A DNA stretch of 64,000 bases from an uncultured Spirochaetota bacterium (GCA_963781885.1 CAWAHW010000004.1:1-64000); one strand, 5' to 3'; shown: positions 1-64,000, counted from the stretch's first letter. Notes: generated from the sequence alone by a model not told the origin. A program made the numbers and translations.

Positions 1-1
1 T

Positions 2-1375
2 TATCGATCGCTGGGGCTATTGAGAGAGGAGTTTCCCGACGTGCCGGTTGCCGCATTCACGGCCACGGCAACCCGCCAGGTCCAGGATGACATCGTCCGC
101 CTGCTGGGCCTGAAGAAACCCTTCATCGTACGCGCGAGCTTCGACAGGCCGGAGATATTCTACCGCGTGGCCGCGAAAGTCGGAGACGCCGACGCGCAGG
201 TGCGGGACTTCGTGGCCCGACATCCCGGGGAGCCGGGTATTGTCTACCGCGCAACGCGCAAGGCCGCGGAGCGCACCGCGGAAATGCTCGCGGCGCGCCG
301 CGTCTCCGCCGTTGCCTACCACGCCGGGCTTGCAGACGAGGAGCGGCGCACGCGCCAGGACGCATTCGTGCGCGACGAGGTCGCCGTCGTGGTCGCCACG
401 ATCGCCTTCGGCATGGGCATCGACAAGCCGAATGTCCGCTGGATCGTGCACGCCGACCTGCCGCGCAGCGTGGAGGGCTATTACCAGGAAACGGGCCGCG
501 CGGCGCGCGACGGCGAGCCCGCGGAGAGCCTGCTGCTGTACGGGCCGGGAGACATCGCGTCGGTGCGGTGGCATATCGGAAAGATGGAGTCGCCGGAAGA
601 AAAGGCCCGGGCAGAGACGCGGCTGCGCGAAATCCTGCGCTACGCGGAATCGGGCGTGTGCCGCAGGATACAGCTCCTGGCGCATTTCGGGGAAAGCCAC
701 CCGGGGAATTGCGGCCGCTGCGACGTCTGCACCGGGGAGGTGGCGACCGAAGACCTTACGGAGGCCGCCCGCAAGGTGCTCTCCGCGGCGGTGCGGACGG
801 GCGAGCATTTCGGCGCGCATCACCTTGCCGACATCCTGGTCGGCGCGGCGACGGACAAGGTGCTGGACCGTGGCCACCAGGCGCTGCCCACTTTCGGGGT
901 CGGAAAGGATCACGACCGTGACTGGTGGCTGGGTCTCATCCGCGAGCTCGATGCAGGCGATTGTCTGGCGCGCGGGGAAGGCCGGACCGCCGGCTACCGC
1001 CTGACGGGCAAGGGCCGGCTCGTGCTCCTGGGCAAGCAGAGCTTCCTTGCGTCGCGAAGCCTCGGCAGGGCTTCCCGCGACAGCCCCCCTGTGCAGCAGG
1101 ATGAGCTGCCGCTGGAGCCGCTGGACGCGCAGTCGCAGGAGGGGCTTTTCCAATGCCTGCGCGCCCTGCGGCGGGAGATCGCCACGGCCAAGGGACTCCC
1201 TCCCTACGTCGTGTTCAGCGACAAGTCACTCCGCTCCATGGCGCAGAACAGGCCGTTGGATGCCGCGGGTCTCCTGCGCTGCCATGGGGTGGGCGATGCA
1301 AAGCTCGAGGCCTACGGCCCGGCATTCCTGCAGGCCATCCGCGAATGGAATACGGAAGGTCGATGCGGGCGCTGA
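2..1375 (+). CDS. recQ: ATP-dependent DNA helicase RecQ (5'-truncated by window edge)
   Basis: Motifs TATAT, VATIAFGMGIDKPNVR, YYQETGRAARDG, Zn-binding CRR...CGRCDVC, RQC region and C-terminal HRDC (PPYVVFSDKSL). The frame is open from base 2. Confidence 0.95.
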   Translation, partial: YRSLGLLREEFPDVPVAAFTATATRQVQDDIVRLLGLKKPFIVRASFDRPEIFYRVAAKVGDADAQVRDFVARHPGEPGIVYRATRKAAERTAEMLAARRVSAVAYHAGLADEERRTRQDAFVRDEVAVVVATIAFGMGIDKPNVRWIVHADLPRSVEGYYQETGRAARDGEPAESLLLYGPGDIASVRWHIGKMESPEEKARAETRLREILRYAESGVCRRIQLLAHFGESHPGNCGRCDVCTGEVATEDLTEAARKVLSAAVRTGEHFGAHHLADILVGAATDKVLDRGHQALPTFGVGKDHDRDWWLGLIRELDAGDCLARGEGRTAGYRLTGKGRLVLLGKQSFLASRSLGRASRDSPPVQQDELPLEPLDAQSQEGLFQCLRALRREIATAKGLPPYVVFSDKSLRSMAQNRPLDAAGLLRCHGVGDAKLEAYGPAFLQAIREWNTEGRCGR

Positions 1376-1479
1376 GCAATCGCGCCCAGGCACCGGGGCT
1401 TTCAACGGGCGGCGCTTTGCTCCATGATGGGTGTCGCCATCATGCATCGACGGCGTGAACATGCAAGGGAGGCCGCTCC

Positions 1480-1764
1480 ATGGCGACGACCGGGGAAATC
1501 CAGGGCCGACTCATCGAAATCCTTCACAGCCTCAAGGAGATGCCCGTTGCGACGTGGCTCCACGAGAAGCGGGAGGACGTCCAGGACATCGCGGAGACGG
1601 TCCGCTTGATGGCAGAGGTGGTGTACGCCCTTTCGTCGGAGATCGACCTCTACTCCCGCGATGAAGACGCCGACAAGGATGCCCGCAGGGAGCCCTCCCT
1701 TCCGTCGCCTGAGGAGGAAGAGCCCGCCGACCTTGAATCGCTGCCCGATGACGACGACCGCTAG
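1480..1764 (+). CDS. Small hypothetical protein (94 aa): helical N-terminus, very acidic C-terminal tail
   Basis: ATG preceded by GGGAGG; GC3-biased codons; fills the gap between recQ and the kinase. Confidence 0.6.
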   Translation: MATTGEIQGRLIEILHSLKEMPVATWLHEKREDVQDIAETVRLMAEVVYALSSEIDLYSRDEDADKDARREPSLPSPEEEEPADLESLPDDDDR

Positions 1765-1866
1765 CACGGCCCCGGGCGGGGCGCCGGCGCGGCCCTTTGC
1801 CGCTCCTGCCATTTCGGCTATGATCGGGCGGTCGCGATCGTTCGCGAGAACAGGACCACGGCACAC

Positions 1867-3645
1867 GTGAAACTCCGCGCGCGTCTCCTCATCGTTTCCG
1901 TCGGCGCCCTGCTGGTCCCGTTGCTCGTCGCCATCGCCGTGGCAGCAGCGGTGGTCGTGGCAAGCAGCGGGCGGTCGCAGGAGGCGCGGTTCCGCTCCGA
2001 GCTGGGAATGATCCAGACCGACATCGCGGATGCCGAGGCGCACTACCGAACGAGCATTGCACAGCTCGCTGTCTCCACGACGCTGCAGGACAAGCTGTAC
2101 GTCTACAACAAGTACTGGGGCTACTTCAGCAAGGTGACGCTGGACGGCGACATCGCCGTCCTCCGTGATGACCTGGAGAACTACCTGATCAAGGACGCAA
2201 TCGACACGATCGCCGTCTACAGGAGGGACGGCGACCACTACACGAGCGTGGTCGTGGTCGGCAATTCCACGTACATGCACGATACCATCCCGCGTGCCGC
2301 CCCGGCGACCCTGCTGGGAAGGCCGGAATACACGCAGACCTCGGACGGCAACTATGCGACATTCTACATGCCGGTGTTCCGCACCGGAGCGGAGATCGGC
2401 CTGATTGCGCTCCAGAAGGCCTTCAACCGCGGCTACCTGGACACCCTGCACCTGCGCTCCGGTCTCGGGATCGCTCTCTACGCGCAGGGCATGTACCGCT
2501 ATTCGTCGCTGCCGGGCATCGAGAATGCCGGGGTGTTATGGACCCGCTCGCATCCCATGACGGGCAGCCCTTTTGCCGGGACGTACACCTGGCAGCGGCG
2601 AACCATCAAGTACGTCGGCTTGTACTTCGACATCGGGCCGCTGGCAAAGAGCTTCCTGTTCGTGGGTGGTGTCTCCCCGATCACGGGAGCCTACTGGTGG
2701 AGCAATTTCACGGGTCTCTCCATCATCCCGCTGATCTGCGTCGCCATCGCCATCGTCCTTTTCTTCCTTTGGGGCAACGAGGTGATATTCGCCATTCGCA
2801 CGCTTCTTGCCGCCTCGGAGCGCGTGGGCCGCGGCGAGTACCGGGTCCGCCTGCCCGTCGAAAGACCCGATGAGTTCGGAGAGCTGTACCGCGGCTTTTC
2901 GCGCATGGCCGAGCAGCTGGAGGAGAACGCCGCCCGGCTGGAGGAGAACAAGAGGCTGCTCGTGACGAGTGAGAAAATGGCTGCCCTTGGCAGCTTCTCC
3001 GCGGGGGTCGCGCACGAGATCAACAACCCGCTGGGCATCGTGCTCAATCACGTGCAGCTCCTCCGATCGGGCAAGCTCGCGCCCGTGGAGCGGGAAGAGT
3101 TCCTGGGCCGGGTGGAGACGGAGATCAAGCGCGTGAACAGGCTGCTGCGCAATCTCCTCCACCACGCAACGGAGGAGGAGCTCGCCTTCAGCGACATCGC
3201 GCTGGACGGCGTCGTCGCGGAGGTGGTCCAGCTCTTCACCCCGAAGCTGCGCCTCAAGGGCGTGCAGGTGGAGGTCGAGCCTTTCCCGCCGCGGCCGGTC
3301 GTCGAAGGCGACGCCGATGCCATCAAGCAGGTCTTCTTCAACCTCCTCTACAACGCCATCCAGGCCATCCACCACGACCACGGCAGGGTCCGCATCGGGG
3401 CGCGCCCCGAAACGACCGGCGTGAGCGTCTGCGTCACCGACAACGGCGAAGGGATGAGCGAGGCGACACGCGCCACGATCTTCCAGCCCTTCGTCACGCG
3501 GAAGCAGGGCTACGGGACCGGCCTGGGGCTCGCCCTCAGCCAGACGATCATGAAGCAGCACGGCGGCACCATCACCGTCGCGAGCGAGCTGGATGTCGGC
3601 ACCACGGTGACGCTGTGGTTCCCGCACAAGGAGGAGGCATGCTGA
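1867..3645 (+). CDS. Membrane sensor histidine kinase (2 TM, extracytoplasmic domain, HAMP, HisKA, HATPase)
   Basis: N-terminal TM helix, HAMP (DEFGELYRGF), H-box AHEINNPL, N-box NLLYNAIQA, G-boxes DNGEG and GTGLGL. Confidence 0.92.
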   Translation: MKLRARLLIVSVGALLVPLLVAIAVAAAVVVASSGRSQEARFRSELGMIQTDIADAEAHYRTSIAQLAVSTTLQDKLYVYNKYWGYFSKVTLDGDIAVLRDDLENYLIKDAIDTIAVYRRDGDHYTSVVVVGNSTYMHDTIPRAAPATLLGRPEYTQTSDGNYATFYMPVFRTGAEIGLIALQKAFNRGYLDTLHLRSGLGIALYAQGMYRYSSLPGIENAGVLWTRSHPMTGSPFAGTYTWQRRTIKYVGLYFDIGPLAKSFLFVGGVSPITGAYWWSNFTGLSIIPLICVAIAIVLFFLWGNEVIFAIRTLLAASERVGRGEYRVRLPVERPDEFGELYRGFSRMAEQLEENAARLEENKRLLVTSEKMAALGSFSAGVAHEINNPLGIVLNHVQLLRSGKLAPVEREEFLGRVETEIKRVNRLLRNLLHHATEEELAFSDIALDGVVAEVVQLFTPKLRLKGVQVEVEPFPPRPVVEGDADAIKQVFFNLLYNAIQAIHHDHGRVRIGARPETTGVSVCVTDNGEGMSEATRATIFQPFVTRKQGYGTGLGLALSQTIMKQHGGTITVASELDVGTTVTLWFPHKEEAC

Positions 3646-4943
3646 GCCGACGCGCGTTCTCCCTGCTCATCGTCGACGACGAGGAGGGCATGCGCCTGGG
3701 TCTGGAGAAGGCCCTCTCGCTGGAAGGGTACCGGGTCACGAGCGCCGCGACAGGAGCAGAGGCCCGGCGCAAGTCGCGCGGGGAGAAGTTCGACTGCGCC
3801 TTTGTCGACCTGAAGCTCCCCGACATCGTCGGCACGGACCTGCTCTCCGACCTGCGGGACGCCGGCACCGCGGTCGTGATCATCACCGCTTTCGCCACGG
3901 TGGACACCGCGGTCCGTGCGATGAAGCTCGGGGCTGCCGACTATCTGCAGAAGCCCTTCGACAACCAGGACATCGTCGCGCTTGCGGACCGGCTCTGCTT
4001 CGGTCGCGGCGCCCGGCCCACCGGAGCGGTCTCCGGTGACGGACTGGTGGCCGCCAGCCCGGCGATGAAAAACATCGTCGGGACGCTACGCAAGGTGAGG
4101 GACTCCGAGATCCCCCTGCTCCTTCAGGGTGAGAGCGGGACGGGCAAGGAGATGCTCGCGCGGTTCGTGCACGGCCAAAGCGCACGCGCTGCGCGGCCCT
4201 TTGTCGCGATCAACTGCGCGGCCATACCGCCCGAGCTGCTGGAGAGCGAGCTCTTCGGCCACGAGAAGGGCTCCTTCACGGGGGCGCACGCCACGGTCAC
4301 CGGCAAGTTCGAGGCCGCCGGCGCCGGCACCATATTCCTTGACGAGATCGGCGACATGGGGGCGAATCTCCAGACGAAGCTCCTGCGGGCGCTGGAGGAG
4401 AGGGTCTTCGAGCCGGTCGGCTCGACGCGCGCGGTGCCGCTCGCCGCCCGCATCATCGCCTCCACGAACTCCGACCTTGCCGCGCTGATCCGGGAGAAGA
4501 AGTTCCGTCTCGACCTCTACTACCGGCTGAAAGGGGTCGCCGTCACGATCCCGCCGCTGCGCGAGAGGCGGGAGGACATCGAGCCGCTGCTCTCCCTTTT
4601 CCTCGACACCTACCGGCAACGCTACAACAAGCCCGGCGTGGAGATCAGCCGCGAGGCCTTCCGGTTCCTCGGTTCCTACCAGTGGCCCGGCAACGTGCGC
4701 GAGATGAAAAACGCCGTCGAATCCGCCGTCCTGCTTTCCGAGCAGAGTCACCCGCTGCTGCCGCGGGATTTCCTCCTGGAAGGTCCGGGCGACGCGAGCC
4801 TGCCCGAGCTGTGGCAGCATGAGCGGGAGGCGATCGTCGAGGTGCTGAAGAAGACCGGCTACAACAGGTCCATCGCTTCGCGGGAGCTGGGAATGAGCCG
4901 GAAGACCCTCTACAACAAGATGAAGCGGTACTCGATCAAGTAG
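3639..4943 (+). CDS. Sigma54-dependent response regulator (NtrC/AtoC family: REC-AAA+-Fis HTH)
   Basis: REC (LIVDDEE, DLKLP), Walker A GESGTGKE, GSFTGA loop, FLDEIGD, WPGNVRE, HTH SRKTLYNK. ATG 3639 follows GGAGG and overlaps the kinase end. Confidence 0.93.
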   Translation: MLSRRAFSLLIVDDEEGMRLGLEKALSLEGYRVTSAATGAEARRKSRGEKFDCAFVDLKLPDIVGTDLLSDLRDAGTAVVIITAFATVDTAVRAMKLGAADYLQKPFDNQDIVALADRLCFGRGARPTGAVSGDGLVAASPAMKNIVGTLRKVRDSEIPLLLQGESGTGKEMLARFVHGQSARAARPFVAINCAAIPPELLESELFGHEKGSFTGAHATVTGKFEAAGAGTIFLDEIGDMGANLQTKLLRALEERVFEPVGSTRAVPLAARIIASTNSDLAALIREKKFRLDLYYRLKGVAVTIPPLRERREDIEPLLSLFLDTYRQRYNKPGVEISREAFRFLGSYQWPGNVREMKNAVESAVLLSEQSHPLLPRDFLLEGPGDASLPELWQHEREAIVEVLKKTGYNRSIASRELGMSRKTLYNKMKRYSIK

Positions 4944-5103
4944 ACGCGGGCCTCCCGCCCGCGCATGCCCGCCCTTACTCAGTTTTACTCAATTCGTGAA
5001 AGGAGATGACCCATGGCCATGGAGCGTGCGGCCGCCGATCGCAGCGATTCTTCCATCTGTTTCGTTTACAAGGAATTATATTGCCCTCCCCCACTGCGTG
5101 TGT

Positions 5104-5119
5104 TGGCCCGATTCATGCT
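5104..5119 (+). promoter_or_regulatory. Sigma54 (-24/-12) promoter of the sugar ABC operon
   Basis: TGGCCCGATTCATGCT has GG-N10-GC spacing and matches TGGCACG-N4-TTGCW at most positions; it lies just downstream of a sigma54 activator gene. Confidence 0.7.
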
Positions 5120-5137
5120 TCAAATAGGTCAGCAGTA

Positions 5138-6145
5138 ATGCCGAACACAAAAAAAATCTTTGCGGCGACAGCTTTGATCGCCCTGCTGCTGTGCGGCGGG
5201 AATGCTTTTGCCGGCGGGCTTCGGGAAGCTTCCGGTAAGGGCACCCAGCCCTCCGCGAATGCCGCCCGACAGCTCACATTCGTGATCGTGCCGAAAGGCG
5301 TGCATCCCTACTTCGATTCGATCTACAGCGGTTTCGAGGACGCGGCCCGAAAATACGGGGTCGCCTCCGAAGTGGCGGCGCCGCCCCGGTTCGACGTGAG
5401 CCTCCAGATCAAGGTGATCGAAGACCTGATCGCCCGGGGGGTGGATGGCATCGCCATTTCGGCAAACGACGACCAGGGCCTCGTCGCGGTCATCCACGAA
5501 GCGATGATGGCGGGCATCAAGGTGATCACGGTCGATGCGCCCGCCCCCTCCAGCGAGGCCCTCACGTACATCGGGACGGACAATGAAAGCGCCGGCTACG
5601 AGGCCGGCAAGCGCATGGCCGTGACCATGGGCGGGCAGGGTTCGGTGGCCATCCTCCAGGGCGGGCTGGATGCCACGAATCTCAACAGGCGCACGGCGGG
5701 TTTCAAGCGTGCCCTGGCGGAGAGAGCGCCGCAGATCACCGTCGTGGGGGTCGTGGACGAGGGGGGAGATTTCTCGCGCTCCGTGAACGAAACGGAGGCG
5801 CTCCTGGCCGCGCATCCCCGACTGAGCGCGATTTTCAGCGTGTCCGCGGAGGGCGCACCGGCGGCCGCGGCCGTGCTGAAGCGCCGCGGCGAGGCGGGAC
5901 GGGTGACGGTCGCCGGATTCGACGACCTGGGCGACACGCTCCAGGGAATCCGCGACGGCAGCATCGTTTTCTGCGTCGTGCAGAACACCTACCGCATGGG
6001 ATGGCTTTCCGTGGAAAGGCTTCTCGACGCCGTGCACGGCAAAAGCCTCTCCCCGGTCATCGACACCGGCGTCGTCTTCGTCGACAAGCGGAACATCGAC
6101 ACGTACCGCGCGCGCATGGAGACGGACAACATCAACAATTTGTAA
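5138..6145 (+). CDS. Sugar ABC substrate-binding protein (RbsB/Peripla_BP_4 family)
   Basis: Signal peptide MPNTKKIFAATALIALLLCGGNAFA; motifs GVDGIAIS, YIGTDNESAG, AGFDD. Confidence 0.88.
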   Translation: MPNTKKIFAATALIALLLCGGNAFAGGLREASGKGTQPSANAARQLTFVIVPKGVHPYFDSIYSGFEDAARKYGVASEVAAPPRFDVSLQIKVIEDLIARGVDGIAISANDDQGLVAVIHEAMMAGIKVITVDAPAPSSEALTYIGTDNESAGYEAGKRMAVTMGGQGSVAILQGGLDATNLNRRTAGFKRALAERAPQITVVGVVDEGGDFSRSVNETEALLAAHPRLSAIFSVSAEGAPAAAAVLKRRGEAGRVTVAGFDDLGDTLQGIRDGSIVFCVVQNTYRMGWLSVERLLDAVHGKSLSPVIDTGVVFVDKRNIDTYRARMETDNINNL

Positions 6146-6194
6146 TTCAAAAGCCCCGTTGGGGCCTTCGAATCATTCTGAGGAGGTTTCGCGT

Positions 6195-7184
6195 ATGAAG
6201 TCCAGAACATTCGCAATCGCGGGGGTCGTGCTGGCCCTGGCGATGGTCGCGTCAATGGCAACGGCGCAGACCAAGTGGGCCCAGGGGGTCCACATTGTGT
6301 TCTTCCCGGGCGGGCCGCAGGGCGGCGTGTTTGCCGTGAACGTGTACAACGGCGCGAAGCAGGCGGAAGCAGACCTGGGCGTGAAGGTCGACTACGAATG
6401 GTCGAACTGGGATCCCCAGACCATGATTCAGCAGTTCCAGGAAGCCGTTGCGATGAAGCCGGACGGGATCTGCATCATGGGCCACCCGGGTGACGCCTCT
6501 TTTGACGCACTGATCGACCAGGCCGAGGCCAAGGGCATCATCGTCACAACACAGAACACGACCCTGGACAAGGCGGAAGCCAGGTACGCGGCCAAGGGCT
6601 TCGGCTACGTGGGCGCGGAAAACTATTCCGCGGGCCATGCCCTCGGGGCAGAGGCAGTGAAGCGCTTCAACCTCAAGAAGGGCGACCGCACGATGGTCTG
6701 GGGGCTGCTCTCCCAGCCCGCGCGCGGCGAGCGCACAAAGGGCGTCATTGACGCTTTGAAGGAAGCCGGCTGCGTCGTGGACTACAACGAGATCGACGCC
6801 GCCACGAACAAGGACCCGGCGGCAGGCACCCCGACATTCGCCGGCTACGTCTCTTCCCATCCGGATGTGAAGCTGGTCGTCACCGACCACGGCGGTCTCA
6901 CCGCCACGGCACAGACGTACCTGCAGGCGGCCGGCAAGAAGCCTGGTGACATCGCGATCGCAGGCTTTGACCTTTCCCCCGCCACCATTTCCGCGATCAA
7001 GGGCGGCTGGACGGGCCTCGTCATCGATCAGCAAGAGTGGCTGCAAGGCTACCTGCCGATCCTCCAGGTCTGTCTCGCGAAGGTCTACGGATTCTCCGGC
7101 CTGCACATCAATACGGGGGCTGGATTCGTCGACAAGTCGAATGTAGACTTCGTCGCGCCGCTCGCGGAAAAGAACATTCGCTAG
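6195..7184 (+). CDS. Sugar ABC substrate-binding protein
   Basis: AGGAGG SD, signal peptide, motifs KPDGICIMG, AGFDLS, IDQQEWLQGY. Confidence 0.9.
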   Translation: MKSRTFAIAGVVLALAMVASMATAQTKWAQGVHIVFFPGGPQGGVFAVNVYNGAKQAEADLGVKVDYEWSNWDPQTMIQQFQEAVAMKPDGICIMGHPGDASFDALIDQAEAKGIIVTTQNTTLDKAEARYAAKGFGYVGAENYSAGHALGAEAVKRFNLKKGDRTMVWGLLSQPARGERTKGVIDALKEAGCVVDYNEIDAATNKDPAAGTPTFAGYVSSHPDVKLVVTDHGGLTATAQTYLQAAGKKPGDIAIAGFDLSPATISAIKGGWTGLVIDQQEWLQGYLPILQVCLAKVYGFSGLHINTGAGFVDKSNVDFVAPLAEKNIR

Positions 7185-7260
7185 CGCACGAGCCTGTATG
7201 TGAACGCCCGGCACGGCGTACGGCCGCGCCGGGCTCTGTAGAGCGCGCACAGGGGGACTC

Positions 7261-8022
7261 ATGGGTTACGTTCTCCAGCTGAAAAACATCTCCAAGACCT
7301 TCGGCGAGGTCGCCGCCCTCCACGATGTGAACTTCGAGGTGGGCGACAATGAGATCGTCGGGCTCCTCGGGGACAACGGAGCGGGCAAGTCGACGCTCGT
7401 GAAGATCATCACCGGCTACCACCACCCCGACCCCGGCGGGGAAATTCTCTGGAAGGGCGCGCCTCTTTCGCACCTCACGGTCGCGCACGCCCACGAGCTC
7501 GGCATCGAGGTGGTCTACCAGGAAAGGGCGCTCGCCGACAAGCAGTCGCTGTGGCGCAACATCTTCATGGGCCGCGAGCTCACCACGGCGGGGGGGAAGC
7601 TCGACGTGCGCCGGATGCGCGCGGAAACCCTCAAGCTCATGCAGTCCGCGATGGGGTTTACCTCATCGGCCATCACGACGGAGTCCACGGTGAAGACATT
7701 CTCCGGCGGGGAGCGGCAGGGCGTTGCAATCACGCGCGCCCTCTACTTCAAGGCGGAGTTGGTGATCCTCGACGAACCGACCATGGGGCTTTCGCTTTCC
7801 GAGACGAAGAAAGCCCTTGATTTCGTCAGGAGCATCCGCGAAGCCGGCAAGTCAGCAATCTTCATCGACCACAACATTTTCCATGTTTACCCCGTGGCGG
7901 ACAGGATCGTCGTCCTTGACCGCGGGACCATCGCCGGCCAGTTCATGAAGAACGAGCTCACCCTCCAGGAGCTCACCGACCGCCTCTACGCGGTGGCAAA
8001 AACCGGAAACCTGAGTACCTGA
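7261..8022 (+). CDS. Sugar ABC transporter ATP-binding protein (single NBD)
   Basis: GDNGAGKST, FSGGERQ, ILDEPT. Confidence 0.93.
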   Translation: MGYVLQLKNISKTFGEVAALHDVNFEVGDNEIVGLLGDNGAGKSTLVKIITGYHHPDPGGEILWKGAPLSHLTVAHAHELGIEVVYQERALADKQSLWRNIFMGRELTTAGGKLDVRRMRAETLKLMQSAMGFTSSAITTESTVKTFSGGERQGVAITRALYFKAELVILDEPTMGLSLSETKKALDFVRSIREAGKSAIFIDHNIFHVYPVADRIVVLDRGTIAGQFMKNELTLQELTDRLYAVAKTGNLST

Positions 8023-8032
8023 GGAGAAACCG

Positions 8033-9043
8033 ATGAGCTCTGAAGAGATCGCGCGCCCGCTTTCGCGCAGCGCCCAGAGGGGACCCGTTGTAAGATTCCT
8101 GAGGAAATACGCGCTCCAGCTCGGCATCTTCGCCGTCGCCCTGATCGTCTGGGTGCTGTTCCTCATCGGAGCCCCGCGCACCTTCCTGTCGAAGGAAATC
8201 TACATCTCCTTCATGTCCACGACTCCCTTCTTCGCGCTGATTGCAATTCCCCTCACGCTCGTCGTCATCACCGGAGAGATCGACCTCTCCTTCGCCTCGG
8301 TGATGTCATTCGGCATGGTGGGATACAACGTCGTCTTCGTTGCCACGGGAAGCGTCTGGCTGGGGTTCTTCGCCTGCCTCGTCTTCGGGCTCATCGCGGG
8401 ACTCATCAACGGCCTGATCGTGGTGAAGTTCGGGGTGCCCTCCCTGGTGGCCACCATCGGCACCTGGTACCTCTTTCGCGGGGTGGTGCTCGTGATCACG
8501 AACGGCGCGGGATTGGGCCTGACGGAGACAACGAACACGGCGCTGCACGACATCTTCGTCGGCAGGGCCTTCGGCGTGATCCCCATGCAGTTTTTCTGGA
8601 CCATCGGGATCGGGGTGATCATCTGGTTCTTTCTCAACCGGCACCGGTTTGGAGCCCACGTGTATCTCACCGGCGACAACATCGAGAGCGCCCGGCTCAT
8701 GGGCGTGAACGTCGGACGGGTGAAGATCTACACCTTCGTGATCGTCGGGCTCGTGGCCGCATTTGCCGGCTTTGTCGTGAGCGCCGAGCTCCTCTTCTAC
8801 TGGCCCACGGTCGGTGACGGCTACCAGCTCACGACAATAGCATCCGTCTTCCTTGGCGGCACGTCGGTGTTCGGCGGCACGGGGACCATATTCGGCACCT
8901 TTGTCGCCTCATTCATCATCGGGGCCATCAACGCGGGGATCGTCGCCTCCGGCCTCACCAACTTCTGGACGCAGCTCATTTACGGCCTCATCATCGTCGC
9001 GTCGGTCTCGCTCCAGACGCTGATCGGCCGCAGGCTGAAATAG
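8033..9043 (+). CDS. Sugar ABC transporter permease (RbsC family)
   Basis: Multiple TM helices; GEIDLS, GDNIESARLMG, GGTSVFGGTG. Confidence 0.93.
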   Translation: MSSEEIARPLSRSAQRGPVVRFLRKYALQLGIFAVALIVWVLFLIGAPRTFLSKEIYISFMSTTPFFALIAIPLTLVVITGEIDLSFASVMSFGMVGYNVVFVATGSVWLGFFACLVFGLIAGLINGLIVVKFGVPSLVATIGTWYLFRGVVLVITNGAGLGLTETTNTALHDIFVGRAFGVIPMQFFWTIGIGVIIWFFLNRHRFGAHVYLTGDNIESARLMGVNVGRVKIYTFVIVGLVAAFAGFVVSAELLFYWPTVGDGYQLTTIASVFLGGTSVFGGTGTIFGTFVASFIIGAINAGIVASGLTNFWTQLIYGLIIVASVSLQTLIGRRLK

Positions 9044-9046
9044 CGG

Positions 9047-9454
9047 TTACCGCCAGACAAGCGCGCGCCCGGCCGCGCAGGCAGGGCACGCGCAACCCTT
9101 CGGCTTGATGTAGGCGTCGAAATACTCCTTGCCGTAATCGTAGGTGAGCTCCTCCCCCGGGGCGATCTTCCGCAGGGCGTAGATGCGTATCTTTTTGCCG
9201 CGGGTGTAGGCAACGCAATTCGGCGCGCAGGAGTGATTGATATAGCGGCTCAGGTTTTCCCGGCCCGTGCCATCGATGGTCCAGCGGGAGTTCACCCGGA
9301 AAAGGTACCGACCGCCCTTGCGGTCGGCCTCGTCGTTGGGCAGCAGCGTGCCCGTGTACTCGATGACGAAATCGCCCTTCGCGAACGCGCTCCCCGCGAA
9401 AAGTCCGAGGCCGATCGGCGTTTTTCGGATCACGAAGTCGGTGCGTGCAGTCAT
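9047..9454 (-). CDS. SET-domain protein (putative lysine methyltransferase) with post-SET Cys motif
   Basis: GLGLFA, RYINHSCAPNC, GEELTYDY, CACPAC. Confidence 0.9.
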   Translation of the reverse strand: MTARTDFVIRKTPIGLGLFAGSAFAKGDFVIEYTGTLLPNDEADRKGGRYLFRVNSRWTIDGTGRENLSRYINHSCAPNCVAYTRGKKIRIYALRKIAPGEELTYDYGKEYFDAYIKPKGCACPACAAGRALVWR

Positions 9455-9472
9455 GCGGTGAGCGTCTCCGTT

Positions 9473-9943
9473 TCAGAACTCGAGGTTGCGCTGGAGGTAC
9501 TGCGAGTAGTCGCGGCGGGCCGGGACGTAGTCTTCGTCCATCAGGGCGGAGGAAATGATGAAGTCGGCGGAGGACCTGTTGCAGGCGGCCGGGATGTTGT
9601 AGAGGACGGAGATGCGGAGGAGCGCCTTGACGTCCACGTCATGGGGCTGCGGCTGCATCGGATCCCAGAAGAAGATGAGGATGTCGATCTTTCCGTCCGC
9701 GATCATGGCGCCCAGCTGCTGGTCGCCGCCGAAAGGCCCAGATTTCAGGAGCGTCATGACGGGCATCGCGTGATGGCCGTCTTCCGTCTTCTGGACGAGC
9801 GCCTCCTCGACGAGCCTTCCCGTGGTACCCGTGCAGATGAGATGGTGATTGATGAGGACCCTCCAGTTCCATCCCACCCACTCCACCATGTCTTTCTTGC
9901 AGTTGTCGTGCGCGACAAGCGCGATGTTTTTCTTCACACCCAT
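9473..9943 (-). CDS. mgsA: Methylglyoxal synthase
   Basis: IALVAHD, TGTTG, SGPFGGDQQLG, FFWDP, PHDVDVKALLR. Confidence 0.95.
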   Translation of the reverse strand: MGVKKNIALVAHDNCKKDMVEWVGWNWRVLINHHLICTGTTGRLVEEALVQKTEDGHHAMPVMTLLKSGPFGGDQQLGAMIADGKIDILIFFWDPMQPQPHDVDVKALLRISVLYNIPAACNRSSADFIISSALMDEDYVPARRDYSQYLQRNLEF

Positions 9944-10067
9944 GAGTCCCTCCATGAACCGCGCCGGTCGCCGGCGTCCTGGCCGGTGGGGATAAGGTAA
10001 CGTCGTCTCCGGCGCATGACAATCGAGCGATTGCAGGAGCGCGACCCGCGAGCGTTCGTTCCCGCGG

Positions 10068-10382
10068 TCAATCCATATGGAACATTTCCGGCAGCGGTCT
10101 CGTCACCGGCGAGGCGTCGGCGTTCGTCTCCATGATGTCCGCCATGCGCCGCCACCATTTCTGGACGATGGGCTTCATCGCAAGCTGGTCGGAGGTGTGG
10201 TGGTCCTTCAGCTTCTGGAAGGCAAACAGGGTGAGGGTGGATTCGTCCAGATAGATCGAGTAGTCGGTGACGCCGGCAGCTTCCAGCTCCCGCACGAGCT
10301 CGGGCCATACCTCGTCGTGCCGCCTCTTGTATTCCTCCGTGGCTCCCGGCTTCAGCTTCATTGCAAAGGCCGCGCGCGTCAT
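10068..10382 (-). CDS. rhaM: L-rhamnose mutarotase
   Basis: EEYKRRHDEVWPEL, DYSIYLD, WWRRMADIM, EMFHMD. Confidence 0.92.
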   Translation of the reverse strand: MTRAAFAMKLKPGATEEYKRRHDEVWPELVRELEAAGVTDYSIYLDESTLTLFAFQKLKDHHTSDQLAMKPIVQKWWRRMADIMETNADASPVTRPLPEMFHMD

Positions 10383-10442
10383 GAATGCCTCCTGGCGCCG
10401 GATGCTACCACGACCGGGCGGCGCACGCCACGGGGCAGGACC

Positions 10443-11342
10443 TCAGGTATGAACGAAGGAGCTCCAGCGTGACGGGGAGATGCCGGTTTTCTTCTTGAAG
10501 AGCCGGGAGAAGTAATACGGGTCGTCGAAACCCAGGCGGAATGCCACCTCCTTGATGGGGAGGTCGTCGCGCTCCAGCAGCTCCTTGGCCTTGCGGATCT
10601 TGATGCTGATGGCGTACTGGTAGGGGGTCATGGCGGTGTACGATTTGAACACGGCGTTCAGATGCGACGTGCTCACGCCGAGCATGTCCCCGATGCCGTT
10701 GAGATTGATGTCGCCGTAGATCTTCTCCTCCATGAGGAACTTCGCCTTCTCCACGAGCTGCTCGGAGTGGGTGTACTGCACCGCCTTCCGCTCGGAGGCG
10801 AGTATCTCCGCGATGAGGGTCAGGACGAGGGAGCTCGCGCGGATCTGGTAGAGCGGCTGCTGGCTCTGGACGAGCTCGAAGATCTGCGTGTAGATGGCAA
10901 GGAGGCTGTTCTGCAGCCCGACCTCAAAGAGGGGCTTCTTCGGCGAGAGGAAACCCTGCGCGCAGAGGGCGTCGGCATGCGGACCCTTGAAGCCCACCCA
11001 GTATTCCATCCAGCCCACCTCGTACTCGGGCTTGTAGTGGTGCGGCACGCCGGGGAAGATCACCATGATCGAGCCGGGGACGATCACATGCGTGCGCTTG
11101 TTCGCCTCGAAGATGCCGCGCCCCTTGGTGATGTAGACGATCTGGTACTCGTCCAGCGTGCGGCCGACCGCCACGGACATGAACTTTTTCGGGTGCCCGT
11201 CCTTGTTCGGCGGATAGGCCGTGAGCGGGGCGATCTCCTGATGCCCGGCGTCCGTGCAGACGAGCTGCCATTTTTCGTCCTCGTCGCTGTACGTGAGATA
11301 ACGGAAGAAATTGCTCCGCGGCTGACTTTCTTTTGGCACCAT
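10443..11342 (-). CDS. AraC family transcriptional regulator
   Basis: Cupin-type N-terminal domain (GRTLDEYQIVYI, WMEYWVGF) and AraC HTH (KEVAFRLGFDDPYYFSRLFKK); divergent from the sugar operon. Confidence 0.92.
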   Translation of the reverse strand: MVPKESQPRSNFFRYLTYSDEDEKWQLVCTDAGHQEIAPLTAYPPNKDGHPKKFMSVAVGRTLDEYQIVYITKGRGIFEANKRTHVIVPGSIMVIFPGVPHHYKPEYEVGWMEYWVGFKGPHADALCAQGFLSPKKPLFEVGLQNSLLAIYTQIFELVQSQQPLYQIRASSLVLTLIAEILASERKAVQYTHSEQLVEKAKFLMEEKIYGDINLNGIGDMLGVSTSHLNAVFKSYTAMTPYQYAISIKIRKAKELLERDDLPIKEVAFRLGFDDPYYFSRLFKKKTGISPSRWSSFVHT

Positions 11343-11348
11343 CGTGCA

Positions 11349-11378
11349 TTTATACCCCGCTTTGCGCCGCCGCGGCAA
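11349..11378 (-). promoter_or_regulatory. Sigma70-type promoter for araC-family gene, predicting a leaderless mRNA
   Basis: Minus strand reads TTGCCG-N18-TATAAA, then 6 nt, then ATG (11342); no SD. Confidence 0.5.
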
Positions 11379-11477
11379 GTTTTGTCCATCAAGGCCCTTT
11401 TTTTCCATCTCCGCGGAGGAATAGTCCATTCACGGGGAGGACAGTACATTGGATAATCGGCGGGAGAGTTCGGTCAG

Positions 11478-12902
11478 ATGCAGGTGACAAGCAAACTAGG
11501 ACTGTTCGGCATCGGACTGGATACGTACTGGCCCCAGTTTTCGGGGCTGAAGGAGCGCCTGCTGGGATACCAGAGCTTCATCGCGGAAAGGCTTTCATCT
11601 CCCACCGCCGAGGTGGTGGACGCCGGGCTTGTCGACAATCCCGATGCTGCCCGGTCCGCAGCGGAGCTCTTTTCGCGAAGAGGAGTGGACGCCGTCTTCC
11701 TTTTCATCTCCACCTACGCCCTCTCCCATACCGTGCTTCCGGTGGCGCAGACGGTGAAGGCGCCCATTATCGTGCTGAACATGCAACCGGTCTCCTCCAT
11801 TGATTACACGCGCTTCAACGCTCTGGGCGATCGCGGCGTCATGACGGGCGAATGGCTCGCGCATTGCCAGGCCTGCTGCGCGCCGGAAATCGCGAACGTC
11901 TTCAACAATTGCGGCATCGATTTCCATCTCGTCACCGGCTGGCTGAAAGACGAAGAGGCCTGGCGCCAGATCGCGGAGTGGGTGGACGCAATCTCCGTAC
12001 GCCGGCAGATCCGGGACACGCGCGTCGGCATCCTTGGGCACTACTATGCCGGCATGCTCGACGTCTACACGGACGTCACGCGGCTCGCGAATGTCTTCGG
12101 CTGCCATTTCGAGCTCCTGGAAATGGACCAGCTGAAGCTCCACCGGGATCAAGTGGTCGGCGCGGAGGTTGAAAAGAAGCTCGCACAGTTCGGCGAGGAG
12201 TTCCGCGTCTCCCCTGACTGCGGACAGGCGGAGCTTTCGCGGGCGGCGCTCACCTCGTGCGCGCTGGATCGGCTCGTCGACGACAGGAGGCTGGGAGCGC
12301 TGGCCTACTATTATGAAGGGGTTGACGGCAGCGAGAACGAGAATATCGTGACCTCCGTGATCGCCGGAAACACGCTCCTCACCGCGCACCACGTGCCGGT
12401 CGCCGGTGAGTGCGAGGTGAAAAACGCCATCGCGATGAAGATCATGGATTGTTTCGGCGCCGGAGGTTCCTTTTCGGAGCTCTACGTGATAGACTTCGAC
12501 GATGACGTCGTCCTCTGGGGCCACGACGGCCCCGCGCATCCGGCCGTCGCGGAAAGCGCTGTGGGACTCGTTCCGCTGCCGGTCTACCACGGAAAGCCCG
12601 GCAAAGGACTCTCGATCCAGATGAGCGTGAAAAACGGTCCCGTGACGTTCCTCTCCGTCGTCCAGGGACGGGGCGGAAGCACGTTCCTGCTCACCGCGGA
12701 GGGCGAATCGGTCCCCGGCCCTACGCTCCAGATCGGCAATACCAACAGCCGCTACCGGTTCCCGATCTCCGCGCGCGAGTTCACCGACAAATGGGCGTCG
12801 GCGGGACCCGCCCACCATTGCGCCATCGGTGTCGGCCACATCGCGGGACGGATCGGGAAGCTCTCCGCACTCCTGGGCGTGCCGTGCGTGAGGATCTGTT
12901 GA
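11478..12902 (+). CDS. L-fucose/L-arabinose isomerase family sugar isomerase
   Basis: [21 protein letters not shown] and C-terminal [12 protein letters not shown] metal-ligand motifs typical of the AraA/FucI superfamily. Confidence 0.85.
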
Positions 12903-12912
12903 AGGAAGGGAC

Positions 12913-14415
12913 ATGGCCGAACGCATCCTTGAGCTGAACCACATCACGAAGACCTTTCCCGGTGTGCGGGCGCTCGATGACGTGCATTTCGACCTGATAC
13001 CAGGCGAAATACACGCGCTCATCGGGGAGAACGGCGCGGGCAAGTCCACCCTCATCAAGGTGATCACGGGCGTGTACGAGCCGGACCGCGGGGAGATCCT
13101 GTTGGAAGGGAAGCCCATCCGTTTCAATGGCCCGGCAGATTCCCAGCGCGCCGGCATCGCGGCGATCTACCAGCATGTCACCTGCTATCCGGACCTCTCC
13201 GTGACGGAGAATATCTTCATCGGCCACGAGAAGGTCCACCCGCTCACCCGCAAGATCGACTGGCGCGATCTCCACCGGAGGGCCGCGGAGCTCCTGGAGC
13301 GCCTCGATGCGGACTTCAATCCCCGCACGATCATGGGAAACCTTTCGGTCGCCCAGCAGCAGATCGTGGAAATCGCCAAGGCGCTTTCCACCAACGCGCG
13401 CATCATCATCATGGACGAGCCCACGGCGCCCCTGACCAACCGCGAAAGCGAGGACCTGTACCGCATCACCGAAGGACTGCGGGACAAGGGCGCTTCGATC
13501 ATCTTCATTTCCCACCGGCTTGAGGACATGTACCGGCTGGCAAGCCGCGTGACCGTCTTCCGAGACTCGCGCTACGTCGGCACCTGGCCCCTCCGCGAAA
13601 AAAAGCAGGAAGACCTCATCATGGCCATGGTGGGCCGCGAGATCACGCAGTTCTTCCCGAAACGCAGCGTGGCCATCGGGGAGGAGATCCTTGCCGTGCG
13701 CAACCTCTCGCGCACCGGCTACTTCAGGGACGTTTCCTTCAGCGTCCACAAGGGGGAGATACTCGCCATCACGGGGCTCATCGGGGCAGGCCGCACCGAG
13801 GTCTGCGAAGCCATCTACGGTGTCACGCATCCCGACAGCGGCGAGATCCTGCTCGAAGGGCACCCCATCCAGGTCGCCGGCCCGGCGGATTCCATCCGGC
13901 ACGGCATCGGCTATCTCCCGGAGGATCGGCTGCGCCAGGGCCTCATCCTGCAGTGGGAGCTTTCCCGGAACGTCACCCTCCCCACGCTGAGCAGCTTCAC
14001 GAAGGCGGGCTGGCTCGACACCCGGCGGGAAAACGTCGTCACGAAGGAGCTGACGGAGAAGCTGGAGGTGAGGGCGACGAGCGTCTTCGACCTCGCCGGA
14101 ACGCTTTCCGGCGGCAACCAGCAGAAGCTCATCGTCGCGAAGCTCCTGGCGGGGACCATGAAGGTGATCATCCTCGACGAGCCGACAAAGGGAGTGGACG
14201 TCGGGGCAAAGACCGCAATATTCAGGATCATGAATGACCTGGCGGCGCAGGGGTACGGCATCGTCATGGTATCCTCCGAGATGCCCGAGGTCCTCGGGAT
14301 GAGCGACAGGATACTCGTCATGAAGGAGGGACGGATCGCGGCCCTCCTGGAAACGCGGAATGCCACCCAGGAGCAGATCCTGCGCGCGGCCGTCCCGGGG
14401 TCGGGTGCCGCATGA
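12913..14415 (+). CDS. rhaT: Sugar (rhamnose-type) ABC ATP-binding protein, two NBDs
   Basis: GENGAGKST, MDEPT, LSGGNQQK, LDEPTKGVDVGAK; lies with rhaM and a RhaS-like gene. Confidence 0.85.
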   Translation: MAERILELNHITKTFPGVRALDDVHFDLIPGEIHALIGENGAGKSTLIKVITGVYEPDRGEILLEGKPIRFNGPADSQRAGIAAIYQHVTCYPDLSVTENIFIGHEKVHPLTRKIDWRDLHRRAAELLERLDADFNPRTIMGNLSVAQQQIVEIAKALSTNARIIIMDEPTAPLTNRESEDLYRITEGLRDKGASIIFISHRLEDMYRLASRVTVFRDSRYVGTWPLREKKQEDLIMAMVGREITQFFPKRSVAIGEEILAVRNLSRTGYFRDVSFSVHKGEILAITGLIGAGRTEVCEAIYGVTHPDSGEILLEGHPIQVAGPADSIRHGIGYLPEDRLRQGLILQWELSRNVTLPTLSSFTKAGWLDTRRENVVTKELTEKLEVRATSVFDLAGTLSGGNQQKLIVAKLLAGTMKVIILDEPTKGVDVGAKTAIFRIMNDLAAQGYGIVMVSSEMPEVLGMSDRILVMKEGRIAALLETRNATQEQILRAAVPGSGAA

Positions 14416-15398
14416 GGAGAGCAGCCACCTTTTCGGAGAGCTTCCGCGAGCTCGGCCTCCTGGTCTTCATCGTGATTCTCTGCGCCATCTTCCAGATCCG
14501 CAATCACAACTTCCTCACGCTTTCCAATATCCGCGATCTTCTTGCCGATACGGCCATCCTCGGCATCCTCAGCGTCGGCATGATGATGGTGCTCCTCACC
14601 GGGGGAATCGACCTGTCCATCGGCGCGACGCTCGCCCTGGCGGGCATGGTGAGCGCCCTCACCGTCTTCGCCATTCCCACGATCTCGCCCGTCCTTTCGC
14701 TGCTCGAAGGCATCGCGGTCGGCGTGGCGGCCGGCGCGCTCATCGGCCTGCTCATCTCCCGTTTCAACGTGCTGCCGATCATCGCCACGCTCGGGTTCAT
14801 GAACATTCTCCGGGGAATCACCTACGTCGTGAGCGGGGGCGCGTGGGTGAGCTCCTACCAGATGTCGGATGGGTTCAAGTCGCTCGCGAGCGGCACGGTG
14901 CTCGGCGTCCGGGGTCTGGTCCTCATCGCGGTGGTGATTTTCGTGATCTTCGCCTACTTCATCACCCAGACGCGGACCGGGCGTCAGATCTACGCCGTCG
15001 GATCCAACGCGGCGGCTGCCGACATCTCGGGCATCCCGCGGCGACGCATCATCCTTCTGGTCTACGTGATCATGGGCGGGCTCGCCGGTCTTGCGGGCGT
15101 CCTCTGGGTGGCGAAGTTCGCCTCGGCGCAGGGAGACACCGCCACGGGCTACGAGCTCAGCGTCATCGCTGCAACCGTGCTGGGCGGCGTGAGCATTTCG
15201 GGTGGAAGCGGCAAGGTCTCGGGGCTGATCCTGGGCACAATCCTCCTCGGCATCCTGAACAATGCCCTTCCCCTCATCAACGTGTCCCCGTTCTGGCAGC
15301 AGGCCATCCAGGGCGTCGTGATTCTCGCCGCGGTGCTCACGAACGTGATCGTGAAGCGGAACAACCAGCGCATGGCGCTGCGCCGAAGGGCGATCTAG
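14412..15398 (+). CDS. rhaP: Sugar (rhamnose-type) ABC permease
   Basis: GGIDLSIG, GRQIYAVGSN, GYELSVIAA; ATGA overlap with the ATPase. Confidence 0.85.
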   Translation: MRRAATFSESFRELGLLVFIVILCAIFQIRNHNFLTLSNIRDLLADTAILGILSVGMMMVLLTGGIDLSIGATLALAGMVSALTVFAIPTISPVLSLLEGIAVGVAAGALIGLLISRFNVLPIIATLGFMNILRGITYVVSGGAWVSSYQMSDGFKSLASGTVLGVRGLVLIAVVIFVIFAYFITQTRTGRQIYAVGSNAAAADISGIPRRRIILLVYVIMGGLAGLAGVLWVAKFASAQGDTATGYELSVIAATVLGGVSISGGSGKVSGLILGTILLGILNNALPLINVSPFWQQAIQGVVILAAVLTNVIVKRNNQRMALRRRAI

Positions 15399-15406
15399 GG
15401 GATGCC

Positions 15407-16438
15407 ATGATCGACCGAACAATTCGTCTGGACAGGTCGTGGAGCTGGCGGTCGTTCTTTTTCCAGTGGGAATGGCTGCTGGTTCTCATCTTCATCGCGA
15501 TCAATATCCTCAACAGCTTCCTGTCCCCGTACTACCTCGATGTCGACACGTTCATCAGCATGCCGATGACCTTCCTCGACAAGGCCTTCATCGTGCTGCC
15601 GATGACCATGGTCATCATCCTCGGCAACATCGACATCTCGGTCGGCTCCACCGTCGCCCTCTCCGCCGTCGTGATGGCGGTGTCGTTCAACGCGGGGCTG
15701 CCGATGCCGCTCGCGCTCGTTCTCTGCCTGGTCGTCGGCAGCGTCTGCGGGCTGATCAACGGCCTCCTCATGACGCGCTTCCGGGAGCTCTCGTCGGTCA
15801 TCGTCACCCTGGCGACCATGATCATCTACCGCGGCATCGCCTATATCATCCTGGAGAACCAGGCATCGGGGAAATTCCCCACCTGGTATTCCACGCTGGG
15901 ATGGGGAAGCGTCGGCGGCATTCCGATCATGGTGATTGCCTTCGCCGTCTGCGCGGTGGTCTTCGGGCTCCTCCTTCACCGCACGAGCTTCGGCCGCCGG
16001 ATCTATGCCATGGGGAGCAATCTCACCGCGTCCCGCTACTCCGGCGTGAAGACCGGCTCCATCATCATCATCGTCAGCGTGCTCACCGGGCTCATGGCGG
16101 GCGTGACGGCGCTCTTCCTCAGCTCCCGCATGGGCAGCACGCGCCCCAACGTGGCACAGGGCTACGAGCTGGACGTCATCGCGATGGTCGTTCTTGGCGG
16201 GGTAAGCACCGCGGGGGGAAAGGGGCGCATTGGCGGTCCCCTGCTTGCCATATTCATCATCGGATTCCTGAATTACGGGCTGGGGCTCGTGAATATACAG
16301 GCGCAGGACCTGCTCATCGTGGTCGGGCTCCTGCTGATCGTCTCGGTGCTGGTTCTCAACGTGGGCTTCCTTGACAGAAAGAAACGTCCCGTGTCTCCGA
16401 CACGGGGCGAAAAAGAAATCCAGGAGGAGGATTTATGA
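15407..16438 (+). CDS. rhaQ: Sugar (rhamnose-type) ABC permease
   Basis: GNIDISVGS, GRRIYAMGSN, GYELDVIAMVVLGG. The real start is ATG 15407 inside the longer computed ORF. Confidence 0.85.
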   Translation: MIDRTIRLDRSWSWRSFFFQWEWLLVLIFIAINILNSFLSPYYLDVDTFISMPMTFLDKAFIVLPMTMVIILGNIDISVGSTVALSAVVMAVSFNAGLPMPLALVLCLVVGSVCGLINGLLMTRFRELSSVIVTLATMIIYRGIAYIILENQASGKFPTWYSTLGWGSVGGIPIMVIAFAVCAVVFGLLLHRTSFGRRIYAMGSNLTASRYSGVKTGSIIIIVSVLTGLMAGVTALFLSSRMGSTRPNVAQGYELDVIAMVVLGGVSTAGGKGRIGGPLLAIFIIGFLNYGLGLVNIQAQDLLIVVGLLLIVSVLVLNVGFLDRKKRPVSPTRGEKEIQEEDL

Positions 16439-17463
16439 GGAGAGAGTTTTCCCGAATTGTCAGGATTGTCGGCCTCGTCGCCGTCGCCCTGACCGTCATC
16501 GGCTTCATGGCCGCATGTGCAAAGCCCGTGTCCAAGGACTACGCAATCGTCTTCAAGAACACGGGAAACCCCTACGGCGACAAGCAGATGAGCGGATTCA
16601 AGACGGGCATCGAGGAGCAGGGCTTCAAGGCAATCCTGCAGGCGCCGGCGCAGCCGACGGCCGAGGCACAGATCCAGATCATCGAGTCGCTCATCTCGCA
16701 GAAGGTGGCGGCGATCTGCATCGTCGGCAACGACTTCGATGCTCTGCAGCCCGTTCTGACCAAGGCCAAGACTGCCGGTATCAAGGTGTTCTCCCTCGAC
16801 TCGGCGGTCAACCCGGCGAGCAGGCTGACACACGTCAACCAGGCGGACTCGGCGAAGATCGGCAGCACGCTGGTCGAAGCGGCGTACGACATGTCCGGCG
16901 GGGCGGGCGACATCGCCATCCTGTCGGCCACGAGCCAGGCGTCGAACCAGAATCTCTGGATCGACTACATGAAGAAGGATCTTCAGGATCCCAAGTACGC
17001 GAAGCTCAACCTCGTGAAGATCGCCTACGGTGACGACATCCGCGACAAGTCGGTGTCGGAGGCCGAGGGTCTTCTGCAGTCGTTCCCGAAGCTGAAGGTC
17101 ATCATCGCACCGACCACCGTCGGCATCGCGGCGGCGGGCAAGGTGCTCACGGACAAGAAACTCCAGGGCAAGGTGTTCCTCACCGGCCTCGGGCTTCCGT
17201 CCGAAATGGCGACCTACATCGAAAATGGCGTCTGCCCGTACATGTTCCTCTGGAACCCGATTGACGTCGGGTACCTGGGAGCGTACACCGGGACGGCGCT
17301 CGTGAAGGGCAGCATCACCGGCGCGGTCGGCGACAAGTTCAAGGCCGGGCGGCTGGGCGACTACACCATCACGAAGGCAGCGGACGGCGGAACCGAAGTT
17401 CTTCTCGGCCCCCCGTTCAAGTTTGACAAGACCAACATCGAAGACTGGAAGACGGTCTACTAG
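16435..17463 (+). CDS. rhaS: Rhamnose ABC substrate-binding lipoprotein
   Basis: Lipobox MAAC; KNTGNPY, ILSATSQASNQNLWI, IAPTTVGI, TGLGLPSEM and LWNPIDVGY are RhaS-family motifs. Confidence 0.85.
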   Translation: MRREFSRIVRIVGLVAVALTVIGFMAACAKPVSKDYAIVFKNTGNPYGDKQMSGFKTGIEEQGFKAILQAPAQPTAEAQIQIIESLISQKVAAICIVGNDFDALQPVLTKAKTAGIKVFSLDSAVNPASRLTHVNQADSAKIGSTLVEAAYDMSGGAGDIAILSATSQASNQNLWIDYMKKDLQDPKYAKLNLVKIAYGDDIRDKSVSEAEGLLQSFPKLKVIIAPTTVGIAAAGKVLTDKKLQGKVFLTGLGLPSEMATYIENGVCPYMFLWNPIDVGYLGAYTGTALVKGSITGAVGDKFKAGRLGDYTITKAADGGTEVLLGPPFKFDKTNIEDWKTVY

Positions 17464-17470
17464 GAGTGGC

Positions 17471-17500
17471 AAGGCGGGCCGAAAGGCCCGCCTTCTTTTT
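17471..17500 (+). terminator. Rho-independent terminator
   Basis: Perfect 10-bp stem AAGGCGGGCC-GAAA-GGCCCGCCTT followed by CTTTTT, 8 nt after the rhaS stop. Confidence 0.9.
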
Positions 17501-17640
17501 CAGCAAGGCACGAGACCATTCGTCGGCATGCGTCGCGGATGCCGACGCACCTCCCCGCACATTCCGCCGGAGCAGAAATCCCGTTGCGTCGCCGCGTCGC
17601 TCGTGTTACCCTCACGGCAAGCCCCGGACAGGAGGAAAAC

Positions 17641-18294
17641 GTGACCGATGCATCCTTGAAGGCCTTGGACCATCTGCGTGATTTCTCGATGATGAAATGG
17701 TACGCGATACCGCTTCTTGCCGTCGTGCTCTACATCTATGCCGTGGAAATGAGGAAGGCGCGCGCGAGCAGGAACTGGGACCCCATCGTCGCGGGCCTCA
17801 CGCTTTTCGGCATGGATTTCTTCAATGAGACCTGGAACGGCTGGGTGCTCAACATCACGGGACGTTCGGCATTCTGGACGACGCCGGGCGATACGGCGCT
17901 CCGCACGCTGGTCGGCTGGAACATCGAGATCATGTTCATGTTCGCGATTGCGGGCATCGTCTTCTACTACATGTGCTCCGAAGACCCGAAGGAGCGCATC
18001 CTGGGGCTGCCCAACAGGTGGTTCTGGGCAATCGGATTCTCGGCGTTCTGCGTCCTGGTGGAATGCCTCCTCAACAAGGGCGGTCTGCTCGTGTGGGAGT
18101 ATTCCTTCTGGCGCCGGTCCGTGGGTGGGATATGGCTCATCTTCCTGTTCGGTTATTTCGAGTTCTTCGTCGCCATCAATCTGGTGCTCACCCTGCGGAC
18201 GACGCGCCGGAAGTTCACCGCCGTCGGCATCATCTACGCGGTGCCCGTGCTCCTGAATATCATCGGCATGGGCATCCTCCACTACCGGTACTGA
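17641..18294 (+). CDS. Hypothetical multi-pass membrane protein
   Basis: GTG start after GGAGG; about 6 hydrophobic segments with polar motifs DFFNETWNGW and GWNIEIMFMF. Confidence 0.75.
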   Translation: MTDASLKALDHLRDFSMMKWYAIPLLAVVLYIYAVEMRKARASRNWDPIVAGLTLFGMDFFNETWNGWVLNITGRSAFWTTPGDTALRTLVGWNIEIMFMFAIAGIVFYYMCSEDPKERILGLPNRWFWAIGFSAFCVLVECLLNKGGLLVWEYSFWRRSVGGIWLIFLFGYFEFFVAINLVLTLRTTRRKFTAVGIIYAVPVLLNIIGMGILHYRY

Positions 18295-18304
18295 GGGCGT
18301 CACG

Positions 18305-18985
18305 ATGAAGGGCGCTGCGCGGACGGCCATCCGGCTCCTGATCGCCGACGACCACACCATCGTCCGCAAGGGCCTGCAGGCGCTCCTGGAGACCGAGCCG
18401 GACATGCTGATCGTCGGTGAGGCGGAGAATGGCGTCGAGGCGGTGGCGAAGGCGGAAAGCCTGAAGCCGGACGTCATCCTCATGGACCTCGTGATGCCCC
18501 AGATGGACGGCATCGAGGCGACCCGCAAGATCACCGCGCAACGGCCCGACGCGCGTGTGCTCGTCCTCACGAGCTTCGCGGCGGACGACAAGGTGTTCCC
18601 GGCGGTGAAGGCGGGCGCGCTGGGCTACCTGTTGAAGGATTCCAGCCCCGACCAGCTGCTGGAGGCGATCCGCCGCGTCCATCGCGGTGAGCCGTCGCTG
18701 GAGCCGCCCATTGCGCGCAAGGTGCTCCAGGAGCTCTCCAACCCCGGGACGGCAAAGCCGACCACGGACCCGCTCACGGAGCGGGAAATGGAGGTGCTGC
18801 GGCTCATCGCGCAGGGCATGAGCAACAAGGAAATCGCATCGGCGCTCTTCGTCGCCGAGTGGACGGTGCGGAGCCACGTGAGCAATATCCTGTCGAAGCT
18901 GCAGCTCGCCAGCCGCACCCAGGCGGCCCTCTATGCGCTGCGTTCGGGCATCGCGTCGCTCGACGATCCGCCGCGGACGCCGTAG
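18305..18985 (+). CDS. NarL/LuxR family response regulator
   Basis: IADDH, DLVMP, GYLLKD, LTEREMEVL...HVSNILSKL. Confidence 0.95.
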   Translation: MKGAARTAIRLLIADDHTIVRKGLQALLETEPDMLIVGEAENGVEAVAKAESLKPDVILMDLVMPQMDGIEATRKITAQRPDARVLVLTSFAADDKVFPAVKAGALGYLLKDSSPDQLLEAIRRVHRGEPSLEPPIARKVLQELSNPGTAKPTTDPLTEREMEVLRLIAQGMSNKEIASALFVAEWTVRSHVSNILSKLQLASRTQAALYALRSGIASLDDPPRTP

Positions 18986-19137
18986 GGGCAAAATCACACT
19001 TTTTATCGATGCGTCCGGGCTCCGCCGCGTGTTGTACTTGCGGAGGTGAGCGTGCGGACCGTCGTCGCGGATGACCAGACACATGCCCGGCAAGGTCTGC
19101 GGGCCCTCATTGCCGCGGAGCTTGCAGACGGGTCTGC

Positions 19138-19166
19138 TTGCGCTCCTGCGTTGCCGCCCTTAGAAT
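19138..19166 (+). promoter_or_regulatory. Sigma70-type promoter for the GAF kinase (very short leader)
   Basis: TTGCGC-N17-TAGAAT ending 9 nt before ATG 19176. Confidence 0.5.
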
Positions 19167-19175
19167 CCGGGGGCG

Positions 19176-21503
19176 ATGGAAAAGAAAAAGGGGTCCGAGG
19201 CGCCCATGCAAATGCAGTCTGACCTCGATGCCTGGAGGTCACGGGCGCTGTATGTCGTCCTTTTCATCCTGGCAAGCGCCGGCCTGGTGGCCTATGGCAC
19301 GACGATACTCGATGCCATCGTGCACCGGGAAATGACTCCGCTGCTCTGGGCGTATGCGGGCATCTATCTCGCGTTCCTCGCCCTCGCGCTCCTTCCCCGT
19401 CTCACGGTGCCCCTCCGTTCGTCCATGGTTTTCGTCCTTGCCTACGTGAACGCCGCGGCGAGCCTTGCGCGGGTCGGCCTGGCGGGAAGCGGGCGGCTCT
19501 ACCTTGTCGTCGTTCCTGCCGCTGCCGTCATCCTCATCGGTTCCCGGGCGGGCTGGGTATGCCTGGGCATCAGCCTGTCCCTTTACACGGGATTCGGCGT
19601 GCTTGCCGACCGCGGCATATTGGCGGGATGGATCACGCAGACGGAGAACCCGCTCACCGGCAGCTACTGGCTCGAGGCGGGCATCGCCCTTGCCATCTTC
19701 CTCGTCACGCTCACGCTCCTCATGGACAGGTTCTACGAGAATCACCTCCGTACTCTCGGCGCAAGCCGGCGGACCGCGGAGGAGCTGGAGAAGGCCTACG
19801 CCGCCCTGGAGCTCCGGGTGGGAGAGCGCACGCGCGAGCTCGGGCTCCTGAACTCCGTGGCGGCCGTGACCAGCGGCAGGGTGGAGCTTGCCGACATATT
19901 CGACATCTCCTTGCGTATGACCATGAAGGCATTCGAGGTGGAGGCAGGCGGCGCATACGAGCTGCAGGACGACATCCTCGTCATGCGCGCGCACGTCGGG
20001 CTTTCGGACACGTTCATCCGGCAGACGAAGCGGCTTCCGCTGGGCGTGGCGCTCGCGGGGAAACAGCTCAACCTCGATCGGCCGCTCTCGTGGAATCTTT
20101 CCGAGTATCCCCCCGGACCCATGCGCAGCGCGATCGAGGCGGAGGGCCTCGAGCTCATCATCGGCGTCCCCCTCGCCTCAAAGGGCGAGCTCCTGGGCGC
20201 CCTGGTCATGGACTCCCGCCGGCAGCGCACCCTTTCCACGGAAGAGCTTTCCCTGCTCGTCGCGATCGGGCAGCAGGTGGGTCTTGCCATCGAGAACGCG
20301 CGGCTCCTGGAGGGGGAGACGCTCGGACGCGCGGAAGCGGACCGCAGGCGGGAAGTGGCCGAGGGCCTGCGGGAAACGCTTGCCGTGCTCAACTCGCACC
20401 GGCCCCTTTCCGAGATCCTGGACTCCATCGTCCGGCAGGCCTGCGCGATCATGGGCAGCGGTGGGGCGTCCCTGCTGCAGAAAGACCCCGCCTGCGCCGA
20501 ATTTCGCGTGAGCGCCTCCTGCGGCCTGCCGAATGACCTGGCCGAGGCGGTCCACTATACCGAGGGCCGCGGCGGCGCCGGCGGGGCGATCGAGGCGCGC
20601 GAGCCCGTCGCCTGTTCGGACCTCGAGGATGCCACCGCGCAGGAGCACGGCCCGACGCCGTCGGATTCCTCCGACGATCTTTCCTACCGCACGCTCCTTC
20701 TCACGCACGGGATCCGGTCCACGCTGTCGGTTCCGCTCATCGTGCGCGGCGGGACGTTCGGCGCGATCACGCTGTACTACCGCGGGCCCCGGCGATTTGC
20801 CGCAGAGGAGATCAGGCTCGCAACGGCACTGGCGGACCAGGCCGCCCTCGCCTTGGACAATGCCCGGTTGCGGGAAGAGGCCGAGAAGGCAGCCGCCCTT
20901 GCCGAACGCAACCGGCTCGCGCGGGAGCTTCACGATTCGGTCACGCAGTCGCTCTACAGCGTCACGCTCTACGCGGAGGCGGCCGCGCGGCTGCTCGGAG
21001 CCGGGAAGACCGTCCCTGCCGCCGAGCACCTCCAACAGCTCGGCACCACCGCGCGGGAGGCCTTGCGGGAGATGCGGCTCCTCATCTTCGAGCTGAATCC
21101 GCCGGCCCTGGAAAAGGGCAGTCTCGTCGATGCCCTGCAGATCCGGCTCGACGCCGTCGAGGCGCGGGGCGGCATGGCGGTCGGATTCCACGTGGAAGGC
21201 GCCGAGCAGCTTGCCGCCCCGGTGCGCACGGAGCTCTACCAGATCGCGCAGGAAGCGCTGAACAATGCGATCAAGCACGCGCATGCCCAATCGGTGAAGA
21301 TCGCCCTGCACTTCCAGGGCACCGGCTGCCGGCTTTCCATCAGCGACGATGGCCAGGGCTTCGATGCCGAGCAGGCGCGACACGGCGGAGGGCTGGGATT
21401 GCGGGGCATGCGTGAAAGGGTGCAAAAGCTTGCAGGCGTTCTGACGATCGAAAGCAGTCCCGGTGGAGGCACCCGCGTGAGCGTGAACATTGCGGGCGCT
21501 TGA
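19176..21503 (+). CDS. Membrane-anchored double-GAF histidine kinase (HisKA_3, NarX/DesK type)
   Basis: Several N-terminal TMs, two GAF domains, ERNRLARELHDSVTQ, QEALNNAIKH, DDGQGF, GLGLRGMRER. Confidence 0.92.
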   Translation: MEKKKGSEAPMQMQSDLDAWRSRALYVVLFILASAGLVAYGTTILDAIVHREMTPLLWAYAGIYLAFLALALLPRLTVPLRSSMVFVLAYVNAAASLARVGLAGSGRLYLVVVPAAAVILIGSRAGWVCLGISLSLYTGFGVLADRGILAGWITQTENPLTGSYWLEAGIALAIFLVTLTLLMDRFYENHLRTLGASRRTAEELEKAYAALELRVGERTRELGLLNSVAAVTSGRVELADIFDISLRMTMKAFEVEAGGAYELQDDILVMRAHVGLSDTFIRQTKRLPLGVALAGKQLNLDRPLSWNLSEYPPGPMRSAIEAEGLELIIGVPLASKGELLGALVMDSRRQRTLSTEELSLLVAIGQQVGLAIENARLLEGETLGRAEADRRREVAEGLRETLAVLNSHRPLSEILDSIVRQACAIMGSGGASLLQKDPACAEFRVSASCGLPNDLAEAVHYTEGRGGAGGAIEAREPVACSDLEDATAQEHGPTPSDSSDDLSYRTLLLTHGIRSTLSVPLIVRGGTFGAITLYYRGPRRFAAEEIRLATALADQAALALDNARLREEAEKAAALAERNRLARELHDSVTQSLYSVTLYAEAAARLLGAGKTVPAAEHLQQLGTTAREALREMRLLIFELNPPALEKGSLVDALQIRLDAVEARGGMAVGFHVEGAEQLAAPVRTELYQIAQEALNNAIKHAHAQSVKIALHFQGTGCRLSISDDGQGFDAEQARHGGGLGLRGMRERVQKLAGVLTIESSPGGGTRVSVNIAGA

Positions 21504-21507
21504 AGTC

Positions 21508-21526
21508 GGCCGGCTCTCAGCCGGCC
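21508..21526. terminator. Hairpin between convergent kinase and ECF sigma genes (possible bidirectional terminator)
   Basis: GGCCGGCT-CTC-AGCCGGCC; no U-tract. Confidence 0.35.
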
Positions 21527-22020
21527 ATGCGGGCAAGGCTCTGATAGCGCAGGCCCTCGAGACGCTTGCGGACGCCCGAGACTGAAAGCCCGACGCACGC
21601 GGCGGTTTCGGAAAGCGTCGCGCCCTCCTGGTAGTGAATGAGCGCGGCCCTGCGGGTGCTCTCCTTCACGCCGATGAGGACGTCCTCCACCATGACGGAG
21701 GCAAGGACGCCCTTCTCCACATCGTCACGGCCGGGCGTCATCTCGACGATCAGCTCTCCGTCGGTCTCGGGCCGACGGCGCGCGCTCCTCATCATGTTGA
21801 GGCAGACATTCGTCGCGATGCGGTAGAGCAGGCTGGACGGGTGCTCGTCCCGCAGCGCCTCCCGATGCCGCAGCACCCTCACGAATGTCTCCTGCAGGGC
21901 GTCCGCCGCGGCATCCGCGTTGGACAGGATGTCGCGACAGCGGCGCAGCACCATGGGGGCGTAGCGGCGATACCATGCATCCACGTCGATGCCACGTCTT
22001 TCTCCGTCTTTCATATTCAT
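21517..22020 (-). CDS. ECF-family RNA polymerase sigma factor
   Basis: Region 2 (AADALQETFVRV, LYRIATNVCLN) and region 4 HTH (TLSETAACVGLSVSGVRKRL). Confidence 0.88.
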   Translation of the reverse strand: MNMKDGERRGIDVDAWYRRYAPMVLRRCRDILSNADAAADALQETFVRVLRHREALRDEHPSSLLYRIATNVCLNMMRSARRRPETDGELIVEMTPGRDDVEKGVLASVMVEDVLIGVKESTRRAALIHYQEGATLSETAACVGLSVSGVRKRLEGLRYQSLARMAG

Positions 22021-22207
22021 GCTCCGTGCCCTGAATGTAGCAACGGATGCGCCTCCTTCTCATCGCACAAAGGGGGGAAATTGGACCCCGCATCCGCGTC
22101 CCACATTTTAGTGAGGCGGATCGCCTCCTTTTTCCGATGCGCGCGAGGGTCGTTCCGGGCACAGGATGGTGTTGAGAAATGCACTCACATGCCGAGGAGG
22201 AACGACC

Positions 22208-22946
22208 GTGCATCGAGAATCGAAGGGAAGAAAGTGGCTGGTCAGTGCTCGCGGCGAGCGACCTCCTGGTTGCCCATTTCCGCATCGACACCCGGGGCTC
22301 CGAGCTTTTCCTCCCTTTCATCGTCATGGGAATCGGCATGGGCCTCTCCATGACGCCGCTCACCAACCTCACGCTCTACGGCGTTGCCCCTGAAAAGTCG
22401 GGCGGCGCGTCCGGCGTGCTTTCCACCATGCGCCAGATAGGCGCGGTGATGGGCGTGGCGATCTTCAGCGTGGCCCTCCAGGCGAACATGGTCGGGGCGA
22501 TGAAGATCCATGCCGCCGAGGTCCCCCACCTGCCACCCGCGGCCCAGGCCGTGCTCGTGAGCTACGTTTCCAGCGGCGGCCTGTACGGCATGTCGGATGA
22601 CGGCCCCAATGGCCTTGCCGCCCAGCTTGCAAAGTCGATGCGGCCGCCCGCCGCAACGGGGACGGCCATGCGACAGCCCAGCGCCGCGGAGCTCGCCGCG
22701 GCGGGGCAGCAGATGAAGGAAATGGGGGCAGGCGTCGAGCTCTCCATGAAGCGCAGCTTCACGGACGGCATCAACGACACCTTCCGGCTTGCGGCGCTGA
22801 TCGGCGTCGGCGCGGTGATCGTCGCTTTCTTCATGGCGGGCAGCCGCCGGAAGAAGCTCGCCGTCGAGGCGCGATCCGCCACGGCGTCGCAGCAGTCGGG
22901 GCAGCTTGCCGCCGATTCCGACGAAGGAATGGCGGCCGGGGAATGA
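22208..22946 (+). pseudogene. DHA2 (EmrB/QacA-like) MFS efflux gene with a large internal deletion
   Basis: GAGGAGG SD and GTG 22208 give MHRESKGRKWLV, a typical pre-TM1 start. Near 22243 this joins out of frame to the last TMs (GIGMGLSMTPLT...GGASGVLSTMRQIGAVMGVA...SFTDGINDTF). Confidence 0.7.
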
Positions 22947-22972
22947 CCGCGGACACCTCCTGAGCCTCCCCC

Positions 22973-23001
22973 TTGCGGGGGCCGCGTGGCGGGTTTATAA
23001 T
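22973..23001 (+). promoter_or_regulatory. Sigma70 promoter of the 23.0-30.9 kb operon
   Basis: TTGCGG-N17-TATAAT; SD AAGGAAGG precedes ATG 23046. Confidence 0.75.
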
Positions 23002-23045
23002 GTTCCTATTCAGAAGCCTTGCATCTAAAAAAGGAAGGTGCGGTC

Positions 23046-25106
23046 ATGCCGCAAAAGGCCTTTCTTGCCGCCCTGCTCTTCGCGGGGCTGTGCACCCACG
23101 CCATTGCCCAGGACGGGAGCGGCTTCGCCCTCTCGCTCGATCCCGCGGTCACCTTCCCCTTCCCTTCGACGCCCAGCGCCTCCAGCTACGCGACAGGCTT
23201 TCAAGCCTCGTTCGGCGGAGACTACGTCTTCCCGGAGCTGCCCTTCCTCTCCGTGGGCGGCTCGTTCGACTTCGGCTACGCCCCGGGGCCCTCGGGACAG
23301 CAGTGGGCGCTCACCACCCTCGGACTGAGCGCGGGACCCGGGCTGCGTCTTCGTCTCCTGCCCACCCTTTCCGCAAACCTTTTCGGACGCGCCGGCTACC
23401 TGCTGGGAAGCCTCGGCCAGGTTTCGGCGCCGAACCCCTACCTGCGCGCGGGGATGGATCTGTCGCTCTACCTCTGGCCGACCTTCCGCCTGAGTGCCGG
23501 CGCTGAATACGTCCATCAGTTCGCGGCGACCCAGGCGCAATACCAGGGCATCGCGGCGCGCCTTTCCGCCGGGTTCAACTTCAGTCAGCTGAATCAGCGC
23601 GCCCGGGTGGAGATCCGCGACATCATCATCAACCCCGTCTTCCCGGTCTTTTACAAGTACTACGACGACAACAGGATCGGGACGGCGCGGATCTGGAATG
23701 GCGAAGACGGCCCGATCCGCAACGTGAGAGTCTCTTTCGTGGTCCCGCAGTACATGGACGCTCCCAAGGAATGCGCGGTCATCCCCGAGATGAAACGGGG
23801 CGAGGAGCGCGAAGTGCCGCTTTTCGCGCTTTTCACGCGCTCCATTCTTTCCGTCCTCGAGCCGACAAAAGCGCAGGCGAAGATCACGGTCTCCTACACC
23901 TATTCCGATCGGGAACGTGACGCCGCTTCGGAGTCGGTTGCAACCATCAATGACCGCAACGGAATGACGTGGGACGATGACCGGCACGTGGCGAGTTTTG
24001 CAACGGTGAACGATCCCGCGGTCATGACGCTCGCAAAAGCGGCGGCGGGCATCGCGCGGGGCGCGGGTTTCTCCGCTTTCGACACGGCGTTCCGCCAGGC
24101 CGCGGGCATTCTCGAGGAGCTGGGTCTCTACGGCCTGCGCTACGTCCCGGATCCGAACATGCCCTATTCGACGACCTCCAAGGATGCGCTTACCGTGGAC
24201 TACCTCCAGTTCCCGGTTCAGACCCTCCAGTACAGATCGGGAGACTGCGACGACATGTCCATTCTCTACGCGGCGATGCTGGAGGCGGGCGGCGTGGAAA
24301 GTGCCTTCATCACCGTTCCCGGCCATATCTACGCCGCCTTTGCGATGAGCATGCCGCCGGACAGGGCCGTCGCTTTCTTCTCCAATCCGGATGACCTCAT
24401 CGTGAAAGACGGCAAGGCGTGGGTCCCGGTCGAGGTTACGCTCGTCCAGGACGGCTTCCTCCGCGCGTGGCAGATTGGCGCGCGCGAATGGCGGGACGCA
24501 TCCGCCGCGGGCCAGGCGCGATTCTACCCGACCCATGATGCATGGAAGCTCTATGCGCCAGTGGCAATGCTCGGGACGGAGCAGTCGGTCGCGCTACCGG
24601 CCGTGGACCTGCTCACCGCGCGCTACGCTGCTGCCATGAACGCCCTTGTGGACAGGGAGGTGGGCCCGCGGGTGGACACGCTCACCGCGGACGCCGCCAG
24701 CGCCCCCCGGGACCCCCAGCCTCTCAACAAGATCGGCGTCCTGTACGCCCGTTACGGTGTCTATGACAAGGCAGAGCAATACTTTCGCTCGTCGCTTGGC
24801 CGCAAAGAGACGGCAGGCGGCGATTCCAACCTCGGGAACGTGTTGATGCTCAGGAACGATTTTCCCGCGGCGCTGAAGGCGTACCAGGCCGCGCAGAGGC
24901 TTGCGCCGGGCGACGCGAATGCCCTGAGCGGTCTCGTTCGCGCCACCTACGAGCTGAACGACCGCGCTGCCTCTGCCCAGTGGCTCGCGCGGCTCGAGCA
25001 GGTCGATCGCACCGCGGCCGGCAAGCTCGCCTACATCCGCGAAGGCGATTCCACGACGGCGCGGGCAGGTGAGGCAGGCCAGGAGGACTGGTCATGGTCG
25101 GAATGA
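23046..25106 (+). CDS. Secreted protein: beta-barrel-like N-terminal region, transglutaminase-like Cys-His-Glu domain, C-terminal TPRs
   Basis: Signal peptide; alternating aromatic beta-strands; SGDCDDMS...VPGHIY...WVPVEVT; TPR repeats (LNKIGVLYARYG, NLGNVLML). Confidence 0.8.
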   Translation: MPQKAFLAALLFAGLCTHAIAQDGSGFALSLDPAVTFPFPSTPSASSYATGFQASFGGDYVFPELPFLSVGGSFDFGYAPGPSGQQWALTTLGLSAGPGLRLRLLPTLSANLFGRAGYLLGSLGQVSAPNPYLRAGMDLSLYLWPTFRLSAGAEYVHQFAATQAQYQGIAARLSAGFNFSQLNQRARVEIRDIIINPVFPVFYKYYDDNRIGTARIWNGEDGPIRNVRVSFVVPQYMDAPKECAVIPEMKRGEEREVPLFALFTRSILSVLEPTKAQAKITVSYTYSDRERDAASESVATINDRNGMTWDDDRHVASFATVNDPAVMTLAKAAAGIARGAGFSAFDTAFRQAAGILEELGLYGLRYVPDPNMPYSTTSKDALTVDYLQFPVQTLQYRSGDCDDMSILYAAMLEAGGVESAFITVPGHIYAAFAMSMPPDRAVAFFSNPDDLIVKDGKAWVPVEVTLVQDGFLRAWQIGAREWRDASAAGQARFYPTHDAWKLYAPVAMLGTEQSVALPAVDLLTARYAAAMNALVDREVGPRVDTLTADAASAPRDPQPLNKIGVLYARYGVYDKAEQYFRSSLGRKETAGGDSNLGNVLMLRNDFPAALKAYQAAQRLAPGDANALSGLVRATYELNDRAASAQWLARLEQVDRTAAGKLAYIREGDSTTARAGEAGQEDWSWSE

Positions 25107-26530
25107 TGCCGCGGATGGAACGGCGCAAGGTGCGCTTCGCGAGGGGCATCGGCGTGGTGTTTGCGTTCGTCGCATGCGCCTTCCTTTCGTCATGCACGGA
25201 CGCACTGCTGACCGAAATGGCAAGAATTTCGCGGGAGGCACATCGTCCGGCAATCGCACCCGTGGATGGCTCGACCATCGCCGCCCACGAGACTCTTACT
25301 CTTAGCTTTCCGGCGTCCATGGACCCCGGCTCCGTCACCGTGTCAGGGGATATCGGTACCGTCGGCCCGGGTCTCACCTCCTGGAGCACGGCTGCGCTTT
25401 CAAATGACACGCTCACTTTGAATGCCAACGCGTCGGTGGCCTGGACGGCAGGCTCAGGAAAAGCTCTGACCATTGCCGTCACAGCCAACGGTCAAAGCTC
25501 CACCTATTCCTTCTCTTTTAACGTGGTGAGAGGCGTCTACGTCAATAAGTCAGGAACCGATTCGAACAGCGGAAGCACGCGGGCGCCCCTTCAGACGGTG
25601 GCGGCCGGAATCACGAAGGCGGAGCAGCTCTACCCGGGGTCTGGGACGGTCTACATTGCCGAAGGGCTCTACAGCGGCATGTCTCCTACGGATGGAAGCG
25701 CGGGCGCATTCAACATGGTGGACGGCATTTCCCTGTACGGCGGCTATTCCGCCACCGCCTGGAGCGACAGGAATATTGCGACCTATGCGACAATCCTTGA
25801 AGACACCGCGACTGCAGGCGGGACAAGCCAATCCTACCCGAACAGGACCATCGACTGTGGCTCCGGCATCACGAGCGCGACTGTCCTCGATGGCCTTACA
25901 ATCGTGACCGGCGCCGCCGTAAGCGGCTTCAACGTCGGCGTCTATTCGGCCGGCGCGCCGACAGTCCAGAATTGCACGATTGAAGGCCACACGACCTCTC
26001 CCGGCACCGATGTCTACGCGGTCTATAGCAAAAAGGGCGGGACTTTCCACGCCAACACCATCGACCCGAAAGCTGCGCTCGATACATCCTGCGGGGTGTA
26101 CCTCGAAGGATCGACGGCGACCATTCGATGGCAATACAATTCTCGGCGGCCAGGGAGCCACAAGCGAATATGGCATTGTCTGCCAGGACGGGCCGACGTC
26201 GCCCGCGCTTACGGGAAATACTATAGACATCTCCAACATCAAGCCAAGTTCCACATTAAGGTTCTGCATCTGAGATTTATGCCAGCTTAAATCCGACGAT
26301 CACCGGGAATACGCTTGTCTTCACAAATGGTAACATGGGCATCAAGACGACGGTTGCGTCGAGCGGAACCGGCGAAATTGCGGAACAACTATTTTGCGAC
26401 GTTTGCATGGAAGCTCTCTATCACGAGACCGACGGAAGAGATAACAACCGCAAACTGCCGGCAGCCAAAAATATCCACTCTGGAAGGCAGCAAGCTTTTG
26501 TTCGACCCCACCTGGGGCAATACGCACTGA
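25094..26530 (+). CDS. Lipoprotein with Ig-like (Big_5-like) domain and DUF1565/right-handed beta-helix region; at least three +1 frameshifts
   Basis: AGGAGG SD, lipobox LSSC, LSFPASMD, GTDSNSGSTRAPLQTV, GISLYGGY. Beta-helix 'GNTI' repeats continue across shifts at ~26124, ~26270 and ~26380 to ...WGNTH* at 26530. Confidence 0.72.
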
Positions 26531-26584
26531 AAGGAGAGCTCGGGCACGTCTCTCGCGCTTCTGGATTGAAAAAAGGAGGAAACA

Positions 26585-29509
26585 ATGTTGTTGATCGGTG
26601 AGGTCCCTCTCGTCGGCAGCCTCCAGGACATCAACCTGGAGCCGTATGATTCAACCACCAAGGTCAAGCTCAGCGACGCGGCTTATATCGGAAAAGCGGT
26701 CCTTGTGTCCTTCATCGACATTACGAACGGATGGGGCTGGCTCGATTCGATGAAGAGCATACGCACCAGCGCGTGCTTTCCGTCGTCCGGGGAGATGATA
26801 GCGGTCATCTTCAAGTATGGCGGCACGGTCCAGAAGCTGGACGTGATCAACAAGCTCGGCGCGGCCACCTATCCCTTCAAAATCCTCGTGGATGGAGCCT
26901 GGGGGGCCGGCTCGGTGGCGTATACCTACATGAACGGGTTCAAGAACGCGAACGACCCCTGCTTTTCGGGGACAGATGATTCCTGCGCCGGAAACACCCT
27001 CTGGTGCTATCTCGTGCAGCCCGATCATCGCATCGCGGACAAGTGGAACTTCAACTGCTGGAGCGACGCCACCCCGAGCAACAACGACCCGATCTCTTTC
27101 CGCAATCTTCCCGTGCATGCGGCGTTTCTCACGCTCTCCGGCTCACCAGGCACGGGGGCTCTTCAAATCGCGCTCTCGGGTATCGCCTCCAACCCGGGCG
27201 GCTCTCCCCTTTCCAGCGATTCGATGATCGTCTACCAGGGGCCCGCCAACAGCTATACGCCGAGCTTTTCCGGTCCCCGCGTGCTGTCCGTGATCCCGGC
27301 GGAAGGGTCGTCTCCGAGCCCTCTGTCGGCACTCCTGGTTGGATTCACGGATGCGGTGACGGGAGCAGCCGTTGCCGGCAACTACACCATCAGCGGTCCC
27401 GGCAAGGGGACGCTCGCCGTCGCCTCGGTGGAGTACGTCGATTCGGTCGCCTTCGACACGGTGAATCACACCCGGGCATTTTTCGACAGCAAGAACTTCC
27501 CCAACGCGGTGTTTTTCATCCGACAGCGCTTCATCCAGCTCTGTTGCGATCCGGCTGTCCTGTATGCCATTCCGGAGAAGGACCGCACCCTCTGCTCGTT
27601 GATGCAGATCAAGATCGTCTTCTCGAAGCCCATGGATCAAAGCACGATCGATGGCGTGCCGGGGAATTTCTCCACCAGCGTGCCGGGCTTGAATGTCTCT
27701 CTGGCCGCGTACAAGGACCGTGACCTGATTGAAAACCTCGCAACGCTGACGCTCAGCGGCGCGCTCGTCACCGGCAGCTTCACCGTGACCGCGGGCGCGG
27801 CGGTGAAAGCGCTGGGCTCCGTCGCCCTGGCGGGGACATCGAGCGTCCCTTACACGGCTGACGTGACGCCTCCGGCCACGCCAACGGTGACAGGCCCTGC
27901 CTGCACGAACATCAAGCGGCCCACCTGGACCTGGAACGCGGATCCAGACGTCGCGGGTTACCTCGTGAATCTGGACGGCACGGGATGGGTCACGTGGGCG
28001 TCGACCAGCTATACGCCAACGGCCGATCTGCCGGACGGGCCTCACACTCTGGCGGTGCAGGCGGAGGACGGTTGCGGCAACTGGTCCACGAGCGGCAGCG
28101 CAACGATCACCGTCAACACCCAGGCTCCGCCCGCGCCGACCATGCATTGTCCGGCAACGACGAACGTGAAAAGACCGACGTGGACGTGGGACACTGTGCC
28201 CGGCGCGGTCAAGTATCGCACAAGCACGAACGAGCAGACGTGGACCGAAACGACGGGGACCAGCTACACCCCCTCGAACGATCTGGCCGATGGGAGCTAT
28301 ACGCTGTACGTGGAGGCCGAAGACGCTTGCGGCAACTGGTCAGTCAGCGCCACCTGCACGACCATCGTGCATACGCAGGGGCCTTCCGCGCCCACCATGC
28401 ATTGCCCCTCCTGCACGAACGTGAAGAGACCGACGTGGACGTGGGACGCCGTCACTGGTGCGACCAAATATCACACCAGCACGGACGGGTCCCATTGGAC
28501 TGATACAACGGGAACCAGCTACACCCCCTCGAGCGACCTCCCTGACGGCACCTATACGCTCTACGTGCAGACGGGTGATGCCAGCGGCAACTGGTCCCAG
28601 AGCGCAAGCTGCACGATCACCGTCGACACGGTGGCTGCCCCCTGCACCGGTCGATGCATTGCCCCGCGACGAGCACTTCGAAGAGACCGACATGGACGTG
28701 GGACCCCGTGGTCGGCGCGGCCAAGTATCGTTCAAGCTTCACGAATGGCGCCCCTTGGACCGAGACAACAAATACGAGCTTCACGCCGACGTACGATCTC
28801 GGCGTCGGGACAAACACCCTCTACGTGCAGGCGGGCGACGCCTGCGGGAATTGGTCTCCCAGCGCCAGCTGTACCGTCCAAATTCCTTCCTCCTGCGGGG
28901 CGTGCATCAACGCAATTCCGTGCTTTCCGAAGATCTGCCCGGTTGCCATCGATCCCTGCACGCCGTTCATCTGTACCGGCTGTCTCAACAAGCTCTGCAC
29001 GCCAAAGATCTGCGCGGGCTGCCTCAACCAGGTCTGCCCGCCGAATCTCTGCATCAACTGCCTGCATATGCTCTGCCCACCCCAGATCTGCGGCAAATGC
29101 ATTTCCGATATCTGTCCTCCTGCCATGTGTGCCAAGTGCATCACGTCCATCTGTACTATTCCGTTGGGCGGCTGCGCCGCCGCTGATTTGTCCGGCCCCA
29201 TTAGGCGGCGGCTGCCCGCCCGCGATCTGTCCGGCCCCATTGGGCGGCGGTTGCCCGCCCGCGGTCTGTCCGGCCCCATTGGGCGGCGGCTGCGGCGGAT
29301 CCATAGGCTGTCCGGCCCTCGGTCCGGTCCCCATCGATCATTTCTCCCAGGTCATGCAGCTGGTGTTCGACCCGGCACGGACCGGCAGCCTCAAGGAACG
29401 GATGGCATTACAGGAGGTCCAGGTAATCGCCAAGGTGATGCCGAAAGGAATGTGGAAGGCCCTGTCCATGATGATTGCGCGCATCGCAAAAGGCAGATTC
29501 CGTGGCTGA
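26585..29509 (+). CDS. Large multidomain protein: redoxin-fold-like N-terminus, Ig-like domains, four 85-aa repeats, 28-Cys repeat array, helical tail (three +1 insertions to correct)
   Basis: Strong SD AAAGGAGGA. The true frame between ~28640 and 29175 is that of ORF 28654..29682, since it restores repeat 4 and the Cys array. The stop overlaps the rSAM start. Confidence 0.8.
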   Translation: MLLIGEVPLVGSLQDINLEPYDSTTKVKLSDAAYIGKAVLVSFIDITNGWGWLDSMKSIRTSACFPSSGEMIAVIFKYGGTVQKLDVINKLGAATYPFKILVDGAWGAGSVAYTYMNGFKNANDPCFSGTDDSCAGNTLWCYLVQPDHRIADKWNFNCWSDATPSNNDPISFRNLPVHAAFLTLSGSPGTGALQIALSGIASNPGGSPLSSDSMIVYQGPANSYTPSFSGPRVLSVIPAEGSSPSPLSALLVGFTDAVTGAAVAGNYTISGPGKGTLAVASVEYVDSVAFDTVNHTRAFFDSKNFPNAVFFIRQRFIQLCCDPAVLYAIPEKDRTLCSLMQIKIVFSKPMDQSTIDGVPGNFSTSVPGLNVSLAAYKDRDLIENLATLTLSGALVTGSFTVTAGAAVKALGSVALAGTSSVPYTADVTPPATPTVTGPACTNIKRPTWTWNADPDVAGYLVNLDGTGWVTWASTSYTPTADLPDGPHTLAVQAEDGCGNWSTSGSATITVNTQAPPAPTMHCPATTNVKRPTWTWDTVPGAVKYRTSTNEQTWTETTGTSYTPSNDLADGSYTLYVEAEDACGNWSVSATCTTIVHTQGPSAPTMHCPSCTNVKRPTWTWDAVTGATKYHTSTDGSHWTDTTGTSYTPSSDLPDGTYTLYVQTGDASGNWSQSASCTITVDTVAAPCTGRCIAPRRALRRDRHGRGTPWSARPSIVQASRMAPLGPRQQIRASRRRTISASGQTPSTCRRATPAGIGLPAPAVPSKFLPPAGRASTQFRAFRRSARLPSIPARRSSVPAVSTSSARQRSARAASTRSARRISASTACICSAHPRSAANAFPISVLLPCVPSASRPSVLFRWAAAPPLICPAPLGGGCPPAICPAPLGGGCPPAVCPAPLGGGCGGSIGCPALGPVPIDHFSQVMQLVFDPARTGSLKERMALQEVQVIAKVMPKGMWKALSMMIARIAKGRFRG
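27863..28884 (+). repeat. Four tandem 255-nt (85-aa) Ig/FN3-like repeats
   Basis: Consensus PxxPTMHCPxxTNVKRPTWTWD...WTxTTxTSYTPxxDLxDGxYTLYVxxxDxCGNWS...CT. Equivalent codons fall at 27887, 28142, 28397 and 28654 (periods 255, 255, 257). Confidence 0.9.
28957..29151 (+). repeat. Five 13-aa CxPxxCxxCxxxx repeats
   Basis: CTPFICTGCLNKL / CTPKICAGCLNQV / CPPNLCINCLHML / CPPQICGKCISDI / CPPAMCAKCITSI. Confidence 0.9.
29173..29290 (+). repeat. Three near-identical 39-nt repeats encoding CPPxxCPAPLGGG
   Basis: CPPLICPAPLGGG / CPPAICPAPLGGG / CPPAVCPAPLGGG; the first copy has one extra G at 29176. Confidence 0.9.
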
Positions 29510-30905
29510 GAACGCCATTGCGGAGGAGGGGGGGCGCGGACCCTCCCTCCATCCCTTCATCACCCTGCGCGACGAGCATTTCGGCGCGCTCGTCTTCAAC
29601 CCATACACCGGCGCGGAGCGTTCGTTCGCTGCTGCCGAAAGCGACGTCATCCGGAATCTCGACGGCCGCCGGGATCAGGTGACCCTCTCACGGATTATCG
29701 CCAGCCGGCATGGGTTCCCGCCCGACCAGGCAGCCGCGATCGTTGGGAACACATTGACCGCTCTCAGAGGCCTCCACGCTCTGGACGAGGAAGGCGGCGA
29801 TGCGGGACGACCTGCCCCCGCGGCGGCGCCGGCCTGTGGAGCGACGCCTGCCTGTGACGGGATCCTGTCGGCGCCGAAGAGCGCCATCTGGGAGCTGACG
29901 CGCGCCTGCAACCTTGAATGCGTCCATTGCCTCGCGCGCGGGGGGGAAGACGTCACGCGCGAGCTGGACCTGCCCCAGCTCCTGCGCATCGTCGACATCC
30001 TCGAGGAGGCCAGGGTCCTGAGGCTTTTTCTGTCCGGCGGCGAGCCTTTCGTTTCGCCGTGGATACTCCCCCTCATCGAGCGGCTCTCGGAGACGAACAT
30101 CTATTTCGATCTTGGGACGAACGGCTTTGACGTTCCGGAGGAGTTCTTCAGGAATCTCGACACCTACCGCCTGTTTCTGGTCCAGGTCAGCATCGACGGA
30201 ATCGGCGACCGCCACGATGCATTCCGCCGACGGAAAGGGGCGTTTGCCGCCGCGGCGCGAACCATCAGGCGCCTTTCGGAGGCGGGCGTCGACGTGACGA
30301 TCAGCACCACGGCGACGGCGGAGAACCTGGACCAGATCGAGGGCATTATCGACTTCGCTCTGCAGACGGGGTGCGCGGGCTTCAAGGCAATTGGTTTCGT
30401 CGCCGCCGGGCGGGGCAACGCCAACGCGTCCCGCTTGAAGCTGACCCGTGATCAGTACCGCGCGCTGGCGGCCCTTCTGGTGCGCAAGCAAGCTGAGCTT
30501 GCCGGCACGCTCAGCGTGGAGACGGGCACCACCATGAGCTTTCTCCTCGAGCCGCGCGCTCTCGACCCGGCACCCGCGCGCGAGGCCGGGCCGAAACGCC
30601 TCGGTTGCGCGGCCGGATCGGAGACGCTGTACATCGCGGCTGACGGCACGGCGTATCCCTGCCCCTTTTTCCGGGATTTCCCCCTTGGCAACTGCCTGCA
30701 GACGCCCCTGACGGAGATCTGGCGAAACGCGCCCTTTCTTACCTACTTGCGGACGCTCACGGACGCAAACGTTTCCGAGGAATGCCGGGCCTGCCCGCAT
30801 CTCGGCGCCGGCTGCAACGCAGGATGCCGCGCGTCGGCGTACCTGGCGAGCGGGGACCTGTGCGGGATGGACCCCTCGTGCTTCCGGGAGCGTGCGCCCG
30901 CATGA
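29502..30905 (+). CDS. Radical SAM/SPASM maturase with N-terminal RRE (PqqD/MftB-like) domain
   Basis: N-terminus LHPFITLRDEHFGALVFNP...IRNLDG; CNLECVHC; SGGEP; VQVSIDG; SPASM CAAG...YPCPF...CRACPHLGAGCNAGC...DPSC. GTG 29502 overlaps the upstream stop. Confidence 0.92.
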   Translation: MAENAIAEEGGRGPSLHPFITLRDEHFGALVFNPYTGAERSFAAAESDVIRNLDGRRDQVTLSRIIASRHGFPPDQAAAIVGNTLTALRGLHALDEEGGDAGRPAPAAAPACGATPACDGILSAPKSAIWELTRACNLECVHCLARGGEDVTRELDLPQLLRIVDILEEARVLRLFLSGGEPFVSPWILPLIERLSETNIYFDLGTNGFDVPEEFFRNLDTYRLFLVQVSIDGIGDRHDAFRRRKGAFAAAARTIRRLSEAGVDVTISTTATAENLDQIEGIIDFALQTGCAGFKAIGFVAAGRGNANASRLKLTRDQYRALAALLVRKQAELAGTLSVETGTTMSFLLEPRALDPAPAREAGPKRLGCAAGSETLYIAADGTAYPCPFFRDFPLGNCLQTPLTEIWRNAPFLTYLRTLTDANVSEECRACPHLGAGCNAGCRASAYLASGDLCGMDPSCFRERAPA

Positions 30906-30948
30906 GAAAGGTCGGCCCGGGCGCCGGGCGCGGTGCGCTGCGTCCGTG

Positions 30949-30977
30949 TTGACACGGGGGCTTCAAGTCGGTACCTT
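30949..30977 (+). promoter_or_regulatory. Sigma70 promoter of the DEAD-box helicase
   Basis: TTGACA-N17-TACCTT about 160 nt upstream of ATG 31138. Confidence 0.65.
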
Positions 30978-31137
30978 ATCAATGTCATCAGGATGTCGCA
31001 CGGCGGCATCTGACGTACGACGAACGAGTGTACAGGGCCCATCAAGTCCTCGCGTTGACCCCGCCCGGCGTGGCGCGCTACCGGTGGATTTCCACCGACA
31101 ATTCACTCCCACCTGCCGGATAGATCAAAGGATCTCA

Positions 31138-32385
31138 ATGACATTTTCCGACTTTTCCCTTTCTCCCGAGCTGGCCACGTCCGTGAGGCGCATGGGTTTC
31201 ACGCAGCCGACGCCCATCCAGTGTGAATCGATTCCCGCGGCGATGGCAGGACGCGACATCCTCGCGAGCGCCGAAACGGGCAGCGGCAAGACCGCCGCGT
31301 TCCTCCTGCCCATCATGCAGCACCTCCTCCCGATGCAGCGAGGCGCCACCCGCGCCCTGATACTCGCGCCGACGCGCGAGCTGGCCGCGCAGATCGCGGA
31401 GCATTTCCAGGTGCTCGCGGCGGGCACCCGTCTCACCTGCGCCGCGATCTACGGCGGCGTCGGCATGGGAAGCCAGGAGCGCGCGCTGCGCCGCGGCGTG
31501 GACGTGATCGTCGCCTGCCCGGGCCGTCTCCTGGACCACATGCGCGGCCCGCATGCGGATTTCTCCTCCCTCACGCACCTCGTGCTCGACGAGGCGGATC
31601 GCATGCTCGACATGGGCTTCCTGCCCGACATCCGCAAGGTGCTCGCGAAAATCCCCCGCAAGCGACAGACGCTCTTCTTCTCCGCCACCATGCCCTCCGC
31701 GATCGCGGAGCTTTCCCGGGAGCTGCTGGTGAATCCCGTGCGGATCAACATCGACCGCAAGCCGGCGCCTGCCTCCGGCGTCTCCCATGCGGTCTACCCC
31801 GTCTCCTCCGACCGCAAGTCCTGGCTCCTTCTCGCCCTGCTGGACCGGCAAATCACCGGCAGCGTGCTGGTCTTTACCCGGACAAAGCACCGGGCCAACC
31901 GCCTGGCGGAGTTCCTGGATGAGAACGGCGTGCGCTGCGCGCGCATCCACGGCAACCGCAGCCAGTCGCAGCGCACGGAAGCGCTCGCGGGATTCAAGAA
32001 GGGCAGCTTCAAGGTGCTCGTGGCAACCGACATCGCCGCGCGGGGCATCGACGTGGAAGCCCTGGGCTCCGTCGTGAACTTCGACGTGCCGCACCAGGCG
32101 GATGACTACATCCACCGCGTGGGCCGCACCGCGCGGGCGCATCTCACCGGGGACGCCTATACGCTCGTGTCCCCCGAGGAAGACAGGGATTTCGGCGCGA
32201 TCGAGCGCGCCCTGGGCAAGCGCCTTTCGCGGATGACCGTGGAAGGTTTCGACTACACCTCAAAGCCAACGGCGGCGCGTGCCGCCGGATCGGCGCAGCG
32301 GACTCCCGTGCAGCAGCCGCGGCGGAATGGCGCCGCGCATCGGTATGCGGCGCCGGGCAACAGGGATCCACGCAGGCGAAGGTAA
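31138..32385 (+). CDS. DEAD-box ATP-dependent RNA helicase (RhlE-like)
   Basis: Q motif PTPIQ, ETGSGKT, PTRELA, DEAD, SAT, ARGID, HRVGRTARA, basic tail. Confidence 0.95.
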   Translation: MTFSDFSLSPELATSVRRMGFTQPTPIQCESIPAAMAGRDILASAETGSGKTAAFLLPIMQHLLPMQRGATRALILAPTRELAAQIAEHFQVLAAGTRLTCAAIYGGVGMGSQERALRRGVDVIVACPGRLLDHMRGPHADFSSLTHLVLDEADRMLDMGFLPDIRKVLAKIPRKRQTLFFSATMPSAIAELSRELLVNPVRINIDRKPAPASGVSHAVYPVSSDRKSWLLLALLDRQITGSVLVFTRTKHRANRLAEFLDENGVRCARIHGNRSQSQRTEALAGFKKGSFKVLVATDIAARGIDVEALGSVVNFDVPHQADDYIHRVGRTARAHLTGDAYTLVSPEEDRDFGAIERALGKRLSRMTVEGFDYTSKPTAARAAGSAQRTPVQQPRRNGAAHRYAAPGNRDPRRRR

Positions 32386-32395
32386 AGGAGACAGA

Positions 32396-32887
32396 ATGAA
32401 AAGCGTTCATGAAGCGGTCGTCAAGGACATCGACGGAAAAGAGAGATCGCTCTCCGAGTTTGCGGGCAAGGTGCTTCTGATCGTGAATGTCGCGAGCAAG
32501 TGCGGCTTCACGCCCCAGTACAAGAATCTCCAGGCGCTGTACACGAAATTCGCACAGCGCGGCTTCGAGATCCTTGGATTTCCGTCCAATGATTTCGCAC
32601 ACCAGGAACCGGGCACCGAAGCGGAGATCAAGACATTCTGCAGCACCACCTACGGAGTCACCTTCCCGATGTTCGCGAAGATTTCCGTCAAGGGCAGGGA
32701 GATACACCCACTGTACGCGTTCCTGACGGAGAAGGCCACGAATCCGCAGTTCCCCGGCAAGATCACGTGGAACTTCAACAAGTTCGTCATCGATCGCAAG
32801 GGGGTCGTCGTGGCCCGGTTCGACTCCAAGGACGACCCGCTGGGCGACAAGATACCCCGGATGGTGGAGCTCACCCTCGACCGATAG
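32396..32887 (+). CDS. gpx: Glutathione peroxidase family protein (Cys type)
   Basis: NVASKCGFTPQY, GFPSNDFAHQEPG, WNFNKF; SD AAGGAG. Confidence 0.93.
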   Translation: MKSVHEAVVKDIDGKERSLSEFAGKVLLIVNVASKCGFTPQYKNLQALYTKFAQRGFEILGFPSNDFAHQEPGTEAEIKTFCSTTYGVTFPMFAKISVKGREIHPLYAFLTEKATNPQFPGKITWNFNKFVIDRKGVVVARFDSKDDPLGDKIPRMVELTLDR

Positions 32888-32927
32888 TGCCTTCCGTACC
32901 GCGGGGCATGGGGCCGTCGCGCACCGG

Positions 32928-32956
32928 TTGCTACACGGTGCGCCGGTTGCTATACT
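32928..32956 (+). promoter_or_regulatory. Sigma70 promoter of gpmA, predicting a leaderless mRNA
   Basis: TTGCTA-N17-TATACT with extended TGn; ATG begins 7 nt after the -10 hexamer; no SD. Confidence 0.65.
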
Positions 32957-32962
32957 GCGGTC

Positions 32963-33709
32963 ATGACACGGCTGGTATTGCTTCGGCATGGCGAAAGTGA
33001 GTGGAACAAGGAAAACCGGTTCACCGGGTGGACCGACGTCGACCTGTCGGACAAGGGCAGGAGCGAGGCGAAGAGCGCCGGTCAGAGACTGCGCGCCGAA
33101 GGGTACGTGTTCGACCTCGCCTTCACCTCCGTCCTGAAGCGCGCCATCCGCACGCTGTGGATCGCGCTCGACGAAATGGACCTCATGTGGATCAAGGTCC
33201 AGAACAGCTGGCGGCTGAACGAGCGCCACTACGGCGGGCTGCAGGGCTTGAACAAGGCGGAGACCGCGTCGAAGTACGGCGAGGAGCAGGTCCACATCTG
33301 GCGCCGCAGCTACGACGTGCCGCCCCCGCCGCTGGAGGCAAGCGATCCGCGGCATCCGTCCCGCGATCCCCGCTATCGCGACCTCGCGCCAAAGGACCTC
33401 CCGCTCACGGAATGCCTGAAGGATACCGTCGCGCGCGCCGTGCCCTACTGGCATGATGCCATTGCCCCGGCCCTCCGCGCGGGAAAAAAGCTCATCATCG
33501 CGGCGCATGGCAACAGCATCCGGGCGCTGGTGAAGATGCTCGATTCCATCTCCGATGCCGACATCGCCGGGCTGGACATTCCCACGGGCATTCCCTTGAT
33601 CTACGAGCTGGATGACGCGCTTGCGCCGATCAAGCACTACTACCTCGCCGACCAGGCGGAGCTGGAGAAGGCCGTGGCATCGGTCAAGAGCCAGGGCAAG
33701 GCAAAATAG
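32963..33709 (+). CDS. gpmA: 2,3-bisphosphoglycerate-dependent phosphoglycerate mutase
   Basis: [37 protein letters not shown]. Confidence 0.97.
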
Positions 33710-33746
33710 CGGCCAAGAGCTTCCCCGAGGCTCCCGGGACACACCC

Positions 33747-35129
33747 ATGACGACTCGGTATCGCGAGGTCACCCTCGGTCACATGCTCACCATCGCCTTC
33801 CCCCTGGTCGTCTCCCAGGGATCGGAGACGGTCATGCTCTTCTGCAACCGGTATTTCGTCTCATTTCTCGGATCGGATTTCATCCCCGCCTCCATGAGCG
33901 GCGGTCTCACGCAGTTCGTCTTCACCTCGTTCTTCGGTGGGGTCGTGGGGTACGTGAACGCGCTCGCCGCGCAGTACCACGGGGCGGGTCGGCCCGAGCG
34001 TTGCGTGCAGGCCGTCTCCCAGGGTTTGCTGCTCTCCGTCATTTTCTACCCCTGCCTTCTCGCGCTCATCCCGCTCGTGCATCGCGGTTTCGGCTGGGCA
34101 GGGCACGATCCGCATCTCATCGCCCTCGAGTTCGCCTATTTCCGCATCCTGATGCTCGGGTCGATGCTCTTTCTCCTGCAGGGCGTGCTCGCGGGCTACT
34201 TCATCGGGACGGGAAAGACGCGAACGGTGATGCTCGCCAGCTTTTTCGGCATCTTCGCGAATATTCCCATGACGTGGCTGCTGGTATTCGGGAAGCTTGG
34301 CGTTCCCCGGCTGGGCATCGAGGGGGCGGCCATCGGCACCCTCTGCGGATCGTTCTTCACGGTCGGCATTCTCTTCATCTCCTACCTGCGGAGTCCTCCC
34401 TACCGCGCCCATCACGGTAGCGGCGCGTGGAAGCCCCGACCGGAGCTCCTTGCACGGCTTCTTCGCTATGGCACGCCGGCAGGCGCGGAGACATTCATCA
34501 ATGTCTTCGCATTCAACCTCTTCGTCCTCCTGATGCAGTCCTACAGCCCTTCGGTTGCCGCCGCCGTCACGATCACGTTCAACTATGACCTTGTCGCCTT
34601 CATCCCGATGCTCGGCGTCGGCGCGGCGGTGACGTCGATGGCGGCCCAGCGCATGGGCGCGGGCGACGTCCGGGGAGCGCGCCGCGTTGCATTTCTCGGT
34701 CTGCGCGTGGCGTGGGGGTACGCGGGCGTCATGATGGTCCTCTTTGTCACGGCCGCGCCTTTTCTGGTGAAGATCTTCTCGGGCGGCTTCACCTCCGGTG
34801 ACGAGGCGATCCTCCCGCTTGCGCAGACGCTGCTGCGCCTTGCCGCGCTCTATACCCTCGGGGACGCGACGCAGGTGGTCTTTTCCGGGGCGCTCCGCGG
34901 CGCCGGTGACACCAAGTGGGTGATGATCATTTCCGGCACCCTGCACTGGATCATGGCGACCGGCTCATTCATCTTCATCCGCATCCTCGTCCTGCCGCCG
35001 GTCGCGGTATGGCTGTTCTTCATCGCGTTTGTCGTCTCCATGGGATTCGCGATGTACCTGCGTCACCGCCGCGGCGCCTGGCAGAAGATGCGCCTCGTGG
35101 AGAGCGCGCCGGCACTCCCCCTGGCATGA
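33747..35129 (+). CDS. MATE family efflux transporter
   Basis: About 12 TMs; LGIEGAAIGT, GALRGAGDTK. Confidence 0.92.
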   Translation: MTTRYREVTLGHMLTIAFPLVVSQGSETVMLFCNRYFVSFLGSDFIPASMSGGLTQFVFTSFFGGVVGYVNALAAQYHGAGRPERCVQAVSQGLLLSVIFYPCLLALIPLVHRGFGWAGHDPHLIALEFAYFRILMLGSMLFLLQGVLAGYFIGTGKTRTVMLASFFGIFANIPMTWLLVFGKLGVPRLGIEGAAIGTLCGSFFTVGILFISYLRSPPYRAHHGSGAWKPRPELLARLLRYGTPAGAETFINVFAFNLFVLLMQSYSPSVAAAVTITFNYDLVAFIPMLGVGAAVTSMAAQRMGAGDVRGARRVAFLGLRVAWGYAGVMMVLFVTAAPFLVKIFSGGFTSGDEAILPLAQTLLRLAALYTLGDATQVVFSGALRGAGDTKWVMIISGTLHWIMATGSFIFIRILVLPPVAVWLFFIAFVVSMGFAMYLRHRRGAWQKMRLVESAPALPLA

Positions 35130-35217
35130 GCCGTCCCCTGCCCCGTGTAGGCCCGCGCCGGCATGTCGGTGGCGTCGAAGTATTGTTCGGATTGTGTCAA
35201 TTGGAAAGGATGAGCGG

Positions 35218-37574
35218 TTAATCCGTCTTTGCGCCGCGCGCGGCGTCGATCTGGCCCGCCAGACGCGCCAGGCGCGTGTCACGGTCCGCGACGAATCGGC
35301 GTATGCCCTCAAGGAGCCACGCAGGAGAGAGATGCGCCTCGTCGAGCACCTCATCCACGGAGCCGCCGGTGCGCCAACGGTTGTCCCAGTCCGTGGAAAG
35401 CGCGTATTCCTCCGCGACCTTGTTGAAAAGCCAGTCGTGCATCAGCCAGCGCGCCTGCGTGGTCACAACGGTGGAATCCATCCTGTCGGCGTCGGAGAGC
35501 ACCTGCCGCCGGTAGTCCTCGCCCTGGCGCGCGAAAAGCTGGGGGCTCGTCACGCAGACCAGCTTCACGTTGAGCGCGCGGAGGTCCGCGATGATCCGCA
35601 CAAGACCCGCCACCGCGCTCGTGCCCTGCGCAATGACCACGCCGCCCCGGCGGGCGCGCGGGTCGAAGTCGCGGACGACGTACGCGCCGCGTGCCGCTTC
35701 GAAGTGGGAGGGCATGCCGAGCGCCGCCCTGTCGGGGATGACGATCGGGGGACGCGTGAGGTGCAAGGCGATGATGGGCACGTCGGTCGCAAGGGCCGCT
35801 CCCAGCAGCACCGGCACCTCGTTGTGCTCCCACGGGTAGAGATTGATGACGCGCCCCTCGGGAAAGAGCTGCGTCACCCCCGGTGAGAACACGCCGAAAT
35901 GCGTGCGGCTGTCCTCCGCTGTCTCGGGGCCCGAATGCCCGGCGACATAGATGACCTTGCCGACCTTGAGCTGGCAGTCCTGCGCAAGCTGGCTGAAGAG
36001 ACGCAGCGGACCGTACAGGAGATAGGAGAATGAGCCGTACGTGGAGGTGGCGCCCCAGAAACCGTCGAAAACCTTCTCTGGCTCCGTGGACAAGTTCACG
36101 CTCGCCATGCCGACCATGATGCCGGCGTTCGCAAACTCCGTGATCTCCTGCGTGAGGAGCGCGCCCTCCGGCGAGCCGTGACGGCCGAACCAGCCCCATC
36201 CCTTGAAGCCGTCGCGCCCCCGCGCGAAGCCGGCGATATTCGTGGACTCCGCAAGGTCTGCGGAAGAGGCGATGATCAGCGGCCGGCCGTACTCTTTCTC
36301 TCCGAAGGAATTGATCCATGCGCCCCACTTGGCAAGGGCGGCGCGGTTGGCTGCCGACGTGCCCGGCGCAACGTAGAGGTCCGCGGGATAGTTGCGATAG
36401 TCGAAAAGCCGCGCGTCCGTGAAGGGGTTTCCTTTTGCGCCGAGACGGAAGCCGGGGATGTCGCGCGGCACGCTTTCCCCCAGCTCCACGAGCCTTTCGG
36501 CGAGGTAGTCGACCAGCGCACCGTCGCGGTGCAGCACGTCGATGACGGCCGCGAGGTTCGCAAGGCATTCCTCCCGCACGGCCGCAGGATCTTTGGGCGC
36601 CGCACCCCCGACATTCACGAAATGCGCGCCGTATTTTTCCGCGAACTCGCGGCGCAGCTGCCAGAACTTGTCGTCATTCATCTTGTGCGGCGTCCCGTGC
36701 GACGCGGCGTCATAGGTGAGGTAGCCGCGACCCTTGCGCGTCTTGAACCAGGCAGCGCTGGGAAGCGATTCGGGATTCTCCGCCCGCACCAGCTCCAGGA
36801 GCGTCCGGGTCACGGGACCCCAGGCGCTTCCCTCCTCCGTGCCGACCACGCGCCAGCCGTGACCGCCGAACCAGTCGCGCGGCGTGCCGGGCACGGCGTC
36901 GCTCACCCGGTGCTCGTCGATGCCATAGTCGTTCCAGTCGACCACGTAGTAGAGATTGTCCAGCGCGAGGCCCCAGGCGGAGTTCATCGTCTCGTGGGTG
37001 ACCCCGGGTGTAAGCCCCCCTTCCCCCTCGAAGATGAATACCTTGACGCCTTCCGCGCCGGCCCGTTTCAGCGCCACCGCCTCCCCGGCCGCTGCCGGGC
37101 TGCCATGACCGGAAGGGCCGGTGTTGAACTTCAGGAAGAGGCTCTTCCCTTCCATCTCCGCGTGGCCGGAGAGCCCCTTGTGCCGGCGGAGCATGGCGAG
37201 GTCCTCCCAGGTGAGCGTGCGCGCGGCGCCGCCGGGGACGGCGTACCGTGCATCGCCGGTCTCCCGGTGTTTCACCCGCAGAGCCTCGTTGAAGAGCGCG
37301 AGGGTGGCATAGATCATCGGCACCGTGTGCCCGGCGCCCAGCACGAACCGGTCGCCGAATCGCTTTTCCGGGTCCGGATGTCCCAGCGCATGACGCCGCC
37401 CAGGAGGGTCGCGATGAGGATGTGGAGCTTCGACCGGGAGCCGCCGGGGTGGCCGCTCTGTCGGTAGTTGAGCATGATGTCGAGAAGCTGCTCGATCAGA
37501 TCCTTCGTCTTTTCCCACTGCGGGAAAAGCGGCTCGAGTGACCGACAGCTTGTCTCGACGTCATTCATTTCCAT
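35218..37574 (-). CDS. Transketolase-family TPP enzyme (single chain); one-base deletion near 37373
   Basis: SGHPGGSRSK in ORF 37314..37574 joins DRFVLGAGH, TGPSGHG, GEGG...N, ADLAESTN and EDSRTH in ORF 35218..37518; restoring one C gives WDIRHPEKRFGDRF. TGATG coupling to ald. Confidence 0.85.
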
Positions 37575-38689
37575 CAGTGAAGCAGCTTCTCCAGAGGGCT
37601 GTAGGCGAGGTCAAAACTTTCCGCGACCGCGCGGCAGGTGATGGCTCCGTCGAAGAGATTGATGCCCTTTGCAATGGCCCGGCTGGAGGCAGCGGCCGCT
37701 TCCAGTCCCTTGGACGCAATGGTAAGGCCATACGAATCGGTCATATTTGTCAAGGCTATCGTGGAAGTCTTTGCCACGGCGCCGGGCATGTTCGCGACGC
37801 AGTAGTGCACGATGGAATCCACGATGAATGTCGGCGCGTCGTGCGTCGTGGGGTGCGTGGTCTCCACGCATCCTCCCTGGTCCACCGCGACGTCGACGAT
37901 GACGGAGCCCCTCTTCATGCTCGCCAGGTGCCCCTTGCGCAGGAGGATCGGGGCGCGCGCGCCGGCAACGAGCACCGCGCCGATGATCAGGTCGCTTTCC
38001 TCCGCGAGCTTCGCGATGTTCGCCTCGTTGCTGATGAGCGTCGTCACCTGGCCGCCGAAGAGGTCGTCCACGAACTCCAGCCTCTCGGGATTGAGGTCGA
38101 TCACCGTCGTTGCCGCGCCCAGACCGACGGCGATCTTTGCCGCGTTCAGGCCCACGGTTCCCGCGCCCAGGATGCCGACCCTCCCCTTGTCCACGCCGGG
38201 AACGCCGCCGAGCAGGACCCCGCTTCCGTTCTGGGGATTCTCCAGGCATTTCGCGCCTTCCTGGACGCTGAGACGTCCCGCGATCTGGCTCATCGGTTTG
38301 AGGAGGGGAAGCGTATGATCGTCCGTCTCGATCGTTTCGTAGGCCACCGCGCGCAGCCCACGCTCCCGCAGCGCATCGGTGAGCGTCCGATCCGCGGCCA
38401 GGTGCAGATAGGTGAAGAGGATCTGGCCGGGATGGAAGCAGTCATACTCCGCCGGCTGGGGCTCCTTCACCTTCACGATCATGTCGGAGAGGGCGAAAAT
38501 CTTCCGCGGGTCATCGACGATCGCGGCCCCCGCTCGCGCGTAGTCCGCATCGTCGAAACCCGCGCCGCGACCCGCCCCTTCCTGGATGGCCACGGTATGG
38601 CCGTTCTCCACGTATCGACGAGCCGACGCGGGCGTGAGCCCGACGCGGTACTCGTGACGCTTCACTTCCTTCAGACAGCCTATCCTCAT
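37574..38689 (-). CDS. ald: Alanine dehydrogenase
   Basis: EVKRHEYRVGLTP, VKVKEP, FTYLHLAA, DVAVDQGGC, YCVANMPGAV. Confidence 0.95.
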   Translation of the reverse strand: MRIGCLKEVKRHEYRVGLTPASARRYVENGHTVAIQEGAGRGAGFDDADYARAGAAIVDDPRKIFALSDMIVKVKEPQPAEYDCFHPGQILFTYLHLAADRTLTDALRERGLRAVAYETIETDDHTLPLLKPMSQIAGRLSVQEGAKCLENPQNGSGVLLGGVPGVDKGRVGILGAGTVGLNAAKIAVGLGAATTVIDLNPERLEFVDDLFGGQVTTLISNEANIAKLAEESDLIIGAVLVAGARAPILLRKGHLASMKRGSVIVDVAVDQGGCVETTHPTTHDAPTFIVDSIVHYCVANMPGAVAKTSTIALTNMTDSYGLTIASKGLEAAAASSRAIAKGINLFDGAITCRAVAESFDLAYSPLEKLLH

Positions 38690-38690
38690 C

Positions 38691-39329
38691 TCATCCCCCT
38701 GCCTTTGCGAGCCCCTCATGAAATCCCCTGACGATCAGGAAACCCGTTCGTGCACCCGGGTCCTCGACACCCCGGGATGCGTCCTTGTGGTAGAAACTTT
38801 TTCCGTGGGCGGGCTCCATGCCGCGCGTGGCTTCCATTCCGTCTTTTGCGGCCGTTTCGGCGGCGAGGAGGGCATCCGCAAGGGCGAGCTTGACGGTCCG
38901 GCGAAGCGCCTCGGCCGCGGGAGAAAGCGCGTCCAAGATGGTCTTTTCCCCGAGCTTCGCCTTGCCCCGTTCCATGATCCCCTGGACGAATGCCTCGAAA
39001 AAGGCGGCAAGCGCCGCGACGTCGATGTCCTGCCGACCGGCAACGGCCTTCCCGCCCTTCATGAATCCAGTGGCCACGAGCGTCCCCATGGTGGAGGGGG
39101 CGGCTTTTGCGACGGCCATGCCGACCTTCAGGAAGCACTTTCCGACGTCGGTCTCCGTGGACGCCGCCATCTCCACGTCCGCGGCGTGAAAGGCCTTTGC
39201 CATTGTCAGGCCCAGGTCGCCGTCTCCCATGAGGCTGTCCAGCTCCGTGAGCCGATCCTTGTCGGCATCCACCAGCTCCCGCATCCGGCGAAATACAGCC
39301 GGGAGCTCACGCGCGGCGAATGTTGTCAT
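38691..39329 (-). CDS. dhaL: Dihydroxyacetone-kinase-like subunit L (Dak2)
   Basis: LDSLMGDGDLG, GKAKLGEKTILDAL, DPGA. Confidence 0.88.
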   Translation of the reverse strand: MTTFAARELPAVFRRMRELVDADKDRLTELDSLMGDGDLGLTMAKAFHAADVEMAASTETDVGKCFLKVGMAVAKAAPSTMGTLVATGFMKGGKAVAGRQDIDVAALAAFFEAFVQGIMERGKAKLGEKTILDALSPAAEALRRTVKLALADALLAAETAAKDGMEATRGMEPAHGKSFYHKDASRGVEDPGARTGFLIVRGFHEGLAKAGG

Positions 39330-39338
39330 GAAAGCCTC

Positions 39339-40352
39339 CTACAGCGGAATCTGGCCCTGCTGGAAGAAAGGCGTGCTCGCGGGGCGCGCAAGGAGCTGCC
39401 GGAGCTCGGCGTCCAGCCGCAGGAGGGAGATCGACATGCCCGCCATTTCCATTGACGTGGCGAACTCCCCCGCGTACACGCGGAACACGCCGATACCTTC
39501 CCGCGCCAGGATCTGTCCGATGCGGCGATACGCGATGTACAGCTCCTCCGCCGGCGTCCCACCCAGGCCGTTCACGAGCACGGCGACCTCGTCGCCGCGG
39601 CGGTACGGCAGATCGCCAAGCAACGGCTCCATCATCTCATCCACGATGGCATCCGCCTTCTTCAGCTTGCCCCGTCTCACGCCGGCCTCGCCATGGATGC
39701 CCATGCCGATCTCCATCTCCTCATCGCCGAGTGTGAATGTGGGCTTGCCGACTTCAGGGATGATGCACGGCGAGAGGGCGACGCCCATGGTCCGCACGTT
39801 CGCCGCGGCTTTCTCCGCCACCCGCTTCACCTCTGCGAGCGGGGCAAGCTCGTCCGCCTTTGCCCCGGCGACCTTGTAGACGAAAACGATGCCCGCGACG
39901 CCGCGGCGCTTGTCTTCCTGTCCCTTTGGCGCCGAGGCGACGTCCTCTGCCGCGGCAAGGGACTCCACGTGGATCCCTTCCACGTCGGCCATCTCGGCAG
40001 CCATGTCGAAGTTGATCACGTCGCCGCTGTAGTTGCCGTAGATATAGAGCACGCCGGCGCCGCCATCGATTGCCTTCGTCACGTTCAGCATCTGCTCGGC
40101 GCTCGGGGACTGGAAAACGCCGCCCACGGCGCAGCCGTCCAGCATTCCGTCACCGACGTAGCCGACGAAAAGGGGAAGGTGGCCCGAGCCGCCGCCGGTG
40201 GAGAGCCCCACCTTGCCCTTCCGCGGGGAGCCGGCCTTCACGATGCAGCGCAGGTCGTTTGCAACCGAGACGATCCTTGTGGGATGCGCGGCGATGAGGC
40301 CCTGGATCATCTCATCCACGAAATCCTCCGGCCTGTTCATGAACTTCTTCAT
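39339..40352 (-). CDS. dhaK: Dihydroxyacetone-kinase-like subunit K (Dak1)
   Basis: GGGSGHLPLFVGYVG, NYSGDVINF, RRGVAG, GMGIHGEAG, TSMEMAG. Start ATG 40352 follows GGAGG. Confidence 0.9.
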   Translation of the reverse strand: MKKFMNRPEDFVDEMIQGLIAAHPTRIVSVANDLRCIVKAGSPRKGKVGLSTGGGSGHLPLFVGYVGDGMLDGCAVGGVFQSPSAEQMLNVTKAIDGGAGVLYIYGNYSGDVINFDMAAEMADVEGIHVESLAAAEDVASAPKGQEDKRRGVAGIVFVYKVAGAKADELAPLAEVKRVAEKAAANVRTMGVALSPCIIPEVGKPTFTLGDEEMEIGMGIHGEAGVRRGKLKKADAIVDEMMEPLLGDLPYRRGDEVAVLVNGLGGTPAEELYIAYRRIGQILAREGIGVFRVYAGEFATSMEMAGMSISLLRLDAELRQLLARPASTPFFQQGQIPL

Positions 40353-40366
40353 GGTTCCTCCAATCG

Positions 40367-41224
40367 TCAGAAGCTCTTCAGCCCCGGGCCCGATCGCTGG
40401 GAGATGTGCCAGGGGATGAATTGTCTTTCCAGGAGCCGCACAAGGTAGTACTGGCTCAAACCCAGGAGGGCGAGGACGACGATGACGGCAAACGCAAGGC
40501 TCATGTGGAGCTCGCCCGTCTGGATCTGCAGGTAGTAGCCCAGTCCCGTGTCCCCTCCGATCCACTCCCCGACCGTCGCGCCCACCGTGGCGTTCACCGC
40601 GGCCCAACGGAAACCGACGAATATCTGCGGAAGGGCGGCGGGAAGACGTATTCGCAGGAAGGTGGCCGTCTGGCCCGCGCCGGTCGTACGCGCGAAGAAC
40701 GAGAGCTCCTGGCTCATCGACATGAATCCCAGGATGCAATTGAGCAGGATCGGGAAAAAGCAGACGAGGAACGTGATCAGGATCTTCGGCGTGATGCCGA
40801 AGCCGAACCAGGTGATGAAAAGGGGGGCGAGCGCGATCTTCGGCACGAGCTGGAACGCGACGACGCCGGGATAGAAGGTGCGCTTCATGATGGGCGAAAA
40901 GGCGATCAGCAGGGAAAGCGGGACCCCGATGAGGATCGCCAGGACGAAGCCGCCGTAGCTTTCGTAGGCGGTGACGCCCAGGTAGCCCAGCATGAACGGG
41001 AAGTGGAGCACGAGCTGGACGACGACGGAGACCGGCCCGGGCAGGATGTAGGTCGGGACGCGGAGAATGTCGACCAGTACCTCCCAGAGGACGAAGAAAC
41101 CGAGTATGCCGAATATCGTCACGCGGATGTCGTTGGCCTTCCTCGACCCGCCCCGGTGCGCCGACCGCCCGCCAACATTCCTTTTTCCGCGGAACCCCCC
41201 CGCGGTGCCGGCCCGGTCAGCCAT
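40367..41224 (-). CDS. NitT/TauT-family ABC permease
   Basis: VPKIALAPLF, IRLPAALPQIF, GEWIGG; TAATG overlap with the upstream permease. Confidence 0.9.
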   Translation of the reverse strand: MADRAGTAGGFRGKRNVGGRSAHRGGSRKANDIRVTIFGILGFFVLWEVLVDILRVPTYILPGPVSVVVQLVLHFPFMLGYLGVTAYESYGGFVLAILIGVPLSLLIAFSPIMKRTFYPGVVAFQLVPKIALAPLFITWFGFGITPKILITFLVCFFPILLNCILGFMSMSQELSFFARTTGAGQTATFLRIRLPAALPQIFVGFRWAAVNATVGATVGEWIGGDTGLGYYLQIQTGELHMSLAFAVIVVLALLGLSQYYLVRLLERQFIPWHISQRSGPGLKSF

Positions 41225-42015
41225 TACATGCCCTCCTGGCGCTGCGAGATGTGCCACCGCAGGAGCCGCCCCTCCACGAGGGCGACGAGACCGTACAAGG
41301 CAAGCCCGAGCGCCGTGAGGACGATGATGGAAGCAAGCGCGAGGTCCGTGCGGAACGCCCCCGAGGAAACGGCGATGTAGTAGCCCAGACCCGCGTTCCC
41401 GCCGACCCATTCGGCGATCGTGGCGCCGACGGTGGCGTTGATCGCCGCGCCCTTCAGACCGATGAACACCTGGGGCAGCGCGGCGGGGAACCGGATCTTC
41501 CAGAACGTCCGCAGCGGGCTCGCGCCCGTGGACTGGCTGAAGAACTCCAGGTACTCATTCAGAGAGAGGAAGCCGAAGACGGCGTTGATCAGGATCGGGA
41601 AGAAGCAGACGAGAAAGACGACGACCATCTTCGAGCTGAACTGAAAGCCCAGCCAGACGACGAAAATGGGGGCAAAAGCGATCTTCGGGACCATCTCCAG
41701 CGTCACCGCGGCCGGGTAGAGCGTCTGGCGCATGAAGCGCGAAAAGGCGACGAGGATGGAGAGCGGGATCGCGAGGGCGGCGGAGATCGCGAAGCCCACC
41801 AGCGTTTCCACCGCGGTCGCCAGTGTATGGTGGCCGATGACGCGTATGTTCGTGACAAGCTGCGTGACGACGCTGGAAAACGCGGGAAGGATGTAGCGGG
41901 GTATCTTCAGGACCCGCACCGCCGCCTCCCAGAGGGCGCAGAAAAGGATGACGGCGAGCATGGGGAGCCACGAGCCTTTGACCGACCGCATGAATCGCGA
42001 GTCCATCGTGTGCAT
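41224..42015 (-). CDS. NitT/TauT-family ABC permease
   Basis: VPKIAFAPIF, IRFPAALPQVF, AEWVGG. Confidence 0.9.
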   Translation of the reverse strand: MHTMDSRFMRSVKGSWLPMLAVILFCALWEAAVRVLKIPRYILPAFSSVVTQLVTNIRVIGHHTLATAVETLVGFAISAALAIPLSILVAFSRFMRQTLYPAAVTLEMVPKIAFAPIFVVWLGFQFSSKMVVVFLVCFFPILINAVFGFLSLNEYLEFFSQSTGASPLRTFWKIRFPAALPQVFIGLKGAAINATVGATIAEWVGGNAGLGYYIAVSSGAFRTDLALASIIVLTALGLALYGLVALVEGRLLRWHISQRQEGM

Positions 42016-42026
42016 GTGCGGCGGCC

Positions 42027-42794
42027 TCAGACGACCCCGTACCCCATGAAGACCTCCTTGATCTCGGCTTCATGGCGCGCGAACTTCTCGCTCTTCAGGA
42101 CGGAAAAATCCCGCGGCCGGGGGAGGTCGATGTCGATCGTCCGATCCACCATACCGGGGCGCGGGGTGATGAGCACGACGCGGTCGGAGAGCTGCACGGC
42201 CTCCCCGATGTCGTGCGTGACGAAGACGAGCGTCTTGCGCGTCGAAAGCCAGAGCCGCTCGAGGTCGCGGCGCAGCTGCTCGCGCGTCATGGCATCCAGG
42301 GCGCCCAGCGGCTCATCCATCAGGATCAGCGGGGGATCGTGGATGAGCGCCCGGCAGAAAGCGGTGCGCTGCTGCATGCCCCCGGAAAGCTCGTAGGGAT
42401 GCTTGTGGAGAAAGTCCTTCAGCCCGACCGACGTGAGGAGCTGGACGGCCTTGGCTTCATACGCGGCGCGATCCAGCTTGCGCATCTCGATCTGGAGAAG
42501 CACGTTGCCCAGCACGTCGCGCCAGTCGACCAGCACGGGGCTCTGAAATACGATGCCAATGTTGGTCTGGGGCTCGCGCACCTCCCTGCCCTCGATTGCG
42601 ATGGCGCCCTCCGTAGGCTCGACCAGGCCCGCGATCATCATGAGCAGGGTGCTCTTGCCGCAGCCCGAGGGCCCGAGCAAGGAGACGAACTCCCCCCGCT
42701 TCACCTGGAGACTCAACGGTCCCACCGCGTGCACGGCGTCCTTGCGCGACGCGAACACCTTCTTCACCGCGTCCAACCTGATGGCATCGTCCAA
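42027..42794 (-). CDS. NitT/TauT-family ABC ATP-binding protein
   Basis: GPSGCGKST, LSGGMQQR, MDEPLGALDAMTR. Confidence 0.93.
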   Translation of the reverse strand: MDDAIRLDAVKKVFASRKDAVHAVGPLSLQVKRGEFVSLLGPSGCGKSTLLMMIAGLVEPTEGAIAIEGREVREPQTNIGIVFQSPVLVDWRDVLGNVLLQIEMRKLDRAAYEAKAVQLLTSVGLKDFLHKHPYELSGGMQQRTAFCRALIHDPPLILMDEPLGALDAMTREQLRRDLERLWLSTRKTLVFVTHDIGEAVQLSDRVVLITPRPGMVDRTIDIDLPRPRDFSVLKSEKFARHEAEIKEVFMGYGVV

Positions 42795-42873
42795 AACGTG
42801 GGCTCCTCTTTCCGGCGCGTGAGGGAGGCATCGGCGTCACCTTCGCCTCCGGGAATACGGTTCCTCTGATCGG

Positions 42874-42937
42874 CGGGTGCGGAGGGGATCCGACCGCGCC
42901 GCACCCGAATGCGGCGCGCGGCGGGACCGCCGCGCGC
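42874..42937 (-). other. Two GC-rich hairpins downstream of the binding-protein gene (possible mRNA stability or attenuation element)
   Basis: CGGGTGCGG...CCGCACCCG (42874-42907) and GCGCGCGGCGG-GA-CCGCCGCGCGC (42914-42937). Confidence 0.45.
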
Positions 42938-42947
42938 CCGGAATCTC

Positions 42948-43964
42948 CTATTTCAAGAAGTCGTTCGTGTAGAATTGGGACGCCTGCATGGTCGTCTGGA
43001 GCCCCGAGAACTTCTGCAGGAGGCTCTCCGCGCTTTCCCAATCCTTCGCGACGTTCAGCCCCAGCACCTTGTCGGTGTTGTTGGGAGAGTAAAGGATGGA
43101 CAGGGTCACGTCCAGGACGGTCCGCGCCTGCTTTGCATCGACGGCGGCGCCGCCGGCCCACCGAACGAGGGACTGGATGCACGCATCGGGGTCGGCCTGT
43201 GCCGCCTGGATGGACTGCACCGTGGCCTTCACGAAGCGCCGCACGAGGTCGGGATTGCTCTTCACGAGGTCGGTGTTCGCCACGATGGAGTATCCCGGCT
43301 GGTACACGCCGTAGGAGGAGTACGGGATTTCGACAGGCATCTGGCCGCCCTCGGCCACGATTTGCGCGGGCTTGTCGTCGATGCCGCCGAGCATGGCAGG
43401 CGCAAGACCCTGGAGGTAGCTTGCGACGAGGGCGTTTTCAGAGACGTTCACGAGCTCGATGGAGCTGGGATCGACGCCGGCGTTCTGCGCCGCGACGGCG
43501 AAGAACGTGTTCACGCCGGCGCCCGCCGTCGTGAGGACCTTCTTGCCCACGAGGTCCTTGAATGTCTTGATGCCGGAATCCGGCCGCGCGAGCACGGCGT
43601 CCGTGCCCATCGCGTCGACCTCCATGACGGAGATCACCGGGGCAGCCTGCGCCGCGAGGTTCATCATCGTCGCCGACGAGACGTAGGCGAAGGTGTCTTC
43701 CTTGTTCGCGACGAGCCTCACCGCGTTGCCGGAGCCGTTGCCCTGGCGCACGACGAGGTCGATGCCCTGCGCCGCGTAGAACCCCTTGTCGATGCCCAGG
43801 AAAAAGATGCCGTGGGACCCGTAGAAGAGCCAGTTCGTGCGGAGCGTCACCTTGTCCATGCCCGGTTTCGCGGACTCTTTCGCTCCGTTTGCGAAGACGG
43901 CCCCGACCAGACAAATGCCCAGCACGACCGCGAGCATTGTGACGACCAACCTTTTGCGAATCAT
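42948..43964 (-). CDS. NMT1/THI5/SsuA-like ABC substrate-binding protein
   Basis: Signal peptide ...AVFANGAKE; TLRTNW, GIDKGFY, GNGSG, NPDLVRRFVKA, YTNDFL. Confidence 0.88.
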   Translation of the reverse strand: MIRKRLVVTMLAVVLGICLVGAVFANGAKESAKPGMDKVTLRTNWLFYGSHGIFFLGIDKGFYAAQGIDLVVRQGNGSGNAVRLVANKEDTFAYVSSATMMNLAAQAAPVISVMEVDAMGTDAVLARPDSGIKTFKDLVGKKVLTTAGAGVNTFFAVAAQNAGVDPSSIELVNVSENALVASYLQGLAPAMLGGIDDKPAQIVAEGGQMPVEIPYSSYGVYQPGYSIVANTDLVKSNPDLVRRFVKATVQSIQAAQADPDACIQSLVRWAGGAAVDAKQARTVLDVTLSILYSPNNTDKVLGLNVAKDWESAESLLQKFSGLQTTMQASQFYTNDFLK

Positions 43965-44078
43965 ACGAGACCTCCTCTGCACACCCATTCGACGGGTAGA
44001 AACTCTACCCCCGCCCGGTCACACCTGACGACGAACGATCGGCCGCGGTTTCCGAGCTTCGCCGCGGCCGCTCATCAC

Positions 44079-45521
44079 CTATTTGATGCCGAACTTCTTC
44101 TCCGCTTCGCCGAAGACCTTGTCGAAGATCGCGAGCACCCCGTCGAGCTCCGTACGCGCGATGTTCAGCGGCGGGATGAGCTGCAGGCGGTTGTGGTAGT
44201 AGCCACCCTTCTCGAAGACGAGTCCCTCCGCGACGCACCGCGCCAGGACGAATGCGCTCTCCTGCGCGGCAGGCTCCTTCGTCACGCGGTCCCGCACCAG
44301 CTCGAGCCCGGTGTAGATGCCCTTCATGTTGATGTGCCCGAGCAGGGGGTGGCGCTTCTGCAGCTCCTGGAGACCCTTCAGGAAGTACGCCCCCGTCTCG
44401 TTCACCTTCTGGAGAAATGCGGGGGAGGAGACGACGTCCAGGACGTAATTGCCCGCGGCGCAGGCAAGCGCATTTCCCGCCTGCGTGGAGACGTGGGCAC
44501 CCGGCCCCCATTCCTTCAGGATTTCCTCCCGCGCGATGACCGCGGAGATCGGCACCCCTCCCCCGAGAGCCTTGGAGGTGAGGATCATGTCCGGCTCGAT
44601 CTCCGAGTGCTCGAATGCCCAGAGCTTTCCCGTGCGGCCCAGACCCGTCTGTATTTCATCCACGATGAGGAGGATGCCGTGCTTGTCCGCGATCCTCCGC
44701 AGCTCCTGCAGGTATTCCTTGGGGGGGATGTAGTAGCCGGCGGAGCTCTGGAAAGGCTCCACAAGGATTGCCGCCACGTTGCAGATGCCGTTCATGCCGT
44801 CCGTGTACGGGGTTTCCTTGCTGTCCAGGAGCCGGTCCAGAGTGCGGATCTCCTCCATGCCGAAGCCGGGAAACTTGTCCGTCGGCAGGCGGTACTCGTG
44901 CGGGAACGGGAAGTGACCGACCGCCGTGTCGGGGAGCACGGGATAGAAGAACTCCTGGAGGCCACCCTTGCCCGTGAGCCCCATGGTGCCGTACGTCACG
45001 CCGTGATAGTCGCCGTACGCGCTGAGGATGTACGGCTGCCCCGTGTAGTAGCGCGCGGCACGCACCGCCAGCTCCGTCGCATCGGAGCCGGTGACGCCGA
45101 AGATGACCTTCGTCTTGCCGGAAATGCGCGAGTTCTTGCAGAGCTTCTCGGCAAGCTGGATGCGCTGGGGATGGGGGAGATCGAAATAGTGCGTGAGCTT
45201 CCCCGCCTGTTCCTGGATGATCCGCGTGATGTCTTCATTGCACTCGCCGAGTGACGACACAGAGAAGCCAGACAGCAGGTCCAGGTACTCCTTGCCGTCG
45301 ACGTCGTAGAGGTGGGCGCCCTTTGCCCGCTCGATGATCGGCGGCACGTCGAACAAGCCCCAGCCGATGCTCCCGAATGACTCGTACTGCTGCCACTTCC
45401 GCGCCCATTCCTTGCCTTTTGGGCCGAAGGGCGATTTCTCGATCCGCTGGGCGAGGATCTCATCCGTCACCTTCAGCTTTTTTCTCTGGTTGATCTGACT
45501 CTCACGCGCCTTGTTGGTCAT
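44079..45521 (-). CDS. Class III PLP aminotransferase (GabT/omega-transaminase-like)
   Basis: GAHLYDVDGKEYLD, TGSDATE, YHG, EPFQ, LIVDEIQTGLGRTG, SKALGGG. Confidence 0.93.
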   Translation of the reverse strand: MTNKARESQINQRKKLKVTDEILAQRIEKSPFGPKGKEWARKWQQYESFGSIGWGLFDVPPIIERAKGAHLYDVDGKEYLDLLSGFSVSSLGECNEDITRIIQEQAGKLTHYFDLPHPQRIQLAEKLCKNSRISGKTKVIFGVTGSDATELAVRAARYYTGQPYILSAYGDYHGVTYGTMGLTGKGGLQEFFYPVLPDTAVGHFPFPHEYRLPTDKFPGFGMEEIRTLDRLLDSKETPYTDGMNGICNVAAILVEPFQSSAGYYIPPKEYLQELRRIADKHGILLIVDEIQTGLGRTGKLWAFEHSEIEPDMILTSKALGGGVPISAVIAREEILKEWGPGAHVSTQAGNALACAAGNYVLDVVSSPAFLQKVNETGAYFLKGLQELQKRHPLLGHINMKGIYTGLELVRDRVTKEPAAQESAFVLARCVAEGLVFEKGGYYHNRLQLIPPLNIARTELDGVLAIFDKVFGEAEKKFGIK

Positions 45522-45571
45522 CGCACGCCTCCGTTGGTGAAATGTGTGTTCCGATCTCGGGCTTCAAATCT

Positions 45572-46729
45572 CTACAAGGCCATTCGGACGAACGCCGCGA
45601 TGCTCTCTTCGGTTATCTCGCGCGGATTGCCCGCCTGGAGATCCTTCGTGCGGTTCTTCAGAATGGCGAGGATGGAAGGCACGGCCTCCTTCGTGACGCC
45701 GAGGTCCGACAGCCGGGCAGGGATGCCGATGTCGTGCAGCAGGGAGCGCACGCGCAGCACCGCCTTTTTTGCCGCCTCGTCCGTGCCGAGCGTCGCCACG
45801 TTCTCCCCCAGGGCCTGGGCGATCCGCGCCAACCTCACCGCGCTCTCCGCGCGGTTGAACTCCATCGCGTAGGGGAGAAGCAGGGCGGCGGTCTCTCCGT
45901 GATGGGTCTTGAAAAGGGCGCCGACTGCTTCGCTCACGTGGTGTCCAATGACCACGTCCACGGCGCTGATGGCGATGCCGGCCAGGCTGCTCGCCCAGCC
46001 CATGGCCAGCCGGTGCTCCAGATTCCGTCCGTCCTGCGTGGCCGCACGCAGGTGCTCTCCGCAGAGCCGGATGGACTCCAAGGCCAGGAGATCGGAAAAG
46101 GGGGTGGCGCGCTTCGTGAGGTACGCCTCGATGCCCTGCGCCAGCACGTCCCCGCCTGCTTTTGCGGTCAGGTCCGGACGGGTCGTGCTCATGAGCTCCG
46201 CGTCGATGATGGCGACCAGTGGAATGATGTAGTCGCTTGCAAAGCCTTCCTTGAGGCGCGCCTTTTCATCGCTGATGACGGCGTACTTCGTGACCTCGCT
46301 GCCCGTGCCGGCCGTGGAAGGCACCCCGATCAGGGGAAGGACCGGCCCGGTGATTTCCTTGCCTCCCACGTAGTCCCAGATGTCGCCGCCGTGCCGCGCC
46401 AGGACCGCGATGCCTTTCGCCACGTCGAGGGCGCTTCCGCCGCCAAGCCCGATCACCAGGTCGATCTTGTCGGCACGCGCCAGCGCTCCCCCCTGGTTCA
46501 CGGTGTCGCGGGACGGGTTGGAATCCACCTTGTCGAAAAGCTCCACGGAGACCCCCGCCTGCTCGAGGGAGCGAGTGGCTTTTGCCGTGTAGCCCGCTTC
46601 CTTCATGCTCTTGCGCCCGGTAACGAGCAGTGCTTTTCTGCCAAGCCTTCTTGCCTGATCGCCAAGGAGTTGCAGTGCCTTTTCGCCGGCGAGAATCCGG
46701 GTGGGTGAATACGATTCAAATCCAAGCAT
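45572..46729 (-). CDS. Iron-containing (group III) alcohol dehydrogenase family protein
   Basis: GGGSALDVAK, PSTAGTGSEVT, GHHVSE, HHGE. One usual metal-ligand His appears as Gln (DVLAQGIE). Confidence 0.88.
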   Translation of the reverse strand: MLGFESYSPTRILAGEKALQLLGDQARRLGRKALLVTGRKSMKEAGYTAKATRSLEQAGVSVELFDKVDSNPSRDTVNQGGALARADKIDLVIGLGGGSALDVAKGIAVLARHGGDIWDYVGGKEITGPVLPLIGVPSTAGTGSEVTKYAVISDEKARLKEGFASDYIIPLVAIIDAELMSTTRPDLTAKAGGDVLAQGIEAYLTKRATPFSDLLALESIRLCGEHLRAATQDGRNLEHRLAMGWASSLAGIAISAVDVVIGHHVSEAVGALFKTHHGETAALLLPYAMEFNRAESAVRLARIAQALGENVATLGTDEAAKKAVLRVRSLLHDIGIPARLSDLGVTKEAVPSILAILKNRTKDLQAGNPREITEESIAAFVRMAL

Positions 46730-46754
46730 TGCAGCCTCCATAACAATCTGGATG

Positions 46755-46933
46755 AACGATAACGATAAACGAAATCGTTATCGTTAATTGACACACTCTA
46801 AACATGTCCGGTCCAATCTGTCAAGAAAAATATTAAAAAATATCAGTTTTGCTTTGTTAATTTTCGCTTAAGTCTGCATGTTGACAAATGTGAAAGTTTC
46901 CTATAGCATACTTTAACGATATCGGAAATCGTA
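46755..46933. promoter_or_regulatory. Divergent sigma70 promoters, each followed by an AACGAT-N7-ATCGT(T/A) operator
   Basis: Minus strand TTGACA(46824-46819)-N18-TAGAGT; plus strand TTGACA(46881)-N17-TAGCAT. Operators at 46755-46785 (12-bp perfect arms) and 46915-46933. Confidence 0.75.
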
Positions 46934-46958
46934 AAAGCGAGAGACAAAGGGAGGCGAA

Positions 46959-47708
46959 ATGCGGGAATCCTACTATTCTGCGGCGGAGCTGCAAGTACTG
47001 CGCGCGCTGAGCGTTCCAACGCTTGCAAACGCCCTGGAAACATTCAAGGTGACGAATCCAAACGACGGCTGCTGCGATTCCTCGATTCTCTGCCGTTTTC
47101 CCGCGCTCCCGATCATGGTGGGATACGCGGTGACGTCGAAAGTCACTACCGACCAGCCCATGGGCAAAGCCATGCGCGGCATCGACGAACACGCGTACTG
47201 GGACTTTGTCGCGGGGCTGCCGGGCCCGAAGATCGCTGTCTGCCGGGACGTGGACACGCCGGTTCACGGGGCAATGTGGGGAGAGTTCAACTCGAATGTG
47301 CACAAGGCCCTGGGATGCGAAGGGGCGATCGTGGACGGAGCCGTGCGCGATCTGGACGGCGTTGAAAAGCTCGGCTTCCGGTTCTTCTCGCGCCACGTGC
47401 ATCCCTCCCACGGCAACGGGCTTTTCATCGACTATGGCGGGTCCGTCCGCATCGGGGGCCTGGAAATCGCGACCGGCGACCTTCTCGTCGCGGACCAGCA
47501 TGGCATTATGCGCATTCCCGAATCGGTGCCCCTCAAGGAGCTCGCGGAGACGGCGCGGGAAATCGACAGGCTGGAAAGCGAGGTCTTCGCGCTGTGCAAG
47601 TCTCCTTCATTCTCCGTGAACGACCTGAAGGCGCTCGACGCGAGCGTCATGAAGCGCTGGCCGGATCCGTTGCGCGGAAGGGCCCCGCAGGGGCAGCGGC
47701 ACCATTGA
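46959..47708 (+). CDS. RraA/HMG-aldolase family protein
   Basis: AMWGEF, GAIVDGAVRD, GDLLVADQHG; SD GGAGG. Confidence 0.88.
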   Translation: MRESYYSAAELQVLRALSVPTLANALETFKVTNPNDGCCDSSILCRFPALPIMVGYAVTSKVTTDQPMGKAMRGIDEHAYWDFVAGLPGPKIAVCRDVDTPVHGAMWGEFNSNVHKALGCEGAIVDGAVRDLDGVEKLGFRFFSRHVHPSHGNGLFIDYGGSVRIGGLEIATGDLLVADQHGIMRIPESVPLKELAETAREIDRLESEVFALCKSPSFSVNDLKALDASVMKRWPDPLRGRAPQGQRHH

Positions 47709-47754
47709 TCGCCGTGCTATCATCGACCCTCATGCATGGCAGGGAGCGGACCTG

Positions 47755-48765
47755 ATGGGCGTCACGCTCAAGGAAATCGCGAAGATGGCGGGGGTCTCCG
47801 CCACCACTGTCTCCCGTGTGCTGAATGGAAAGGCGCCCGGCAACATGAGCCGGGAGACCCTGGAAAAAGTCACCCGCATCGTGGAGCTCACCGGCTATGC
47901 GCCGAATCCCGTTGCAAGCTCCCTGCGCAGCGGCTCCAGCAAGGTGATCGGAATCGTCCTGCCCAGCAGCACGAACCCGTACTACGCCCAGCTGGGCTCC
48001 TTCATCGAGAACGAGGCCTACAACAACGAGCACCTCATCTTCGTCTGCAACTCCAACTCCGACGTCGCGCGGGAGCGCCGCTATATCGAGGCGCTGAAGA
48101 ACCACCGGGTGTCGGGCATCCTCCTCTGCAGCACGGGTCTCACCAGCCAGGAGATCCAGGGCCTGCGGGAGGAGAACGCGCGCTGCGTGCTGCTGGACGA
48201 GGAAGTAAAGGACTACCAGGGCGACATCGTCGTGGGCGACGACTGGAGCGGCGGCCGCATGGGCGCGGAGTACCTCTACGGTCTGGGCCACCGGGAGATA
48301 CTCGTCATCCTGGGACCCGAGCAGCTCAGCTCCACGAAGAACAGGCTGGCCGGTTTCCTCTCCTTCTTCGCGTCGATCCCCGATGCCAAGAACACGATCA
48401 CGAATGGGGACTTCACCATCCAGTCAGGGTACGTCGCCGTGAGCGAGAAGCTTCGCCGCGCGCCGTTCACCGCGGTCTTTTCCTTCAACGACCTGATGGC
48501 CATCGGCGCCATCCACGCGCTGCAGACCAGCGGCGCGCGCGTCCCTGCCGACGTCTCCGTAATGGGCTACGACAACATTTTCATCGATCCTTACGTCTCG
48601 CCCGGGATTACGACCGTTTCCACCCCCCTGGACGAGCTGGCACGCACCGCCGTGGCCGCGGTCATTCACAACCCCTCGCAGCCCGCCGTCGCCCTGGGAA
48701 GGCGGACCATACTCCCGCGGATCATCGAGCGGGAATCCTGCGGACAGGCTGCCCGCGGGACCTGA
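47755..48765 (+). CDS. LacI family transcriptional regulator
   Basis: TLKEIAKMAGVSATTVSRVLN, YAPNPVA, FNDLMAIG, VSVMGYDN. Confidence 0.95.
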   Translation: MGVTLKEIAKMAGVSATTVSRVLNGKAPGNMSRETLEKVTRIVELTGYAPNPVASSLRSGSSKVIGIVLPSSTNPYYAQLGSFIENEAYNNEHLIFVCNSNSDVARERRYIEALKNHRVSGILLCSTGLTSQEIQGLREENARCVLLDEEVKDYQGDIVVGDDWSGGRMGAEYLYGLGHREILVILGPEQLSSTKNRLAGFLSFFASIPDAKNTITNGDFTIQSGYVAVSEKLRRAPFTAVFSFNDLMAIGAIHALQTSGARVPADVSVMGYDNIFIDPYVSPGITTVSTPLDELARTAVAAVIHNPSQPAVALGRRTILPRIIERESCGQAARGT

Positions 48766-48786
48766 CCCCGCGCGCGCGGAGAATCG

Positions 48787-49029
48787 CTACACCCTGCCCT
48801 TCCAGGCCGGCAGCCGGGTCATCATGTCCCTTGCGGAAGCCTTGGCCGCGTGCTCTTCGAAACCCTGCGTTTTCATGATGAAGGCCGCCAGGGACGCGAG
48901 CTTTTCATCGTAGGACTGCATGCTCCCATCCGTCCGCGCACAATGGACGCAATAGTCCCTCGTCACGTCCCCCGCGGCAAAATGTTCCGGCTTGGTCATG
49001 GGCATGCCGCATGAAATGCAGTCCTTCAT
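48787..49029 (-). CDS. Small zinc-ribbon protein (Zn_ribbon_2-like)
   Basis: CISCGMPM...YCVHC...LPAWK; SD GGAGG. Confidence 0.8.
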   Translation of the reverse strand: MKDCISCGMPMTKPEHFAAGDVTRDYCVHCARTDGSMQSYDEKLASLAAFIMKTQGFEEHAAKASARDMMTRLPAWKGRV

Positions 49030-49052
49030 CGGTTCCTCCTGCTCCCTTTCTG

Positions 49053-49415
49053 TCATTCGACCGCAGCCGTCGGCCGGGCCGAATAGTCCGTGATGCCCAG
49101 CCTGTTTCCGAACGGGTCGTCGAACTCGGCGGCGAGTCCCGTTGCAATCTGGAATGGCGCGGTGACGAACCGGACGCCGCGGGCCTCCAATCTGGCGAAC
49201 TCCTCCCGGACGTCATCCACGGTGAACCATATGGCAGGACGGGAGTCCGGCCGCGCGGTAAGAATGATGGCCGGTTCCTGCGTGCCGACCCTGAAGCCGG
49301 TCATGCCCTTTGACGAGAAATCGAACTTCACATCGAGGCCGAGCACACCCTGATAGAACTCCTTGCCGCGTAACAGGTCGTCTGCCGGAAGAAAGAAATT
49401 GTCATAGTCCTTCAT
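49053..49415 (-). CDS. VOC/glyoxalase family protein
   Basis: FYQGVLGL, FTVDDV, FDDPFGNRLG. Confidence 0.88.
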   Translation of the reverse strand: MKDYDNFFLPADDLLRGKEFYQGVLGLDVKFDFSSKGMTGFRVGTQEPAIILTARPDSRPAIWFTVDDVREEFARLEARGVRFVTAPFQIATGLAAEFDDPFGNRLGITDYSARPTAAVE

Positions 49416-49419
49416 CGTT

Positions 49420-50031
49420 TCACCCCTTTTTCTCCGCCAGCGCGGAAATGAGACCATAAAAGTGCTCCACCAATGCCGGGCCATGCCGCTTCAGCACGGA
49501 CTGGCCAGGCGCCGCGAACGAGTCGGCGTGGGAGACGTAATGATGGACCAGACCGATCCAGGTGTTGAAAAGCAGGTGAAAAGGCATGTCCCGAATCACT
49601 CCCGCGGCGGATTCACGCTCGACCGCCTGGCTGAGGTGAAAGGAAATGGCGGACTGGATCATGACGACGGCGCTTTTCGCACGCGGGCTGAGCACCGACT
49701 CCTCCATCACAAGCCGCGCGTACAGAGGCTCGAACTCCGCCAGCCCCTGCACGTGGGCTTCCAGCAGCTCCTTCACGCCGGCGCCGGATTCGGAAAGCTC
49801 GTGGATGCGGCGCGCGACACGGGTGCCAAGCTCGTCGACAACCGCCTCCAGGAGATCCTCGCGCGAGGGAAAGTGGACGAAGACCGCCCCGTGCGAGACG
49901 CCGGCCTCGACGGCGATGTCGGAGGTGCGGGCGGCCGCCAGCCCGTCGCGCGCAAAACGGTCGAATGCCGCGTTCATGAGGAGATGCCGGGTCCGGCTTT
50001 TTCTCTTTGATCGAATGCTCTCAGTAATCAT
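49420..50031 (-). CDS. TetR/AcrR family regulator
   Basis: IAVEAGVSHGAVFVHFPSREDL. Confidence 0.92.
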   Translation of the reverse strand: MITESIRSKRKSRTRHLLMNAAFDRFARDGLAAARTSDIAVEAGVSHGAVFVHFPSREDLLEAVVDELGTRVARRIHELSESGAGVKELLEAHVQGLAEFEPLYARLVMEESVLSPRAKSAVVMIQSAISFHLSQAVERESAAGVIRDMPFHLLFNTWIGLVHHYVSHADSFAAPGQSVLKRHGPALVEHFYGLISALAEKKG

Positions 50032-50040
50032 ACTGACTCC

Positions 50041-50090
50041 AAACTCACTGAGTTTATACTCAGTTTATAGCAACAAAGACTGACTGTCAA
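50041..50090 (-). promoter_or_regulatory. tetR promoter with overlapping palindromic operators
   Basis: Minus strand TTGACA-N17-TAAACT; palindromes AAACTCA-C-TGAGTTT (50041-50055) and ACTGAGT-TTAT-ACTCAGT (50047-50064). Confidence 0.7.
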
Positions 50091-50135
50091 GCGCTTTTTC
50101 TGACGCGGACTCGGGGCGCCGCCTGAAACTAGGTA

Positions 50136-53100
50136 TCAGTAAAAATCGTGGCTCGCTCCCGTGAACGTTCCCGATGTCGTGGCCAGATCGGGCTTCCAGA
50201 ACGAATCGGCCACGACGTGGACAACCCCCTCGGACACCTGGAGACGCCCCGTCACGCCGAGCAGCCAATTGGTGAGGATGACGGTCCTGAATTTCTGGAA
50301 GACCTTGCTCCACACGACGAGATTCGCAAACCCTGTCTCGTCCTCCAGCGTCATGAAAAGCACGCCAGATGCCGTGCCCGGCATCTGGCGGCAGATCGCG
50401 GACCCCACGAAGGAAACCCTTTCACCGTTCTTCATTCGGGAAACGGCTGCCGCATCAGGAAGTCCTTCGCTGTCGAGCCGGCCGCGGAACTGCTCCATGA
50501 CATGCCCACGGGGGCTCTGATCGGAGGCGTTGTAGTCCCATGACACCTCCTCAGAGGGGGTCAGGCGGCGCAACGCGGGGAGGCTTTCCTCGGGCTCGAT
50601 GAGGATGGCCTCCGGGGGTCGATGCGGGTCGAGCACGCTCCAGAGGGCTTCACGGCGATGATTGCCGAAGCCGTCAAATGCTCCCACGGCCGCCAACCGC
50701 TCCAGGGAATCGCTGGGGAGCCGACACCGCGCCGTAAACTCCGCGAGCGATGCAGGGTGGCCTGTTTCGCGGAGCTCACGGATCTTTTCCCAATCGGCCT
50801 TGCGGAAGCCTTTGACGTAGCGCAACCCGATGCGGACGGCATGGCCGGATGCGGGATCCTCCTCCAAAAGGCATTCCCAGTCGCTTGCAAGCACGTCAAT
50901 GGGCAGGAACCTCACCCCGTGCCGTTTCGCGTCGTCGATGACCGTTGCCGGCGAATAGAAGCCAAAGGGCCACGCGTTCAGCAGGGCGCAGGCAAAAACC
51001 GCGGGGTAGTGCTGCTTCACGTAAGCCGTTGCATAGGCAATGAGGGCAAAGCTCGCCGCGTGGGATTCCGGGAACCCGTATTCACCGAACCCGCGGATCT
51101 GTGCAAAAACCCTTTCTGCAAACTCGGCTTCTATTCCCTTCGCCACCATGCGGGAAACCAGCCTCTCATGGTGCTGATCGATGCGGCCCTGCTGTCTCCA
51201 GGCTGCCATGTCGCGACGAAGCTGGTCCGCCTCACCCGGCGTGTAGTCGGCTGCAACCACCGCGAGCTTCATCACCTGCTCCTGAAAAAGGGGAATGCCG
51301 AGGGTCTTGCCGAGCACGGGCTCGAGGCTTGGATGCGGGTACGTCACTTTCTCTTCTCCCGCGCGTCGGCGCAGGTACGGATGGACCATGCCGCCCGTGA
51401 TGGGACCGGGACGGACGAGGCTTATCTCGATCACCAGGTCGTAGTAGCTCCGCGGCTTCAGACGCGGCAGCATGGCCATTTGCGCGCGGCTTTCAATCTG
51501 GAAGACTCCCACGGTGTCCGCCCGGCAGATCTGGGAAAAAACCTCCGCGTCATCCGGCGGTATAGTTGCCATGGAAAGGGACACGCCGCAATGCTTCTCC
51601 AACAAGCGGAAGGAATAATCCAGATGAGTGAGCGCGCCCAGACCGAGCAAGTCGACCTTGAAGAGATTCAGCGCTTCGATGTCGGTCTTGTCCCATTGGA
51701 TGACGGTACGGTCCGGCATGGTGGCGTTTTCAATGGGCACGATGGTGTCCACGGGTTCGCTGCCCAGGAGGAAGCCTCCCGGGTGTATCGACAGATGACG
51801 GGGAAAGCCGACGATCTCCCGGGACAATTCGAGCACGTTCCTGTTGACGGGTGCATCCATGTCCAAGCCCGCCGCCGCGAGAAGGGCATCCTTGCCTCCT
51901 TCCCAGTGAGCCATCAGCTTCGCGCAGCGGTCCAGGGCGATCTCCGGTACGCCGAAGGCCTTGCCCACTTCCCGGACGGCCGACCGTGACCGGTAGCGCA
52001 CCACGTTTGCGACCATGGCTGCCTTGTCGCGTCCGTATGTGGCGTACATGTGCTGGATGACCTCTTCCCGTCGATTATGCTCGATGTCCAGGTCGATGTC
52101 GGGCGGCTCTGCCCTTTCGCGGGAAAGGAAACGCTCGAACAGGAGATTCATTTTGACCGGATCAATTGCCGTGACGCCCAGGCAAAAGCAGACGGCGGAG
52201 TTGGCGGCGGATCCGCGTCCCTGGCAGAGTATGCCCTGCTCTGCACAATAGCGGACGATTTCCCTCATCGTGAGGAAGTATCCGCAATAGCGCAGCTCCT
52301 CGATGAGCGCAAGCTCTTTCTCGAGCTGTTTGCTCACGATCTCGGGGACTTCCCCTCCGTAACGTCCCTTCGCGCCTTCAAAGGTCAGCGTGCGCAGCCA
52401 CTCCGCCGTGGTGAGGCCATCCGGCACGGACTCATCAGGATAGCGGTACTCAAGCTCGGCGAGCGAGAAAAGGCATCGGTCCGCGACTTCCCGGGTCCGC
52501 TGGATGAGCTCAGGCGAGTCGCGATACAGGGCTGCAAACTCCACGGGAGCGCAGAGGGCATGCTCCGCATTCGGATGTAGCCTTGTTCCGGCCTCCCGCA
52601 GCGTGCACCCATGCCTGATGCATGTCAGGACGTCCTGGAGCTTCCGGCGGTCGGGGTGGTGGTATAGCACCTCGGTGACCGCGACAAGAGGCATGCCGAG
52701 ACGGGCCGCGGCTCCTCTGGTGGCGCGTTCGCGCGCGACGTCATCAACCCACCGATGACGGCAGATCGCCGCAAAAAGGCGGTCCCCGAATGCTTCGTGG
52801 AGGGAGCCGGGGCCGCGCGCGTCCGGGGCACCGGGGATGCGGTCATTGATCCACACGGCACAGAGGCCGGATGAATGCGCGCAGACTTCATCCCATGACA
52901 CCGAAAACCGACCCTTGACGCCGCGGAGATGACCCCGCGAGAGGAGATGGCACAGGTTGCCGTAGCCGCCCCTGTTTTCAGAAAGGAGGAGGATTGAGGC
53001 GCCGTCGTCGATCGACACCTGGGCGCCGACGATCAGCCGTATCCCCGTTTCGCGCGCGGCCTCGAATGCCCGGACGATGCCATAGAGGCCATTGCGGTCC

Positions 53101-53219
53101 GTGACGGCGACAGCCGGCAGGCCGTACCCGGCCGCCGTGCCGACAAGCTCGTGCGGATGACTGGCGCCTTCCAGGAAGGAAAAGTTGCTCTTGCAGCAGA
53201 GGGGAACGTATGTCGGCAC
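50136..53219 (-). CDS. dnaE2: Error-prone DNA polymerase DnaE2 (ImuC)
   Basis: SNFSFLEGASHP, GRGSAANS, PPDIDLD, FQIESRAQM, GFPESHAASF, C-terminal SHDFY. Probable GTG start at 53219. Confidence 0.95.
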   Translation of the reverse strand: MPTYVPLCCKSNFSFLEGASHPHELVGTAAGYGLPAVAVTDRNGLYGIVRAFEAARETGIRLIVGAQVSIDDGASILLLSENRGGYGNLCHLLSRGHLRGVKGRFSVSWDEVCAHSSGLCAVWINDRIPGAPDARGPGSLHEAFGDRLFAAICRHRWVDDVARERATRGAAARLGMPLVAVTEVLYHHPDRRKLQDVLTCIRHGCTLREAGTRLHPNAEHALCAPVEFAALYRDSPELIQRTREVADRCLFSLAELEYRYPDESVPDGLTTAEWLRTLTFEGAKGRYGGEVPEIVSKQLEKELALIEELRYCGYFLTMREIVRYCAEQGILCQGRGSAANSAVCFCLGVTAIDPVKMNLLFERFLSRERAEPPDIDLDIEHNRREEVIQHMYATYGRDKAAMVANVVRYRSRSAVREVGKAFGVPEIALDRCAKLMAHWEGGKDALLAAAGLDMDAPVNRNVLELSREIVGFPRHLSIHPGGFLLGSEPVDTIVPIENATMPDRTVIQWDKTDIEALNLFKVDLLGLGALTHLDYSFRLLEKHCGVSLSMATIPPDDAEVFSQICRADTVGVFQIESRAQMAMLPRLKPRSYYDLVIEISLVRPGPITGGMVHPYLRRRAGEEKVTYPHPSLEPVLGKTLGIPLFQEQVMKLAVVAADYTPGEADQLRRDMAAWRQQGRIDQHHERLVSRMVAKGIEAEFAERVFAQIRGFGEYGFPESHAASFALIAYATAYVKQHYPAVFACALLNAWPFGFYSPATVIDDAKRHGVRFLPIDVLASDWECLLEEDPASGHAVRIGLRYVKGFRKADWEKIRELRETGHPASLAEFTARCRLPSDSLERLAAVGAFDGFGNHRREALWSVLDPHRPPEAILIEPEESLPALRRLTPSEEVSWDYNASDQSPRGHVMEQFRGRLDSEGLPDAAAVSRMKNGERVSFVGSAICRQMPGTASGVLFMTLEDETGFANLVVWSKVFQKFRTVILTNWLLGVTGRLQVSEGVVHVVADSFWKPDLATTSGTFTGASHDFY

Positions 53220-53227
53220 GGCTTCAG

Positions 53228-54685
53228 TCAATCGACGACACCTTGCATCCAGCAGGCATTCGTGTGCCGGTCCACAAAGAGCCAGAGACAACCGGCGTCC
53301 GTCCCCTGGAAATAATAATCGCGGAGAAAGGGCCCCTTCTCCCCTTCGTCACCCCACCATTCACCCGAGACGACGAACGGACCTGCCATTGCGCCCAGCG
53401 TCGGACGTCCCGGGGGCATCTGCATCGGCGCGCAGAGAATTCTCCTGACCGCCCGGGCCGGCCCTTCAATCTCCCGTGATCCGGATGGGGCCTGGGGACG
53501 CTGAAGCGGCACCCATGTGAAGGACCTTTCGGGAAGATATGAATCGCACAGGCGCGCGCTGGTCACGCTGTTATTGCCGAAACGAGCGCAAATGAGTGCA
53601 AAAGCGCGTGCCCCGGAATCCAGGTCGCGTCTGCGCAGGTCGAACAGATCCTCCTGCCGATGCGACGGCCGGACCCGGGCGGAGCGGATCTCTATGTCAC
53701 CGATGCCGGATGAAAAGCTCAGGCGTGAAAGACGAAGGTGAATGAGACGACGCAGAATCGAGGTGGTGAGAGTGGGCGTGGCAGGACGAATGACCTCTGT
53801 CGCAAGCTCGCCCTCCTCCATGCGAAGGGTAAGGGTGAGCTCGGCGATCACCGTCCTTTCCTTGTCCGCCCGCGCGACTTCAGAGGCAACGAGCTCTTCG
53901 ATGTGGGGCATCAGCAGCTCCAGGTCGACGATGGGGAACTCCAGATGGCGCGAGAAGGGAATGTCCTCCGGGATGGCGACAGGCTGGATGGGCAAGACAC
54001 GATCTGCAAGGATCAATTGCCGCAGGAATGCCACCTCCTTTCCAAAGCGCCGGATGCTTCCTCCATCCGGCAAGGAGATGAAATCCCGCACCGTCCGGAT
54101 TCCAAGCCGGGTCAGGGCGCTCCTGGTTTTCACGGAGAGCGGGAGGACCGCGATGGAGGACCCGGACGCCTCGAGCTGCTCTGCCTGCCGGGTTGCCAGG
54201 ACGCGGGACCTTGATTTCCCGCGCGCGATGGCGTACGTGCCGAAGCGCGAAAAGCCGATCACGGCATGTGCCTTGTAGCCCGCAGCCTGGAGCGCCTGTC
54301 GAACGGCAAGGATCCAGCGGGAGGGCGATGCAAAGAGGGATCGAAGCCCTTCGACGGACACCCAGATGGCGTCCGGGTCAAAGGGGCAGGGCTCGATGTC
54401 CGGCGTGAAAGTGGAAAGCAGCTTCACGATGTCACCACGGGCTGCCTCTATCTTTTCCTTTGAGACGGCCCCTGCGCGCAGGCCGGGGACCAGGGAAAGG
54501 GCTTCCGCATAGCGCATGCCAACTGCCAATCCCCTGTCCCGGGCCGCCCGGCTGAGTGAAAGAATCGGGCTCAAGGGCTTTTCCTCTTTTGTCACCGCAA
54601 CGGGCATGCCCCTCCACCCGGGGTTTTTTCGTAAAAGGATCTGCAGGGGCAGCCGGGGAATATCAATACAGCCCAGGCGGGCCAT
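53228..54685 (-). CDS. imuB: ImuB, inactive Y-family polymerase
   Basis: GLAVGMRYAEA, LGIRTVRDF, QEDLF clamp-binding motif, GPFVVSGEWW...RDYY...WLF. Confidence 0.9.
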   Translation of the reverse strand: MARLGCIDIPRLPLQILLRKNPGWRGMPVAVTKEEKPLSPILSLSRAARDRGLAVGMRYAEALSLVPGLRAGAVSKEKIEAARGDIVKLLSTFTPDIEPCPFDPDAIWVSVEGLRSLFASPSRWILAVRQALQAAGYKAHAVIGFSRFGTYAIARGKSRSRVLATRQAEQLEASGSSIAVLPLSVKTRSALTRLGIRTVRDFISLPDGGSIRRFGKEVAFLRQLILADRVLPIQPVAIPEDIPFSRHLEFPIVDLELLMPHIEELVASEVARADKERTVIAELTLTLRMEEGELATEVIRPATPTLTTSILRRLIHLRLSRLSFSSGIGDIEIRSARVRPSHRQEDLFDLRRRDLDSGARAFALICARFGNNSVTSARLCDSYLPERSFTWVPLQRPQAPSGSREIEGPARAVRRILCAPMQMPPGRPTLGAMAGPFVVSGEWWGDEGEKGPFLRDYYFQGTDAGCLWLFVDRHTNACWMQGVVD

Positions 54686-55280
54686 GCCATGCCTTCTTCT
54701 GCCGGAGGGTGGAGGCTGCATTCTTGTCCTTCGCGGTATGGAGGTCACCGACAAAGGACCGCGTTCCCGACCGGGCGACGCATCCGCGAAGGGAGATCAG
54801 GGAGCCGAGGGAGGCTTCTTCGCAGCGCTTGTGCGTGAGAAAGATGACCGCGCACGTGGTGCGCGTGGCGAGCTTCTGGATGCGGCCCAGGGACGCATCG
54901 CTTGCCCGCCAGCCGGGGCCGACATCGACGATCACGAGGCCCATCGATCCGGACCGGACCAGCCATTCCGTTGCCGTGAGCGAGTCTGCATCTCCCTCAG
55001 CCCACACCACGGCAATGGCCGCAAGATCGATGCCGCGGGCCTCCATGTCGGGCGGATAGAAAATCGACCCGCTGCCGGCGATCCAGGCAACGGGCTCCCT
55101 TTCCGCCTGTGCCTCGGCGATGATCTCCGCGACGAAGGAGACGGCTCCTGAAGCCTTCTCTTCGGAGAGCTCCGCCAATCTTCCAAGGAGATTCACGAAT
55201 TTCCATTCGCCGCTTCCTGCCTGCGACTTCAGATGTGCTGCACGGATCAAAGGCAGGTCTTCAAGCGCGCGTGTCGCCAT
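54663..55280 (-). CDS. imuA: ImuA, RecA-like mutasome accessory protein
   Basis: GRLAELS, WIAG...FYPPD...GIDL, LVRSG...LVIVD; first gene of the imuA-imuB-dnaE2 cassette. Confidence 0.85.
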   Translation of the reverse strand: MATRALEDLPLIRAAHLKSQAGSGEWKFVNLLGRLAELSEEKASGAVSFVAEIIAEAQAEREPVAWIAGSGSIFYPPDMEARGIDLAAIAVVWAEGDADSLTATEWLVRSGSMGLVIVDVGPGWRASDASLGRIQKLATRTTCAVIFLTHKRCEEASLGSLISLRGCVARSGTRSFVGDLHTAKDKNAASTLRQKKAWHGPPGLY

Positions 55281-55289
55281 TGCAATAAC

Positions 55290-55318
55290 AGGGTAACATC
55301 CGTTAAGTACTTTGTCAA
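55290..55318 (-). promoter_or_regulatory. imuA promoter with overlapping TAAC-N4-GTTA palindrome (candidate SOS box)
   Basis: Minus strand TTGACA-N17-TACCCT ending 9 nt before ATG; TAACATCCGTTA at 55294-55305. Confidence 0.65.
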
Positions 55319-55347
55319 CAAAACGCAGAGGGTGGCTTTCCATCCCC

Positions 55348-55397
55348 TTGCAACAAGACGGTACATTGCATTACAATCTACCTTGTCGTGCAAGCTT
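55348..55397 (+). promoter_or_regulatory. padR promoter with tandem TACNTTG-N5-CAA boxes
   Basis: TTGCAA-N18-TACAAT; TACATTG-CATTA-CAATCTA (55362-55380) and TACCTTG-TCGTG-CAAGCTT (55379-55397). Confidence 0.6.
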
Positions 55398-55433
55398 GTT
55401 GAATGTGCGTCTTGCTTCACCAAAGGAGCGTTC

Positions 55434-55784
55434 ATGGGGGGAACCGACATCGACGGACGGCTGTCGCAGTTTCGCAAGGGCGTGGTGGAGCTTGCGATAC
55501 TCGCCCTGCTGTATCGCGGTGAGGCCTACGGCGGGGCGATCGTCGAGCGCCTGGGCAGGCACCCGGGCCTGGCGATCGGCACCGGCACCGTCTACCCGCT
55601 GCTCTCGCGCCTGAAAAAGGCGGGGCTGATCGATTCGTCGTGGTGCGAGTCTCCCGTGGGCCCGCCGCGCAAGTATTACCGCCTCACCGCGGCCGGCAGG
55701 GCGAGCTTCGCGGCGATGACTGCGTCGTGGGAAGGCGTCGCGGAAGCAATGGATGAGCTGCTGGCAAAAGGGGAATCGCGATGA
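55434..55784 (+). CDS. PadR family transcriptional regulator
   Basis: QFRKGVVELAIL, YG, GTVYPLLSRL, GPPRKYYRLT. Confidence 0.93.
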   Translation: MGGTDIDGRLSQFRKGVVELAILALLYRGEAYGGAIVERLGRHPGLAIGTGTVYPLLSRLKKAGLIDSSWCESPVGPPRKYYRLTAAGRASFAAMTASWEGVAEAMDELLAKGESR

Positions 55785-56731
55785 ACGGGCCCCGTGAGAC
55801 ATCGGACGAGGGCCTGACGCCCGAAACGGCGGAGCTGGTCGATGCATACTTCCAGCGCGTTCAGAGCGCCCTCCCTGCCGGCGTCCGTGAAGAATGCGGA
55901 GAATCGATGGAGAGCCTGCGTGCGCACGTGCGGGAAGAGCTCGCCGGCAGCGAGGGTACCGCCGCGGATGCCGCGCGCGTCCTCGGCTCGCTCGGCACAC
56001 CGGAGGTCCTCGCGGCCCAGTGGGAAGAGGCCGCGCGCGAGGAACTGCCGAAGGCCGCGAAGGGCGGCTCCCGGCTGTCCGGTCGCCTGCTCGGCCTGCC
56101 ATATGAATTGCGCCTGCCCACACCCGAGCGGATCGGAGCGCGCTTGTGGGACCCCCTCAATCCGCACGTGTTCGTGCCGCGCCTTTTCGGCGTCGGCTGG
56201 ACGGTCAATTTCGCCTCCATCGCCGTGCGCCTCGGGCTCGTCCGTCCCGATGACGAGGATGTCCCGTTCGGGCTGGTGCCGCGGCGCTGGCTTGCCGCGG
56301 CGTTGGCGGTCCCCCTTGTCCTGGCGGCCGGTCTCATTTCACTCGCGGCGATCTGCCAGCCCACCCTGCCGGATTTCGTCCCGGTCCACTTTTCCATCGC
56401 CGGCATGCCGGACCGTTTTAGCCCCAAGGCCAGGGCGCTCGTCATGCCCATTTGCATGACCGCACTGGGCGCGGCGCTCGCCGCGTGGCCCTGGCTGCGG
56501 CGACGGGCGCCCCTGATGCGCGTCGCGGCAGGAGCATTCGCCACGATGATTGCCGCAATTTCTCTGGGTTCATACGGGCAGCAGGTGGCGTCCGCCCGGG
56601 GAAGCGTCGGCATCGGGATACTCGCTGCGGGTCTGACCGCGGCACTCGTTTTACCATTCGCGCTGCTCGTGATCCTGTCTCGCGTCGGTCGCGCCATGGA
56701 GCAGAAACGTGACCGGGAAAGGAATGCATGA
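55781..56731 (+). CDS. Membrane protein with HAAS-like N-terminus and DUF5808/DUF1648-like regions
   Basis: LGTPEVLA helix motif, FVPRLFGVGWTVNF, LPDFVPVHFSIAGMPD, four TMs. Confidence 0.75.
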   Translation: MNGPRETSDEGLTPETAELVDAYFQRVQSALPAGVREECGESMESLRAHVREELAGSEGTAADAARVLGSLGTPEVLAAQWEEAAREELPKAAKGGSRLSGRLLGLPYELRLPTPERIGARLWDPLNPHVFVPRLFGVGWTVNFASIAVRLGLVRPDDEDVPFGLVPRRWLAAALAVPLVLAAGLISLAAICQPTLPDFVPVHFSIAGMPDRFSPKARALVMPICMTALGAALAAWPWLRRRAPLMRVAAGAFATMIAAISLGSYGQQVASARGSVGIGILAAGLTAALVLPFALLVILSRVGRAMEQKRDRERNA

Positions 56732-57054
56732 TGAAAGGATTTGATGGTCTTCTGTCCCTGCCGCCCGCGGCGCTCGCCGCGCTCTGTGTGCTTGCCGCGG
56801 CGCAAATCGCGCTGGACGTCATCGCGCTGGTCGACCTCGCCCGACGCCCGACCGCAAGGCTCACGATCGCCAACAAGTGGGTCTGGGTGGCGATCATCAT
56901 CGTGGTGAGCATGATCGGCGCGATCGTGTACCTCGCCGCGGGCCGCAAGGCGGGGCCCGCAGCGGACATCCGACCGGCATCTCCCGCCGCCGCGCGTGCC
57001 GCCGATGCGGCGGACCTGCTGTACGGCCCGCGAAAGGATGCCCCCAAGCAATGA
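56728..57054 (+). CDS. Small membrane protein with PLDc_N-type domain
   Basis: ALVDL...NKWVWVAIIIVVSMIGAIVYL. Confidence 0.8.
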   Translation: MMKGFDGLLSLPPAALAALCVLAAAQIALDVIALVDLARRPTARLTIANKWVWVAIIIVVSMIGAIVYLAAGRKAGPAADIRPASPAAARAADAADLLYGPRKDAPKQ

Positions 57055-57981
57055 ACGACGCGCTCGTCGTACGGGATGTCACGAAGCACTACGGCAGGAA
57101 GTGTGCCCTGGACCATGTCGACCTCAGGGTCGAGGAGGGGTCGCTCTTTGGCTTCCTCGGGCCGAATGGGGCGGGAAAAACCACGATGCTTCGCATCCTC
57201 ACGGGCCTGGCGCGGCCGACGTCCGGCAGCGTGAGCGTGCTGGGCAGCGACGTGGCGCGCGCCGGGCAATGCCGTGCGCGCCGGCATCGGCTACCTGCCG
57301 GACGTGCCCGGCTTCTATAACTGGATGACCGCCAATGAGTTCCTTGGATTCTCCGGCGGGTTGTTCGGCATCGGCCGGCCGGCGCTCGACGCGCGCATCC
57401 GTGTCCTGCTGGGTCTGGCCGGGCTCAACGGCGTCACGACCCGGATCGGGGGCTACTCGCGCGGCATGAAGCAGAGGCTGGGGATCGCGCAGGCGCTGAT
57501 CAACGCCCCACGGCTGCTGCTGCTCGACGAGCCGACAAGCGCGCTCGACCCGATGGGCCGCAAGGAAGTCCTCGACATGCTCGAAACGCTGAAAGGCCGC
57601 ACGACGGTGTTTTTCTCCACGCACATCCTTGCGGACGTCGAGCGCGTCTGCGACACGGTCGCCATCCTCGACCAGGGACGCCTCGTCGCCCAGGCTCCGA
57701 TCGACGAGCTGAAGGCGCGCTACGGCGCTTCGAAGATAGTCGTGGAAGTGGAGGAAGGCGCCGATGAGCTCGCCGCCGCACTCGGCCGGGAGCCGTGGAC
57801 GTCGGCGGTCGCGCGTGCCGACAACGGGGGAATCATCGTCACGGTGAGTGACACGGCCGCGGCGAAGCGGACAATCCCGGCGATGGTCGCCGCGCGGGCA
57901 CTGGCGCTCACGCGCATGGAGGCGGGGGAAATGGGGCTGGAAGAGGTATTCGTCCAGCTCGTGAGCGGGAGGAAGCTATGA
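57051..57981 (+). CDS. ABC-2-type exporter ATP-binding protein; +1 frameshift at ~57265
   Basis: GPNGAGKTT in one frame, then IGYLPD, YSRGMKQRL and LDEPT in the next; extra G in gccGGGcaat. Confidence 0.88.
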
Positions 57982-58739
57982 GAGGATTTGTCGCCTTCGC
58001 GCGCAAGGAAGCGGTCGAGATTCTGCGCACCTGGCGCATCTGGGTCCTGCCGGGGATCCTGCTCTTCTTCGGCCTCACCGGCCCCGCCACGGCCCGCTAT
58101 ACGCCGCAGATCGTTGCCGCGGTGGCCGGGAGCCAGTTCGCAGGGTTCACGCTCCCGCCACCGGTCTTCCAGGACGCGTACGCGCAGTGGATCAAGAGCC
58201 TTTCGCAGATCGGGCTTTTCGCCGTCATCATCATCTACGGCGGCATCGTCTCCTCCGAGCGCAGGAGCGGCACCGCGGCCCTCGTCCTCACGAAGCCCGT
58301 ATCCCGCACGGCTTTCATCGTCGCGAAGACGCTCGTGCATGCGCTTTTCCTCGCCATCACCGTCGCGGCAGGCACGCTCATCACGTGGGGCGGCACCGCG
58401 CTGCTGTTCGGAGCGGCACCGGCGGGGCCCCTGTTTGCAGCCACCGGTGCGTGGCTCGCCTTCGGGTTTTTTTTCATCGCGGTGATGACGCTTCTCTCCG
58501 TCCTGGTGAGCTCGCAGGCAGGCGCGGCAGGCATTGGGCTAGGGACGTACGTTCTCGTCTCGATCGCCGGGCTGTGGAAACCGCTGGGCATATACTCGCC
58601 GGCGGCGCTTGTGGGCGGGCCCGCGACCGTGGCATCCGGCAAGGTCTTTGACGCGGGCTGGCCTGTCGCAACCGCGTTGCTGTTCGCGGTCGCGATCGTG
58701 GCGGCGGCGGCCGTCTCATTCGGTCGCAAAGAATTGTGA
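57978..58739 (+). CDS. ABC-2-type exporter permease
   Basis: Six TMs, KE N-terminal motif, ERRSGTAALVLTKPVSR...AK. Confidence 0.9.
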   Translation: MRGFVAFARKEAVEILRTWRIWVLPGILLFFGLTGPATARYTPQIVAAVAGSQFAGFTLPPPVFQDAYAQWIKSLSQIGLFAVIIIYGGIVSSERRSGTAALVLTKPVSRTAFIVAKTLVHALFLAITVAAGTLITWGGTALLFGAAPAGPLFAATGAWLAFGFFFIAVMTLLSVLVSSQAGAAGIGLGTYVLVSIAGLWKPLGIYSPAALVGGPATVASGKVFDAGWPVATALLFAVAIVAAAAVSFGRKEL

Positions 58740-58803
58740 TGGCGGTCGGCGTCCCCTGGCGGGCCGCGCCGGCCGTGGGGGGCGGGAAGGACGCCGCCGC
58801 TCG

Positions 58804-61219
58804 CTAGCGGTCGAGTATCGACCGCACCGCCTTGACGAGGACATTGGTGGAAAAGGGCTTCTGCAGAAAGGCCATGGACGGCTGGAGGCTCACGCCGCTG
58901 GCGAAGGCATTGTCGGCGTAGCCGGAAATGAAGAGCACCTTGATCCCCGGCAGGATGCGATGGACGCGCTCCGCGAGCTCCTTCCCTCCCATGCCCGGCG
59001 ATGACGATGTCGGTGACGAGAAGGTCGAAGCGACGCCCCGCCGCGACTTCTGCAAGAGCCTCCTCAGGCCGGGCTGCCGCCGTCACCGCGTACCCGCGGC
59101 TTTCGAGCACGGTGACGATCATCCTCCGCACCCCGTCATCGTCTTCCGCGAAGAGGATGGCCTCCGTGCCCGGCGTGAATACCCTCTGCTCCCGGCTTGG
59201 CGGCTCCACCGTGTGCTCTTCGAAAGACCGCGGCAGGCGAATGTCGAAGCGCGTCCCCGTGCCGGGCTCGCTCCATAGCGCGATGTGACCCCCGCTCTGT
59301 TTCACGATCCCATAGACGGTGGCGAGCCCCAGGCCGGTGCCCCTGCCATCGGTCTTCGTCGTGAAGAAAGGCTCGAAGACATGGGGGAGCGCATCGGGAC
59401 TAATGCCGATGCCCGTGTCCGAAACGGAGAGAAGGACGTAGGAGCCGGGCCGCAGGCCCGGATGCGCACCGGCAAGCTCTTCGTCGACCTCCGCGTTCGC
59501 CGTCGTCAGGGTGAGAACGCCGCCGCGGGGCATCGCGTCGCGCGCATTGACGGCAAGATTCATGATCACCTGGACGAGCTGGACCGGGTCGGCCCTCACG
59601 TTGCCCAGCCGCGGGTCAGGCACGATGCAGAGCTCCACGTCGTCGCGGATCAAGGGCTTCAGCATGACCTTGACCTCGTCGAGGATGGCGTTCACGTTCA
59701 GCACCTGGGGCTGCAGCACCTGCTTGCGGCTGAAGGCGAGAAGCTGCTTCGTGAGAGCCGCGGCGCGCTGGGCGGCCCCTTCGATGAAATCGAGGTCCGC
59801 CTGCTCCGGGCCTCCGGAGGGGAGTCTGGCGGAAAGGAGATCCGCATACCCGGTGATCGTCGTGAGGATGTTGTTGAAGTCGTGGGCGACGCCGCCCGCC
59901 AGCCTCCCCACGGCCTCCATCTTCTGGGCCTGCATGAGTCGCTCCTCCTTCAGGAGCTCTTCGGTGATATCGCGCAGGATTCCGACGAAGCTCATCACCC
60001 TGCCGCTGCGATCGCGGACGGGTGAAAGGGAAAGCTCCGCGGTATAGGAAGATCCCTTCCTGCCGCGATTCTGCGTCCGTCCGCGCCACGTGCCCTCGGC
60101 GCACGCGGTTTCCCGCATGACGCGGCAGAAGCCGTCATCCGCGAAGCCCATGACGCTGCAGGCCGAGTGCCCGATCACGTCGTTGCGCGCGTAGCCGCTC
60201 ATCCGCTCGAAGCTCAGATTCACGTATTGGACGATTCCATCGATGTCCATGAAAATGATGGCATCGGATATCTGTTCGATGGCAGCGCTCTGGCGCAGGT
60301 GCTCGCGTTCCAGGCGGATGCGGAGCAACGCGCGGGAAAGCTCCGCGGCGACGCCGGACAGGAGCGTCATCTTCTCCTGCCCGAAATGATCGGGCAGGGT
60401 CGCCGCAAAACCCAGAATGCCGACCGGCCTGCCTTCCACGGGCAACGGAAGGAGCGCGAGCGACGAAATCCCGTGGGACAGGAGTCGCGCATGGAAACCA
60501 GCCAGGTCATGCTGCTCGGCGAGACGATTCACCGGCAGGGGACGCGTGAGGTGCGAAAGCAATTGCCCCATGGCATTGGCGGAAAACAGAAAGACGTGGC
60601 CCAGGAACGAGAGATCGCGCACCGCGCCGGTTTCTGCCACGACGACCGCGCCGGTCCGGGCGTCGTTGACGAGGGCGGCGAATGTCAGGGTGGCGTCGAC
60701 GGCGCCCGCAAGCTCGTCGCAGGCGTGCTGGAGGAAGGCCTGCTCATCCACGCTCGTGGCCGACGCGGCGACGAGGGCGCGGAAAAGGGCTCGCTCCTGG
60801 TTGCGGCGGAATATCTGCTCGTCGGCCTGCTGCTTCGCCGCACGTTCCCGGCGGGCAGCGAGCGCCTGGACGATGGCGGGCCCCAATCGCGCGAGCCGGT
60901 CCTTGAGAAGGTAGTCGGTGGCGCCGTTCTTCATGCACGCGACCGGTGCCTCCTCGCTGGCGGCGCCCGTGACCACGATGAAGGGAACGTCCAGGTGCCG
61001 TGACTGGAGGATACGCAGCGCGCGCAGGGCATCGAACTGGGGCAAGGAATAGTCGGCGAGGATCAGGTCGAGATCGGGTGAAAGCTCCGCGGTGTAGTCG
61101 GCTTCGCCCTGGACCCGCCGATAGTCCGGGTCAAAGCCCGTGCGGCGGAGCTCTCGCACGATCAGCTCGACGTCAGCGTCAAGGTCTTCCAGGATAAGTG
61201 TCCGCAGCGATGTTGTCAT
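58804..61219 (-). CDS. Hybrid histidine kinase REC-GAF-PAS-HisKA-HATPase-REC; +1 frameshift at ~59000
   Basis: LILED, AHDFNNIL, NLAVNARDAM, GTGLGL, FAEDD. Removing one base restores TDIVMPGMGGKELA...FISGY...QKPF, with a stop at 58804. Confidence 0.9.
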
Positions 61220-64000
61220 GGCAGCCTCTTGCGGAGCGTGAAAGAGAAGGTCGCGCCCCGGTCGATCTCCCCCTCCCCCCACGCGCGCCCTCCGTGCCGC
61301 TGGATCACGCGCTGCACGATGGCAAGACCGACGCCGGTGCCTTCGAACTCCCGTTCCCCGTGCAGACGCCGGAACACCCCGAAGAGCTTGCCGGCGTCGC
61401 GCATGTCGAAACCCGCCCCGTTGTCCCGCACGGAATACACCACCTCGTTTCCCGCGTACGCGAATCCCACCTCGATGACGGCCCGCGCGCGCCGGGAGGA
61501 GAACTTCAGCGCATTGGAAAGGAGATTGATCCAGACCTGGCGCAGCAGCGTGGGATCCCCTTCCGCCGGGGGAAGGGCGGGAAGACGAAGGTCGATCCGT
61601 GCCGCGCTGTCGGGGGTGAGAAGCTCGTCAATCACCGACCGGACGAGCGCGTTCATGTCGATCGTTGCCGTCTGCATTTCCCGGCGCCCTACCCGGGAGA
61701 AGGCAAGGAGGTCGTCGATCAGCGCGGCCATGCGGCGCGTGTTCTCCTGCACGACGGAGCACAGGCGCCTGCCCTCGGCGTCAAGGGACTCCGCGTGGTC
61801 TTCCACGAGAATGCGCGTGAAGCCGTCGATGGCGCGCAGCGGGGCGCGCAGGTCGTGGGACACCGAGTAGCTGAACGACTCCAGCTCGCGATTGGCGGAT
61901 TCAAGTTGTGCCGTGCGCTCCCGCACGCGCCGCTCAAGCTCCTCATTGAGCTGGCGGATGTGCGTCTCCGCCTCCTTGCGCTCGGTGATGTCCACCATCT
62001 GGCCCATGGTGCGCGGCCGCCCGGCCGGGTCCTGCACGATCGTGACGCTCATCTCCACCCACCGCTGCCGGCCGTCGAGCCGCTGGATGACGATCTCGTA
62101 GCGCGGCGGCAGCGTCTCACCGCGCTGTCGGCGGACGTAGCGATCGGCGACGAGGGACTGGTAGGCGGGCGTCAGGAAAGCGCGGAAATCCATGCCCATG
62201 AGATCCTCCCGCGGGCGTCCGATCAGATCGCACATGATGTCGTTCACATAGATGAATCGGAAGCCGTCGTCGATCGTGAAGATGCCGATCAGGGAGCTTT
62301 CGACGAGGGACCGGAACTTCTCCTCGCTCTCCCGCAGGGTTTCCTCCGCGGCGCGGCGCTCGGCGATTTCCCGCTGCGCCTGCTGGAAAAGCCGGGCGTT
62401 GTCGAGGGAGAGCGCCATCTGCGCGAGCAGGAGATTGATCAGGGAAAGCCGTCCGGGCGTGAAGGCGCCGGCAACAAGGTTGTTTTCCAGATAGAGGATG
62501 CCGCTCAGCCTGCCCTGATTCACCAGGGGCGCGCAGATCACGGACTTGATGGCGCGCTGCCGGACGCGCGGGTCGTCGACGAAGGGACCCGCACGCGCCG
62601 CGTCGTCGAGGACGACATTCGTCCGGTCGCGGGCAACGGCGCGGACGATGGCCTCGGGCACCATGTCGCTGCGCGGGAGCGAAATGCCGGTGAGCACGTC
62701 GAAGCGTCCCTCGTTGACATCCCCTTCGGCTTCGATCGCCCAGTCGCCGCCCCGGTCCAGGAGGAGCGCGGCACGCTCCGCGCCGGCGTTCTGTATCGCG
62801 ATCCGCATCAGCCTGTCCAGAAGCCGCGGCAGCTCGATTTCCCCGGCGATGGCCTGTGATGACTTGATGACCGTTGCGAGGTCGAGCAACGGCGGAAGGC
62901 TTGCCGCTGACGCGTCCGCCTCCCCTTCCGCCCGGGTTTCTTTCTGCGCGCCCAGGCGGAGCGCGGGAAAGCGCCTCTCCAGCGCGACGGCCTTCGCGGT
63001 CGCGCCCCAGCGGGCGTAGCAGGAGTGCGCTTCCCGCAGGAAGGGATGCGCAAGGCTCTCCATGCCCCGGTCAAGCAGGAAGCCCGCCGCGAGCTCGTTT
63101 GCCACGGCCTCATCCCGCCGGTAGCCATTGTCCCGCGCGCCCGCGATGGCGCGGTCGTATGCCGCCAGCGCAAGCTCCCTGTCGCCGAATGTCCTCTGAA
63201 GCTCCGCCTCGACAAGATCGGTCTTGTACTGGCAGTTCATGGGGGCATGGCGCGCCCATGCCGCGAGCTTTTCCTGGTTCGCGGCGACTCTTCGCCGAAG
63301 ATCCTCCGGCGACACCTTGCGGCTCTGTCGATATGCCGCCAGGCGCGCGAGGGAATCGTAGAGACAGTACACGGGCAGGAAAGGGAGGCCCATCGCATTG
63401 TCGAGGTATGCCGCAACGCGTGATGAATCGTCGACGGCCCGCTCGTAGTCGCCGAACAGGAAGCTCAGGAGCAGCTTGTGGAAATGGACGTAGAAGATGC
63501 CGTTGCCGTCGTTCGCCGCGACAAGGCGGGGCATCATGATGCTTTCGTCGTAGTGCGCGCCCTGGAGGAGCCCCGCGTGCGCCCTCCCCTCGCGCAGGTC
63601 GTGCAAGGCCTGGAGGAGTATCAGGAAGTGCTGATGGACCGTGTCCTGTCGCGCCTGGCGAATCGTCTCGCTCAGCGCGAGGATTTCCGGCAGCAGCTCA
63701 CCGAGACTCTTCCCGATCCCCGGCAGGTACATGAAGGTGCAGGAGCAGAATGCGGCGTACCCGGCGAATTGCAGGTCTCCGATTTCAAGCCCCCTATAGT
63801 ACGCCGCGCGCAGCGGCGCCACGGTGTCACGGACGTGCCTTCTCCAGTGCGTAATGAAGGTGTTCACGATGCTCACGATCTTGCAGTCCCACTCGCGGAC
63901 ATCCATGCGATGGAGAAGATCCATGCTGAGCTGCCCGAAGGCGTCTCCGGCCTCGATGTCCTCCACCATGCCGCACAGGATCAGGCCGTAGGAGGCATAG
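61216..64000 (-). CDS. C-terminal part of a large AAA/TPR-GAF-PAS histidine kinase (probably Ser/Thr-kinase-AAA-HK type), 5' end outside window
   Basis: Helical TPR-like region (ANELAA...WGATAK), GAF (LYLENN), PAS, SHDLRAPLR, NLLSNALKF, GTGVGL. The frame is open to the window edge. Confidence 0.88.
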   Translation of the reverse strand, partial: YASYGLILCGMVEDIEAGDAFGQLSMDLLHRMDVREWDCKIVSIVNTFITHWRRHVRDTVAPLRAAYYRGLEIGDLQFAGYAAFCSCTFMYLPGIGKSLGELLPEILALSETIRQARQDTVHQHFLILLQALHDLREGRAHAGLLQGAHYDESIMMPRLVAANDGNGIFYVHFHKLLLSFLFGDYERAVDDSSRVAAYLDNAMGLPFLPVYCLYDSLARLAAYRQSRKVSPEDLRRRVAANQEKLAAWARHAPMNCQYKTDLVEAELQRTFGDRELALAAYDRAIAGARDNGYRRDEAVANELAAGFLLDRGMESLAHPFLREAHSCYARWGATAKAVALERRFPALRLGAQKETRAEGEADASAASLPPLLDLATVIKSSQAIAGEIELPRLLDRLMRIAIQNAGAERAALLLDRGGDWAIEAEGDVNEGRFDVLTGISLPRSDMVPEAIVRAVARDRTNVVLDDAARAGPFVDDPRVRQRAIKSVICAPLVNQGRLSGILYLENNLVAGAFTPGRLSLINLLLAQMALSLDNARLFQQAQREIAERRAAEETLRESEEKFRSLVESSLIGIFTIDDGFRFIYVNDIMCDLIGRPREDLMGMDFRAFLTPAYQSLVADRYVRRQRGETLPPRYEIVIQRLDGRQRWVEMSVTIVQDPAGRPRTMGQMVDITERKEAETHIRQLNEELERRVRERTAQLESANRELESFSYSVSHDLRAPLRAIDGFTRILVEDHAESLDAEGRRLCSVVQENTRRMAALIDDLLAFSRVGRREMQTATIDMNALVRSVIDELLTPDSAARIDLRLPALPPAEGDPTLLRQVWINLLSNALKFSSRRARAVIEVGFAYAGNEVVYSVRDNGAGFDMRDAGKLFGVFRRLHGEREFEGTGVGLAIVQRVIQRHGGRAWGEGEIDRGATFSFTLRKRLP

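Follow-up and report, generated by a model that had tools for sequence, protein, structure and literature searches.

Can a radical SAM enzyme of the type that staples peptides act instead on a repeat array at the end of a ~100-kDa protein? The question is raised by two overlapping genes in a 64,000-nucleotide stretch of DNA from an uncultured Spirochaetota bacterium (GCA_963781885.1, CAWAHW010000004.1:1-64000), hereafter the window. To our knowledge, enzymatic thioether stapling has so far been almost wholly confined to short peptides. The earliest biochemical example involving a Cys-repeat protein dates from September 2026 and concerns a 29-kDa archaeal protein (PMC13692751). The best explanation of the window locus, which on balance we believe to be correct, is a two-gene cassette in which an array-bearing protein is accompanied by a radical SAM enzyme that cross-links the array under the guidance of a C-terminal tail. 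The features on which this reading draws are as follows.

26573..26579, + strand: AAGGAGG, resembling a Shine-Dalgarno sequence, 5 nt upstream of the ATG at 26585 (read from sequence)
26585..29509, + strand: candidate substrate gene, a 974-aa ORF (ORF listing; Pfam Big_13, E=6.7e-24), comprising an N-terminal domain whose family is not recognised, two SbsA/Big_5-like stretches, Big_13 Ig repeats, Cys array and tail
27896..28651, + strand: three in-frame Big_13-like Ig repeats of ~85 aa each, 255-nt period (Tandem Repeats Finder, Pfam, alignment)
28637..28653, + strand: first frame break, a surplus of two bases when compared with the repeat junctions and with the relative P0120 (junction count, P0120 alignment)
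28654..28887, + strand: fourth Ig repeat, in the alternative frame only (59-67% identity to repeats 2 and 3; aligns with P0120 691-768)
28888..29175, + strand: Cys array part 1, alternative frame, 21 Cys, with five 13-residue units C-x-P-x-x-C-x-x-C-x-x-x-x (aligns with P0120 769-858)
29176..29176, + strand: second frame break, a single surplus base that makes the first 39-nt unit 40 nt long
29177..29311, + strand: Cys array part 2, main frame, 7 Cys, with three C-P-P-x-x-C-P-A-P-L-G-G-G units, then G-C-P-A-L-G-P
29312..29506, + strand: conserved C-terminal tail of ~65 aa, the proposed recognition element (alignment; search)
29502..30905, + strand: RRE-radical SAM-SPASM maturase gene, 467 aa from the GTG at 29502 (Pfam, alignment, model, fold search)

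The Shine-Dalgarno-like sequence speaks for a separate start of the 974-aa ORF, and we rejected the ORF as a continuation of the upstream lipoprotein gene on this ground and because P0120 begins at the same residues. By inspection, the encoded protein carries no N-terminal signal-like segment. The ORF quits the ancestral frame at 28637-28653 and rejoins it at 29176. At the first break, the junction joining Ig repeat 3 to repeat 4 measures 29 nt, compared to 27 nt for the two earlier junctions as read from sequence, and one of the extra bases could sit in a five-C run (28638-28642); the extra base at 29176 lies within a perfect 6-bp GC hairpin (29167-29181). An overlapping ORF in a different frame (28654-29682) also appears in the ORF listing. 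P0120 is an intact relative of 987 aa (69% identical) with approximately ten 13-residue Cys repeats in one frame; its residues 1-687 and 873-987 align to the main frame of the window gene at 69% and 57% identity, respectively, and residues 691-858 align to the alternative frame (E=5e-58, 55% identity). In addition, the alternative-frame translation is 47-67% identical to the three in-frame Ig repeats of the same gene. These matches, to the gene's own repeats and to an intact relative, show that the hidden reading frame is not due to chance.

The junction and unit lengths, together with the P0120 alignment, bear out the claim of the first-pass annotation that three extra bases put the ORF out of frame between ~28640 and 29175, and a recount over both frames agrees with its 28 Cys on a 13-aa period (5x CxPxxCxxCxxxx, then 3x CPPxxCPAPLGGG). 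The presence of a frame-hidden Cys array in the 974-aa ORF is thus confirmed. An additional break near 27480-27560 was considered and rejected given that P0120 aligns there without interruption, as was programmed frameshifting, which would need two unrelated shifts, has no slippery motif to support it, and is at odds with an orthologue in a single frame. Read contigs on 25000-31000, drawn from three runs of one study at small shares (0.12, 0.05 and 0.00), cover 28469-28634, 28932-29123, 29258-29425 and a few other short stretches, with none bridging 28637-28653 or 29176. A promoter and terminator scan gave a number of sites no higher than that in shuffled sequence. Given that the first gene is broken at two sites as assembled, the cassette is either mis-assembled or recently inactivated in the window, and the array is perhaps not made in this organism because the gene is out of frame over 28654-29175.

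Pfam PF19077 (Big_13) matches the window protein with 84.8 bits (gathering score 27) in three in-frame stretches, and P0120 in four. Tandem Repeats Finder reports one array of 255-nt period (28131-28729) and two of 39-nt period, one at 28956-29053 and the other, with 3% indels, at 29167-29293. All 28 Cys lie within ~139 residues (alternative frame 28654-29175 plus main frame 29177-29311), the Cys and unit counts having been made by hand, and the closing G-C-P-A-L-G-P is the boundary motif of the family, which reads G-C-P-A-I-D-P in relatives. Among longer proteins, a word-based search with the Cys region of the alternative frame gave no match, and the ESM Atlas gave no usable one. Single-sequence folding of the last 222 residues of P0120 returned a mean pLDDT of 52; values of 31-56 in the array render the helices predicted there meaningless, the tail being the only confident part.

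The tail is predicted to be helical in the P0120 model (pLDDT 79-88), and a search recovers it in 41 representative proteins at E<=1e-3, in 36 of which it forms a single stretch at the extreme C-terminus. A Cys array stands directly before it in 20 of the 21 matches that were read. The tail is the sole part common to all substrates. P0109 has the tail and no Cys array, and P0079/L099 has 6 Cys only. The window genome holds one clear copy (81 bits), the next match scoring 15.5 bits. Co-folding of the RRE (residues 1-110) with the 80-residue tail gave 0.31, 0.02 and 0.02 in three runs against a mark of 0.32, these runs being without controls. Neither array nor tail is represented among curated models: NCBIfam matched none of four C-terminal pieces (L098, L104, L109 and L112) and matched P0120 only in the Ig-repeat region (residues 629-767), and Pfam matches are limited to Ig-like parts preceding the array. 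The cassette belongs to an uncurated family.

The maturase is composed of an RRE (residues 21-90), a radical SAM domain with a CX3CX2C motif (C136/C140/C143), and a seven-Cys SPASM domain (C369...C460). Pfam identifies Radical_SAM (PF04055, E=1.9e-22) and SPASM (PF13186, E=4.6e-12) in the window enzyme, which has the SPASM pattern C-x9-15-G-x4-C ... C-x2-C-x5-6-C-x3-C ... C. Among 58 family members, C143, C369, G382, C387, C428, C431, C438, C442 and C460 are invariant, and C136 and C140 are nearly so (>=90%). The predicted model (mean pLDDT 90.9) has an RRE fold of three strands followed by three helices (E21-25, E28-33, E38-42, H44-51, H59-70 and H74-90, pLDDT 91-98), and the best fold matches are the RiPP maturases SkfB, SuiB, PqqE and CteB. 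The alignment of the family profile to SuiB begins at profile position 16 and therefore includes the SuiB RRE. Pfam PqqD is not significant on the N-terminal 133 residues of the window enzyme, is sub-threshold in L104 (E=0.015), and is found as precomputed annotation in P0023 and P0032 only. Hence the reading of this protein as an RRE, radical SAM and SPASM enzyme holds on the basis of Pfam, the 58-member alignment, the model and the fold matches, with the profile check suggested in the first-pass annotation succeeding for SPASM and failing for PqqD. None of the best 25 of 69 NCBIfam matches reaches its equivalog cut-off (NirJ, MftC, AhbD, PqqE, SkfB, AlbA, PapB, ScmE/F, GeoRSP, ACGX and others), and the highest score among the named equivalogs is that of NirJ (155.5 bits versus a cut-off of 515).

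Conservation of the pairing was followed in 19 metagenome loci of the enzyme family. At 14 of these, the gene upstream of the enzyme ends in a Cys-repeat array and the shared ~65-residue helical tail; the first-pass annotation had suggested looking upstream of close maturase homologues for a long CxPxxC-repeat ORF. The pairing is seen at all nine loci in which the enzyme is at least 39% identical, and the five loci from which the tail protein is absent all have more distant enzymes (29-32% identity). The overlap that had been noted between the stop codon of the first gene (TGA, 29507-29509) and the maturase gene starting with GTG is real; database protein P0001 (467 aa) begins at the same GTG, and such overlap is common among paired loci. 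P0120 and P0002, the latter being the 66%-identical enzyme, each have a contig of 10,910 nt, this being the only one for P0120. The N-terminal parts of the substrates are mutually unrelated, with C25, S8, trypsin/NAL1-like and M14 peptidases on most of them according to Pfam (the trypsin/NAL1-like matches lying below its cut-off), and Ig stalks or domains that are not recognised on others. Moreover, the L104 and L105 enzymes are 81% identical, and the similarity of the proteins encoded upstream is limited to array and tail, their final ~115-130 residues, ahead of which stand a C25 peptidase in one case and an unrelated domain of no recognised family in the other. Array, tail and enzyme travel together. 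Array types include C-x5-C, C-x4-C-x2-C-x4, and C-x5-D-containing G-G-P-D and Q-P-D units; repeats are 6, 11-13 or 13 residues long on substrates of up to 1274 aa, and across these types no acceptor residue is conserved, Cys alone being common. The proposal of the first-pass annotation that the large Ig-repeat protein, rather than a small precursor, is the substrate is strongly supported by the pairing at 14 of 19 loci and by the intact pair P0120/P0002, from which we infer the substrate role itself.

The cassette is rare: at E<=1e-60 the enzyme was found in a single genome out of 401 sampled from the phylum, and no close relative was recovered from 40 related genomes. A scan of genome contigs with the single enzyme returned only NirJ/AhbD-like relatives (26-33% identity). 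One relative, in genome G040, is 42% identical and has neither the RRE part nor an upstream tail protein; its locus is partly masked.

The first gene of the cassette codes for a large, signal-less protein composed of a variable N-terminal part, a C-terminal array of regularly spaced Cys and the ~65-residue helical tail, and the second gene, translationally coupled to the first, supplies the RRE-radical SAM-SPASM enzyme. In the mechanism that we propose, the N-terminal RRE of the enzyme would dock on the C-terminal tail, so that recognition would be of the follower rather than the leader type. The array would then be fed through the active site, and each repeat would be linked intramolecularly, a Cys thioether (sactionine or ranthionine) being the most likely bond, the array becoming a covalently stapled module on a ~100-kDa protein. 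The layout of the two genes, the conserved pairing and the domains of the enzyme are shown by the sequence data; we infer that the array is the substrate, the tail the docking site and a thioether the product. Radical cross-linking directed by the tail is the most likely function of the array, and the link is probably a thioether. Points that count against this reading are the absence of an acceptor residue common to the array types, P0109 and P0079/L099 with their missing or Cys-poor arrays, the five loci with no tail protein, the weak PqqD matches, the out-of-frame array of the window gene and the rarity of the cassette.

Whether the cassette is dead in the window organism must be weighed alongside this proposal. 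We regard it as a serious possibility, while leaning the other way, that the three extra bases are real mutations and that the enzyme is an orphan heading for decay, the product then being a 974-aa protein into which ~178 out-of-frame, Arg-rich residues are inserted and in which just the final 7 Cys remain. Genes for rpoB, rpoC, dnaE, uvrA and two paralogues are single open frames, and frame breaks are therefore not general in the assembly, making the five extra bases in 26127-29176 a local excess. The adjacent gene for a beta-helix lipoprotein (25094-26601) is likewise spread over three frames, and an MFS transporter is left only as a C-terminal fragment (22179-22946), which, when taken together with the local extra bases, gives the region the look of a decaying accessory island. 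In addition, the break at 29176 perfects the 6-bp GC hairpin, and templated insertion at quasi-palindromes is a known mutational route. All five changes, however, are single-base insertions, neither deletions nor stop codons accompany them, the alternative frame stays open for 174 codons with each of its 21 Cys on the repeat pattern, and the enzyme gene retains every invariant residue. Moreover, every break lies in repeat-rich sequence, one possibly in the five-C run, and it is in such sequence that consensus and polishing fail most often in long-read metagenome assemblies.

Other readings concern what the array is for. It is unlikely, in our estimation, that it is a metal- or iron-sulfur-binding module (metallothionein-like or electron-wire-like) beside an enzyme that carries out epimerisation, C-C or C-O linkage or modification of the tail, although the authors of the archaeal study, on CrpA, suggest a metal-related role for their product (PMC13692751). 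SPASM chemistries are many, and SuiB, PqqE and anSME are among the fold matches. A Cys content of 20% on a strict period is, furthermore, typical of metal-binding repeats as well. Yet Cys is the only residue conserved across very different array types, the solved structure closest in sequence is that of the Cys-thioether synthase SkfB (170.6 bits), a second thioether synthase, CteB, is matched too (100.6 bits, behind PqqE and SuiB), and prior cross-linking is compatible with metal binding by the final product. The sole experimentally tested Cys-repeat-protein system, that of the CrpA enzyme CrpC, makes thioethers. An array serving as a multi-core RiPP precursor, from which a fused or separate protease excises stapled peptides and for which the large protein is a carrier, would suit the regular repeats and the peptidase domains of four classes found on most substrates; we think it distinctly unlikely because the window protein, P0120 and L108 have Ig repeats and no recognisable peptidase, the repeats are separated by spacers of only 0-4 residues with no conserved cleavage motif, and a Pfam scan shows no conserved transporter or other third gene near L098, L103, L104 or the window genes. 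Precursors of most RRE-radical SAM-SPASM enzymes are 30-100 aa in length, and two distant relatives (L117 and L118) have upstream proteins of 125-149 aa. A separate small precursor in the window, with incidental adjacency of the large protein, is nevertheless highly improbable: as the first-pass annotation had stated, no short precursor is nearby, there being no Cys-patterned ORF of at least 20 aa upstream or downstream of the window genes, and the stop/start overlap and the pairing of large proteins having unrelated N-terminal domains with the enzyme at 14 of 19 loci argue against it.

If tail-guided cross-linking of the array is correct, bacterial proteins as large as ~140 kDa would join the targets of thioether stapling, a mode of recognition that is rare among RRE enzymes, by way of a C-terminal tail, would be added, and array, tail and enzyme would constitute a portable unit that evolution has joined to Ig stalks as well as to peptidases of at least four classes. 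A broader formulation, offered tentatively and with some doubt on our part, is that these systems form a distinct class of protein-tethered RiPP-like modules, in which a radical SAM/SPASM enzyme guided by a folded C-terminal follower domain staples a whole array of Cys repeats, each of 6 to 13 residues, into a rigid rod laced with thioethers. The proteins that end in such a rod would be made in the cytoplasm, measure ~40-140 kDa and mostly be peptidases of four unrelated catalytic classes, the module being portable onto any N-terminal domain. The rod could replace the disulfide-braced beta-solenoids of secreted proteins in a redox-independent manner, or it could plug the fused peptidase, whether to inhibit or to anchor it. 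The system would address how one radical SAM enzyme handles tens of repeats per protein, the role of a stapled Cys rod in a protease, and the use of the module as a tag to rigidify or stabilise chosen proteins. For the window genome itself the value is smaller, the cassette being a rare accessory element with a substrate gene that is frame-broken as assembled.

Several known systems share parts of this arrangement. In quinohemoprotein amine dehydrogenase, the radical SAM/SPASM enzyme QhpD forms intra-protein Cys thioethers in the gamma subunit, QhpC, which stays protein-bound; QhpC is small, at ~110 aa, and has three links, no repeat array and no C-terminal tail. The best 25 of 69 NCBIfam matches to the window enzyme do not include the QhpD model. 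SkfB and CteB are the closest solved sequences and folds (170.6 and 100.6 bits; Foldseek E=2e-20 and 8e-17), and these two enzymes, AlbA and PapB resemble the window enzyme in having an N-terminal RRE, a radical SAM core and C-terminal auxiliary clusters. PapB staples repeated Cys-X3-Asp units. The substrates of all four are peptides of <100 aa with N-terminal leaders, however, whereas those of the window family are large proteins, and the window enzyme scores far below the NCBIfam cut-offs for SkfB (93 versus 300), AlbA (76 versus 850) and PapB (73 versus 340). The AtsB-type anaerobic sulfatase-maturating enzyme (anSME), a fold match, is a SPASM protein whose target is a full-size enzyme and not a peptide; it lacks an RRE and forms formylglycine by oxidation of one Cys or Ser, with no repeat array being involved. 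The top NCBIfam scores (NirJ 155.5, MftC 150.5, AhbD 133.7 and PqqE 96 bits) are all 2.5- to 4-fold under the cut-offs, and NirJ and AhbD, which lack an RRE, have tetrapyrroles as their substrates.

The nearest parallel is CrpA/CrpC of Methanococcus voltae, which weakens the assertion in the first-pass annotation that no system of this architecture had been described. CrpC is an RRE-radical SAM-SPASM enzyme with a seven-Cys SPASM domain that puts ranthionine links on CrpA, a 28.8-kDa Cys-repeat protein with a 17-residue C-x-x-Q/D repeat and leader-like N-terminal 47 residues, and it belongs to family TIGR04463 (rSAM_vs_C_rich); Supplemental Data set 1 of the CrpA/CrpC paper lists bacterial multi-domain homologues, among which the window family may or may not be included (PMC13692751). 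Both systems place such an enzyme beside a protein with a C-terminal Cys repeat array, and the CrpA/CrpC product is a modified protein rather than a peptide, as is proposed here. Nevertheless, CrpA/CrpC represents a different family: the window enzyme matches TIGR04463 with 32.5 bits (C4:29898-30371) against a curated cut-off of 525, placing it outside that family, and the leader-like conserved N-terminus of TIGR04463 substrates is absent from those of the window family. Recognition of CrpA is N-terminal, whereas the window family has substrates of up to 1274 aa, repeats of 6, 11-13 or 13 residues and mutually unrelated N-terminal parts, with the C-terminal tail as its conserved element.

The gene directly upstream of the RRE-radical SAM-SPASM gene is read in two overlapping frames in the ORF listing:

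26585-29509 (+), 974-aa ORF, the substrate gene
28654-29682 (+), second long ORF in another frame

At the DNA level, the junctions between the 255-nt Ig repeats measure 27 nt for repeats 1/2 and 2/3 and 29 nt for repeats 3/4, and two extra bases therefore lie inside 28637-28653, one of which may fall within a run of five C. In the 39-nt array at 29167-29293, unit one has 40 nt, with an extra base at 29176; both arrays are also reported by Tandem Repeats Finder. Between the two breaks the alternative frame is the ancestral reading. It codes for Ig repeat 4, which shares 59-67% identity with repeats 2 and 3, followed by 21 Cys residues, including five 13-residue units C-x-P-x-x-C-x-x-C-x-x-x-x, and the resumed main frame adds three units C-P-P-x-x-C-P-A-P-L-G-G-G and a final Cys. 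The first-pass annotation had claimed 28 Cys in about 139 residues, and this count is matched exactly by the 21 residues in the alternative frame and the rest in the main frame. The stop/start overlap that it described is also present, since the enzyme gene, with its GTG at 29502, overlaps the substrate TGA at 29507-29509. A perfect 6-bp GC inverted repeat with a loop of 3 (29167-29181) coincides with the second frame break, and is made perfect by the extra base itself.

Searching with ORF residues 1-440 identified P0120, a 987-aa metagenome protein in a single frame throughout, which contains four Big_13 repeats, about ten 13-residue Cys repeats, a G-C-P-A-I-D-P motif and a tail. The main frame of the window aligns to P0120 residues 1-687 (69%) and 873-987 (57%), and the alternative frame to residues 691-858 (55%, E=5e-58). 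The window gene is therefore an orthologue of an intact gene, from which it differs by two frame breaks, and on this sequence evidence the hidden Cys array is real. P0120 is probably a neighbour of P0002, the closest relative of the window enzyme (66% identity), as judged only from the sole contig of each being 10,910 nt. Two other possibilities were rejected. The 974-aa ORF does not continue the gene before it, because it has its own Shine-Dalgarno sequence (AAGGAGG, 26573-26579) and P0120 begins at the same residues, and a further frame break suspected near 27480-27560 is ruled out by the P0120 alignment, which runs straight through. The N-terminal domain of the window protein and an SbsA-like part recur (45% identity) in P0121, a 1372-aa protein with other Ig repeats, no Cys array and no tail; this module is thus also used outside the cassette.

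In the window enzyme (P0001 in the database; 467 aa from GTG 29502), Pfam detects Radical_SAM (E=1.9e-22) and SPASM (E=4.6e-12). Its RRE is supported by predicted structure and profile alignment, but the Pfam PqqD model is not significant on the window protein. In the AlphaFold model (mean pLDDT 90.9), residues 21-90 are predicted to form the three strands and three helices of the RRE topology, the top structural matches are the RiPP maturases SkfB, SuiB, PqqE and CteB, and the family profile aligns with SuiB from position 16, so that the RRE of SuiB is covered. Protein searching gave 78 matches at E<=1e-30, of which 62, the window's own included, form a clear family (E<=2.2e-70, 33-66% identity, 276-505 aa) and the other 16 are NirJ-like. 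Across 58 aligned members, variation is absent or almost absent at the CX3CX2C cysteines and at the seven SPASM cysteines (C369, C387, C428, C431, C438, C442 and C460).

When metagenomes were scanned with the family alignment, 80 loci matched, and the upstream side was inspected in 19 of the 27 best, the other eight having little or no upstream sequence or not being included. In 14 of these 19, the enzyme gene is immediately preceded, and often overlapped at its start, by a gene that closes with a Cys-repeat array and then the same tail; among them are all nine inspected loci with an enzyme at least 39% identical to that of the window. The first-pass expectation of a Cys-repeat ORF upstream of homologous maturases is thus borne out in most of the inspected loci. 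Array-plus-tail proteins are absent upstream in the remaining five, for which the enzymes are more distant (29-32% identity).

Upstream genes in the 19 inspected loci
L098-L105, L108, L109, L112-L115: array-plus-tail gene
L111: only a 92-aa fragment
L117, L118: 125-149-aa proteins with a small Cys cluster, no tail
L120: nothing
L124: second radical SAM gene

The upstream proteins at L117:9394-9843 and L118:420-797 have a helical N-terminal part as well as the small Cys cluster, and with enzymes at about 32% identity may represent a sister system with leader-type substrates. Tandem RRE-radical SAM-SPASM genes (459 and 467 aa) without a tail protein occur at L124:7638-10407. No third conserved gene was found among the window genes (TPR/transglutaminase-like protein, lipoprotein and DEAD-box helicase) or by Pfam scanning of the neighbours in L098, L103 and L104 (histidine kinase, primase, IS66 transposase, LysM-C70 peptidase and nitrogenase-like protein).

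At their N-terminal ends the substrates are mutually unrelated.

N-terminal parts of the substrates
Peptidase_C25 with propeptide and F5/8 type C domains: L098, L103, L104
Subtilase S8: L112
Trypsin/NAL1-like (scores under Pfam's cut-off): L109, L113
Zinc carboxypeptidase M14: P0119
Big_13 Ig repeats: window, P0120, L108
No known domain: L105, P0096, P0097, P0101

By inspection, no signal-like hydrophobic segment is present in the full-length N-termini read. The array period also varies, being C-x5-C in the C25 type, 11-12 residues in the serine-protease types, where the units carry G-G-P-D or Q-P-D, and 13 residues in the window, and Cys is the only residue common to all array types. Over 445 residues, the enzymes of L104 and L105 share 81% identity. 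Of their upstream proteins, that of L104 is a C25 peptidase of 1086 aa and that of L105 a protein of 375 aa whose family is unknown; the two have only their last ~115-130 residues in common, comprising the array and a near-identical tail. The heritable unit is therefore array, tail and enzyme, with N-terminal domains being swapped.

The C-terminal 80 residues of 12 substrates, once aligned, show a common end of approximately hydrophobic-x-x-[LM]-[PS]-x-x-x-[RK]-K-x-h-x-x-M-h-x-R-I. The tail profile, searched against 1.84 billion representative proteins, has 41 matches at E<=1e-3 (17 at E<=1e-10), of which 36 are single stretches at the extreme C-terminus and five are multi-stretch internal matches that are probably spurious. 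Twenty of the 21 tail proteins read carry a Cys array directly before the tail; P0109, a C25-type protein of 486 aa, has the tail without an array and is an exception to this rule. In the window's genome the one clear match is the substrate gene (81 bits; next 15.5 bits, E=0.084). No Pfam or NCBIfam model covers array or tail. A single-sequence model of the P0120 C-terminus predicts a confidently helical tail (pLDDT 79-88), the array part (pLDDT 31-56) not being modelled.

As first proposed, the large protein is very probably the substrate, through its array; the pairing is conserved in the 14 loci, and from it we infer the substrate role. The enzyme RRE would dock on the C-terminal tail in follower-type recognition, a reading with about even chances, because the tail is the sole element common to all substrates and co-varies with the enzyme. 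The array would then be modified one repeat after another, most likely yielding Cys thioether cross-links, given that Cys is the only conserved array residue, that the closest solved relatives include two thioether synthases, SkfB (top match by sequence) and CteB, and that CrpC, the Methanococcus voltae enzyme, likewise has seven Cys in its SPASM domain and forms ranthionine links (PMC13692751). We consider thioether formation slightly favoured, and the whole package of array as substrate, tail docking and thioether chemistry reasonably probable. A metal-binding array bearing some different modification, a multi-core RiPP that the fused peptidase would release, and an independent small precursor are each less probable than this modification of the array in place.

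As assembled, Ig repeat 4 and the first 21 Cys of the array are out of frame, and contigs from three public read runs bridge neither break. A local assembly error is suggested by all five changes being single-base insertions in repeat-rich sequence, by an out-of-frame stretch without stop codons in which each Cys still falls on the repeat pattern, and by a perfect enzyme gene. On the other hand, rpoB, rpoC, dnaE, uvrA and two paralogues are each read in a single open frame in the same assembly, so the breaks are not general, and the adjacent beta-helix lipoprotein gene also needs three frames while an MFS transporter is left only as a fragment, as might be expected of real mutations. We lean weakly towards assembly error. 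Other genes in the window include:

22179-22946 (+), truncated-looking MFS transporter, C-terminal part only (MFS_1 positions 293-346 of 347), adjoining an ECF-type sigma factor gene on the opposite strand
23019-25106 (+), 695-aa TPR and transglutaminase-core protein, weakly matching the anti-phage ProA model (32.7 bits, cut-off 1500)
25094-26601 (+), lipoprotein-type gene with lipobox-like L-S-S-C and weak DUF1565 and LIC10774-family beta-helix matches; single extra bases near 26127 and 26250; ends 17 nt into the next gene
50637-53210 (-), second DnaE-like polymerase gene (TIGR00594, 566 bits, positions 1-891); the main dnaE is on contig 2

As an accessory element the cassette is rare: at E<=1e-60, the enzyme family was found in one genome out of the 401 sampled from the phylum. 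Among 40 related genomes the best match is an RRE-less copy in one (G040; 42% identity over residues 124-407), the remainder being <=30% identical, and only 1 of the 20 same-genus genomes has any match.

Radical SAM/SPASM cross-linking has an earlier example in QhpD/QhpC. RRE-bearing radical SAM/SPASM enzymes that cross-link a Cys-repeat protein are also a known kind, which weakens the first-pass view that no such architecture had been described: CrpC, reported in 2026, is such an enzyme and acts on the Cys-repeat protein CrpA (PMC13692751). It is the one radical SAM enzyme with a Cys-repeat partner that has been tested. The window enzyme nevertheless belongs to a different family, which by NCBIfam scoring (best 25 of 69 matches) lies outside TIGR04463, the family of CrpC (32.5 bits, cut-off 525), and every named equivalog; no model reaches its cut-off, the top being NirJ (155.5 bits against 515). 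The genome contains another radical SAM/SPASM gene (G000:C1:485370-486551), which scores 163 bits with TIGR04463 (cut-off 525); no Cys-rich protein is present within its 4.2-kb locus, and the match of the SBP_bac_5 gene that precedes it breaks off at profile position 312 of 368, possibly at one more frame break. Full-text searches turned up TIGR04463 in one paper only, and no paper in which such an enzyme is linked to peptidase C25 or to a C-terminal follower; prior listing of some members is possible, as the supplement of the CrpA paper has bacterial multi-domain homologues. The interest is at the level of the family, of which the window copy is a frame-broken example. Relative to CrpA/CrpC, the substrates differ in size and architecture (up to 1274 aa, with peptidase or Ig fusions) and in repeat type, and recognition is predicted to be via a C-terminal tail rather than an N-terminal leader as in CrpA.
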